Assembly (NCBI GenBank): GCA_018238965.1
Contig: JABCSI010000021.1
Span: forward strand, 1 to 23,592
Length of the DNA stretch: 23,592 nucleotides
Reading direction: 5' to 3'
Origin: Promethearchaeota archaeon
GTDB lineage: Archaea > Asgardarchaeota > Lokiarchaeia > Sigyniarchaeales > Promethearchaeaceae
In this document: piece by piece, positions 1 to 23,592 of the stretch
Position numbering within the stretch: the stretch's first letter is position 1
Layout: every line of letters begins with the position of its first letter
The notes under the pieces: generated by a model
The model's input: only the letters and a program-made list of their open reading frames with translations
Databases searched by the model: none
Told to the model about the DNA's origin: nothing
Position numbers and translations under genes: made by a program

Positions 1-110
1 CAAAACTATTAAATTTATGCTATAGAATATAGCAGATTTAAAACCAGTTGGAACTGTAAAAAATGTCACCAACATCTATAAATGAATTTAAAGCGAAATA
101 ATAATAACCA

Positions 111-1379
111 ATGTCAAAAATTGAACCCGTAGATATTTCATTTTTCTCTCCATTCAATGAAGAAGCGTGTACTTTATGTGGTGAATGTTTTCATAGATGC
201 CCAATTATGGAATTACCTTTAAAGGAATCCATTGAAGAGATGAAACGGCTCATTGCTGGAAAGCCAACCAAAAAAGTTTTGAAACTATGCCAAAGTTGTT
301 TTTCGTGTAATCTATACTGCCCTGAAAATGCCAATCCTGCAGGTCTTATTCAACAGCGTTGGAATGAACAATATAAAAAAGAGGGTCTCAGAAAAAGGGG
401 CAGATTTTACATGACATTTCATCCCCAATATCCAAATTTTCGTTCTTATGTTATGGAACGTCTCCCTCCTAAAACAAAAGATCTAGTCGCCCAATGGGCA
501 GATCTCTCGCCTCTAAAGGGTGATACCTTGACATACCCTGGTTGCAATATCATAACATATGCTGAGCTCACCCAAACAAGTATATTTAAAGACTTGGAGA
601 TAAGAGGGCGCTTGGAATACTGTTGCGGGGAAACATTGTTCCGGACAGGGTACAAAGATGAGTTATTCCAAGTAACCAAACGATTGAATAACTGGTTCAA
701 CACACTAAAGCCCAAACATCTACTGGTACTCTGTACAGCGGGGACGAATGTGTTTAAAAACGTATTACCTCATTATGGGCTAACGTATAAATTTGAATCT
801 ATCAAATCCTATATCCAATTTATCTGGGAACAAATAGAGGATGGGTCTATCGTAATAAAACATCAATTAGATATGACAGTCACCATCCAAGATTCTTGCT
901 ATTCAAAAATGTTTGGCGATGAATATATGGATTTACCCAGGAAAATACTGAGTGCTATTGGGGTTAAGGTCGTAGAAATTAAAGCCAGTCGTGAGGATAT
1001 GCGGTGTTGCGGGATTGGATGCGGATTTTCAATGGAAGCCGCTTATCATCCATTTCAGATACGGGCAGCAACGGTTAGAAACTTTAAGGAATTTCGAGAA
1101 ACGAAGGCAGATGCGATTTGTGTCTATTGTGCAGGTTGTTTGGCAACATTTACCATCGCCGAGAAGTTGTATATGCGAAATGTAAAGGTGTTTCATATCT
1201 TGGAACTTATACAGATGGCAATTGGAGAAAAACCCATGTCCAAAAAGGCTAAAAAGAAACGGGCCAACACCTTTTTCTGGGGAATCGTCAAAAAACAGTT
1301 TCCGATTACACTTTCTAAAAAGAAATTCAAGATTGCCGACCTTCCTGAAAATCCCCCTCCCTACGGAGATGCATATTGA
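111..1379 (+). CDS. HdrD/GlpC/LutA-like iron-sulfur protein (two ferredoxin-type [4Fe-4S] motifs plus two CCG cysteine-rich modules)
   Basis: 422-aa ORF. N-terminus has two CxxCxxCxxxCP motifs (CTLCGECFHRCP, CQSCFSCNLYCP). Two CCG-type modules follow (YPGC...EYCCGE...LCTAG and DSCYSK...RCCGIGCG...CVYCAGC). A TATA-like 'ctataaat' lies about 30 nt upstream of the ATG. Confidence 0.8.
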   Translation: MSKIEPVDISFFSPFNEEACTLCGECFHRCPIMELPLKESIEEMKRLIAGKPTKKVLKLCQSCFSCNLYCPENANPAGLIQQRWNEQYKKEGLRKRGRFYMTFHPQYPNFRSYVMERLPPKTKDLVAQWADLSPLKGDTLTYPGCNIITYAELTQTSIFKDLEIRGRLEYCCGETLFRTGYKDELFQVTKRLNNWFNTLKPKHLLVLCTAGTNVFKNVLPHYGLTYKFESIKSYIQFIWEQIEDGSIVIKHQLDMTVTIQDSCYSKMFGDEYMDLPRKILSAIGVKVVEIKASREDMRCCGIGCGFSMEAAYHPFQIRAATVRNFKEFRETKADAICVYCAGCLATFTIAEKLYMRNVKVFHILELIQMAIGEKPMSKKAKKKRANTFFWGIVKKQFPITLSKKKFKIADLPENPPPYGDAY

Positions 1380-2749
1380 TTATGGTAGGACCTAAACGAG
1401 TTCTAAGTTTTAGGGAGGATCTTTGCACAGTTTGTGGAGAATGTTTCCATCAATGTCAGGTGATGCATTTACCCCTGGATGTCGCAAAAAAGGAAATGCA
1501 AAAATTAATTGATGGAGTCCAAACCGATTATGTTCTTTCTAATTGTAATACTTGCTTGGCATGCAATTTATCATGTCCTCAACAGGCTAATCCCTATCAG
1601 TTGATTTTGGAAAGGTGGAACGATAAATATAAAAATAGTGGCGCACCTCCCATTTATACATATGTTTGTCCAACCGAAGACGATAACATGTGGCAAATTC
1701 TTAATATTTTCCTCTCAAATCAAGAACAAAGGTGGATATATCGATGGATGCATACGGTTCCTAAACCCGATGATAATGTTCTACTAATTGGGAATTTTAC
1801 GCATCTGTTCCCCTTTATAATTGGAGGGAGTGCCCTATTGGATCATTTTACCCCTCTGGATCGTTTAGATCAATGGGAAGGTGGCGCGTATTTATATCAA
1901 GGAGGATACATGGATGTTGTTCAAAAGATTGCTCGGCGAACCAAGAAAGATTTCGACGGGTGGGGAGTGAAGAATGTTGTCACCCTTTTGGATGCGGTCA
2001 GTTATTTCTGTAATGAAATTCATCCAAGAGAAATGGGTGTAACCCATGATCAAAATTTTACCAATTTTAATACCTGGCTTTTACATAAACTCGATAAGGG
2101 CGAAATTCAATTACCAAATCAACTAGATCTAACTGTAACATTGCATGATAATTGTTATTCCAAAGCATTAGGTGATGTATTATGGAATCCGCCTCGACAA
2201 ATTTTGGAAAAATGTGGTTGTAAAATCATAGAAATGAAACACATCAAGAAGGAATCATTGTGCTGCGGGTTTGGGGCGGGCGCATCATGGGTAAAAAACG
2301 TTTCCATTCCTTTTGATATGATCTACGAATCTTCCAAAAAAATCAAGGAAGCTGAAGAAACCGGGGCGAAAGCTCTCGTTTCGTATTGCGGAGGGTGTGT
2401 TTATCTGCTCTGGGCAACCAGGGAACTACTCCGAAGCAAAATAGATATTTATCATATCGTGGAAGTTGTTCGAATGTCCATGGGTGAGAAATTAGAATAT
2501 CCATCCGTTCACGTTGCCCGGGCGTGGGACATTATTACGCTTTTCACCTATTCGCTCATCCTTTCTCTTGTGAGACGCAACTTCTTTATTTCAAAAATTA
2601 CATATGATAAATCTATGAGTACCTATCAGCCGAAACGATATGGACTTGTAAGAGTTATTCGATATCTATTTAATATTCCAATCATAAGATATGCCTACTC
2701 GAAAATCTTTCAGTTCCTAATTCCCTTTATGAAAACACGTAAGTTCTAA
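1376..2749 (+). CDS. HdrD-like iron-sulfur protein paralog with a degenerate first CCG module and a hydrophobic C-terminal tail
   Basis: 457-aa ORF. The TTG at 1376 overlaps the upstream TGA (TTGA); an alternative ATG lies at 1382. Ferredoxin motifs are CTVCGECFHQC and CNTCLACNLSCP. Only the second CCG module is intact (DNCYSK...LCCGFGAG...SYCGGC). The region aligned to the first CCG of the upstream paralog reads IGNFTH...WEGGAY, with no Cys. The C-terminal ~90 aa are hydrophobic/basic. Confidence 0.75.
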   Translation: MIMVGPKRVLSFREDLCTVCGECFHQCQVMHLPLDVAKKEMQKLIDGVQTDYVLSNCNTCLACNLSCPQQANPYQLILERWNDKYKNSGAPPIYTYVCPTEDDNMWQILNIFLSNQEQRWIYRWMHTVPKPDDNVLLIGNFTHLFPFIIGGSALLDHFTPLDRLDQWEGGAYLYQGGYMDVVQKIARRTKKDFDGWGVKNVVTLLDAVSYFCNEIHPREMGVTHDQNFTNFNTWLLHKLDKGEIQLPNQLDLTVTLHDNCYSKALGDVLWNPPRQILEKCGCKIIEMKHIKKESLCCGFGAGASWVKNVSIPFDMIYESSKKIKEAEETGAKALVSYCGGCVYLLWATRELLRSKIDIYHIVEVVRMSMGEKLEYPSVHVARAWDIITLFTYSLILSLVRRNFFISKITYDKSMSTYQPKRYGLVRVIRYLFNIPIIRYAYSKIFQFLIPFMKTRKF

Positions 2750-2777
2750 ACCCAATTATGAAAAAATCAAAAGTGAT

Positions 2778-3932
2778 TTGAACATGACACTAAGTAATGA
2801 CCCAAACTCAACCTCAACATCAAAGCCTAAGATTTCCCTTTATCGTAGATATCCAAAGCTGGAAAAAATTCCCCGGGTTTCAATTATTCAATATCCAACT
2901 CCGGTAGAAAAGCTGAAAAAGATAAATGACCTCCTTGATGGGACAAATATTTGGATTAAACGTGATGATCTCACCAATTCCCATTATGGGGGTAATAAAC
3001 CGCGTAAATTCGAGTTTGCTTTCGCCCAAGCTTTAAAGAAGAAAAAAACCCGAATTCTTACTGTTGGAGGAATAGGAACCAATCACGGCTTAGCCTGTGC
3101 CATACATTCACCAAAATTTGGATTAAAGACTTCTCTCTTCTTTATTAATCAACCCTTAACCCACTTGGTGCGAGATAACCTTCTTTGTGATCATCATTTT
3201 GGTGCAAAACTCTATTTTACCAAAAATACTCTCGGTACAATATGGAAATTGTTGTCCAAGTTAATTTCAAACAGAAGTTCATATTATCTCGGTGTAGGGG
3301 CGAGTAATCCCTTCGGCACGATAGGATTTGTGAATGCTGGGTTGGAATTAGCAGATCAAATTAATGCAGGGCTGTTACCTGAACCGGATAAGATCTTCGT
3401 CGCCCTGGGATCCATGGGTATGGCAGTTGGACTTGCGATAGGAATTGGATTGGCAGGATTGAAGACTAAAATTGTAGGGGTTGCCGTCTCTGCAGAAACT
3501 TACAATAGCAATAAAAAAATAATGAAATTGGCAAAGCAAACAATTCGGATCTTGCGTAAGGCAGACCCTTCAATTTTAGATGTTTCTACAAGAATTTTTG
3601 ACCGTTTAATTGTTGATCGTTCCTTCTTCGGAGGAGAATACGGTCGTTGGACGAAGGATGGGATTGAGGCTATGAAAAAATTCAACACGGATGAATGTCA
3701 GTTAGAACCGGTGTATACAGCTAAAGCCTTTTCCGCATTACTTGCATATTGCCAAGAAAATCCTAAGGTCAAAACCGAAAATATCCTCTATTGGCATTCA
3801 AGAAGTTCTGTTGATCTCACTAAAATTCCTTTACAGGTTGATTACCATGATTTGCCTCTGAGTTTTCATAAATTTTTCGATGGGACGATTCCTTTGGATG
3901 AGAACTTGGAGATAATAAAACGAATTCCATAA
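2778..3932 (+). CDS. PLP-dependent enzyme, 1-aminocyclopropane-1-carboxylate deaminase / D-cysteine desulfhydrase family
   Basis: 384-aa ORF. The motif 'YGGNKPRKFEF' matches the GGNK(x)RKLE PLP-lysine motif of this family. It is followed by 'VGGIGTNHG' and a Gly-rich 'GSMGMAVGLAIG' loop. The track start is TTG 2778; ATG at 2784 is the more likely start. Confidence 0.8.
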   Translation: MNMTLSNDPNSTSTSKPKISLYRRYPKLEKIPRVSIIQYPTPVEKLKKINDLLDGTNIWIKRDDLTNSHYGGNKPRKFEFAFAQALKKKKTRILTVGGIGTNHGLACAIHSPKFGLKTSLFFINQPLTHLVRDNLLCDHHFGAKLYFTKNTLGTIWKLLSKLISNRSSYYLGVGASNPFGTIGFVNAGLELADQINAGLLPEPDKIFVALGSMGMAVGLAIGIGLAGLKTKIVGVAVSAETYNSNKKIMKLAKQTIRILRKADPSILDVSTRIFDRLIVDRSFFGGEYGRWTKDGIEAMKKFNTDECQLEPVYTAKAFSALLAYCQENPKVKTENILYWHSRSSVDLTKIPLQVDYHDLPLSFHKFFDGTIPLDENLEIIKRIP

Positions 3933-4019
3933 TACTCAAGATTTTTTAAAATTCCAATCTATCCTTAGAATAACTTTCGAAGGGAGATCACTTCTAGAGA
4001 TAAGTGGGATTGACGATAT

Positions 4020-5762
4020 TTGAACATAATAGATTCAATTGTAGGGCGTTTTCGGGGCGAAAAAGTTCAATTTTTTTATCAACCCCCCGTAACTTCTGAT
4101 TTTTACTACAATGAGCATGATCTCTCGATTCCCACCTCGCCCACGATCACGCACAAAATATTCCCTGATAATATGCTCTTGGTCTTCTTTTCTTGCGTAA
4201 TCATCAAAATCGTGATACTTCTCTATGGGATATATTGTTATAATAATGGAATTTCTGCAACCACGCAAAATGTATTGGTAGGTCTTGCGGATCATTGGTG
4301 GAATCTCGAAGGCTTAAGTGATTTTAGTGGGGATTATATTACTTGGCATACAAATTGGATAAATGGGGAGGTACTTTATTCCGAAGCATTTAATGGCAGG
4401 TATTTGTATCCACCATTGTTCTATTACATGATTCACATTTTTGCCCGTTGGACGATTTTTTCAGCCCCGATTGTAATGTTAATCTGTAATATACTCACTG
4501 GGTATTTTGTATTTCGTTTGGCCAAAAATTTGGGTGCTTCCGGAAGAGCGGCAAAAATAATGATGGTCATGTGCCTACTATCTCCGTTCAACCTTTACTT
4601 CAGCGATTTTATATGGCAGAATACTGGAGTAGTAACGACCTTTATCGTAATTTCAATGTTTAAGATATCCCAAGAAAAATACAAGAGGGGCATGTTCTGG
4701 TTAGGTGTGGCGATGAGTATAAAGCAAGTGGCGTTTGTAATTTATCCATTTTTTGTAGTGGGGGTTGCTTATTCACCCTCTTTGTGGAAAAAGAACATAC
4801 AGTCACCATCACCCACTCCATCTTCTCCCCAATCTTCTTCTTCATCAAAACTTAAAATTATTGAATATATCCGAAATTTACCTGTAAGTTCCTTGATCTT
4901 TTATGGATTAATACCCTTGATAATCTTCTTAATTTCATCATATCCATTTATTTTTGAAGATCCAATTGGATATTTTGATATACTCTTTAATAATCACCGA
5001 GGTGGAAACTCTACTTGGAACTGGGATATATTCAATCAAATCGTCCCAGTTGAGCATGGAGGTACATTTATTGGTTATTTCCCCGATCTTACCCTGAATC
5101 CGGATAATAATCCATACCAATTGAATTATCGAACATCCATCGCCGTTGCTTTTGCATGGATTGGATATGTATTGGGAATTCCATCACAAATTACTGCAGT
5201 TATAGCAGTTATTTTTGAAATGCAACTGTTTTTGTATCTTTCAGCGGCTATATTAGGGTTTCTTTATTGGTGTTTTCTCAATCGCACTAAATTTTTATCA
5301 GATCAGGAATACTATTGGATAATGTGGTTCGTAGGTTCTCTCGCGTTGTTTGTGGTGATTATTTTTGCGGAAATTGGGATCTACAAATATTATTTTGTTT
5401 CCTTGACACCTACCTGGGCCATGTTTGGCGCCTTTTCTCCTCTCAACCACGATCGTTGGAAAAAAGCTCAAGAATATTCCATCGAAGAACTTTCGATGAA
5501 TCCGGCACGGTTAAAATGTCAGTTTTTTGGGGGAGGGTCATATATCCATGTGGTAGTTCAGCTGATTCTGCAAATAACCATGTTATTTTTTAATAAATGG
5601 TTGGCTGCGGCATTTTTCTATCTACCCTTATATCTAATCGCGACTTACATGTTTTTTTGGCTAATGTTCCGGCGTGATTTACTTGCAAATGTCAAGTCAT
5701 CCCCCCAAAAAATCTTTAAAATACGTTTCTCTTCTTCCAATAGGGATAAGAATGATGAATAA
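4020..5762 (+). CDS. Large polytopic membrane protein, GT-C-type glycosyltransferase-like (DUF2029/PMT-like), function unproven
   Basis: 580-aa ORF with more than 10 hydrophobic segments. An early loop 'GRYLYPPLFYYMIHIF' resembles the Y-x-Y-P-P-L loop of GT-C/DUF2029-type mannosyltransferases. It has an internal Ser/Pro-rich loop (SPSPTPSSPQSSSSS). The start is uncertain: TTG 4020 in the track, first in-frame ATG at 4173. Confidence 0.5.
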   Translation: MNIIDSIVGRFRGEKVQFFYQPPVTSDFYYNEHDLSIPTSPTITHKIFPDNMLLVFFSCVIIKIVILLYGIYCYNNGISATTQNVLVGLADHWWNLEGLSDFSGDYITWHTNWINGEVLYSEAFNGRYLYPPLFYYMIHIFARWTIFSAPIVMLICNILTGYFVFRLAKNLGASGRAAKIMMVMCLLSPFNLYFSDFIWQNTGVVTTFIVISMFKISQEKYKRGMFWLGVAMSIKQVAFVIYPFFVVGVAYSPSLWKKNIQSPSPTPSSPQSSSSSKLKIIEYIRNLPVSSLIFYGLIPLIIFLISSYPFIFEDPIGYFDILFNNHRGGNSTWNWDIFNQIVPVEHGGTFIGYFPDLTLNPDNNPYQLNYRTSIAVAFAWIGYVLGIPSQITAVIAVIFEMQLFLYLSAAILGFLYWCFLNRTKFLSDQEYYWIMWFVGSLALFVVIIFAEIGIYKYYFVSLTPTWAMFGAFSPLNHDRWKKAQEYSIEELSMNPARLKCQFFGGGSYIHVVVQLILQITMLFFNKWLAAAFFYLPLYLIATYMFFWLMFRRDLLANVKSSPQKIFKIRFSSSNRDKNDE

Positions 5763-6543
5763 AACCACTGCCACTCTTAAAAATATCATTACTGGCAATT
5801 TTACCCGATCTCAATTGTTGCGATTTATGCTTATCAGTGGTCTTCTCTTTGTTCTGAGTGCTTTTTGTTCCTGGCTTTTATATCCCGCAGAACTAAATTA
5901 TAGTATATTAACCCATACTATCTCATATCTGGGTGACTACATTCAAAATCCCAAGGGATGGGTTTTGTTTTCGGTTTCCTTCATTATTCTCGGACTCTCC
6001 TTTATTCCATTAATATTATATACCCATCGCCGAGTTATTCTTATTGAGCGATTATGGGGTATGTTGGGTACATTCTTTCTACTAGGTGGAGGTTTAGGTG
6101 TGATTTTAATCGCTTTTTTTCCGGATGTTCACGGGGCAGATTTTTTCCTTGATATGACATTGGGCAAAGCTCATGTTTTGGTGTCATTGGTTACCATGAT
6201 TATGTTTTCATGTGGGTTTACAGTGTATGGAATCTTATTTTTGTTGAATGCATACCCGAAAATTCATAAAGGGAAGCCTGATCTGTATCCAAATGCTCAC
6301 ACTCGATACGTGATTATCGCTTTTGCCATCGTTGGTCTTGGAACTCTTATCACCCAAAGAATTGCCAATATTCGAGATTATCCATGGCCCCATCCTGGAA
6401 TCTATAGTTTTCCCTTATGGGAATGGCTGCTTTCCTTCACATTCTTCGCCTCTGTTTATTGGTTGGCATATACTCTACCAAATGATATACCAATTGTTCA
6501 AGAAGTCGTGAAAACTTCACAAGTATCTCCGGAAATCGAATGA
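5752..6543 (+). CDS. Integral membrane protein, DUF998-like, paralog A
   Basis: The ORF track gives 5674..6543. I prefer ATG 5752 (MMNKTT...), which overlaps the upstream stop by 11 nt. About 6 TM segments. The motifs 'NYSILTHTISYLG' and 'FPLWEWLLS' are shared with the gene at 7547..8293. Confidence 0.6.
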   Translation: MMNKTTATLKNIITGNFTRSQLLRFMLISGLLFVLSAFCSWLLYPAELNYSILTHTISYLGDYIQNPKGWVLFSVSFIILGLSFIPLILYTHRRVILIERLWGMLGTFFLLGGGLGVILIAFFPDVHGADFFLDMTLGKAHVLVSLVTMIMFSCGFTVYGILFLLNAYPKIHKGKPDLYPNAHTRYVIIAFAIVGLGTLITQRIANIRDYPWPHPGIYSFPLWEWLLSFTFFASVYWLAYTLPNDIPIVQEVVKTSQVSPEIE

Positions 6544-6604
6544 ATTAGGAAATAACTCACAAAATACAGCTCTTTTTTAGAAACAAATTAATTTTATTAT
6601 TACC

Positions 6605-7498
6605 ATGGAAATTCGAATTTTTGAAGATATTACGGAATTTTATGATTTAGTTTCGCCATTTCTGATGCAAAATGAAGCGAAAAATAATCTAATGCTCGCA
6701 TTACTTAATGGATTGCGTGGTAATCCTCTAAAATATGGTAACCTTCCTATTTTAATTGCTTTTCTCGATAATGATAGTGATAGAGATAATGAAAAAGAGA
6801 GTGATACTAAGAATGTTGTATTTGCGGGAATGCGCACGCCTCCCCATAATCAAATCCTTGCCTTTACCGAGAATCTTGCATATGTGGAGATGCTCGCTTC
6901 ATTTATTTATGAACAGAATCAAGATATTCCGGGAGTGTTGGGTTTCAAAGAAGGTGCCAAAAAATTCGCTCAAAAATGGGAAGAATTGACAAAAAGCCCT
7001 TTCCATCTTGATATGCATGAGAGAATCTATGAACTCTTGGAAGTAAATCCAGAAACTCTCGGAAACCACGAATTTCGGCAAGTAACAATGTCTGAACTTG
7101 ATTTAATTGTGAAATGGAGTCGAGCGATGCAATTGGAAGCTGTGGGGAGAAAATTGGATGAAGACGATGAAACTATGAAAGCAGAACTTCTAAAAAATGA
7201 TGTTTGGAAGACATTTTACGTTCTTACTGAGGACAATGGCGATGGATTGTTAACTATGGCAAAAAAATCGGGGACGACGCCCACCGGACAAATCGTTAAT
7301 TATGTTTATACTCCGCCCGAATTAAGACGGAATGGGTACGCCACTGAATGTGTGGCAAAATTAAGTCAGTTGATATTAGACGAGGGAAAACTACGATGTT
7401 TACTGTTCACTGATTTGGACAATCCTACCTCTAATAAAATTTATCAAAACATTGGATATGTGCCGGTTGTTGATATCGACGTTTATAAATTCGATTAG
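6605..7498 (+). CDS. GNAT-family N-acetyltransferase (about 300-aa form)
   Basis: 297-aa ORF. The C-terminal half has the acetyl-CoA motif 'VYTPPELRRNGYATECVAKL' (R-x-x-G-x-A type) and the terminal 'NPTSNKIYQNIGY'. An oligo-T tract and an A/T box lie upstream. Confidence 0.75.
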   Translation: MEIRIFEDITEFYDLVSPFLMQNEAKNNLMLALLNGLRGNPLKYGNLPILIAFLDNDSDRDNEKESDTKNVVFAGMRTPPHNQILAFTENLAYVEMLASFIYEQNQDIPGVLGFKEGAKKFAQKWEELTKSPFHLDMHERIYELLEVNPETLGNHEFRQVTMSELDLIVKWSRAMQLEAVGRKLDEDDETMKAELLKNDVWKTFYVLTEDNGDGLLTMAKKSGTTPTGQIVNYVYTPPELRRNGYATECVAKLSQLILDEGKLRCLLFTDLDNPTSNKIYQNIGYVPVVDIDVYKFD

Positions 7499-7546
7499 AT
7501 GAAGAAGATTATCAAAAAAATCAACTCTCAATCCAATATTTTTCTT

Positions 7547-8293
7547 TTATTTTTCCCGGATAATAAACAGCAGGCTATAGAGATGTAATATGTAGGAACC
7601 TGAGAGGAGCCATTCCCATAACGGAAGTAAGGGATTGAACCAAAATAAATCCCAAAATACGTATATCCAATACATTGAGAATGCAGTGAGGAAACCCAGC
7701 ATGATAAGATCGGTAATTAGATACAACATAACGATTTGCCAGATCTTTGGCCATCCCCGCTTGTCCTTATAACTTTTGATGAATATATACATATTGAAAG
7801 AGAACCCAACAAACGATAAAAAGAAGGCTATTAAAGCAAATACATAATGTATCCATCCGGTATCTTCCGAAAAAATGCCCACTCCAAAAATTCCGATACA
7901 AGATAGAATTAGAATCGATGTACTGACGATTGAAGTGATCCGGGCGATTGGTCGGAATTTTCGATATAGGAATAATACATAAGGAATGAGAAATATTCCA
8001 GCAAAACACATACCAATGCTCCAAATAATGTGGCCATCGGAATTCTTCAACCGGTTTCCCAAGCTACTCACACTGCGTCTGAGAAATGAATAAGTAGTTG
8101 GAAATGCAAGAATGGCATAAATATTTGTGGCTATAAGTATGATGATGATAATGCTCATTGAAATGGCATATGTTTTTTTAGGAGATCGACCAGAAAGAAA
8201 TTTAAAAATTCCACCTATACACTCTCGGAAGCGATCTGAGCGAGTTGAGTGTGTTGAGCGAGTTTGCTTCTCCATTTGTAAATCTTCATCCAC
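7547..8293 (-). CDS. Integral membrane protein, DUF998-like, paralog B
   Basis: 248-aa ORF with multiple TM segments. It shares 'TYSFLRRSVSSLG' and 'LPLWEWLLS' with paralog A. It is convergent with the GNAT gene. Confidence 0.6.
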   Translation of the reverse strand: MDEDLQMEKQTRSTHSTRSDRFRECIGGIFKFLSGRSPKKTYAISMSIIIIILIATNIYAILAFPTTYSFLRRSVSSLGNRLKNSDGHIIWSIGMCFAGIFLIPYVLFLYRKFRPIARITSIVSTSILILSCIGIFGVGIFSEDTGWIHYVFALIAFFLSFVGFSFNMYIFIKSYKDKRGWPKIWQIVMLYLITDLIMLGFLTAFSMYWIYVFWDLFWFNPLLPLWEWLLSGSYILHLYSLLFIIREK

Positions 8294-8325
8294 CGATAAT
8301 CACGCAACAATACCCGTTTTATTTG

Positions 8326-8823
8326 TTATGCGGATAATTTCTTTGGAATCGAGTTGGGATCGAGCTGACCAGAAGTACTTTCTAGACTAATTTCCTTCTG
8401 TTTATTCAGAATATTCATTAACATGTCAATGCCATCACCAATGGAATTAAATTCCTCCGCAAAATCGTCTTGTTTTATGCCTACTAGGCAATCTACTTCA
8501 ATATAGAGTTTTTGGCTATGTTGGGAGAAGGTTACTTCGGGGAGGTCGTAGTTTAATTCCAGAGAAATTCCAAATATCGCTAGAAGATTATCATCTGCAA
8601 AATCAGCTAGATTCATAACCATGCATTTCACATGAATCCACTTCGTAAGGTTATACAAAATAACGTCAAAATCAAGTTTATTACATCGATAAGTGCAAAT
8701 TATAGCAGGAAATATCTCGCCTGATGGTTCTCCTCCTATATCCTTGAATTCAAAAGGTACCCCCATCTCTTTTAAGTGCTCACTGATCAATCCTAAATTA
8801 TTCCTTTCGTCCAGATATGGCAT
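8326..8823 (-). CDS. Hypothetical cytoplasmic protein, YbjN-like (T3SS-chaperone-like fold) by pattern
   Basis: 165-aa acidic ORF. Its alternating strand/helix pattern (ISEHLKEMGVPFEF...FDVILYN..WIHVKCMV...LLAIFGISLELNYDLP...KLYIEVDCLVG...FAEEFNSIGDGIDMLMNIL) resembles YbjN-family proteins. There is no catalytic motif. Confidence 0.35.
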   Translation of the reverse strand: MPYLDERNNLGLISEHLKEMGVPFEFKDIGGEPSGEIFPAIICTYRCNKLDFDVILYNLTKWIHVKCMVMNLADFADDNLLAIFGISLELNYDLPEVTFSQHSQKLYIEVDCLVGIKQDDFAEEFNSIGDGIDMLMNILNKQKEISLESTSGQLDPNSIPKKLSA

Positions 8824-8923
8824 GTTCTAGGTGATTATATGCAACGATCTTATATAAGAAATTTGAAAGCATTTTGACACCCGAGAGAGAAAAAATTAAG
8901 GATGAGGAAGCATACTTTAATGT

Positions 8924-9565
8924 ATGAAAGATGTTCATAAGTATCTCATCATTCACAGAGATAGTGGACTTTGCATTTTCGAGCAAACTTTTCAAGAATT
9001 TCCCAACCAATTTGATTCCAGTATACTCTCTGGTTATTTATTCGCTGTATTGACCATATCACAAGAGTTAACTGATGAGAATATTGAGTATATTCGCTTA
9101 AAAAATCTCAAGATCTCCTACAATTTATCCTTAAAATTTATTATGATTCTGATCACATCCAATGATTTGAATAACAACTACGTACAAGAGAAATTAACAA
9201 ATTTGCAAGAAATTTTCAATCGAAAATATTCCCAATTATTTCAAAAAGAATTTTCGGGGGACGTGGCGCCTTTCCAATCATTTGCGATTGATGTAGAGCA
9301 AAATTTACAAAGGGAGACCCAATATTTTCACTATGTGGATAAACGTTCAAACCAGTTGGAACAGCATTTTGATTCTTCAAAACTAAAATGGAAGGATTTT
9401 CACGCAATATTACTCGATAAAGCAGGAGTAGAAGGACAATGGTCAAAGAAAGTTCACTGCAAATTGGATAAAGTTACAGAAATTGATATCGCCCATTCGA
9501 GATTAAATTTAAAAGATCAGGATGATAAATCTCAAAAAACTTCCAAAAAACGAAATTGGGTATAA
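8924..9565 (+). CDS. Hypothetical protein with N-terminal longin-like domain and charged helical C-terminus
   Basis: 213-aa ORF. The first ~110 aa show a beta-beta-alpha-beta-beta-beta-alpha pattern typical of longin/SNARE-like regulatory folds: YLIIHRDSGLCIFEQTF / SILSGYLFAVLTISQEL / IEYIRLKNLKISYNL / KFIMILITS / VQEKLTNLQEIFNRKY. The call rests on secondary-structure pattern only. Confidence 0.4.
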   Translation: MKDVHKYLIIHRDSGLCIFEQTFQEFPNQFDSSILSGYLFAVLTISQELTDENIEYIRLKNLKISYNLSLKFIMILITSNDLNNNYVQEKLTNLQEIFNRKYSQLFQKEFSGDVAPFQSFAIDVEQNLQRETQYFHYVDKRSNQLEQHFDSSKLKWKDFHAILLDKAGVEGQWSKKVHCKLDKVTEIDIAHSRLNLKDQDDKSQKTSKKRNWV

Positions 9566-9632
9566 AATTAAGACTAAAAACGCCCCTCCCTATTATAATT
9601 ATTTCAATTTATTCTAATATCGATAAATATTT

Positions 9633-11924
9633 TTATTCAATTCGATATTCGAACGATTTGGCTAACTTTTTGTAAAGGGGTATGAAATCTTGAAATGAAT
9701 TGATTATATGAAATTGAATATAGTCAAGAAATTCTTCTGGGATAACTGATTGTAAAAGAGTTCCTCCCAAATCTAAAATTTTCATCCGGATATTTCCCTG
9801 TTTGAAGGAAGGGTGCAGGTGTTCATGAAAATCCGCAAAATCGTTCGTAGAACCATCTGTAATAAAAACTATAGAAATCGGGCGATTAGGATCTTCTGCG
9901 TGTATGTAGTCTATCAACTCATTACAATGGATAAGTGAATCTTTAACATTGGTAGATTGGCCACTGATCTCAATTGCATTATGCATCAGGGAAAGGACAT
10001 ATGATTTTAGAATCCCCGAACTCGGAATTGTCGAATCAATCCATGGGTCATTGGCCACAGTCGAAATTAAATGGGTTTTATCCGCAAATGTAAATAAGGA
10101 TGTTCGTTCCCCAATTTTTCGGGATAATTTTTCTAAGATATAAAGGAGGATGAAGAAGGTCGCCACGGTATGTCTCCGAGCATAGATTTCTGGCTTGAAT
10201 TTTAGGAAAGGTGATGGAATATTCAGTTGTTTTAAAAATACTTCCATCTTCTTAAATTCAAAATACTCTTTATCAATCCAAACGTCTTGGGAATTCATCG
10301 ATCGACTAATATCAAGCAGAAAAATCGTATCAAAGATTTCCAATTCCTCAAATTCGATCTCAATCTGGGTCGTTGGTGTCAAATTTCCTATTTCTTGCGG
10401 TCCCAAAGCGGGTTTACAGGATTTAAAAAAGAATTCTGCCTCAAAATCTGGATGTTTAATGGAGATACCTGGATAAATGAAATATTTCATGAAATGGATC
10501 CGGATTACCTCTATTCGACTTTTTATAGTTGAGGCAAGTTTCTCGTGGTTTCCCACATAATCAATGGGAATTTTGGCAAAAACTCTGAATTTTTCGAGGT
10601 TTAGAACTAATTTCTTACGTTTTTGAATAACTAATAAATCCGATTGTCCCAATTGATTATTGATAAGATTTGGATCAATATGGAATTCGTCATCTGGGAT
10701 TTCGTGCGACAATTGGATCTTTGCATACACTGTGAAAGATGAACCCGGTCGTAAAATCGCCGCAATATCCCCTTTGGCAAACCCTAATGCAGTTGCATTC
10801 CGATAATTCAATATTATCCTTCCTTGAATTTCTTCCTTAGGAATGGGTCTCAGTGTGATCTCTTTCACATTAATGATGGGTGGTTCCATGGAATAAATAA
10901 TAATTCGATGGTCGGGTTTTTTAGCGATATCTGATTCAAAAGCAGTCTCTAAATCCATTACAAGGGTATCGTCATCCATTTCTTCGAGTAATACCATGGC
11001 GATCCCATCTCCTCGGGTAATGGGATCTTCCCAAGCAACAAAAGCACCAGGGAAAACATGAAGTTTTTGGGCAAAATTGGGACTGATTACAACACAGCCG
11101 TCCAAATTGTGATTGGAAAGTTTAAAATGTGCAATGTGGGAATCTGGCTTAATTTCAACCAATTCGTAAATATCAATGCTATCGTGGTACTCCGAATCAT
11201 CGAATTCTTCTACAGGAAGTGGTATCGAATCCCTACCATCTGCTGCATCATCTGTTGTCTCCACTAATATGTCCTCGTATTCCGAGGCAATTTCATTAAA
11301 ATCAGGTTTATTTCCGGGGGTCTGCTTGTCTGCCCCTTCGACGATATCGGGTTCAGGTACGAGATCGAAATCATCTGTTATTTCTATTTTTTCAGTTAGT
11401 TCTATATCTTCCGTAATTTCTATATTCTCTGTAATCTCTACATTATCCGTAATTTCTACATTCTTCGAAATTTCAATATCTTCTGTATTGTCTTGTTTAT
11501 CCATGGGATTTTGCTTTATTATTACGGTTTTAAATAAATCTTCATCCTCCGGAGTAGGTATTGGCGCTTTTGCATGGAGAAACTCTCCCAAGAGCTGCGA
11601 TTGACTTTTCAATGAATTTTCATTCAGTTTATATTTCTTATAACCTTCGGAGGGACTCAAAAATTTCGCTCCATTTTCCACGATCACGCCACTACTTATA
11701 GGGAAAGGCATTGACTCAAATAAAATCGGTGTTGCAATTGTTCCTTCCGGTATTTCGGGGTTAATTTTCATCCTAACCGTGAAAAAATGCTTATTTTTTT
11801 TGCTTCCAGCCAAAACTCGGATTATACCACCCTCGGGAAGACCGATTTTGTGAGCGTCAAGATCATTCATTTCGGTCCCGGGAAATTGCTCAAGAATAAA
11901 GGTTGGTTGTACTTGAATCCGCAT
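9633..11924 (-). CDS. Multidomain protein: three cradle-loop/double-psi-barrel-like repeats, acidic hexapeptide tandem repeat, C-terminal vWA domain with complete MIDAS
   Basis: 763-aa ORF. There are three copies of a barrel-type motif (h-x-h-x-P/x-x-x-A-x-x-L/h-G-h-x-x-G-x-h-x-h). They are 'EMNDLDAHKIGLPEGGIIRVLAG' (aa 18-40), 'VVISPNFAQKLHVFPGAFVAWED' (aa 278-300) and 'IILNYRNATALGFAKGDIAAILR' (aa 370-392). Residues ~148-184 are (N/D)(V/I)EIT(E/D) repeats. The vWA motifs are 'FLLDISRSM' (DxSxS), 'SGQSTNVKDSL' (Thr) and 'SIVFITDGSTND' (Asp). Confidence 0.7.
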   Translation of the reverse strand: MRIQVQPTFILEQFPGTEMNDLDAHKIGLPEGGIIRVLAGSKKNKHFFTVRMKINPEIPEGTIATPILFESMPFPISSGVIVENGAKFLSPSEGYKKYKLNENSLKSQSQLLGEFLHAKAPIPTPEDEDLFKTVIIKQNPMDKQDNTEDIEISKNVEITDNVEITENIEITEDIELTEKIEITDDFDLVPEPDIVEGADKQTPGNKPDFNEIASEYEDILVETTDDAADGRDSIPLPVEEFDDSEYHDSIDIYELVEIKPDSHIAHFKLSNHNLDGCVVISPNFAQKLHVFPGAFVAWEDPITRGDGIAMVLLEEMDDDTLVMDLETAFESDIAKKPDHRIIIYSMEPPIINVKEITLRPIPKEEIQGRIILNYRNATALGFAKGDIAAILRPGSSFTVYAKIQLSHEIPDDEFHIDPNLINNQLGQSDLLVIQKRKKLVLNLEKFRVFAKIPIDYVGNHEKLASTIKSRIEVIRIHFMKYFIYPGISIKHPDFEAEFFFKSCKPALGPQEIGNLTPTTQIEIEFEELEIFDTIFLLDISRSMNSQDVWIDKEYFEFKKMEVFLKQLNIPSPFLKFKPEIYARRHTVATFFILLYILEKLSRKIGERTSLFTFADKTHLISTVANDPWIDSTIPSSGILKSYVLSLMHNAIEISGQSTNVKDSLIHCNELIDYIHAEDPNRPISIVFITDGSTNDFADFHEHLHPSFKQGNIRMKILDLGGTLLQSVIPEEFLDYIQFHIINSFQDFIPLYKKLAKSFEYRIE
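9690..10328 (-). other. vWA domain (MIDAS DxSxS...T...D) of the 763-aa protein
   Basis: Covers aa ~533-745. D538-x-S540-x-S542, T658 in GQSTN and D690 in ITDG are present in canonical order and spacing. Confidence 0.7.
11374..11487 (-). repeat. In-frame 18-bp tandem repeat (6 full units plus a partial) encoding (N/D)(V/I)EIT(E/D)
   Basis: Plus-strand units are tctgttatttctattttt / tcagttagttctatatct / tccgtaatttctatattc / tctgtaatctctacatta / tccgtaatttctacattc / ttcgaaatttcaatatct. They translate on the minus strand to DIEISKNVEITDNVEITENIEITEDIELTEKIEITDD. Confidence 0.9.
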
Positions 11925-11968
11925 AAAAAACCCCCAAAAATGCTGAAAATTCCAATTTTGGTATTAAG

Positions 11969-12005
11969 AAAAAAACGTGTTTATTTAATTTCCAATGAAA
12001 TTAAA
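11969..12005 (-). terminator. Candidate terminator: 9-bp perfect inverted repeat followed by T7 (minus-strand sense)
   Basis: tttaatttc (11984-11992) and gaaattaaa (11997-12005) are exact reverse complements with a 4-nt loop. They lie 15 nt past the Roadblock stop codon. A run of 7 A on the plus strand (11969-11975), which is T7 on the coding strand, follows. Confidence 0.35.
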
Positions 12006-12019
12006 CCAAAAATGAAGAT

Positions 12020-12406
12020 TTAAATTTTTGGATAAGTTTCACTAATTTTACCTGCATAAAATCTGAAAACTGCCACTGTTTTGCCAAGATCACGGATGGT
12101 CCGGGATGCCCCAATAAGGAAAAAGCGTCCGGCCGCAGAAATGACCATAAAACTCTTCTTTCCCCGCAGCACAACCTCAATTAACTTATTAAAGCCGATC
12201 TTTGTGATTGAATCGCTACCACTCTGGAGTAATACTGCTCCCATGGCGCAGAGACTATCAGGATCTACTTGGTAGCCGGGAATTGCCGAGAATGCTAGCC
12301 TCATACCTTCCTTTGAAACGAGCGCTAATGCTTCCAATTCAGTATTTTGTGTGATATTACTCAAATAGGCACTAAGATTCGCAGCATCTTGTTCTTTTAA
12401 TGACAT
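12020..12406 (-). CDS. Roadblock/LC7 (MglB-like) domain protein
   Basis: 128-aa ORF of single-domain size. The pattern 'LEALALVSKEGMRLAFSAIPG..VDPDSLCAMGAVLLQSG...IGFNKLIEVVLRGKKSFMVISAAGRFFLIGASR..DLGK' fits the Robl/LC7 alpha-beta-beta-alpha-beta-beta-beta consensus. A GAGG lies 8 nt upstream of the ATG. Confidence 0.75.
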   Translation of the reverse strand: MSLKEQDAANLSAYLSNITQNTELEALALVSKEGMRLAFSAIPGYQVDPDSLCAMGAVLLQSGSDSITKIGFNKLIEVVLRGKKSFMVISAAGRFFLIGASRTIRDLGKTVAVFRFYAGKISETYPKI

Positions 12407-12462
12407 TGTTTTCCTCTTCTCGATTGTAGATATACTGTTAGTGGTACTTGTTAATAAATATA

Positions 12463-13224
12463 TTAGATTTTTCTTAGGAATTCAATTGCAATTACTACTT
12501 GATTTTTTACCAAGACCCGGGGAACATATCCCTCAGCAAGGAATAAACCTTCTGGGAGAGTTGAGATGGGTTCCAAAATCCGTTCAACGGAAACTTTACC
12601 CAAGAATGGCTGCTTTTTCTCAGTGACAGAATATGATTTATCTCCCACTATCACCATTTCACGTTCGTATCCAGCCGGAACTTCATCTTCATCCAAAAGA
12701 TGGATGATATTATCAAGATTTTCTCGACTTTGGTAATTTTCTGGGGATGATTGGGAAGTTGTCGAATCTCCACCACCTGTATATAACGGTCCTGTCTGTT
12801 CAATGGAGCTATTATACTTGGTGTTCATCAATTGTGCATAGGAAGGCGCATTTTTCATAGGACCCGAAGATGATGGATCTATATCGAATTTAACATCCTC
12901 TCCATCATCTATCACCTCTTTCGCAAATCCATCGGTGGGCATATTTTCGATAGCCTCAAGGAATTCGGGGTCTTTATTGGTATCCTCCTCTTCCAGTGAA
13001 ATAGATCGGTAATTCAGCCCAACTTGGCTTCTAACAGTTTGAGATGTCCGAGCTCCGTTGAATTTCGATCGTACTTTGGCGTTTTGCCCGATCCATAAAT
13101 AGACGACTCGATTGGTATCATCTGATAAAATATAACACTCATTGCTGTCCAATAATTTCTTGATTGGAACTTGATCCTTTAACTCGTGCGCTTCGCCATT
13201 GCCCTTTACAATAAACACTTGCAT
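12463..13224 (-). CDS. Gelsolin/villin-type domain protein with unassigned C-terminal region (1-domain gelsolin + X architecture)
   Basis: 253-aa ORF. The N-terminal ~98 aa are 'MQVFIVKGNGEAHELKD..PIKKLLDSNECYILSDDTNRVVYLWIGQNAKVRSKFNGARTSQTVRSQVG..YRSISLEEEDTNKDPEFLEAI'. They follow the gelsolin-repeat consensus: strand; L/F-x-s-x-d-CYIL; iY-x-W-x-G-x-x-a; long helix; E-x-x-E-x-x-F. A low-complexity S/T/G/N linker and an ~80-aa C-terminal beta-rich region follow. Confidence 0.65.
   Translation of the reverse strand: MQVFIVKGNGEAHELKDQVPIKKLLDSNECYILSDDTNRVVYLWIGQNAKVRSKFNGARTSQTVRSQVGLNYRSISLEEEDTNKDPEFLEAIENMPTDGFAKEVIDDGEDVKFDIDPSSSGPMKNAPSYAQLMNTKYNSSIEQTGPLYTGGGDSTTSQSSPENYQSRENLDNIIHLLDEDEVPAGYEREMVIVGDKSYSVTEKKQPFLGKVSVERILEPISTLPEGLFLAEGYVPRVLVKNQVVIAIEFLRKI
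12931..13224 (-). other. Gelsolin-like domain (aa 1 to about 98)
   Basis: See the motif alignment described for the parent CDS. Confidence 0.6.
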
Positions 13225-13234
13225 TCTGTTTGTA

Positions 13235-13250
13235 CTCCTATATATATATA
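13235..13250 (-). promoter_or_regulatory. (TA)6 TATA-like box plus GGAG immediately upstream of the gelsolin-domain gene
   Basis: On the minus strand the sequence reads tatatatatata-GGAG-tacaaacaga-ATG. The TA tract sits 15-26 nt upstream of the ATG, which suggests a leaderless or short-leader promoter. The GGAG lies 10 nt upstream and is Shine-Dalgarno-like. The two readings are alternatives. Confidence 0.3.
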
Positions 13251-13275
13251 ATAATCTGATCTGCTAAAAATTATT

Positions 13276-14928
13276 TTAATTGAAAAAGTTTTTAGTTCTA
13301 AGATAGGGTCGTAACGCGTGTATCAAATCTGTCGCTTGAATTCGGTTGCCATATTTTTCCTTTGCTTCTTCTCCTAAGCGACCATTCAGATAAGTTGCAC
13401 ATATTGTTGCATTAAAGGGAGATACTCCAATAGCAAGAAAGGCTCCGGTCAACCCTGCAAGAATATCGCCAGTTCCTCCCACGGTCATTTCTGGGCATCC
13501 GGTTCGGTTTATTCGTAGATGGTGCGGTTGAAGGTCTTTTCCCTCATTGCCATTACTTCCCTTATTTCCTTCATCTCCCACATTTCCATTATGTTCCTTA
13601 TTCTTGGGTTGTGTGGTGTAATTATTGACAATATAATCATTCTTACCCTTCAAAACACATATTCCCTTAATGTTTTGGAATTTTTCAACTAAAAAGGATG
13701 CCATTTCCCCGTATTCTCCGTTTGGAGGTAATTTTGATATTTGCAGAAGTTGTTTCAGTTCCCCAACGTGTGGCGTGTAGACAATATTCGGGTTTTTGAA
13801 AGAAAATTGTTCTGAATGGATTAAATCGCCCAAGGATTTTAATGCATCGGCATCAATAACACATGGAATGTTTTTTGTGTTTATCCACTTGATGAGATTT
13901 TTGCAAAAAGTTCCCGTTTCATTGGAATTTCCGATACCAGGACCAAGAACTACGGCATCAGCCCTCGAACACAATTCTTGGGCAAGGGGGAGATCTTTTT
14001 CCGTTAAGGTTTCACTTTGACCCTCCCTAACAATTAAATTTGGGCTAAAGGAACGGATTGGAGAAGCAACAGAGGTGGGCACCAGTAAGGATACCAAATC
14101 AATGCCAAACTCTACGGCCGCTAAGGCCGCTAGGGATGGCGCGCCCGAGTATGTTTCGGATCCTCCGATAATTAATAATCTTCCATACTGTCCCTTATGA
14201 TCTTCGGGATTTCTTCGTCTCAAGCCACGACGCAAATCTCCCTTACCCACAAACCACTCCGCCTCAAGTGGGACTCCGATTGGTGCAATTTCAGTATGGA
14301 GAGCGCCGGATAATCCAATTTTTTCACGATGAAAGGTGATTCGAAAATCACATTGAACGGCAACATCCGGAACTGTTCCGGTATCGGGATCCATTCCCGA
14401 GGGAATATCGATAGATGCTTTTGGTATTTTTAGAGAATTGATTAAATTTATGGCGGATTTAATGGGTTCCCGAATTGTCCCCGAAATACCTGTTCCCAAT
14501 AATGCATCGATCGCAAGTGCTGTGGATTGGTTCAGGGAATTTGCCAAAGTGGGAGGGAACAGTGACGAATCGGATAGAATTTTGATTTGGATATTCAAGG
14601 GGAGCCTTGCCAATAGTTTCCAATTCTGTTGCGCTTCCGGAGTCCGAATCTTTGCGGGAATTCCACATAGAAAAACCTGGACTTGATATCCACGGGTGGC
14701 AAGATGGCGCGCAATCACGAAACCATCTCCTCCATTATTCCCTGTTCCACAGAAAATGGCAATCTTACTGCTCTCGGGGAGTGAATATTGCTTTAGGAGA
14801 TGTTCTGTCGCCTGTAATCCGGCGCATTCCATCAGAAGGATTTTTGGAATGCCCAAGCCTTCGGAGTTATCATCTAACCTTCCGATGTCATCTCCCATTA
14901 CGGAGCCCTTAAAAGATTTTAATCGCAT
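13276..14928 (-). CDS. nnr: Bifunctional NAD(P)H-hydrate repair enzyme Nnr (YjeF_N epimerase + ADP/ATP-dependent dehydratase)
   Basis: The N-terminal part has 'FCGTGNNGGDGFVIARHL' (YjeF_N). The C-terminal part has 'HKGQYGRLLIIGGS..YSGAPSLAALAA' and 'GGTGDILAG' (carbohydrate-kinase-like). The track start is TTG 14934. ATG at 14928 is preceded by aaGGAGaatttggaa and is the preferred start. Confidence 0.9.
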   Translation of the reverse strand: MRLKSFKGSVMGDDIGRLDDNSEGLGIPKILLMECAGLQATEHLLKQYSLPESSKIAIFCGTGNNGGDGFVIARHLATRGYQVQVFLCGIPAKIRTPEAQQNWKLLARLPLNIQIKILSDSSLFPPTLANSLNQSTALAIDALLGTGISGTIREPIKSAINLINSLKIPKASIDIPSGMDPDTGTVPDVAVQCDFRITFHREKIGLSGALHTEIAPIGVPLEAEWFVGKGDLRRGLRRRNPEDHKGQYGRLLIIGGSETYSGAPSLAALAAVEFGIDLVSLLVPTSVASPIRSFSPNLIVREGQSETLTEKDLPLAQELCSRADAVVLGPGIGNSNETGTFCKNLIKWINTKNIPCVIDADALKSLGDLIHSEQFSFKNPNIVYTPHVGELKQLLQISKLPPNGEYGEMASFLVEKFQNIKGICVLKGKNDYIVNNYTTQPKNKEHNGNVGDEGNKGSNGNEGKDLQPHHLRINRTGCPEMTVGGTGDILAGLTGAFLAIGVSPFNATICATYLNGRLGEEAKEKYGNRIQATDLIHALRPYLRTKNFFN

Positions 14929-15030
14929 TTCCAAATTCTCCTTATAAAAATAATAGGGAATTCAACTTTTTAATTTTCGCAAATATGCATCAAGGATTCA
15001 AAATTTTTCGGTTCTGAAGAGACTCTCTTA

Positions 15031-15084
15031 TTAATCTCGGATCCCGTGCGTGGTGAAACCATCCCAAAATTAAGAATATGTCAT
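15031..15084 (-). pseudogene. Possible remnant of a RelE/ParE-type toxin gene (collapsed to 17 codons with an internal stop)
   Basis: An ATG (15084-15082) overlaps the antitoxin stop in the classic ATGA arrangement. The frame reads MTYS*FWDGFTTHGIRD*. The tail loosely resembles the H-x-x-R-D C-terminus of ParE/RelE toxins. Only 146 bp separate the antitoxin from nnr, which is too short for an intact toxin. Confidence 0.3.
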
Positions 15085-15296
15085 TTTCGATTCTCGATTC
15101 GGTTCTTTAACTCATCGAGTGATAAAAGAGAATCAGGATTGAGGGTTTCCAAACGTTTATCCAATTCTTTCTTATGGCTGTTCGGGACTATAATTTCTGA
15201 ATCATCGGCTCTAATACTATCCCACAATCGTTCTAAGAGAAGAATTTTTTCCGAAGTCGGTAATTTGGCAAGATCTGGAAAAATGTTAAGTGTCAT
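15081..15296 (-). CDS. Putative addiction-module antitoxin component (TIGR02574-like)
   Basis: The 71-aa ORF is 'LPTSEKILLLERLWDSI....EIIVPNSHKKELDKRLETLNPDS.LLSLDELKNRIENR'. It matches the family pattern L-s-x-x-E-R-x-x-L-x-x-x-L-W-D-S-L ... W-x-x-x-E-L-D-R-R-L ... s-W-E-E-V-K-x-R-L. A GAGGA lies 8 nt upstream of the ATG. Confidence 0.7.
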   Translation of the reverse strand: MTLNIFPDLAKLPTSEKILLLERLWDSIRADDSEIIVPNSHKKELDKRLETLNPDSLLSLDELKNRIENRK

Positions 15297-15410
15297 ATAT
15301 TAAATCCTCAAATAATTAACAAAATTAACGTTTTTAAATTTATATTTTTATTTTGAAAGGATTAAATGAAAAACCGATAATTTTATACGCTTCAATTCTG
15401 ATTGTGATTT

Positions 15411-16160
15411 ATGGACTCTTCAACTCCACCACCATTACGGAAAACCTTCGATGTGTCAATTCAAGCCCATCGGGGATTTAACGCCCAATATCCAGAGAAT
15501 ACACTACTATCTTTTGAAAAAGCAATAGAAGCTAAGGCGGATTATATTGAATTGGATGTTCGTGCCTCATCGGATAATCATGTTGTCGTTATGCATGATC
15601 TTGACACAGAGCGAGTAGCTGTAGATTCTCAACCCCTAATCATCGCGGATTCGACTTTGGAACAGATAAAGAGTATACAATTACCCGAAAATCAAAAAGT
15701 CCCTACCTTACGGGAAGTTTGTAAACTATGCCAAGGGAAAATAGGTTTGAACATTGAAATCACGCAATTGGGAATAACTTCTCTTGTCAATGATATCGTT
15801 CATGAATTCGGTATGGAAAAAGATGTAATGATTTCGAGTTTTCTTCATGGAGAATTGGGACTCATGCACAAATTAAATCCTTTGCTTATGTGTGCAACAC
15901 TTGAAGCCAAAGGCGGTCGTGTTAAAGGTTACATCAAGAAATCTCTCAAAGTCAATGCTTGTGGTTTAAATCCTCACCACACTGATTTTTCTCCTTCATT
16001 ATGCACACAGGCCCATGAAAATGGTTTATATTTCCATCCATGGACTGTCAATGATCCTAAGATCTGGGATGAGATGGTAGCTGCAGGAGTGGATGGAATC
16101 ATTACCGATAACCCCCAAGCCCTATATGATTACCTTCAAGATAAGGCTGTAAATTCGTAG
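15411..16160 (+). CDS. Glycerophosphodiester phosphodiesterase (GDPD family), copy 1
   Basis: 249-aa ORF with 'HRGFNAQYPENTLLSFEKAIEAKADYIELDVRASSDNHVVVMHD', matching the canonical HRG...PENT...E-x-D-V...HD motifs. The later metal-ligand motif reads 'LNIEIT'. 'HPWTVND' is near the C-terminus. Confidence 0.85.
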   Translation: MDSSTPPPLRKTFDVSIQAHRGFNAQYPENTLLSFEKAIEAKADYIELDVRASSDNHVVVMHDLDTERVAVDSQPLIIADSTLEQIKSIQLPENQKVPTLREVCKLCQGKIGLNIEITQLGITSLVNDIVHEFGMEKDVMISSFLHGELGLMHKLNPLLMCATLEAKGGRVKGYIKKSLKVNACGLNPHHTDFSPSLCTQAHENGLYFHPWTVNDPKIWDEMVAAGVDGIITDNPQALYDYLQDKAVNS

Positions 16161-16206
16161 TGGTTCATTTTCATCTTCTTTTTTTGTCCAACCGAGTTGA
16201 AAAATT

Positions 16207-16956
16207 ATGAAACAAACATTTGGGGTTTCTATTCATGCTCACCGTGGATTTAGCGCCAAATATCCTGAGAATACATTACTTGCCTTTGAAAAAGCAATAG
16301 AAGCCAAGGCGGATTACATTGAATTGGACGTGCATGCCTCATCGGATCACCATGTTGTTGTTATTCACGATCGGACAACAATACGAGTATCATCCCAAAA
16401 ACTTAATGTTGAAAAATCGACCTTGGAGCAAATTCAAGGCATTAAATTGAAGGGAGATCAAAAAATACCCACGTTACGGGAAGTTTGCAGACTGTGCAAA
16501 GGGAGAATCGGCATAAATATAGAAATTAAGCAAAAAGGTATAACTTCTCTTATCAATGATATCGTTCATGAATTTGGAATGGAAGAAGAGGTGATGATTT
16601 CGAGTTTTCTTCATGCGGAATTGCAAATCATGCATAAATTAAATCCATCGCTCACGATTGCTGCCCTCGAACCCAATGGCGAGAGTATTATCAAGAACAT
16701 TCTTAACGCTTTTCGTAAAGGAAAATTTATTGATAACGCTCTCTCAATCGAAGCCCAAGGGATTAATCCCCATCATCTATTCATTACGCCTTCATTGTTG
16801 TCCCGTGCTCATAAGAATGCTCTATCTATCAATCCATGGACCATTGATGATCCAAAAATGTGGGATAAGTTAGTGGCCATTGGAGTGGATAGCATCATAA
16901 CCAATAATCCGGAAGCACTCTACAAATATCTTAAAGAAAGAGCCGCAAATTCTTAG
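16207..16956 (+). CDS. Glycerophosphodiester phosphodiesterase (GDPD family), copy 2 (tandem paralog)
   Basis: 249-aa ORF with 'HRGFSAKYPENTLLAFEKAIEAKADYIELDVHASSDHHVVVIHD', 'INIEIK' and 'NPWTIDD'. By eye, roughly two-thirds of aligned residues are identical to copy 1. Confidence 0.85.
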   Translation: MKQTFGVSIHAHRGFSAKYPENTLLAFEKAIEAKADYIELDVHASSDHHVVVIHDRTTIRVSSQKLNVEKSTLEQIQGIKLKGDQKIPTLREVCRLCKGRIGINIEIKQKGITSLINDIVHEFGMEEEVMISSFLHAELQIMHKLNPSLTIAALEPNGESIIKNILNAFRKGKFIDNALSIEAQGINPHHLFITPSLLSRAHKNALSINPWTIDDPKMWDKLVAIGVDSIITNNPEALYKYLKERAANS

Positions 16957-16987
16957 CGCAAAAATTATATTAACATGTATTCATTAC

Positions 16988-17959
16988 ATGAGTATAATGT
17001 CGCATTCCGACGAGGAATCCCATAAATCTACTCATCATCTCTTTAAGAGGCAGCACCGCCATCTTTCAAAGCATAAATACTTTACGGCTGAGGAATTGGC
17101 TGAAAAATGGGACGATAAGAAGGTCGCAATTCCACGAATGCCATTTTTTTATATTAATCTATATCAATTTATTATGCCCCTTGTAGTATTGGTGATTTTT
17201 CTTGGGGGAGTCGTTGCAATATATTCTTATTTTTACGTTTCATGGCAATTACAAGTTCTACTTGCTCCAATTTTATTTATATTAGGATTCTTCATCGTAA
17301 TTTGGTCGTGTTCAAAATTTTGCCGATTATTGAATCTGTATTATGATAAACAGAGCCCACCTCGGGAAGGGGTCTACTCTCGGGAATTCACTGCCAAAAA
17401 CGTGGCCGATCGTGACCTCCAATACTACCATTTGAGAGGTTTCATGTATAAATTGCCCGTGTTTTGGGCTAAAAAATCCATCTTTCCCTGGATGGTAAAC
17501 TATGTTCTCCGTGATATGGCGGGGAACGAAATCCATAAAAACGCCTATTACGGTGATGCCTATGTTGCTCTGGAATTTTCCGAACTCGGGGACGGGGCGG
17601 TGATTGAGAATGGGTGCACTGTGTCCGGTCATGTTGTCGACTCGATTTTCGGAAACCTCACATTGAAAAAGGTCACAATGGAAAAAAACTCCACATTAAA
17701 TGCGACCGGTATCATGGCTCCGGGCTCTCGCTTGAGCGAAAATGTTGCAGTTGCCCCCCGTTCGTTCGTTACTAAAGATTTAATTCTTACTACTGAGAAA
17801 TCTGAATATTATTATGGGGGACCCGCCAAGAAAAGCGATTACCGAAATTTTTTGGATTTACTCCCTCCTGATTTCCAGAAACAATGGAAAAGCAAACAAC
17901 TGGAATTTCCCCATCTTTCAAAAAGTGCACTACCCGTAAAAAGCAACAAAAAAAATTAA
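16988..17959 (+). CDS. Membrane-anchored protein with C-terminal hexapeptide/left-handed beta-helix-like region
   Basis: 323-aa ORF with a His/Lys-rich N-terminus. It has two TM segments (FFYINLYQFIMPLVVLVIFLGGVVAIY; LLAPILFILGFFIVIWS). An imperfect hexad-repeat region follows ('GDGAVIENGCTVSGHVVDSIFGNLTLKKVTMEKNSTLNATGIMAPGSRLSENVAVAPRSFV'). Confidence 0.45.
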   Translation: MSIMSHSDEESHKSTHHLFKRQHRHLSKHKYFTAEELAEKWDDKKVAIPRMPFFYINLYQFIMPLVVLVIFLGGVVAIYSYFYVSWQLQVLLAPILFILGFFIVIWSCSKFCRLLNLYYDKQSPPREGVYSREFTAKNVADRDLQYYHLRGFMYKLPVFWAKKSIFPWMVNYVLRDMAGNEIHKNAYYGDAYVALEFSELGDGAVIENGCTVSGHVVDSIFGNLTLKKVTMEKNSTLNATGIMAPGSRLSENVAVAPRSFVTKDLILTTEKSEYYYGGPAKKSDYRNFLDLLPPDFQKQWKSKQLEFPHLSKSALPVKSNKKN

Positions 17960-18010
17960 AAAATAGAACTTTTGGGTCGATTTGTCCCATTTATTCGCTC
18001 AATTCATTCG

Positions 18011-18409
18011 TCAGGCCATACTTCTGGAAGCAATGATATTAATTTTCGTATCCAGAATATTTTCGATTAAAATATCCCCCACCTTGATTGGGGAACGGCA
18101 CTTGTTTTTGTTGATTATTTTAATGGCCTGGAAAATCAAATCTTTTGGAATTGGTTCTTTACTCCGCACAGGGATTACGGGAAAGGGGGCATCTTCTATT
18201 CGCATTGTCGTAATCACCATTCTGACGGGATGCAAATACTCATTTTCACCGTAGGCTAATCCCCTTGCACATTGGTTTCCGGTGATCTGAACTTTATCCT
18301 CAGAATCCTTCCATACAGTAAGTCTGCAGGAATTTGGGCATACAACACAGATTATTTCACGTTCATCCTTCCGTTCTTGGGATTTTGGTGATAGTGGCGA
18401 AGTTTCCAT
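18011..18409 (-). CDS. DUF1667 domain protein (small subunit of the GlpA-like/NOX-like dehydrogenase complex)
   Basis: The 132-aa ORF has 'ICVVCPNSCRLTV...ITGNQCARGLAYGENEYLHPVRMVITTMRI...IPVRSKEPIPKD...IKVGDILIENILDT..NIIASRS'. This matches the DUF1667 signature (CxxCPxxC...GNxCxRG...E...P.R). The ATG lies 1 nt after the upstream TAG, with GGAGGA upstream. Confidence 0.8.
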   Translation of the reverse strand: METSPLSPKSQERKDEREIICVVCPNSCRLTVWKDSEDKVQITGNQCARGLAYGENEYLHPVRMVITTMRIEDAPFPVIPVRSKEPIPKDLIFQAIKIINKNKCRSPIKVGDILIENILDTKINIIASRSMA

Positions 18410-18410
18410 C

Positions 18411-19712
18411 CTAGTTCTCCTCCATCATGGTTCTTTCAATAATATTAACCAATTGTTCTTTTTCAATCACATTCACGATTATCTCGCCCTCCACATCTTC
18501 TGGTTTTAATTTGGCTCGGATGCTTATCATCTCTGAGGGTAGCACAAACTTATGGCGACGAGTATAAATTACCTTCCCGTTTGAAACCAATTGGGTGCGG
18601 ATATTCGACCTTGGATTTTTCACACGATAGGTAAATTTCACTATTTTTTCAGTTTGCAAACCATCAATTCGCTCGGGAACCACATATCCAACATTTTCAC
18701 CCGGTAAGATAGTAATTTTTTGTTCGGGGGAAGGTGTGGGAATATCCAGTTTACCTTGTGCGTATAAAGCCGCATTCTCACCTGCATGTTGGGCTTCTTC
18801 GGTAACGAAATCAACTAAATCATGGACTTGTAATACATTTCCACACGCAAATATTCCAGGAAGGGTAGTTTGAAGGTATTCGTTGACATCTGGTCCTCCG
18901 TTGCGTGCAATGGAAATCCCCGCCTGAACAGAGATTTCATTCTCCGGGATCAATCCGACGCTAAACAGAATAGTATCGCAGTCGAAATATTTTTCAGTCC
19001 CGGGGATCGGGCGCCATTTTTCATCGATTTGGGCAATGGTGGCACCCTCAACACGTTCTTTTCCACGAATATCGATTATCGTGTGGCGAAGATATAGGGG
19101 AATACCATAATCGTCTAGGCATTGAACCTGGTTACGTTTTAAACCACTGGGATACGGGAGAACTTCCGCTACCCCGAGGACTTTCATACCCTCTAGGGTG
19201 CACCTACGGGCCATAATCATGCCGATATCTCCACTTCCGAGGATTAGCACACGATGACCTGGCAGATAGCCCTCAATATTAATAAACCGCTGGGCTTGAC
19301 CCGCAGGAAATATCCCTGCAGGACGGGTTCCGGGTATATTTATTGCACCTCGGGTACGTTCCCTACATCCCATCGCCAAAATGATCGCTTTTGCTTGGAT
19401 ATGGACTATGCCCTGTTTTCCATTCATCACAACAACCTGATGGTCGGGTGTGATGGAAAGGGCTATGGAATTAAGCATTACGTGGATAGGTGAATCCTTC
19501 ACTAAATCAACAAAACGCTGTGCATATTCAGGACCGGTAAGTTCTTCCTTAAAATGTTTGAGACCAAAGCCATTGTGGATGCATTGTTGCAATATTCCAC
19601 CAAGTTCGTGATCCCGTTCGATTATAATCACTTCTGAGCCGTTTTCCTGGGCTGCCAATCCGGCCGCCAGTCCCGCGGGACCGCCACCGATAACCACAAT
19701 ATCAGTTTCCAT
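18411..19712 (-). CDS. FAD/NAD(P)-binding pyridine-nucleotide-disulfide-type oxidoreductase (NOX-like subunit)
   Basis: 433-aa ORF with 'IVVIGGGPAGLAAGLAA' and a second dinucleotide fold 'RVLILGSGDIGMIMA'. 'FACGNV' is near the C-terminal end of the FAD domain. The start overlaps the upstream stop (TAATG). Confidence 0.8.
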   Translation of the reverse strand: METDIVVIGGGPAGLAAGLAAQENGSEVIIIERDHELGGILQQCIHNGFGLKHFKEELTGPEYAQRFVDLVKDSPIHVMLNSIALSITPDHQVVVMNGKQGIVHIQAKAIILAMGCRERTRGAINIPGTRPAGIFPAGQAQRFINIEGYLPGHRVLILGSGDIGMIMARRCTLEGMKVLGVAEVLPYPSGLKRNQVQCLDDYGIPLYLRHTIIDIRGKERVEGATIAQIDEKWRPIPGTEKYFDCDTILFSVGLIPENEISVQAGISIARNGGPDVNEYLQTTLPGIFACGNVLQVHDLVDFVTEEAQHAGENAALYAQGKLDIPTPSPEQKITILPGENVGYVVPERIDGLQTEKIVKFTYRVKNPRSNIRTQLVSNGKVIYTRRHKFVLPSEMISIRAKLKPEDVEGEIIVNVIEKEQLVNIIERTMMEEN

Positions 19713-21190
19713 TAGAGGTGATCTCCATTGAATATCTCTGAACCGAGATTTTTGGTTCGGTTGAAGACCAAATAGGATTTTCCGCCGGTCTTGGTTACTT
19801 TTTCATAAAGCATATCCCGTTCCCGAGAAATAATTTTCATTATCTTGGCTTGACAGAATCCACCTTGACAGCGCCCCATACCCGGTCTTAACCTTCGCTT
19901 CACCATATCTGTGTTAGTACAAGGGATCTGACGGTGGCAAGCCTCGACGATTTCTGCTTCGGACACCATTTCACACCTGCACACGATATTACCCCATTGG
20001 GGGTTTTCGGCGATTTTGGATTTCAATTCTTCTTCATTCAGGTTCTCCATCCGAATCTGGGAGGATAGCGTAGGAATATACTGAGTCCTTTTCGAAAAAG
20101 TAAATCCGCAGTCTTTCTGTAAAATTTCCTCAACCCGTTCCGCAATGGCAAGGCTCGAAGTTAATCCCGGTGAATCAATTCCGGCTGCGTGAATAAACTG
20201 TCCATCCTGTTTAGAGGGTTCAATAATGAAATCATGGCGTAAAGTGGATGCCCGAAGGCCTGCAAAATTTGTGATATGTTTCCGCAGGGGCAAATCAACT
20301 AATTTTGACCCTCCCGTGAGGATTTCGTTCAATCCCTTTATGGATGTGTTGGTGCCTTCCTTAGAATCTACTTCATTTGCATTCGGTCCTACGTAAAAAT
20401 TGCCGTGCATCGTCGGACCGACCACAATTCCTTTGGAAACCACCGTGGGTGTCGGAAATAGGATTTTCTGAAGGTTTAAAGAATGCTTATCAAACATGAT
20501 ATACTGCCCTCTTCTTGGAATAATGTTAAAACTTTCATCGCCGATCATTTTGGCAATTTTGTCAGAATATAGACCCGCTGCGTTGATAATGGTTTTTACT
20601 TGGATTTTTTCTCCTTCACTGGAATGGATGGTGAAAATCTCATCGTTTTTCTTGATAAACGCCACCTCGAACTGCAGTTTTAATTCAACTCCATTTAGAA
20701 GGGCATGTTCTGCCAAAGCAATAGTTAAATCCCATGGGACCAGAATCCCCGCTTCTGGAAAATGTAAGACTGCGATAACGGATTCCTTTAGAAGCGGTTC
20801 GAGTTTCTTAATTTTTCCCCGATCATCAATAAATTCGGCCGGTGCATTCCGTTCTTGACTGTTTTTAAATTCTCCTTCCAATGTTTTCAATTCATTCTTA
20901 GTTGTGGCACAAAACAAAGCCCCGGTGCGTTTAAACGGAACATCCAATTGTGGACAGAGCTCATTAAACAAGGCACTTCCCCGTAGACAAAGAGTTTCCT
21001 TTAATGTCCCTTTAGAAGTGAAATATCCCTGATGTATAATCCCGGAGTTTGCTTTTGAGGTTCCCATCGCAACATCCGCCTCTTTATCCAGTAAAATGGT
21101 TTTTAACTCATATTTTGCAAGCCGTTGTGCAATAGCGCTTCCAACAACGCCCGCTCCAATGATAGCAATATCATAAATATTATTATTCAT
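19712..21190 (-). CDS. FAD-dependent glycerol-3-phosphate dehydrogenase-like oxidoreductase (GlpA/LhgO-type DAO fold) with BFD-like [2Fe-2S] domain
   Basis: 492-aa ORF with 'YDIAIIGAGVVGSAIAQRLA' (GxGxxG) and a DAO-family body. The C-terminal 'CRCEMVSEAEIVEA....MVKRRLRPGMGRCQGGFC' is the BFD-like 2Fe-2S motif. It is the first gene of a tightly coupled three-gene operon with the NOX-like and DUF1667 genes. Confidence 0.75.
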   Translation of the reverse strand: MNNNIYDIAIIGAGVVGSAIAQRLAKYELKTILLDKEADVAMGTSKANSGIIHQGYFTSKGTLKETLCLRGSALFNELCPQLDVPFKRTGALFCATTKNELKTLEGEFKNSQERNAPAEFIDDRGKIKKLEPLLKESVIAVLHFPEAGILVPWDLTIALAEHALLNGVELKLQFEVAFIKKNDEIFTIHSSEGEKIQVKTIINAAGLYSDKIAKMIGDESFNIIPRRGQYIMFDKHSLNLQKILFPTPTVVSKGIVVGPTMHGNFYVGPNANEVDSKEGTNTSIKGLNEILTGGSKLVDLPLRKHITNFAGLRASTLRHDFIIEPSKQDGQFIHAAGIDSPGLTSSLAIAERVEEILQKDCGFTFSKRTQYIPTLSSQIRMENLNEEELKSKIAENPQWGNIVCRCEMVSEAEIVEACHRQIPCTNTDMVKRRLRPGMGRCQGGFCQAKIMKIISRERDMLYEKVTKTGGKSYLVFNRTKNLGSEIFNGDHL

Positions 21191-21425
21191 ATTTTTTACC
21201 CATCCTTCCCTCGAATATCGATTATCTAGATCAATTGTAGTCGTTACTTTAAAAAAAGATATGTATGTTTAAGCGCATCTCTGATTTTTATTCTCTATAG
21301 GGGGGAAAGTGAATTATGAGGAGGTTGAGGCATCAAGTTGCTGGAAAATCTATATATTTTTTGATTTTTAGGAATTCAAAAAATGTCTTTGATAAAACAA
21401 TAAAAATAATCTAAAGCATAAATCC

Positions 21426-22787
21426 ATGATGACTACGGAACAAAAATTTTCGAAAGAGGAATTGATCCAGAAATCGAAAGAGCCCGGGCTGAAGGCAATG
21501 AAAATGCACCCCTTTTATCAAGGAAAGATGCAAGTCTTACCCCGGTGTGAAGTACGGAGTTTTGATGATTTTGGTGTATGGTATAGCCCTGGAGTTGCGG
21601 CACCTTGTATGGATATATACAAAAATCCAGAACAAGTTTACGTCCACACTTCAAAATGGAATTCCGTTGCCGTAGTCAGCGATGGTACGCGCGTGCTTGG
21701 ACTGGGGGATATCGGGCCACAAGCTGGGTTACCTGTAATGGAAGGAAAGGCTCTGCTGTTTAAGTATCTCGGTGGTGTCGATGCAACTCCCTTGTGTGTC
21801 GGACCCGACATGTCTGCCGAAGATATCATTCAGTTGGTCAAATGGATCCAACCAACATACGGCGGGATTAATTTAGAGGATATTTCCAAGCCAAAATGTT
21901 TCAAGGTGCTCGATACCCTGCGTAAGGATCCCGATGTGAAAATTCCCGTGTGGCACGACGATCAGCAGGGGACGGCCACCGTTACAGTTGCGGGGATGCT
22001 TAATGCAATTAAGGTGGTCAATAAGAAGAAGCAAGATGTGCGAATTGTATTTAATGGTGTGGGCGCCAGCAATTTTGCCATCCAACGATTACTCCGCACC
22101 GCAGGTTTTGACATACGGAAAGCAGTTTTTGTGGACTCGAAGGGCATTCTGTATAAGGATCGTCCCGATTTGAAGGATTCCGCCAATTATAAATATGAAA
22201 TCGTCCAAAACAGTAATCCCGAACAACTTCAAGGTCTTTTACCCGAAGCCTTGGAAGGGGCTGATGTCCTAATTTCACTCTCACGGCCGGGACCTGGAGT
22301 AGTAAAACCCGAATGGGTGAAAAAGATGGTAGATCAACCCATTGTATTTGCATGTGCGAACCCTGTTCCCGAAATATTCCCCTGGGATGCCAAGGAGGCA
22401 GGTGCGGTTGTGGTGGCCACGGGTCGATCCGATTTTCCCAATCAGGTCAATAATTCCATCGGATTTCCGGGAATTTTCCGCGGAACCTTGGATGTGCGGG
22501 CAACCACTATTACTGATGAGATGTGTATTGCAGCGGCCGAAGAATTAGCCTATTATGCAGAAGAGCGGGGTATTCATGCCGAATATATTGTTCCTACGAT
22601 GGACGATTCGGAGGTTTTTATTCGGGAAGCGGTTGCAGTCGGGCAAATGGCAATCAAACAGAATATCGCTCGAATAAAATTGAGTCAAGAAGAAGCCACA
22701 GCAATTGCGTGGAAATTAATAACCGAATCTCGAGATGCGACAAAATTATTAATGCACGAAGGCTTTATTCCCCGCTATCAAGAATGA
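21426..22787 (+). CDS. NAD(P)-dependent malic enzyme (oxaloacetate-decarboxylating malate dehydrogenase, short prokaryotic form)
   Basis: 453-aa ORF with 'YSPGVAAPC', '[40 protein letters not shown]', '[12 protein letters not shown]', 'HDDQQGTA', 'FNGVGASN' and 'ANPVPEI'. This is the full malic-enzyme signature set. Confidence 0.9.
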
Positions 22788-22838
22788 TCTACCATTTATT
22801 TCCAAGAACTACCTGATACCAGTTATTACCAAATACGA

Positions 22839-22845
22839 TTTTTTT
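22839..22845 (+). terminator. Oligo-T (T7) tract downstream of the malic enzyme gene
   Basis: The sequence is cgaTTTTTTTcc, 52 nt after the stop codon. Archaeal termination commonly uses oligo-T. A further 7-bp inverted repeat (gataact/agttatc, 22936-22953) followed by ttattttt lies downstream. Confidence 0.3.
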
Positions 22846-22963
22846 CCATTGTACTTATATAAATTTATTTCTTGGAATTGTTCTAAGTAACTGCGAATAA
22901 ATACATAAATTCACTCTAAGAATATAGGGAATTAGGATAACTGAATAGTTATCTTATTTTTCC

Positions 22964-23060
22964 GACCAATTCTTGAGCCAATTATCTTTATTTCAGCGAT
23001 GTTAATTTACAGTATCGATGTTTGGTCAATAATTGAGCCAATAGGACCAAAAGGACCAAT
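22964..23060 (+). promoter_or_regulatory. Cluster of repeated (G/A)NCCAAT / TTGAGCCAAT motifs upstream of the last gene
   Basis: gaccaat (22964), ttgagccaat (22973-22982), ggtcaat (23024), ttgagccaat (23033-23042), ggaccaaaa (23044) and ggaccaat (23053). The two composite 19-mers, gaccaatTCttgagccaat and ggtcaatAAttgagccaat, are 60 bp apart. Confidence 0.3.
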
Positions 23061-23079
23061 AAGAGGAAAAGAAAAAATA

Positions 23080-23592
23080 ATGAATCCACCACTTCAATCA
23101 AATGATATCGATGAAATTGATGAGACAGAAATCGGAATTGCGCTTTCTTATAATCATAATGAGCTCGGTTCGCAATTTTTGGGTATTTCAATTAATTTTG
23201 CAGCATTTGATAGCATCCTGCAATATAATATTCTCCAAGACAGTATTTCCTCCCGAACCAATGATTTAGCCTTATTCGTCGATAGTAAACATGGAACTCC
23301 TTACACGATTCGGATAAAAAAGTTCAAAACTGTTGATCCTTTGAGTCCGAAGGGGTGGAAGCGTTTTACAATCGTACTGATAATTCCTTCCAACACACCA
23401 CATTTTGATATTGAAATCGATGCAATTGCCGAAGATTTTGGTGAAAAGATATCCCAAGGGATAGACATTGACCACTCTTTGAAGGCATGGTATATTCTTC
23501 TCAATGACTGTTTCGGAAGGGTCTGCCCACAAGCATATGTTGAATCGGTTCACCAGCTGGGGCCTCCAACTCCAATTTTGGATGTATTTTAG
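23080..23592 (+). CDS. Hypothetical protein (3'-truncated by the window end), possible longin/roadblock-like alpha-beta fold
   Basis: The ORF is open to the window end. The track start is ATG 22999. I prefer ATG 23080 (MNPPLQ...), which is preceded by aaGAGGaaaagaaaaaata. The pattern EIGIALSY/ELGSQFLGIS - FDSILQYNILQDSI - LALFVDS/YTIRIKKFK/RFTIVLIIP - IDAIAEDFGEKI is beta-beta-alpha-beta-beta-beta-alpha. No motif was recognised. Confidence 0.45.
   Translation: MNPPLQSNDIDEIDETEIGIALSYNHNELGSQFLGISINFAAFDSILQYNILQDSISSRTNDLALFVDSKHGTPYTIRIKKFKTVDPLSPKGWKRFTIVLIIPSNTPHFDIEIDAIAEDFGEKISQGIDIDHSLKAWYILLNDCFGRVCPQAYVESVHQLGPPTPILDVF

Follow-up and report, generated by a model that had tools for sequence, protein, structure and literature searches.

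The most prominent feature of the window (the whole stretch of DNA analysed, 23,592 nucleotides from a Promethearchaeota archaeon) is a trio of co-oriented genes encoding a gelsolin-homology (GH) protein, a Roadblock/LC7 protein and a large vWA protein, separated by gaps of 56 and 95 bp. The vWA gene lies tail-to-tail with a longin-like gene, with 67 bp between them, and this in turn is divergent from a gene for a conserved 165-aa protein, 100 bp away. Coordinates, orientations and gaps of these five ORFs agree with a preliminary description of the locus made from its sequence. On the other side of the trio is an Nnr gene, whose product matches Pfam YjeF_N (2e-42) and Carb_kinase (3.5e-48) and exceeds the cut-offs of TIGR00196 and TIGR00197.

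Features of the locus (positions counted from the first letter of the window; residues are those of the encoded protein)
Feature	Position	Strand	Description
165-aa gene	8326-8823	-	conserved protein, no family match
Longin-like gene	8924-9565	+	213 aa; tentative N-terminal longin-type domain and helical C-terminal half
vWA gene	9633-11924	-	763 aa; three DPBB-like barrels and C-terminal vWA
vWA domain with MIDAS	9636-10334	-	residues 531-763; DISRS motif at 10299-10313
Barrels 2 and 3	10590-11198	-	residues 243-345 and 346-445; homologous to barrel 1
Acidic hypervariable low-complexity spacer	11199-11648	-	residues 93-242
Barrel 1	11649-11924	-	residues 1-92; double-psi-beta-barrel-like, Cdc48-N / Molydop_binding type
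Roadblock/LC7 gene	12020-12406	-	128 aa
GH gene	12463-13224	-	253 aa; Gel1-type: GH domain, disordered linker and conserved C-terminal domain
Conserved Gel1 C-terminal domain	12466-12732	-	residues 165-253; one helix and five beta-strands
Disordered low-complexity linker	12733-12909	-	residues 106-164; conserved GPLYTG motif at 145-150
GH (gelsolin/cofilin-fold) domain	12910-13224	-	residues 1-105
(TA)n tract, candidate archaeal TATA box	13239-13253	-	read directly from sequence
Nnr gene	13276-14934	-	bifunctional NAD(P)HX epimerase/dehydratase; YjeF_N and Carb_kinase

The (TA)n tract lies 15-29 nt 5' of the ATG of the gelsolin gene and, as a candidate TATA box, could mark a promoter specific to this gene. 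T-rich tracts are present between the Roadblock and vWA genes. The families recorded for the window genes include no Ras/Arf GTPase, actin or profilin, and phmmer searches with HRAS and ARF1 as queries found no small GTPase in a sequence that copies most of the window (L001); both agree with the preliminary description, which had reported none of the three.

The GH protein is recognized weakly by Pfam (PF00626, E 0.05), a model matched by 4 of 30 homologs. A profile built from 30 homologs nevertheless matched 30 solved gelsolin-family chains, including Loki 2DGel (7whg, the best at 2e-11), Thor 2DGel3 (8e-8) and Thor ProGel (7c2f, 8e-6) as well as eukaryotic gelsolin, villin and adseverin. The GH domain is modeled by AF2 with pLDDT 92-97 and adopts the gelsolin fold, in which a long and a short helix flank a central sheet. 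In a Foldseek search of the PDB its top match is ProGel 7c2f (TM 0.79, rmsd 2.4), with domains of adseverin, fragmin and gelsolin next in rank. Profile and model together bear out the gelsolin assignment for a divergent domain, ∼21% identical to ProGel, in which L43, W44 and G46 are invariant.

The remainder of the protein comprises a linker with pLDDT <50 over residues 109-161, in which G145, P146, L147, Y148 and G150 of the GPLYTG motif are invariant or nearly so, and a C-terminal domain modeled at pLDDT ∼90, with a mean column identity of 70% across lineages. This conserved C-terminal domain had been missed in the preliminary description. It has no Pfam or PDB match, and hhalign relates it to neither the GH domain nor Roadblock. 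All 233 homologs of the window protein cover its full length, and 301 clusters match it at E<=1e-10 in a 50%-identity library. Among gelsolin classes, the C-domain and linker motif are seen elsewhere only in a paralog (P0224) in which a coiled coil accompanies the GH domain and this C-domain.

The window protein has the GH fold in common with the Asgard gelsolins ProGel, 2DGel and 1DGelX (PMC7444086, PMC9433394) and B35_Gel1, and Asgard gelsolins are its best matches in both sequence and structure. It is not ProGel, because of its extra linker and conserved 89-aa C-terminal domain, nor is it 2DGel, because its C-domain is unrelated to GH. The 1DGelX/B35_GelX class, at ∼40 kDa (B35_GelX, 39.97 kDa), joins GH to an X region predicted to be coiled coil or disordered. 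The window protein has 253 residues, a β-rich C-domain and, as ortholog, the 29.19 kDa B35_Gel1, so by size and domain layout it probably lies outside this class. The description of B35_Gel1 in its preprint (bioRxiv 10.1101/2025.11.30.690169) refers to neither a folded C-domain nor Roadblock and vWA neighbors.

The Roadblock protein scores 23.5 bits against Pfam Robl_LC7 (PF03259; gathering cut-off 23) and its ortholog in L010 scores 27.7 bits. Its profile matches the solved Roadblock/LC7 proteins 9jue and 7f8m at ∼2e-5, so this assignment also stands. Mean column identity among 38 Asgard orthologs is 71%.

The window vWA protein itself is sub-threshold in Pfam (VWA_2, 16.1 against 27), and 30 of 35 orthologs match VWA and VWA_2 (best 8.5e-11). 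The MIDAS is complete, comprising D538-I-S-R-S542, T658 (in GQST) and T689-D690-G691. D538, R541, T689 and D690 are invariant in alignments of 35-63 orthologs, and S540, S542 and T658 are kept in at least 90% of 63. The vWA/MIDAS assignment of the preliminary description therefore holds, and its β-barrel part resolves into three homologous double-psi-barrel-like domains. Barrel 1 matches Molydop_binding in 15 of 35 orthologs (best 7.9e-8) and CDC48_N in four (best 1.9e-5), with a weak match to the Cdc48 N-domain in a PDB profile search (E 0.2). The barrels, designated N, M1 and M2, are related to one another at hhalign probabilities of 97.3% (N-M2), 97.4% (M1-M2) and 87.7% (N-M1). The spacer shows the lowest conservation and the most gaps of any part of the ortholog alignment; in the window, an 18-bp tandem repeat (TRF period 18, 5.9 copies) occupies 11377-11483 within it and encodes (N/D)(V/I)EIT(D/E) units, and in MK-D1 the spacer is P/T-rich.

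The closest solved vWA sequence is an archaeal vWA2 (5a8j; 1e-4, PDB profile), from Sulfolobus and presumably an ArnB-type protein. The Arn system is accompanied by an FHA or kinase partner, and none was found in the window or at the loci of relatives. The Pfam Copine vWA model matches 10 of 35 orthologs. Like copines (C2-C2-vWA), the array protein has N-terminal β-rich domains followed by a C-terminal MIDAS vWA, but these domains are DPBB-like barrels rather than C2. Compared with both archaeal vWA regulators and copines, the link to gelsolin and Roadblock is new.

Sec23/24 combine a vWA-like trunk, a β-barrel and a gelsolin-like domain. These three domain types are spread here over adjacent genes, as they would be in a split, primitive version of this COPII inner coat with Roadblock and longin standing in for GTPase or SNARE-binding partners. 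We consider this very improbable, since 35 vWA orthologs lack Sec23_trunk, Sec23_BS, Sec23_helical and zf-Sec23_Sec24 at E<=0.01, the barrels are of the double-psi type and not the Sec23 β-sandwich, and the GH domain groups with actin-binding gelsolins, which its profile and Foldseek searches return with no Sec23/24 chain. Such chains are likewise absent from the PDB-profile match list of the vWA protein. In addition, there is no linked Sar1/Arf gene, and the Gel1 ortholog co-immunoprecipitates with actin (see below).

The longin-like domain was placed at approximately residues 1-105 (8924-9238). No longin-type Pfam family (Longin, Clat_adaptor_s, Sybindin, Sedlin) matched the window protein or two orthologs, a PDB profile search gave nothing relevant, and an hhalign comparison with AP2 sigma2 was co-linear and not significant (E 0.3). 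The AF2 model is poor (mean pLDDT 51), with low-confidence elements (E5-11, E17-20, H32-48, E54-59, E62-68, E72-78, H85-101) in the order β-β-α-β-β-β-α. Among the top 50 Foldseek PDB matches of this poor model, most, including all the best-scoring, are longin or Roadblock folds (AP2 sigma at 6e-4, Sec22b at 4e-3), with low TM values of 0.16-0.42. The longin label thus draws on the topology and fold matches of this model and finds no counterpart in the Pfam and PDB sequence searches; tentatively, the 213-aa protein may carry a longin-type fold. The label YbjN-like (PF10722), given previously to the 165-aa protein, finds no support: Pfam gave no match at E<=1 (nor at E<=0.1 for the Lokiarchaeum ossiferum ortholog), and NCBIfam and PDB profile searches were both empty. 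This protein is 50-55% identical to its orthologs in L014, L015 and L016.

Synteny was examined in 80 species-representative Asgard genomes, where informative loci are those long enough to tell. In 73 of 73 informative loci, Roadblock is found downstream of the GH gene at a distance of no more than 1.2 kb, with 71 on the same strand. The vWA gene follows Roadblock in 57 of 60, and Nnr is upstream of the GH gene on the same strand in 58 of 62. The order Nnr(YjeF), GH protein, Roadblock, vWA is therefore kept almost everywhere in the Asgard genomes examined. Unbiased clustering of all neighboring ORFs recovered exactly these families and none other comparably frequent; other genes of the window (GDPD, GNAT, membrane proteins) serve as a control and are repeated in at most nine loci. 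The 165-aa gene is always beside the longin-like gene and divergent from it, but the pair occurs in only 3 of 80 species loci. It is therefore a Lokiarchaeial add-on and not part of the conserved core, and its linkage is possibly loose and lineage-specific. Hence, of the five-gene cluster proposed earlier, the trio strongly withstands the check set there, synteny in relatives, and is upheld phylum-wide; the pair is not.

In 40 of 53 informative loci the array extends further, with genes for an AbrB-ACT protein, a probable coiled-coil protein, a divergent actin-related protein (ARP; Pfam Actin 3e-47, 28% identical to β-actin) and a CHAT-domain protein. These four genes, which most lineages carry instead of the longin-like pair, had escaped the preliminary description, like the upstream Nnr/YjeF gene. 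In the lineage of the window they do not adjoin the trio, being absent from the window and from the available sequence of close relatives, and other Lokiarchaeia too keep the trio without an adjacent ARP/CHAT block. No small GTPase is a conserved neighbor in 83 neighborhoods, which hold a single Arf-like gene, and the GTPase-platform half of the role proposed in the preliminary description stands as a conjecture.

Intergenic gaps in the array are not operon-tight (medians 145-172 nt), and a few lineages (L008, L018-L020) have Roadblock in inverted orientation. These wide gaps and inversions, with the T-rich tracts, make co-transcription of the trio no more than a possibility. Gaps long enough for independent promoters would suit an accidental or passive association of unrelated ESP-type genes, as would the report that most Asgard ESP genes lie outside conserved neighborhoods (Liu et al.). 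However, 57-73 of 60-73 informative species genomes retain both order and orientation, even as protein identity drops to ∼20-40%, and flanking genes are not kept. Synteny on this phylum-wide scale places the adjacency of the trio beyond chance, and we give passive linkage almost no credence.

The usual partner of Roadblock is a small GTPase. Roadblock proteins are abundant in Asgard archaea, and the array has a Roadblock/LC7 protein in common with GTPase platforms such as MglB-MglA, Ragulator/LAMTOR-Rag and the Asgard LAMTOR1-like/Rab-like/DENN operon (Liu et al.). In contrast to these, it gives Roadblock two fixed partners, a gelsolin paralog and the vWA protein, and no GTPase gene is linked. 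Literature searches found no report of a Roadblock, gelsolin and vWA combination for any Roadblock system, and no description of the array was found in the searchable literature. PADLOC returned zero matches, both for the five proteins of the window and for the vWA ortholog of L010 and four extended-array proteins, so the array is not a known defense system. The earlier statement that no described system fits is consistent with these negative PADLOC, NCBIfam and literature searches.

The L. ossiferum ortholog of the GH protein (L014, 8001-8780; 29.21 kDa) corresponds to GNAMCCOK_04218, “B35_Gel1” (29.19 kDa), matched by genomic position and molecular weight, with neighbors of 56.24/56.2 and 82.84/82.79 kDa. 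B35_Gel1 is enriched in a Lokiactin co-immunoprecipitation (log2 2.08, adjusted p 0.025; bioRxiv 10.1101/2025.11.30.690169), as is the Nnr ortholog GNAMCCOK_04217 (log2 1.66, adjusted p 0.015), whereas the vWA ortholog is not (log2 -0.02, p 0.96). Among the rows listed, the Roadblock ortholog appears in the whole-proteome sheet only. Proteome data from L. ossiferum show expression of each trio ortholog, at widely differing log2 abundances (Gel1 ∼19.8, Roadblock 15.7, vWA 16.9; same preprint). As Nnr, a metabolic neighbor, is also enriched, part of the enrichment may be indirect. By analogy with its ortholog, on which the published experiment was performed, the window GH protein may bind actin. 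The actin link suggested previously thus gains from this enrichment and from the actin-related gene in the array of most other lineages.

The same data allow for a real conserved module whose business is other than Lokiactin regulation. In one version, Roadblock and vWA (in most lineages with AbrB-ACT and CHAT) would form a signaling or proteostasis unit in which GH is merely protein-binding, as the Cdc48-N-like barrels, the caspase-like CHAT and regulator-like AbrB-ACT proteins conserved downstream, and the lack of vWA enrichment with Lokiactin would suggest; in another, the module would service the cluster-encoded divergent ARP, a dedicated gene at 40 of 53 loci, and not the main Lokiactin cytoskeleton. 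That the most constant upstream neighbor is Nnr, a metabolite-repair enzyme, also fits. Yet the Gel1 ortholog co-immunoprecipitates with Lokiactin, and the nearest matches to the GH profile are Asgard gelsolins that bind actin. Moreover, the trio is kept in the lineage of the window and in other Lokiarchaeia with no ARP/CHAT block alongside, which makes it independent of that adjacency. We regard such a role as unlikely, though one to be taken seriously.

Considered together, these data somewhat favor a model in which the window holds the Lokiarchaeial version of an Asgard-wide array, its trio forming an actin-linked module around a distinct gelsolin paralog. In this model, the GH domain would contact actin or an actin-related protein, consistent with the co-immunoprecipitation of the L. 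ossiferum ortholog, and the Gel1 C-domain and linker motif may dock the protein to a Roadblock dimer. The vWA protein, cytosolic, could act through its MIDAS and barrels as an adaptor, coupling or gating the actin regulator to another partner or location. The divergent longin-like/165-aa pair would be a lineage-specific addition next to the trio.

A bolder and rather unlikely extension is that the trio and, downstream in most lineages, the AbrB-ACT, coiled-coil, ARP and CHAT genes constitute an ancestral, phylum-wide Asgard cytoskeletal machine, in which a Roadblock dimer and a MIDAS adaptor would both position and switch a dedicated gelsolin-type severing or capping protein, in most lineages together with a dedicated ARP. 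If true, the array would be a prokaryotic forerunner of the eukaryotic coupling of actin remodeling to Roadblock/longin-type regulatory platforms and to metal-dependent adhesion-type (MIDAS) contacts.

Relatives of the 253-aa gelsolin-homology (GH) protein of the window, hereafter Gel1, were collected by scanning one genome per GTDB species with a Gel1 alignment, which returned 137 relatives. The best 80 loci were analyzed: ORFs were called in each and searched iteratively with profiles built on the window proteins. All 80 are Asgard records (Promethearchaeota, Lokiarchaeum, Promethearchaeum, Harpocratesius, Hermod-, Thor-, Hod-, and Odinarchaeota). In loci long enough to be informative, the Roadblock gene follows the GH gene in 73 of 73, on the same strand in 71, and the gene for the vWA protein comes next in 57 of 60. 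The most constant upstream neighbor of this trio is Nnr/YjeF, the bifunctional NAD(P)HX repair enzyme (58/62). Unbiased all-against-all clustering of neighboring ORFs recovers the same families and none other at similar frequency, and the remaining window genes recur in at most nine loci. Identity between the window proteins and their orthologs falls to 36–64% for Gel1, 52–85% for Roadblock, and ∼19–41% for the vWA protein, so the gene order has outlasted deep divergence. The array formed by the trio and Nnr is conserved throughout the phylum, and purifying selection on it is strong.

Gel1 itself is weak in Pfam. Its earlier assignment as a gelsolin is borne out by the family profile and by AF2 and Foldseek: a profile of 30 homologs matches the solved Asgard gelsolins (Loki 2DGel, 2e-11; Thor 2DGel3; Thor ProGel) as well as eukaryotic gelsolin, villin, and adseverin. 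In the AF2 model, the GH domain (residues 1–105, pLDDT >90) superposes on Thor ProGel with a TM of 0.79 and is followed by a disordered linker (residues 106–164) and a confidently folded C-terminal domain (residues 165–253) of one helix and five strands. This C-domain has a mean column identity of 70% across lineages and, searched in isolation, no match in Pfam or PDB profiles. A cryptic second gelsolin domain in Gel1 was considered and rejected, as hhalign finds no relation between the C-domain and the GH domain. An exhaustive profile search yielded 301 Gel1 clusters at E ≤ 1e-10, most matches covering both domains.

A short basic C-terminal tail is found in many members outside Loki (“..ILKDQIKxQLGG”, “..LAKSFGM..”; alignment A1 columns 340–389), and forms of ∼395 aa have an extra disordered tail, rich in Ala and Pro, whose conserved end motif, “...DLKKAFG...”, resembles an LKKx motif of the WH2 type. 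The long tail terminates in “SLKDHLAKMGPQDLKKAFGIRV” (cf. L022 1906–3093; predicted proteins P0092 and P0132). The window protein is without any C-terminal tail. The 430-aa predicted protein P0224 represents a paralog type, in which GH (32% identity) and C-domain (34% identity), with no long linker between them, precede a coiled coil of ∼230 aa; compared by description only, this architecture resembles that published for 1DGelX.

Akil et al. (PMC7444086) defined ProGel, 2DGel, and 1DGelX, with Thor proteins that sever, cap, and nucleate actin, and a 2025 preprint on L. ossiferum lists five GH proteins as enriched when Lokiactin is co-immunoprecipitated (10.1101/2025.11.30.690169). Genomic position and molecular weight place the L. 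ossiferum copy of the array at GNAMCCOK_04217–04220, with computed and listed masses of 56.24 and 56.2 kDa for Nnr, 29.21 and 29.19 kDa for Gel1, and 82.84 and 82.79 kDa for the vWA protein. This match identifies the window gelsolin protein as the ortholog of “B35_Gel1”. Membership of the 1DGelX/B35_GelX class was rejected, as the L. ossiferum identifiers and masses map to B35_Gel1 and “B35_GelX”, which groups with Thor 1DGelX, is a 40-kDa protein (10.1101/2025.11.30.690169). In the part of the preprint's table covered here, B35_Gel1 is enriched in the co-IP (log2 2.08, adjusted p 0.025), as is the Nnr ortholog GNAMCCOK_04217 (log2 1.66, adjusted p 0.015); the vWA ortholog GNAMCCOK_04220 is unenriched (log2 −0.02), and the Roadblock ortholog GNAMCCOK_04219 appears in the total proteome only (10.1101/2025.11.30.690169). 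The array's first member has a gelsolin fold, and its ortholog associates with Lokiactin. To the preprint, B35_Gel1 is one GH domain joined to a disordered domain whose role is not known; neither the folded C-domain nor the array neighbors are mentioned (10.1101/2025.11.30.690169). A stable three-part complex on actin is disfavored by the lack of vWA enrichment, by unequal abundances, and by gene spacing that is not operon-like.

The 128-aa Roadblock protein passes the Pfam Roadblock/LC7 gathering score, in agreement with its first assignment, and a profile of 38 orthologs matches two solved Roadblock proteins. The vWA and MIDAS assignments of the 763-aa protein recur in its orthologs: Pfam VWA and VWA_2 are matched by 30 of 35, and the window protein has the conserved MIDAS residues DxSxS, T, and TD. 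The “beta-barrel” part of the same label is likewise substantiated by the N terminus, which matches Molydop_binding, a double-psi-barrel family, in 15/35 orthologs and CDC48_N in 4/35 (Pfam), and by two internal domains homologous to this barrel (hhalign 88–97%). The family is well conserved, and the window protein is one of its divergent members. Barrels 1 and 2 are separated by a hypervariable low-complexity spacer, which varies by lineage and is P/T-rich in MK-D1; repeat-rich ORFs on both strands suggest another short repeat in the L. ossiferum vWA gene. A homolog search with the full 763-aa query gave only five matches, its acidic repeat having saturated the word index, and the family was instead assembled from syntenic loci.

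Four more same-strand genes follow the vWA gene in 40 of the 53 loci with enough downstream sequence. This block is found in most non-Lokiarchaeial Asgard genomes (e.g., L010 10830–14840, L024 9919–14488, and ∼40 other loci) and is kept in L024 and L027, where the vWA gene is missing. Its actin-family protein is 28% identical to human β-actin and is therefore an ARP-like paralog, not Lokiactin. The array is joined to this actin-related gene in most lineages; in the window's lineage, the four-gene block is not adjacent to the trio.

The preliminary description had included in the cluster a divergent pair of genes, for a longin-like protein of 213 aa and a “YbjN-like” protein of 165 aa. Synteny in relatives, which it set as a test, holds for the gelsolin-Roadblock-vWA core but not for this pair, which is always divergent and is confined to L. 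ossiferum, P. syntrophicum, and a Promethearchaeum sp. (3/80 loci), in addition to the window's own genome, and absent from Harpocratesius and other close relatives. The YbjN-like label finds no match in Pfam, NCBIfam, or PDB profiles. Sequence-level comparisons of the 213-aa protein (Pfam, PDB profile, hhalign) gave no significant match, but the element order in its AF2 model is that of a longin domain; the model is poor (pLDDT 51) because the alignment holds only four sequences. With this model, the best 50 Foldseek PDB matches are mostly longin or Roadblock proteins, including all the best-scoring, and are led by AP2 sigma and Sec22b. The longin label is plausible, though tentative. By hhalign, the longin-like and 165-aa proteins, the Roadblock protein, the GH domain, the C-domain, and the ACT and p277 (probable coiled-coil) proteins of the four-gene block show no relation to one another, so a diverged ACT/p277 pair was rejected as the origin of the longin-like pair. 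An RNase H gene (Pfam 1e-36; L014 11657–12142) is inserted between the vWA and longin-like genes of L. ossiferum. The window ends in a partial ORF with homologs in three other Lokiarchaeial genomes, each just upstream of Nnr. The L. ossiferum homolog has a weak Pfam match to Folliculin (E 0.022), a family that covers the longin-type N-terminal region of folliculin. The ORF is a possible second longin-like gene in loose linkage with the cluster.

The window is a piece of an Asgard MAG of Lokiarchaeia type (Promethearchaeota). The coordinates, orientations, and gaps first given for the five ORFs all proved correct, and genes identical to the window's occur on contigs of GCA_030592305.1, GCA_018238315.1, and GCA_018238405.1. 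Elsewhere in the window, a GNAT acetyltransferase gene is flanked by genes for two paralogous multi-pass membrane proteins without a Pfam family; the membrane-protein gene pair also directly follows the vWA gene in two loci that lack the longin-like pair, those of Harpocratesius and a related MAG (L011, L012). A promoter and terminator scan gave counts at or below shuffled expectation and is uninformative, the models being bacterial and the host an archaeon.

Features of the window and of the extended array
Feature	Position	Strand	Remarks
Membrane protein	5674-6543	+	289 aa
GNAT acetyltransferase	6605-7498	+	
Membrane protein	7547-8293	-	248 aa
165-aa protein	8326-8823	-	
Longin-like protein	8924-9565	+	213 aa
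vWA protein	9633-11924	-	763 aa
18-bp tandem repeat, 5.9 copies	11377-11483	-	within vWA gene; encodes (N/D)(V/I)EIT(D/E) units in spacer
Roadblock protein	12020-12406	-	128 aa
Gel1	12463-13224	-	253 aa
Nnr/YjeF	13276-14934	-	L014 6392-7948
71-aa ORF between GDPD pair and Nnr	15081-15296	-	Unstab_antitox link in source annotation
Glycerophosphodiester phosphodiesterase (GDPD), tandem paralog	15411-16160	+	
GDPD, tandem paralog	16207-16956	+	
197-aa partial ORF	22999-23592, off the end	+	homologs L014 4423-4911, L013 114-623, L017 1836-2360
Extended-array gene 1			AbrB/MazE-plus-ACT protein, 139 aa
Extended-array gene 2			probable coiled-coil protein, ~250-280 aa; weak coiled-coil-type matches only
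Extended-array gene 3			actin-family protein, 392 aa; Pfam Actin 3e-47
Extended-array gene 4			CHAT-domain protein, ~855 aa

We infer that the Gel1, Roadblock, and vWA proteins act together. The Gel1-specific linker motif and the C-domain would be docking elements for a Roadblock dimer, and the vWA protein could serve as an adaptor through its MIDAS site and barrels. Small GTPases are the classical partners of Roadblock proteins, a pairing that would favor reading the trio as a GTPase platform. An Arf also co-immunoprecipitates with Lokiactin (10.1101/2025.11.30.690169), but no GTPase is genomically linked to the trio, and Tran et al. found MK-D1 GTPase genes generally outside operons with Roadblock genes. 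Two predicted proteins fuse a Ras/Roc-family GTPase to a Gel1-type GH, complete in P0177 (L091 730–2019) and partial in P0246. These may be assembly chimeras, because their GH parts closely resemble an ordinary Gel1 (P0109), that of P0246 is partial, and P0177 lies on a lone 2.1-kb contig; they were set aside as Rosetta-stone evidence for a GTPase link. If real, the fusions would tie the Gel1 GH type to small GTPases. A Sec23/24-like reading is disfavored, membership finding no support in Pfam, PDB profile, or Foldseek searches, and a defense-system reading was rejected, PADLOC giving no support.

Asgard gelsolins figure in published work as free-standing actin regulators. Liu et al. report that most Asgard ESP genes lack conserved neighborhoods, and the operons given there do not include gelsolin-Roadblock-vWA. 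Full-text searches of open-access PMC and bioRxiv found no Asgard combination of gelsolin, Roadblock, and vWA or von Willebrand, which may be described elsewhere. The trio is best regarded as an Asgard-wide gene module, linked to actin and assembled from known domain families, that had so far gone unremarked. Across the phylum, one gelsolin paralog is locked to a Roadblock protein of very high conservation and to a vWA protein with a MIDAS; in most lineages, it is also tied to an actin-related protein. The Gel1 C-terminal domain is a conserved new domain whose structure is worth solving. The array offers concrete candidate partners for testing in the two cultured Lokiarchaeia. It may also point to what an Asgard Roadblock protein does when no GTPase is linked to it, which would be a first.

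Follow-up and report, generated by a model that had tools for sequence, protein, structure and literature searches.

A Lokiarchaeial protein with three double-psi barrels and a vWA domain, encoded beside gelsolin and Roadblock genes, belongs to an uncharacterised, mainly Asgard family and may act as a cytosolic scaffold

The window analysed here, a whole stretch of 23,592 nucleotides of Lokiarchaeial (Asgard) DNA, carries a gene at 9633..11924 on the minus strand, with an ATG start, which encodes the target protein of 763 amino acids. Upstream of it, also on the minus strand, are the genes for a 128-aa Roadblock/LC7 protein (12020..12406; Pfam Robl_LC7 E=4.5e-5, 23.5 bits, cutoff 23) and for a 253-aa protein (12463..13224) with a gelsolin domain at about aa 5-95 and a C-terminal extension. 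In a phmmer search of PDB sequences the latter matched the Lokiarchaeota gelsolin 2DGel (7whg_G, E=3.1e-8), followed by eukaryotic gelsolins. Pfam scores for the target protein alone all fell below the gathering thresholds, and NCBIfam and PADLOC gave zero matches for it and its neighbours, and hence no connection with any known defence system; a bacterial-type promoter/terminator scan was uninformative for this archaeal sequence. The protein is predicted to be soluble, without signal peptide or membrane segment: no 19-residue window exceeded 1.24 in a Kyte-Doolittle scan, which also found no N-terminal hydrophobic segment. An extracellular adhesin was thus rejected.

An AF2 model of the protein made from only 6 close homologues was unusable (pLDDT 43), a problem cured by an alignment of 66 sequences, from which a model was built with a mean pLDDT of 84.5 and 527 residues at or above 90. 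The domain order in this model is three double-psi beta-barrels (aa 1-97, 255-347 and 348-438), a second beta lobe (439-530) and a vWA domain (531-763), the chain stopping 8 residues past the last vWA helix. The original prediction, made from the DNA alone, had picked out a barrel-type motif recurring at aa 18-40 (EMNDLDAHKIGLPEGGIIRVLAG), 278-300 (VVISPNFAQKLHVFPGAFVAWED) and 370-392 (IILNYRNATALGFAKGDIAAILR); the motif does lie at these positions, and each instance spans the second strand, the first helix and the third strand of a b-b-a-b-b-b-a-b unit, a topology found three times in the model. The check that it had proposed, by structure prediction and Foldseek, came out in its favour, as the three N-terminal segments are modelled as barrels and the first two each align with the third in hhalign (N1 with N3, E=5.9e-9 over 65 columns; N2 with N3, E=1.2e-12 over 76 columns). 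On these profiles the recurrence of the motif exceeds chance and the three barrels are judged homologous. Their assignment to the double-psi class of Cdc48-N and molybdopterin-binding domains, also foreseen, is supported for all three.

Barrel 1 (11634..11924, minus strand; aa 1-97) occurs in a narrow Lokiarchaeial orthogroup only; it is modelled with strands 3-11, 17-19, 34-40, 45-54, 62-66 and 80-84 and helices 21-26 and 67-71, at pLDDT about 85-95, and has a sub-threshold Pfam Molydop_binding match at aa 17-71 (E=2.4e-3). Barrel 2 (10884..11162, minus strand; aa 255-347) is common to the long forms of the Loki, Hel and Sigyn lineages, and has strands 263-269, 277-280, 295-299, 306-313, 320-323 and 340-345 and helices 282-288 and 325-330 (pLDDT about 96); the profile match of the distant relatives P0006-P0011 begins at about position 236. 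With barrel 3 (10611..10883, minus strand; aa 348-438) the family core starts, and this barrel is the first lobe of a Cdc48-N-like domain. It aligns by hhalign with the Cdc48/VAT barrel (E=5.7e-8) and with the DEPDC5 IML1_N barrel (PF23013, described by Pfam as a double-psi barrel; E=1.6e-7), the Cdc48 barrel matching equally well. Of the 66 relatives, 11 give a Pfam CDC48_N match at the barrel-3 position (best 3.8e-7); Molydop_binding matches 14 of the 66 members.

Between barrels 1 and 2 there is a conserved helical segment (11538..11633, minus strand; aa 98-129; modelled helices 102-105, 108-119 and 125-130) with an LKSQxQ...E...K motif, of which L105, K106, S107, Q108, Q110, E114 and K119 are invariant in 6 orthologues. 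An acidic linker follows (11163..11537, minus strand; aa 130-254), which aligns poorly among orthologues and is predicted to be disordered over aa 130-234 (pLDDT below 50); aa 130-234 carry a net charge of -24, and the longer stretch aa 98-254 one of -35. The acidic EIT repeats noted originally are found here as six hexapeptides of the form xIEIT[ED], located by a regular expression at aa 149-184 (11373..11480, minus strand: DIEISK, NVEITD, NVEITE, NIEITE, DIELTE, KIEITD) and encoded by an 18-bp tandem repeat (TRF: period 18, 5.9 copies, 11377-11483). All five close homologues lack the block, which is therefore a recent expansion specific to the lineage of the target.

The second lobe (10335..10610, minus strand; aa 439-530) is beta-rich with two helices, being modelled with strands 440-451, 488-490, 497-504 and 512-525 and helices 460-469 and 471-478 at pLDDT above 90, and is probably equivalent to the Nc lobe of the Cdc48/p97 N domain. 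The fold of aa 440-530 had been left open; this segment probably completes a Cdc48-N-type domain as its second lobe and makes one unit with barrel 3. The lobe alone against Nc lobes gave an hhalign E of 0.04, which is not significant, and had no Pfam CDC48_2 match. When superposed on the model, the whole p97 N domain (5epp_A, 170 residues) gives a TM of 0.73 and rmsd 3.9, and barrel 3 plus second lobe aligns by hhalign with Cdc48/VAT N over both lobes (E=1.3e-7, 136 columns). The Cdc48 profile used as a control in these comparisons joins the VAT group with human p97 and yeast Cdc48, each checked against the PDB, and is less diverse than ideal because a search for VAT N homologues gave only fragments of 77-100% identity. 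The two-lobed fold appears to be the same as in the N domain of Cdc48/p97/VAT (also of NSF and Pex1/6). Unlike these AAA+ ATPases, the target has its N-type domain fused to a vWA domain and its barrel triplicated; as no Pfam match to an AAA ATPase domain was found in the target or 66 relatives, and a vWA domain stands in its place, the protein is not a Cdc48-family ATPase.

The vWA domain (9636..10334, minus strand; aa 531-763) is modelled, with pLDDT above 90, as strands that alternate with helices, and has a family-specific insert at aa 543-583. In the target itself Pfam VWA_2 is sub-threshold (aa 533-691, E=0.018, 16.1 bits, cutoff 27), and Pfam VWA matches 57 of 66 aligned relatives (best 2.1e-19). 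Against solved vWA structures the family profile matched 4rck (E=3.8e-15), 8s05 (1.5e-14), 5a8j (2.2e-11) and integrin alpha-M (1.4e-3). The DxSxS...T...D residues that had been recognised in order in the C-terminal region are present and conserved across the 66 members. The first MIDAS loop, D538-I-S540-R-S542 (10299..10313, minus strand), follows strand 532-538, and its D538 is D in 66/66 members, S540 and S542 each being S in 64/66 and T in 2/66. The MIDAS threonine T658 (9951..9953, minus strand), just before helix 660-677, is T in 62/66, being M in the close homologue P0002 and S in P0003; the aspartate D690 of an ITDG motif (9855..9857, minus strand), at the end of strand 683-689, is D in 64/66, with T689 kept in 59/66. 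M543, D547, R584 and K599 are further near-invariant residues of the family. Going by the alignment, a complete MIDAS is a trait of the whole family, and we infer its spatial assembly from the canonical places that these residues take in the predicted secondary structure (end of strand 1, before helix 660-677, end of strand 683-689). The motif and fold are common to canonical MIDAS vWA domains (integrin I, BatA/BatB-type, the ArnB paralogue VWA2 of 5a8j, TFIIH p34); unlike these, the target has an insert of ~40 residues after the first MIDAS loop, has N-terminal barrels and is cytoplasmic.

The core shared with relatives, the C-terminal 420 residues (aa 346-763), comprises the Cdc48-N-type domain and the vWA domain, and sets apart a so far uncharacterised family, most of it Asgard. 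About 80 clusters at 50% identity came out of an exhaustive profile search; most of their representatives are 410-440 aa long and match the core only. Named members come from the Loki, Hel, Sigyn, Thor, Heimdall and Odin lineages, and from Korarchaeota and Thermoplasmatota, and their sole annotation is "VWA domain-containing". The core order, of the kind that the original prediction had suggested looking for in other archaea, exists there: the combination of barrel and vWA that it did not recognise characterises this archaeal family and is also the NTD-SABA order of DEPDC5/Iml1. A PDB sequence search with a 6-sequence profile found nothing, and a locus search with the alignment of 6 reached no more than two species-representative genomes, among them that of Candidatus Harpocratesius repetitus. 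In two family members the C-terminus is formed by a ubiquitin domain (P0075, E=9.4e-6; P0067, E=3.1e-5).

The cluster of gelsolin, Roadblock and target genes recurs in six loci of related Lokiarchaeia (the window, L001, L002/L013, L014, L012 and L008); in the five others, Roadblock orthologues of 64-87% identity adjoin the target gene, and gelsolin-gene orthologues of 37-72% identity keep the same position. Wider synteny is also kept among these fairly close relatives, except at L008, where the outer flanking genes differ. Roadblock genes are numerous in Asgard genomes, and the adjacency is therefore weaker evidence than it looks. The two neighbours belong to the Asgard gelsolin (2DGel, 1DGelX) and Roadblock/MglB-type families; the literature searched gave no description of a conserved cluster of these families with a vWA protein, and to our knowledge there is no earlier one. 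More distant family members have quite different neighbours, so the ancestral job of the family may be unrelated to gelsolin or Roadblock: at loci from Heimdall, Hel and Loki lineages the family gene comes first in an operon that also encodes a GCS2-type carboxylate-amine ligase and an Amidohydro_2 protein, P0067 adjoins an operon of Ub, E1 (ThiF), E2 (UQ_con) and JAB, and pilus-type genes lie near others (T2SSE-type ATPases near two distant members, PilO and a secretin near one). A convergent 213-aa ORF in the window (8924-9565), considered by eye as a possible longin/Roadblock fold, gained no support and is conserved only in L001. Also rejected was a split Sec23-like protein, made of the vWA protein and a separate gelsolin; the neighbouring gelsolin belongs to the actin-binding kind, no Sec23-family Pfam matched the target or 66 relatives, and no Sec23/24 chain was among the best 50 Foldseek matches.

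We propose that the target is a soluble cytoplasmic scaffold or adaptor, in which a Cdc48-N-type domain is fused to a MIDAS vWA domain, and that it assembles a complex, likeliest with the products of its neighbouring genes. The N-terminal region is best explained by the addition, in the lineage of the target, of two extra barrel copies with an acidic disordered linker between; we give this reading as a whole a probability of roughly 0.55, a cytosolic, metal-dependent protein-interaction scaffold being the most likely role. The MIDAS would hold Mg2+ or Mn2+, and the missing ligand would come from an Asp or Glu in a partner protein or, in a reversible manner, from the acidic linker of the target itself. 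Cdc48-N-type domains bind ubiquitin-like folds, and the barrel grooves could likewise bind such folds or peptides; by these two kinds of contact the protein might assemble its complex. The likeliest partners, given the conserved adjacency, would be the gelsolin-domain protein, of actin-regulator type, and the Roadblock/LC7 protein, of GTPase-platform type.

A closer look at one structural relative gives this proposal a competitor. DEPDC5 (Iml1; Sea1 in yeast) is the largest of the subunits of GATOR1, a nutrient-signalling complex of eukaryotes, and its NTD has been likened to the N domain of Sec18/NSF and its SABA domain to Sec23 (PMC8534245). The best six Foldseek matches of the target model in the PDB are all DEPDC5 chains (E=3.3e-10 to 1.2e-8, 454-486 columns), with a query-normalised TM of 0.25-0.27 versus 0.18-0.19 for p97 N-D1, and DEPDC5 is the only PDB match to span both the N domain and the vWA domain; NTD plus SABA has the same order of double-psi barrel, second beta lobe and vWA-type alpha/beta domain as the target core, and agrees with it in overall shape. 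Barrel 3 plus lobe aligns by hhalign with the DEPDC5 NTD (E=4.5e-8, 119 columns), the alignment continuing collinearly into the first vWA/SABA strand, and reversed or column-shuffled profiles scored 7-13 against 50 for the real one. Scored against archaeal barrel 3, the DEPDC5 barrel reaches 37.8, and it is thus nearer to this barrel than to that of Cdc48 (28.0). The archaeal domain nevertheless matches Cdc48/VAT N just as well, as given above, so the signal in sequence is at superfamily level and a specific DEPDC5 ancestry of the family is suggested rather than shown. To the IML1 domain of Pfam (PF12257; second lobe plus SABA) the resemblance is structural only: hhalign of the target vWA with SABA falls short of significance (E=0.058, 22 columns), and IML1 gave no match at E up to 10. 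Neither IML1 nor IML1_N was matched by hmmscan in the target or any family member. The vWA motifs are collinear by eye (target FLLDISRSM, STNvkdSL and FITDGS; DEPDC5 FIQMSCEMW, QGNyleAINL and VITPGV), but where the target has a complete MIDAS the DEPDC5 site is degenerate, with Q-x-S-x-E, G for T and P for D. The inserts of the two domains are at different positions; DEPDC5 runs on for ~1,200 residues of SHEN, DEP and CTD, all lacking in the target, which ends at its vWA domain (Pfam finds no DEP domain in any of 66 relatives), and only the target carries the two additional barrels with their acidic linker.

These likenesses could mean that DEPDC5/Iml1 NTD-SABA descends directly from the prokaryotic family and that the family, with Roadblock/longin partners, forms a primitive GATOR1-like scaffold regulating a Rag/Arf-type GTPase, its vWA domain docking a platform-fold partner as SABA docks Npr2; yeast Sea1 does bind Npr2 through SABA (PMC9646525), and a Roadblock gene is conserved beside the target. 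No prokaryotic or Asgard counterpart of DEPDC5, Iml1 or the GATOR1 scaffold was reported in the literature searched, and, in the part of it available to us, an Asgard survey seeking GATOR1 components describes an encoded NPRL2/3-like longin family and reports no DEPDC5 homologue (bioRxiv 10.1101/2020.10.19.343400). Besides the equal match of Cdc48/VAT N and the weak vWA match, no longin or GTPase gene was recognised within the window and the family has unrelated neighbours in other phyla, and we hold this ancestry to be unlikely, about one chance in several. Somewhat less probable still is that the target serves as a receptor or adaptor for ubiquitin-like or other protein tags, its barrels (of a Cdc48-N fold like that of Ufd1) reading the tag and its Rpn10-like vWA domain docking the machinery, or that it is part of a ligase/amidohydrolase tagging system. 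The ubiquitin domains that end P0075 and P0067, the operon beside P0067, the ligase-amidohydrolase operons and the general binding habit of Cdc48-N-type domains all fit this idea, but no GCS2-type ligase, amidohydrolase or ubiquitin-operon gene lies within the 23.6-kb window, the target has neither a ubiquitin-like domain nor a ubiquitin-binding domain detectable by Pfam, and a small molecule would be just as plausible a product of the ligase-amidohydrolase pair.

The match to 5a8j, a Sulfolobus vWA protein (VWA2), and the pilus-type genes near a few distant members raise the further thought of an ArnB-like vWA regulator, or of a pilus- or archaellum-associated vWA protein in the assembly of surface appendages or its regulation; ArnB is reported to be a vWA partner of the FHA protein ArnA (PMC6509490). 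We consider this very improbable, since the matches to 5a8j and 8s05 (a 387-aa 'Conserved protein') cover vWA positions only (profile 292-399), FHA, kinase, pilin and ATPase genes are absent near the target in all six orthologous loci (no FHA-domain gene being found anywhere in the window), and the target has no membrane segment.

Whatever its relation to DEPDC5, the family represents an unannotated and widely distributed Asgard protein type, whose conserved gene neighbours (gelsolin and Roadblock, GCS2-type ligase and amidohydrolase, or a ubiquitin operon) each hint at eukaryote-like cell biology. With its barrel-lobe-vWA order and intact metal site, it is a concrete candidate for the source of GATOR1's scaffold part, and shows a route by which a metal-dependent vWA domain might have degenerated into SABA, which lacks the metal. 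We suggest, tentatively and against the odds, that the Asgard Cdc48N-vWA family may be the prokaryotic precursor of DEPDC5/Iml1 NTD-SABA, with its metal site still working and, in Lokiarchaeia, already in the company of a Roadblock platform and an actin regulator. If so, a primitive GATOR1-like scaffold would have existed before eukaryotes, tying small-GTPase-type signalling to the archaeal actin cytoskeleton.

The target gene (9633..11924, minus strand) begins with ATG and encodes a 763-aa protein, in a window with a G+C content of about 37-40%. Taken alone, the protein gives two sub-threshold Pfam matches, Molydop_binding at aa 17-71 (E=2.4e-3) and VWA_2 at aa 533-691 (E=0.018); these correspond to the two fold classes, barrel and vWA, of the original prediction. 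AF2 modelling from 6 sequences reached a pLDDT of 43; from our 66-sequence family alignment, the mean pLDDT rose to 84.5 (90 or higher for 527 residues), and disorder was confined to aa 130-234. The latter model contains three b-b-a-b-b-b-a-b units, the order of a double-psi barrel, at aa 3-84, 263-345 and 355-435 (barrels N1, N2 and N3; the third without the second helix), followed by a beta-rich lobe with two helices (440-525) and a vWA-type domain of alternating strands and helices (532-756). Each of the three motif copies first noticed in the sequence coincides with the strand 2-helix 1-strand 3 part of one barrel. Profile comparison linked N1 to N3 (E=5.9e-9) and N2 to N3 (E=1.2e-12), so that, with the AF2 model, all three N-terminal segments are found to be barrel folds, mutually homologous. 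They group, as had been proposed, with the Cdc48-N barrels (N3 to the Cdc48/VAT barrel, E=5.7e-8). Given this profile match, the Pfam matches among the 66 relatives (CDC48_N in 11, Molydop_binding in 14) and the superposition of both lobes of the p97 N domain on the model at TM 0.73, we conclude that barrel 3 and the lobe after it probably form a complete Cdc48-N-type domain.

The vWA assignment is matched across the family, with Pfam VWA found in 57 of the 66 relatives and solved vWA structures matched by the family profile down to E=3.8e-15. In the 66-sequence alignment the MIDAS residue D538 is invariant (66/66); S540 and S542 are each S in 64 sequences and T in the other 2, T658 is kept in 62/66 and D690 in 64/66. 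In the model these residues take the positions of a canonical vWA: after strand 1, before the helix at 660-677 and at the end of the strand at 683-689. A complete MIDAS in the correct order, as read from the single sequence, is thus borne out by near-invariance and by predicted position. The family also has traits of its own: some 40 extra residues inserted behind the first MIDAS loop, and near-invariance at M543, D547, R584 and K599.

Between barrels 1 and 2, the stretch of aa 98-254 is acidic (net charge -35). The acidic EIT repeats originally reported there are six xIEIT[ED] hexapeptides at aa 149-184, encoded by an 18-bp tandem repeat (11377-11483, 5.9 copies, 75% matches). The block is missing from all five homologues found by word-indexed search (70-33% identity), even from the 70%-identical one, and we therefore regard it as a recent in-frame expansion in a fast-evolving disordered spacer, not as a conserved functional repeat. 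Hydrophobic segments are absent from the target (over any 19 residues, Kyte-Doolittle peaks at 1.24), so the protein is cytoplasmic. The anatomy is firmly established: the target combines a MIDAS-complete vWA with three double-psi barrels homologous to one another, the third of which belongs to what is probably a full Cdc48-N-type domain, and with an acidic spacer that is disordered.

The closest named homologues belong to Promethearchaeota (Lokiarchaeia), Candidatus Harpocratesius repetitus among them, and an exhaustive profile search, run against 1.84 billion representatives, found 80 relatives. Most are 410-440 aa long and match only at profile positions ~350-750, a span comprising barrel 3, its adjoining lobe and the vWA, which we call the core (target aa 346-763); barrel 2 is additionally present in a smaller set (P0006-P0011), and barrel 1 is restricted to the narrow orthogroup of the target. 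Named members belong to the Loki, Hel, Sigyn, Thor, Heimdall and Odin lineages, Korarchaeota and Thermoplasmatota, and are annotated as “VWA domain-containing” or hypothetical, nothing else. A Heimdallarchaeial contig (L003:3434-6212) carries two tandem core-form (410-430 aa) paralogues of 431 and 412 aa. Behind the gene for one 932-aa relative (P0008, family-profile E=2e-54) come PilO, secretin and T2SSE ATPase genes (L010:147-8945), which characterise type IV pilus or type II secretion loci in bacteria; because of this bacterial-looking context the family may not be limited to archaea.

Upstream of the target, at 12020-13224 (minus strand), lie genes for a Roadblock/LC7 protein and a 253-aa protein with a single gelsolin domain and a C-terminal extension, the closest solved relative of which is a Lokiarchaeota gelsolin. 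Taken with the Lokiarchaeial origin of the closest named homologues, these neighbours identify the DNA as that of an Asgard archaeon of this lineage. The order gelsolin-domain, Roadblock, target is kept in the window and in L001, L002/L013, L014 (Ca. Harpocratesius), L012 and L008. Since the L012 target is only 24% identical, and L008 has different outer flanks and an inverted Roadblock gene, these loci argue for more than inherited synteny. The two neighbours are far more strongly conserved than the target: identity across the loci is 64-87% for Roadblock and 37-72% for gelsolin, against 24-39% for the target.

Elsewhere in the window, a convergent 213-aa ORF at 8924-9565 (+), with no family assignment, has an N-terminus resembling by eye a small alpha/beta platform fold; it is kept in L001 alone (54% identity) and missing from the other orthologous loci. 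Tandem glycerophosphodiester phosphodiesterase paralogues of 249 aa each (15411-16160 and 16207-16956, +) adjoin a GlpA/GlpB/GlpC-like three-gene cluster at 18011-21190 (-; DAO plus BFD 2Fe-2S, Pyr_redox_2, DUF1667), which suggests a locus for glycerophosphodiester and glycerol-3-phosphate utilisation; these genes are also found flanking the target in L001 and L002. Two tandem HdrD/GlpC-like paralogues, whose ORFs overlap by 4 bases, lie at 111-1379 and 1376-2749 (+) and have 4Fe-4S dicluster and CCG cysteine-rich domains.

Most likely, we infer, the target is a cytosolic, metal-dependent protein-interaction scaffold, whose probable partners in the Lokiarchaeial lineage are the Roadblock and gelsolin-domain proteins encoded next to it. 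A live alternative is that it is a possible tag receptor, as suggested by the ubiquitin and ligase contexts of distant family members. In Heimdall (L017:8796-13246; L003:2-1348 and 7171-8421), Hel (L006:9120-13232, also L007) and Loki loci (L008:1-4680; L011:5527-7326) the family gene has two linked partners, a GCS2-type carboxylate-amine ligase that passes the Pfam cutoff (27.9 bits) and an Amidohydro_2 protein (46 bits), with an unassigned 360-420 aa protein between family gene and ligase in L006, L011 and L017; together these look like a conserved, undescribed four-gene system. Two family members have a C-terminal ubiquitin domain. One, P0067 (565 aa: CDC48_N, vWA, C-terminal ubiquitin-like domain), is encoded beside a eukaryote-like ubiquitin operon (L015:2360-8698, same in L016) of Ub (140 aa), E1 ThiF (406 aa), E2 UQ_con (161 aa) and JAB (283 aa). 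Within the window there are no ligase, amidohydrolase or ubiquitin-operon genes; L008 combines the ligase-amidohydrolase set with the gelsolin-Roadblock pair.

The core resembles the N-terminal NTD and SABA domains of DEPDC5 (Iml1; Sea1 in yeast), the largest GATOR1 subunit. In a Foldseek search of the PDB, six DEPDC5 chains rank first (E=3.3e-10 to 1.2e-8, 454-486 columns, query-normalised TM 0.25-0.27), followed by p97 N-D1, Pex1/6 and NSF (TM 0.18-0.20); judging by the higher TM, DEPDC5 seems to be matched by the N-type domain and the vWA together, whereas p97 fits essentially by its N domain only. The DEPDC5 NTD has been likened to the N domain of Sec18/NSF and SABA to Sec23 (PMC8534245), and Pfam labels DEPDC5 residues 5-89 “IML1 N-terminal double psi beta barrel”. 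Using DEPDC5 1-386 (query identical to the PDB entry) and a 24-sequence metazoan alignment built from DEPDC5, we found that the archaeal core matches this region at E=9.1e-7 over 164 columns, in an alignment that extends from the barrel as far as the first strand of vWA/SABA. Barrel 3 and its lobe match the NTD at E=4.5e-8 (119 columns; reversed or shuffled profiles score 7-13, against 50 for the real ones) and, as a control, VAT/p97/Cdc48 N at E=1.3e-7 (136 columns). As the archaeal domain matches Cdc48 N equally, while DEPDC5 NTD and Cdc48 N match each other weakly (E=3e-4 to 7e-4, 65-66 columns), it is a central, bridging superfamily member; by the sequence signal alone it cannot be linked to DEPDC5 in particular. 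The vWA and SABA profiles show no significant similarity (E=0.058, 22 columns); their motifs align by eye, with the SABA metal ligands replaced (Q-x-S-x-E, G for T, P for D) where the target MIDAS is complete. The target also differs from DEPDC5 in lacking the SHEN, DEP and CTD domains and matches no IML1 model, which places it outside the DEPDC5/Iml1 family. What is specific to DEPDC5 in the likeness is the three-part architecture common to both, and the rank of the structural match.

Yeast Sea1 binds Npr2 through its SABA domain (PMC9646525); the pairing of our vWA protein with a Roadblock-fold neighbour echoes this in theme only. In its passage on GATOR1 components, an Asgard survey that looked for them reports NPRL2-like longins and no DEPDC5 homologue (bioRxiv 10.1101/2020.10.19.343400); Asgard longins are taken up in a 2025 study on longin GAP complexes, whose main text mentions neither DEPDC5 nor Iml1; and, within the literature collection covered, searches combining Asgard with DEPDC5, Iml1, GATOR or vWA returned nothing on the Cdc48N-vWA family. 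The most interesting reading of the family core, that by specific ancestry it is the counterpart in prokaryotes of DEPDC5's NTD-SABA module, is favoured by the structural ranking and the architecture and is not singled out by the sequence control; we consider it unlikely.

Follow-up and report, generated by a model that had tools for sequence, protein, structure and literature searches.

Asgard archaea are known to encode several types of gelsolin-related actin regulator. In the '1DGelX' architecture, one gelsolin domain is followed by a C-terminal region that is not gelsolin; the Thorarchaeota protein of this type severs F-actin independently of Ca2+, whereas the bare ProGel domain barely binds, and a C-terminal extension that binds the side of the filament has been proposed for it (PMC7444086). 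For the 2DGels, the Ca2+ ligand residues, the W-x-G motif by which gelsolin domains are defined and the position and role of a WH2-like motif after domain 1 have been set out, and the MK-D1 genome is said to contain two '1DGelX' proteins (PMC9433394), of which we infer the MK-D1 ortholog of the protein analysed here, DSAG12_01764 (P0026), to be one. In Lokiarchaeum ossiferum, a 2025 preprint reports that B35_Gel1 is expressed and was recovered by Lokiactin co-immunoprecipitation (log2FC 2.08, adjusted p 0.025), assigns to it a single gelsolin-homology domain and a disordered region, and groups it apart from B35_GelX/Thor_GelX (bioRxiv 10.1101/2025.11.30.690169).

The window analysed here, a 23,592-nucleotide stretch of a Promethearchaeota archaeon contig (JABCSI010000021.1), encodes a protein that combines such a gelsolin domain with a C-terminal module, X. 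A gene at 12463-13224 had been proposed in an earlier note that gave no strand; the open reading frame was found on the minus strand, while the plus strand of the interval carries many stops, and its start codon is backed by the invariance of Q2 and by the aligned N-termini of homologs. A sequence search returned 233 homologs at E<=1e-3, and the best 120 of these matched nearly all over near full length, with 37-94% identity to the window protein among the near-full-length matches listed. Together with 134 loci confirmed in species-representative genomes, these homologs indicate that the gene is not a chance reading frame. Every homolog with a named source is from Promethearchaeota or another Asgard lineage, and the protein is very probably a conserved Asgard (Lokiarchaeia-type) actin regulator of the kind that carries a single gelsolin domain and an extension. 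In several recent MAG series, proteins 80% identical to each other are labelled Thor, Odin, Hod and Hermod, so the phylum labels of these series are unreliable. The features of the gene are as follows.

12463..13224 (including the stop codon), minus strand: whole gene, ATG start, encoding the 253-aa Gel-linker-X protein (ORF listing and translation)
12931..13224, minus strand: gelsolin-homology domain, aa 1-98, with W44-x-G46 and a long helix at aa 51-68 (PDB sequence matches, AF2, Foldseek)
12913..12930, minus strand: motif G99-[F/I]-A101-K-E103-[I/V]104, at the gelsolin WH2-like (LKKV-type) position (alignment)
12727..12912, minus strand: acidic, polar disordered linker, aa 105-166 (AF2, composition, alignment)
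12775..12792, minus strand: linear motif G145-P-L-Y-T-G150 within the linker (alignment)
12466..12726, minus strand: predicted module X, aa 167-253, ~87 aa (AF2 full-length and X-only models)

The gelsolin domain, calcium ligands and linker

The proposal that aa 1-98 form a genuine gelsolin domain was borne out by sequence and structure searches alike. As a single sequence, the domain matched Loki 2DGel (7whg_G) at E=3.1e-8 and horse and human gelsolin at about 1e-4 (phmmer, PDB sequences), while the family profile matched Loki 2DGel at 4.5e-11, Thor 2DGel3 at 3e-7 and Thor ProGel at 2.4e-5 (HMMER, PDB sequences); only the Pfam Gelsolin model (PF00626) remained sub-threshold, at 13.9-15.8 bits against a curated cut-off of 21. 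The AF2 model, with pLDDT above 90 for residues 1-100, has a central beta-sheet packed on two helices, a long one and a short C-terminal one (E2-6, E12-15, E30-35, E40-45, H51-68, E73-78, H79-91), and Foldseek searches with the N-terminal domain returned 33 matches at E<=1e-3, all of them gelsolin-type domains, with Thor ProGel the best (TMt 0.85, rmsd 1.8 A). In an alignment of 40 homologs, from which the conservation counts and pairwise identities given here were taken, the W-x-G signature reads W44-I-G46, with G46 invariant and W44 at least 90% conserved, and the long helix is the best-conserved stretch of the domain (pairwise identity 0.80). Just one gelsolin region was matched by the profile in the window protein.

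In HMMER alignments against the 2DGels, the window family lacks the acidic residues that coordinate Ca2+ at the type I and type II sites. The Ca-ligand 'D-E' of 2DGel domains is replaced by R52-S53, with Loki D1 'SVDEK' and Thor 2DGel3 'TVDEKF' aligning with 'KVRSKF' (R52 invariant, S53 at least 90% conserved), and Loki 'TLDQQRGG' aligns with 'TVRSQVG', in which R65 is invariant. Ligand positions were assigned from those of human G1 and from those set out for the 2DGels (PMC9433394). E29 might still give one carboxylate to a Ca site. With Arg, Ser and Arg in place of the type I and type II ligands, the binding and regulation of actin by this family are probably Ca2+-independent, as far as these alignments indicate.

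Directly after the domain lies a short motif in which G99, A101 and I/V104 are each present in 40/40 sequences and E103 in 38/40. HMMER placed 'EGILKKVQ' of Thor 2DGel3 opposite 'eGfAkeik' of the family, and the position agrees with that of the WH2-like motif, but Ala stands where that motif has Leu, and Glu where it has its second basic residue; Loki 2DGel, with LVDV, likewise has an acidic residue at the second basic position (PMC9433394). The linker that follows had been described as low-complexity, and this description holds: S/T/G/N/Q/P make up 56% of residues 105-166, pLDDT lies below 50 at 109-128 and 133-160, pairwise identity is 0.13-0.22 and length differs among homologs. Embedded in it is GPLYTG (pairwise identity 0.90), with P146 in 40/40 sequences, G145 and Y148 each in 39/40 and G150 in 38/40. 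Both this motif and G[F/I]AKE[I/V] are apparently undescribed so far.

Predicted fold and distribution of module X

Module X is confidently predicted to be a folded alpha+beta module, consisting of a five-stranded beta-meander plus a helix, and not a gelsolin repeat. The AF2 model shows a 13-residue helix (167-179) followed by antiparallel strands at 186-193, 196-207, 210-219, 233-240 and 243-252, and X modelled on its own reached pLDDT 88 and pTM 0.76. The earlier remark that this region lacks the long helix was accurate in part only, as X has this N-terminal helix of its own. An invariant loop, P224-E-G-x-F-x-A-x-x-Y-x-P-R236, lies within the module. Pairwise identity is 0.65 in the beta core of X and 0.75 in its loop, compared with 0.53 across the gelsolin domain, making X the best-conserved part of the family outside the actin-binding helix. 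With the beta core and loop conserved like that helix and the linker free to vary, the pattern is consistent with two tethered binding modules.

The C-terminal region had been called unassigned, and it remained so in every search. The X of the window protein gave 0 Pfam matches at E<=10, scans of 23 X members singly against Pfam gave merely scattered single matches, and NCBIfam gave no match. Among PDB sequences, the best match of the X profile was a chance LRR 'SLPEGVF' match (E=0.05), while Foldseek with the X-only model found nothing significant in the PDB (best E=0.38, TM below 0.4) and reached a best E of 0.18 in BFVD, again with TM below 0.4. No unrelated known domain was thus matched in Pfam, PDB sequences, PDB folds or BFVD. 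Kinship of X with LRR proteins, raised by 'SLPEGVF' matches to repebodies and VLR (E=0.05-2), was rejected as a coincidence over an 11-residue motif. A coiled coil, as published for the X of Thor 1DGelX, was likewise rejected for the window protein, where one helix followed by five strands is modelled at pLDDT of about 90.

The X profile matches 194 representative clusters. A gelsolin domain is present in 210 of the 267 X-bearing proteins retrieved, and the 57 X-only proteins are mostly fragments under 170 aa; X is Asgard-restricted and tied nearly always to a gelsolin domain in one protein. Variants include proteins with two tandem X modules (P0167, P0205) and a Helarchaeota form with a long coiled coil after X. 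The protein type itself is known, but its second domain appears not to have been described before as a folded module.

Gene neighbourhood and the L. ossiferum ortholog

The gene is flanked by three others that recur at related loci.

12020..12406, minus strand: Roadblock/LC7 protein, 128 aa, next gene downstream (Pfam Robl_LC7, 23.5 bits against a cut-off of 23)
9633..11924, minus strand: 763-aa protein, second gene downstream, with a C-terminal VWA domain in orthologs (tblastn synteny)
13276..14934, minus strand: Nnr, bifunctional NAD(P)H-hydrate repair enzyme (YjeF_N and Carb_kinase), upstream (Pfam E=3.5e-48 and 2.1e-42)

The Roadblock neighbour matched the Robl_LC7 protein of PDB 7f8m at E=5e-4, and a Roadblock gene lies within 1.5 kb downstream in 68/73 Loki-type loci (median identity 57%), on the same strand in 66 of them. 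The gene for the VWA protein is conserved downstream in 52/58 loci by tblastn, with VWA Pfam matches in the L. ossiferum ortholog and in precomputed annotations and just a weak N-terminal Molydop_binding match in the window copy, while Nnr lies upstream on the same strand in 54/58 loci. The Loki-type order Nnr, GelX, Roadblock/LC7, VWA protein is thus kept, whereas in Heimdall and Hod relatives GelX is followed by a Ras-like GTPase and an Arf-like protein (loci L085, L089, L090 and L091). These conserved neighbourhoods are apparently undescribed so far. A paralogous Gel-X subfamily (L013, L015, L016) and relatives of Hel and AB_125 type keep X and have none of these neighbours, and every gene in the window is preceded by its own AT-rich, TATA-like stretch. 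Co-evolution was assessed by mirror-tree and partial Mantel analysis of 42 syntenic loci with Nnr as control. With log-corrected distances X-Roadblock had the top partial r (0.55), while the rank-based version with quadratic controls gave 0.55 for X-VWA, 0.49 for Gel-Robl and 0.44 for X-Robl, so that the order of pairs depends on the method.

The syntenic ortholog in L. ossiferum is B35_Gel1 (GNAMCCOK_04218, UYP47899.1), which is 59% identical to the window protein over its full length and sits in the identical context Nnr-GelX-Robl-VWA. This correspondence follows from the masses of three consecutive genes, computed as 56.24, 29.21 and 82.84 kDa against published values of 56.2, 29.19 and 82.79 kDa. 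According to the preprint, log2 proteomic values in L. ossiferum are 19.8 for the GelX ortholog, 15.7 for Roadblock and 16.9 for the VWA protein, the last of which showed no enrichment in the Lokiactin co-IP, while an Arf GTPase co-purified with Lokiactin (bioRxiv 10.1101/2025.11.30.690169). The abundance gap and the lack of VWA enrichment argue against an obligate stoichiometric GelX-Robl-VWA complex, which is accordingly disfavoured.

Possible roles of X and comparison with known systems

The best overall explanation, to which we assign a probability of about 0.5, is that the gelsolin domain and the motif after it bind actin in a Ca2+-independent manner and that X, held on its tether, provides a second attachment point. 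The G[F/I]AKE[I/V] motif would follow the course that the WH2-like LKKV motif of the 2DGels takes up the face of actin, and the non-gelsolin contact added by X would make a protein that otherwise binds monomers weakly act on filaments. As to what X may attach to, the side of the actin filament or a second actin is the most likely candidate, though only tentatively so; nearly as likely is a small-GTPase/Roadblock module specified by the neighbouring genes, through which the activity would be targeted or gated. Thor 1DGelX is a precedent for such a factor, and its biochemistry (Ca2+-independent severing and nucleation of F-actin) may carry over to the window family; the separate grouping of B35_Gel1 from B35_GelX/Thor_GelX in the preprint speaks against such a transfer (bioRxiv 10.1101/2025.11.30.690169).

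The latter candidate can be taken further, with X staying off actin altogether and linking the gelsolin domain, as an adaptor, to a small-GTPase regulatory module, so that severing or capping is recruited or switched by GTPase state; the partner would be encoded alongside, as a Roadblock/LC7 dimer in Loki-type genomes and as Ras/Arf-like GTPases in those of Heimdall and Hod. This is possible but doubtful. The two lineage-specific neighbourhoods are each made of GTPase-signalling parts, Roadblock proteins are dimeric platforms for GTPase GAPs and GEFs (PMC10933270), the Arf GTPase recovered with Lokiactin points the same way, and the distances of X, Gel, Roadblock and VWA stay correlated in part once Nnr is controlled for. 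However, the ranking of those pairs shifts with the method and singles out no partner, X is retained in relatives that have no such neighbours, and the genes of the window each have an upstream stretch of their own; moreover, the GelX ortholog is by log2 intensity about 17-fold more abundant than Roadblock, which does not appear among the rows of the co-IP table covered here. The broader proposal that X is a new Asgard-specific fold by which a gelsolin-type actin regulator is physically coupled to signalling by small GTPases, with Roadblock as the link in Lokiarchaeia and Ras/Arf-like GTPases in Heimdall and Hod, is unlikely on present evidence.

Self-association of X into dimers or oligomers, by which the protein would bind actin bivalently and bundle or crosslink filaments instead of severing them, is less probable again. 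It would suit the elongated shape of the predicted meander (strands of 8-12 residues, one covering helix), the hydrophobic residues that we read from the sequence on both faces of its sheet, the very low Foldseek TM scores against compact domains, the coiled coil of the Helarchaeota variant and the bundling of filaments by Thor 1DGelX and ProGel in TIRF assays (PMC7444086), but the pTM of the X monomer suggests a self-contained fold, and tandem X modules would be superfluous if X already dimerised. Least credible of all is the earlier note's idea of a half-gelsolin repeat, by which X would be a degenerate half or complete second copy of the gelsolin domain and the protein a cryptic 2DGel intermediate. 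Gelsolin evolution through domain duplication is well established (PMC7444086), and the sequence support for a repeat consisted solely of a by-eye alignment of short hydrophobic strands. That internal 'echo' of the N-terminal strands dissolved on comparison, with no BLASTP alignment between X and the gelsolin domain at E<=100 and an hhalign probability of 0.2% over 7 columns for their profiles. Among the 50 matches listed for the X-only model, Foldseek included no gelsolin or cofilin (ADF-H) domain, whereas the N-terminal domain finds dozens, and the order of elements also differs, with one alpha then five beta in X versus beta-beta-beta-beta, long alpha, beta, alpha in gelsolin.

Few proteins associated with actin have been found in cultured Lokiarchaeum, and the GelX family is one of them. 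The function of X is now testable, as the module is predicted to be a discrete, folded and expressible unit of 87 aa with invariant surface residues and not disorder or a coiled coil. If X does couple the two systems, it would represent a forerunner, older than eukaryotes, of actin remodelling under GTPase control, and a gelsolin-type regulator linked to small GTPases would give the first indication that Rho/Arf-style control of actin predates eukaryotes. If X just binds actin, the 1DGelX class would still be usefully refined.

Among known systems, B35_Gel1 is the ortholog, and the preprint describes it without a folded C-terminal module, linker motifs or conserved neighbours (bioRxiv 10.1101/2025.11.30.690169). 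The '1-domain gelsolin + X' label given to the window protein was apt, as it has the 1DGelX-type architecture: with Thor 1DGelX (Thorarchaeota SMTZ1-83, KXH72031.1) it shares an N-terminal gelsolin domain and a non-gelsolin, Asgard-only C-terminal extension. The X of that protein was modelled by I-TASSER as a coiled coil and could be neither expressed nor crystallised (PMC7444086), whereas the X of the window protein is predicted to be a helix and five strands, and the two are compared here by published description. With the Asgard 2DGels (7WHG, Thor 7C2G/7C2H) and eukaryotic gelsolin and villin, the window protein has in common the W-x-G signature and the position of its candidate WH2-like motif after domain 1, and Loki 2DGel (7WHG) is the closest sequence match of its gelsolin domain; it differs from them in having one gelsolin domain, an unrelated X, replaced Ca2+-binding residues and AKE[I/V] in place of LKKV, LRRV or LVDV. 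The closest structural match of the N-terminal domain, Asgard ProGel (Thor, PDB 7C2F), likewise has no acidic 'D-E' at the helix N-terminus, but ProGel is a bare domain of ~90 aa, whereas in the window protein the domain is extended by a candidate WH2-like motif, the tether and module X.

Gene, gelsolin domain and published relatives

The Gel-linker-X protein (GelX), a gelsolin domain joined by a disordered linker to a C-terminal module X, belongs to the Asgard gelsolins that have a single gelsolin domain and an extension at the C-terminus. Its gene is a complete ORF:

12463-13224, minus strand: GelX gene, whole ORF with ATG start, 253 aa, stop codon included (ORF listing and translation)

The plus strand of this interval is interrupted by stops throughout, and the gene and protein sequence that the earlier note had placed here are both correct. 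Window GC is 35-45%, as in an ordinary low-GC archaeal chromosome, with metabolic genes around GelX, and the nearest homolog, 94% identical, comes from a Promethearchaeota MAG. The window's plus strand also carries tandem paralogous glycerophosphodiester phosphodiesterase (GDPD) genes of 249 aa each (15411-16160 and 16207-16956) and two adjoining HdrD/GlpC-like paralogs with 4Fe-4S dicluster and CCG cysteine-rich domains (111-2749), whose ends overlap by 4 nt.

Residues 1-98 are a genuine gelsolin-homology domain, a proposal of the earlier note now borne out by PDB sequence matches, the family profile, the AlphaFold2 model and Foldseek. The single sequence matched the crystallised Lokiarchaeota 2DGel (E=3.1e-8) and horse and human gelsolin (~1e-4), while a profile built from 40 family members matched Loki 2DGel (4.5e-11), Thor 2DGel3 (3e-7), Thor ProGel (2.4e-5) and villin (1.3e-4). 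The Pfam Gelsolin model scores below threshold (13.9-15.8 bits versus a cut-off of 21), and databases therefore list the family as ‘hypothetical’, without a Pfam domain. AlphaFold2, run on the family alignment, gave pLDDT >90 at residues 1-100 with the order of strands and long helix expected for gelsolin, and at E<=1e-3 Foldseek matched this N-terminal model to gelsolin-type domains only, with Thor ProGel (7C2F) at the top (TM 0.85, rmsd 1.8 Å). W44-I-G46 supplies the W-x-G signature. Within the domain, conservation peaks in the long helix (51-69; mean pairwise identity 0.80 versus 0.53 for the whole domain), a pattern that fits the role expected of the canonical actin-binding helix. The Ca-ligand residues have been lost: in HMMER alignments, R52-S53 stand opposite the acidic ‘D-E’ pair at the helix N-terminus of Ca-binding 2DGel domains, and the invariant R65 opposite their post-helix Asp. 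Because these residues replace ligands of the type I and type II Ca2+ sites as defined for gelsolins (PMC9433394), we infer that Ca2+ does not regulate the domain.

Akil et al. 2020 defined the Asgard classes ProGel (bare domain), 1DGelX (one domain plus extension) and 2DGel (two domains) (PMC7444086). The MK-D1 ortholog of GelX (P0026, DSAG12_01764) fits with the 1DGelX class, of which Akil et al. 2022 counted two proteins in MK-D1 (PMC9433394). According to a December 2025 preprint, five gelsolin-homology proteins were enriched in Lokiactin co-IP in L. ossiferum (bioRxiv 10.1101/2025.11.30.690169). The syntenic L. ossiferum ortholog of GelX (L007:5491-6270, 259 aa) was identified as one listed protein, GNAMCCOK_04218 or ‘B35_Gel1’, because the computed masses of the ORFs for GelX, the NAD(P)H-hydrate repair enzyme upstream (Nnr) and the VWA-domain protein downstream agree with the table: 56.24, 29.21 and 82.84 kDa for Nnr, GelX and VWA against 56.2, 29.19 and 82.79 kDa for GNAMCCOK_04217, 04218 and 04220 (bioRxiv 10.1101/2025.11.30.690169). 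In the preprint's table, B35_Gel1 has a log2FC of 2.08 (adjusted p 0.025) in the Lokiactin co-IP. Since GelX is orthologous to B35_Gel1, it belongs to a kind of protein that is already known and whose member in L. ossiferum is experimentally actin-associated.

The linker and the folded module X

The tether between the domains is low in complexity, as the earlier note had read it, and is predicted to be disordered, with S/T/G/N/Q/P making up 56% of residues 105-166, AF2 pLDDT <50 at 109-128 and 133-160, and both length and sequence variable across homologs (identity 0.13-0.22). Two invariant motifs in it count among what adds interest to GelX. The motif G99-[F/I]-A-K-E-[I/V]104 directly follows the gelsolin domain (G and A in 40/40 sequences, E in 38/40, I/V in 40/40). 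HMMER pairs it with ‘GILKKV’ of Thor 2DGel3, with Leu replaced by Ala and Lys by Glu, and it may be read as the positional counterpart of the 2DGel WH2-like element, which in 2DGel-actin crystal structures follows a path along the actin surface and whose Loki version, LVDV, is likewise acidic at its third position (PMC9433394). Conservation across the whole protein peaks at G145-P-L-Y-T-G150 (window 12775-12792; pairwise identity 0.90). This motif lies in freely varying disordered linker, is predicted to dock on neither domain and probably acts as a short linear motif in binding.

Module X is predicted to be folded:

aa 167-253 of GelX, minus strand: module X, helix 167-179 followed by five antiparallel strands (AF2)

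AF2 gives this layout for the complete protein (pLDDT about 90) and again when X is modelled alone (pLDDT 88, pTM 0.76), and on this modelling X is neither disordered nor a coiled coil. Identity reaches 0.65 in the beta core and 0.75 in the loop 221-236, and 20 positions are invariant among 23 diverse sequences. No family match for X was found in Pfam, NCBIfam or the PDB profile search, whose only match, to LRR repebodies through ‘SLPEGVF’, was judged chance; Foldseek with X alone gave a best E of 0.38 against PDB, with TM <0.4 throughout the matches listed, and no match in BFVD. Relative to these four libraries X has no known fold, and the folded module had no earlier description.

Distribution and genomic neighbourhoods

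Searching 1.84 billion representative proteins with the X-only profile returned 194 clusters at E<=1e-3, and a scan of species-representative genomes returned 134 X loci, including cultured or complete Lokiarchaeia (Promethearchaeum syntrophicum MK-D1, Lokiarchaeum ossiferum, Harpocratesius repetitus). Helarchaeota, Heimdallarchaeota AB_125, Hodarchaeum mangrovi and Sigynarchaeum contribute named members too. Two loci labelled Bathyarchaeota and Nanopelagicaceae are probably binning errors. Labels of Thor, Odin, Hod and Hermod in recent MAG series occur on proteins 76-85% identical to the L071 query, and also at L038 and L081; the phylum labels of several such series look unreliable for judging taxonomic spread.

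X is linked near-obligately to the gelsolin domain, the two occurring together in 210 of the 267 X-bearing proteins retrieved, while the 57 X-only proteins are mostly fragments <170 aa or gene calls that miss the N-terminus. Besides the gelsolin domain, variants carry two tandem X modules (P0167, P0205) or X followed by a coiled coil (about 230 aa; P0201, Helarchaeota). In L075:5677-6504 and P0238, X is followed by an acidic poly-Asp stretch, ‘YPYIF..PP’ and a Zn-ribbon tail ‘CQYCG...HSCKKKP’, with the gelsolin domain of P0238 coming after X; such arrangements could be genuine or could result from fused gene calls. Larger subgroups end in short conserved tails that the window GelX lacks (‘KKxILKDQIKxQLG’ or ‘LKxHLxK..DLxxxFG’; for P0054-P0120 and P0041-P0053, homolog alignment columns 345-393, ‘KKxILKDQIKxQLG’ and ‘KLKxxSKDPKxLAKxFGM’). 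The ‘ILKDQ’ of one tail resembles the Asgard WH2-like ‘LKDV’ motif named in the L. ossiferum preprint (bioRxiv 10.1101/2025.11.30.690169).

GelX lies in a same-strand run (9633-14934, minus) with gaps of 51, 56 and 95 nt, each with AT-rich, TATA-like runs:

13276-14934, minus strand: Nnr, upstream of GelX
12020-12406, minus strand: Roadblock/LC7 protein (Pfam 23.5 bits; PDB 7f8m, E=5e-4)
9633-11924, minus strand: 763-aa protein with a C-terminal VWA domain in orthologs

The four-gene run is kept across Loki-type Asgard genomes (loci L001-L084). Among 80 species-level loci (36-75% GelX identity), Roadblock lies <=1.5 kb downstream of GelX in 68/73 loci of sufficient extent (same strand in 66), the VWA protein is next in 52/58 and Nnr is upstream in 54/58. 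Roadblock is more conserved than GelX (median identity 57% versus 39%). In the window copy of the 763-aa protein, VWA does not reach Pfam significance; its N-terminal region has a weak Molydop_binding match (a faint CDC48_N match is on record for the L002 ortholog), and its acidic tandem repeat ‘NVEITDNVEITENIEITEDIELTEKIEITDD’ is replaced in L. ossiferum by a ‘PMQTPQVP’ repeat.

In Heimdall-type genomes and Hodarchaeum mangrovi, the gene immediately after GelX, in the same orientation, encodes a Ras-family small GTPase (173-202 aa; 174 bits to Pfam Ras), and the one after that an Arf-like protein (241-250 aa). The four loci (L085:6001-8502, L089:5001-7486, L090:5001-7816, L091:5001-7285) span 39% identity and different flanks, and this second, different conserved setting also points to GTPase signalling, Roadblock proteins being dimeric regulators of small GTPases (PMC10933270). 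Both contexts are absent in the AB_125, Hel and two-X types and in the Pro/Ala-linker paralog, and no published description of these neighbourhoods was found in the literature. Lokiactin co-IP in L. ossiferum also enriched the Nnr ortholog GNAMCCOK_04217 (log2FC 1.66, adjusted p 0.015; bioRxiv 10.1101/2025.11.30.690169), which may be incidental.

Candidate roles of module X

The gelsolin domain and WH2-like motif would together engage a single actin subunit, at its barbed-face cleft and independently of Ca2+, leaving X, on a leash of 60-250 residues, to provide a second binding site. That X binds actin or the filament side is the main reading, to which we give a probability of about 0.35; filament-side binding was proposed by the authors for the Thor 1DGelX C-terminal extension (PMC7444086), and this reading would explain both a conservation of X equal to that of the actin-binding helix and its duplication in some variants. 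A role as adaptor to Roadblock or small-GTPase modules is backed by the two conserved neighbourhoods, and one Arf GTPase was among the proteins co-purifying with Lokiactin (bioRxiv 10.1101/2025.11.30.690169); we consider it possible, if slightly less probable than actin binding. An obligate GelX-Roadblock-VWA complex is argued against by unequal L. ossiferum abundances (log2 19.8 for the GelX ortholog versus 15.7 for Roadblock and 16.9 for VWA) and by the VWA protein's lack of enrichment in the Lokiactin co-IP (bioRxiv 10.1101/2025.11.30.690169). In a mirror-tree analysis across 42 loci, some co-variation among cluster members was left after accounting for Nnr, the ranking of pairs shifting with method.

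Self-association through X is unlikely. The half-gelsolin repeat suggested in the earlier note did not hold up and is by far the least probable reading: BLASTP aligned nothing between the N- and C-terminal halves at E<=100, hhalign, comparing the profile of X with that of the family's gelsolin domain, gave 0.2% probability over 7 columns, and no gelsolin or cofilin entry was among the matches listed by Foldseek for X against PDB. The domain, linker and C-terminal module of that interpretation stand; the repeat does not. The well-defined fold of X adds interest and, with the linker motifs and conserved neighbours, turns its function into concrete experiments.

Among known systems, Thor 1DGelX binds rabbit actin (Kd 7.7 µM) and nucleates, severs and bundles filaments Ca2+-independently, and Thor ProGel shows barely any actin binding (PMC7444086); neither is Ca2+-regulated, as would also hold for the GelX domain. 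Compared by description only, domain X of Thor 1DGelX, whose production failed, has just an I-TASSER ‘coiled coil’ model (PMC7444086), whereas X of GelX is predicted as a helix and five strands.
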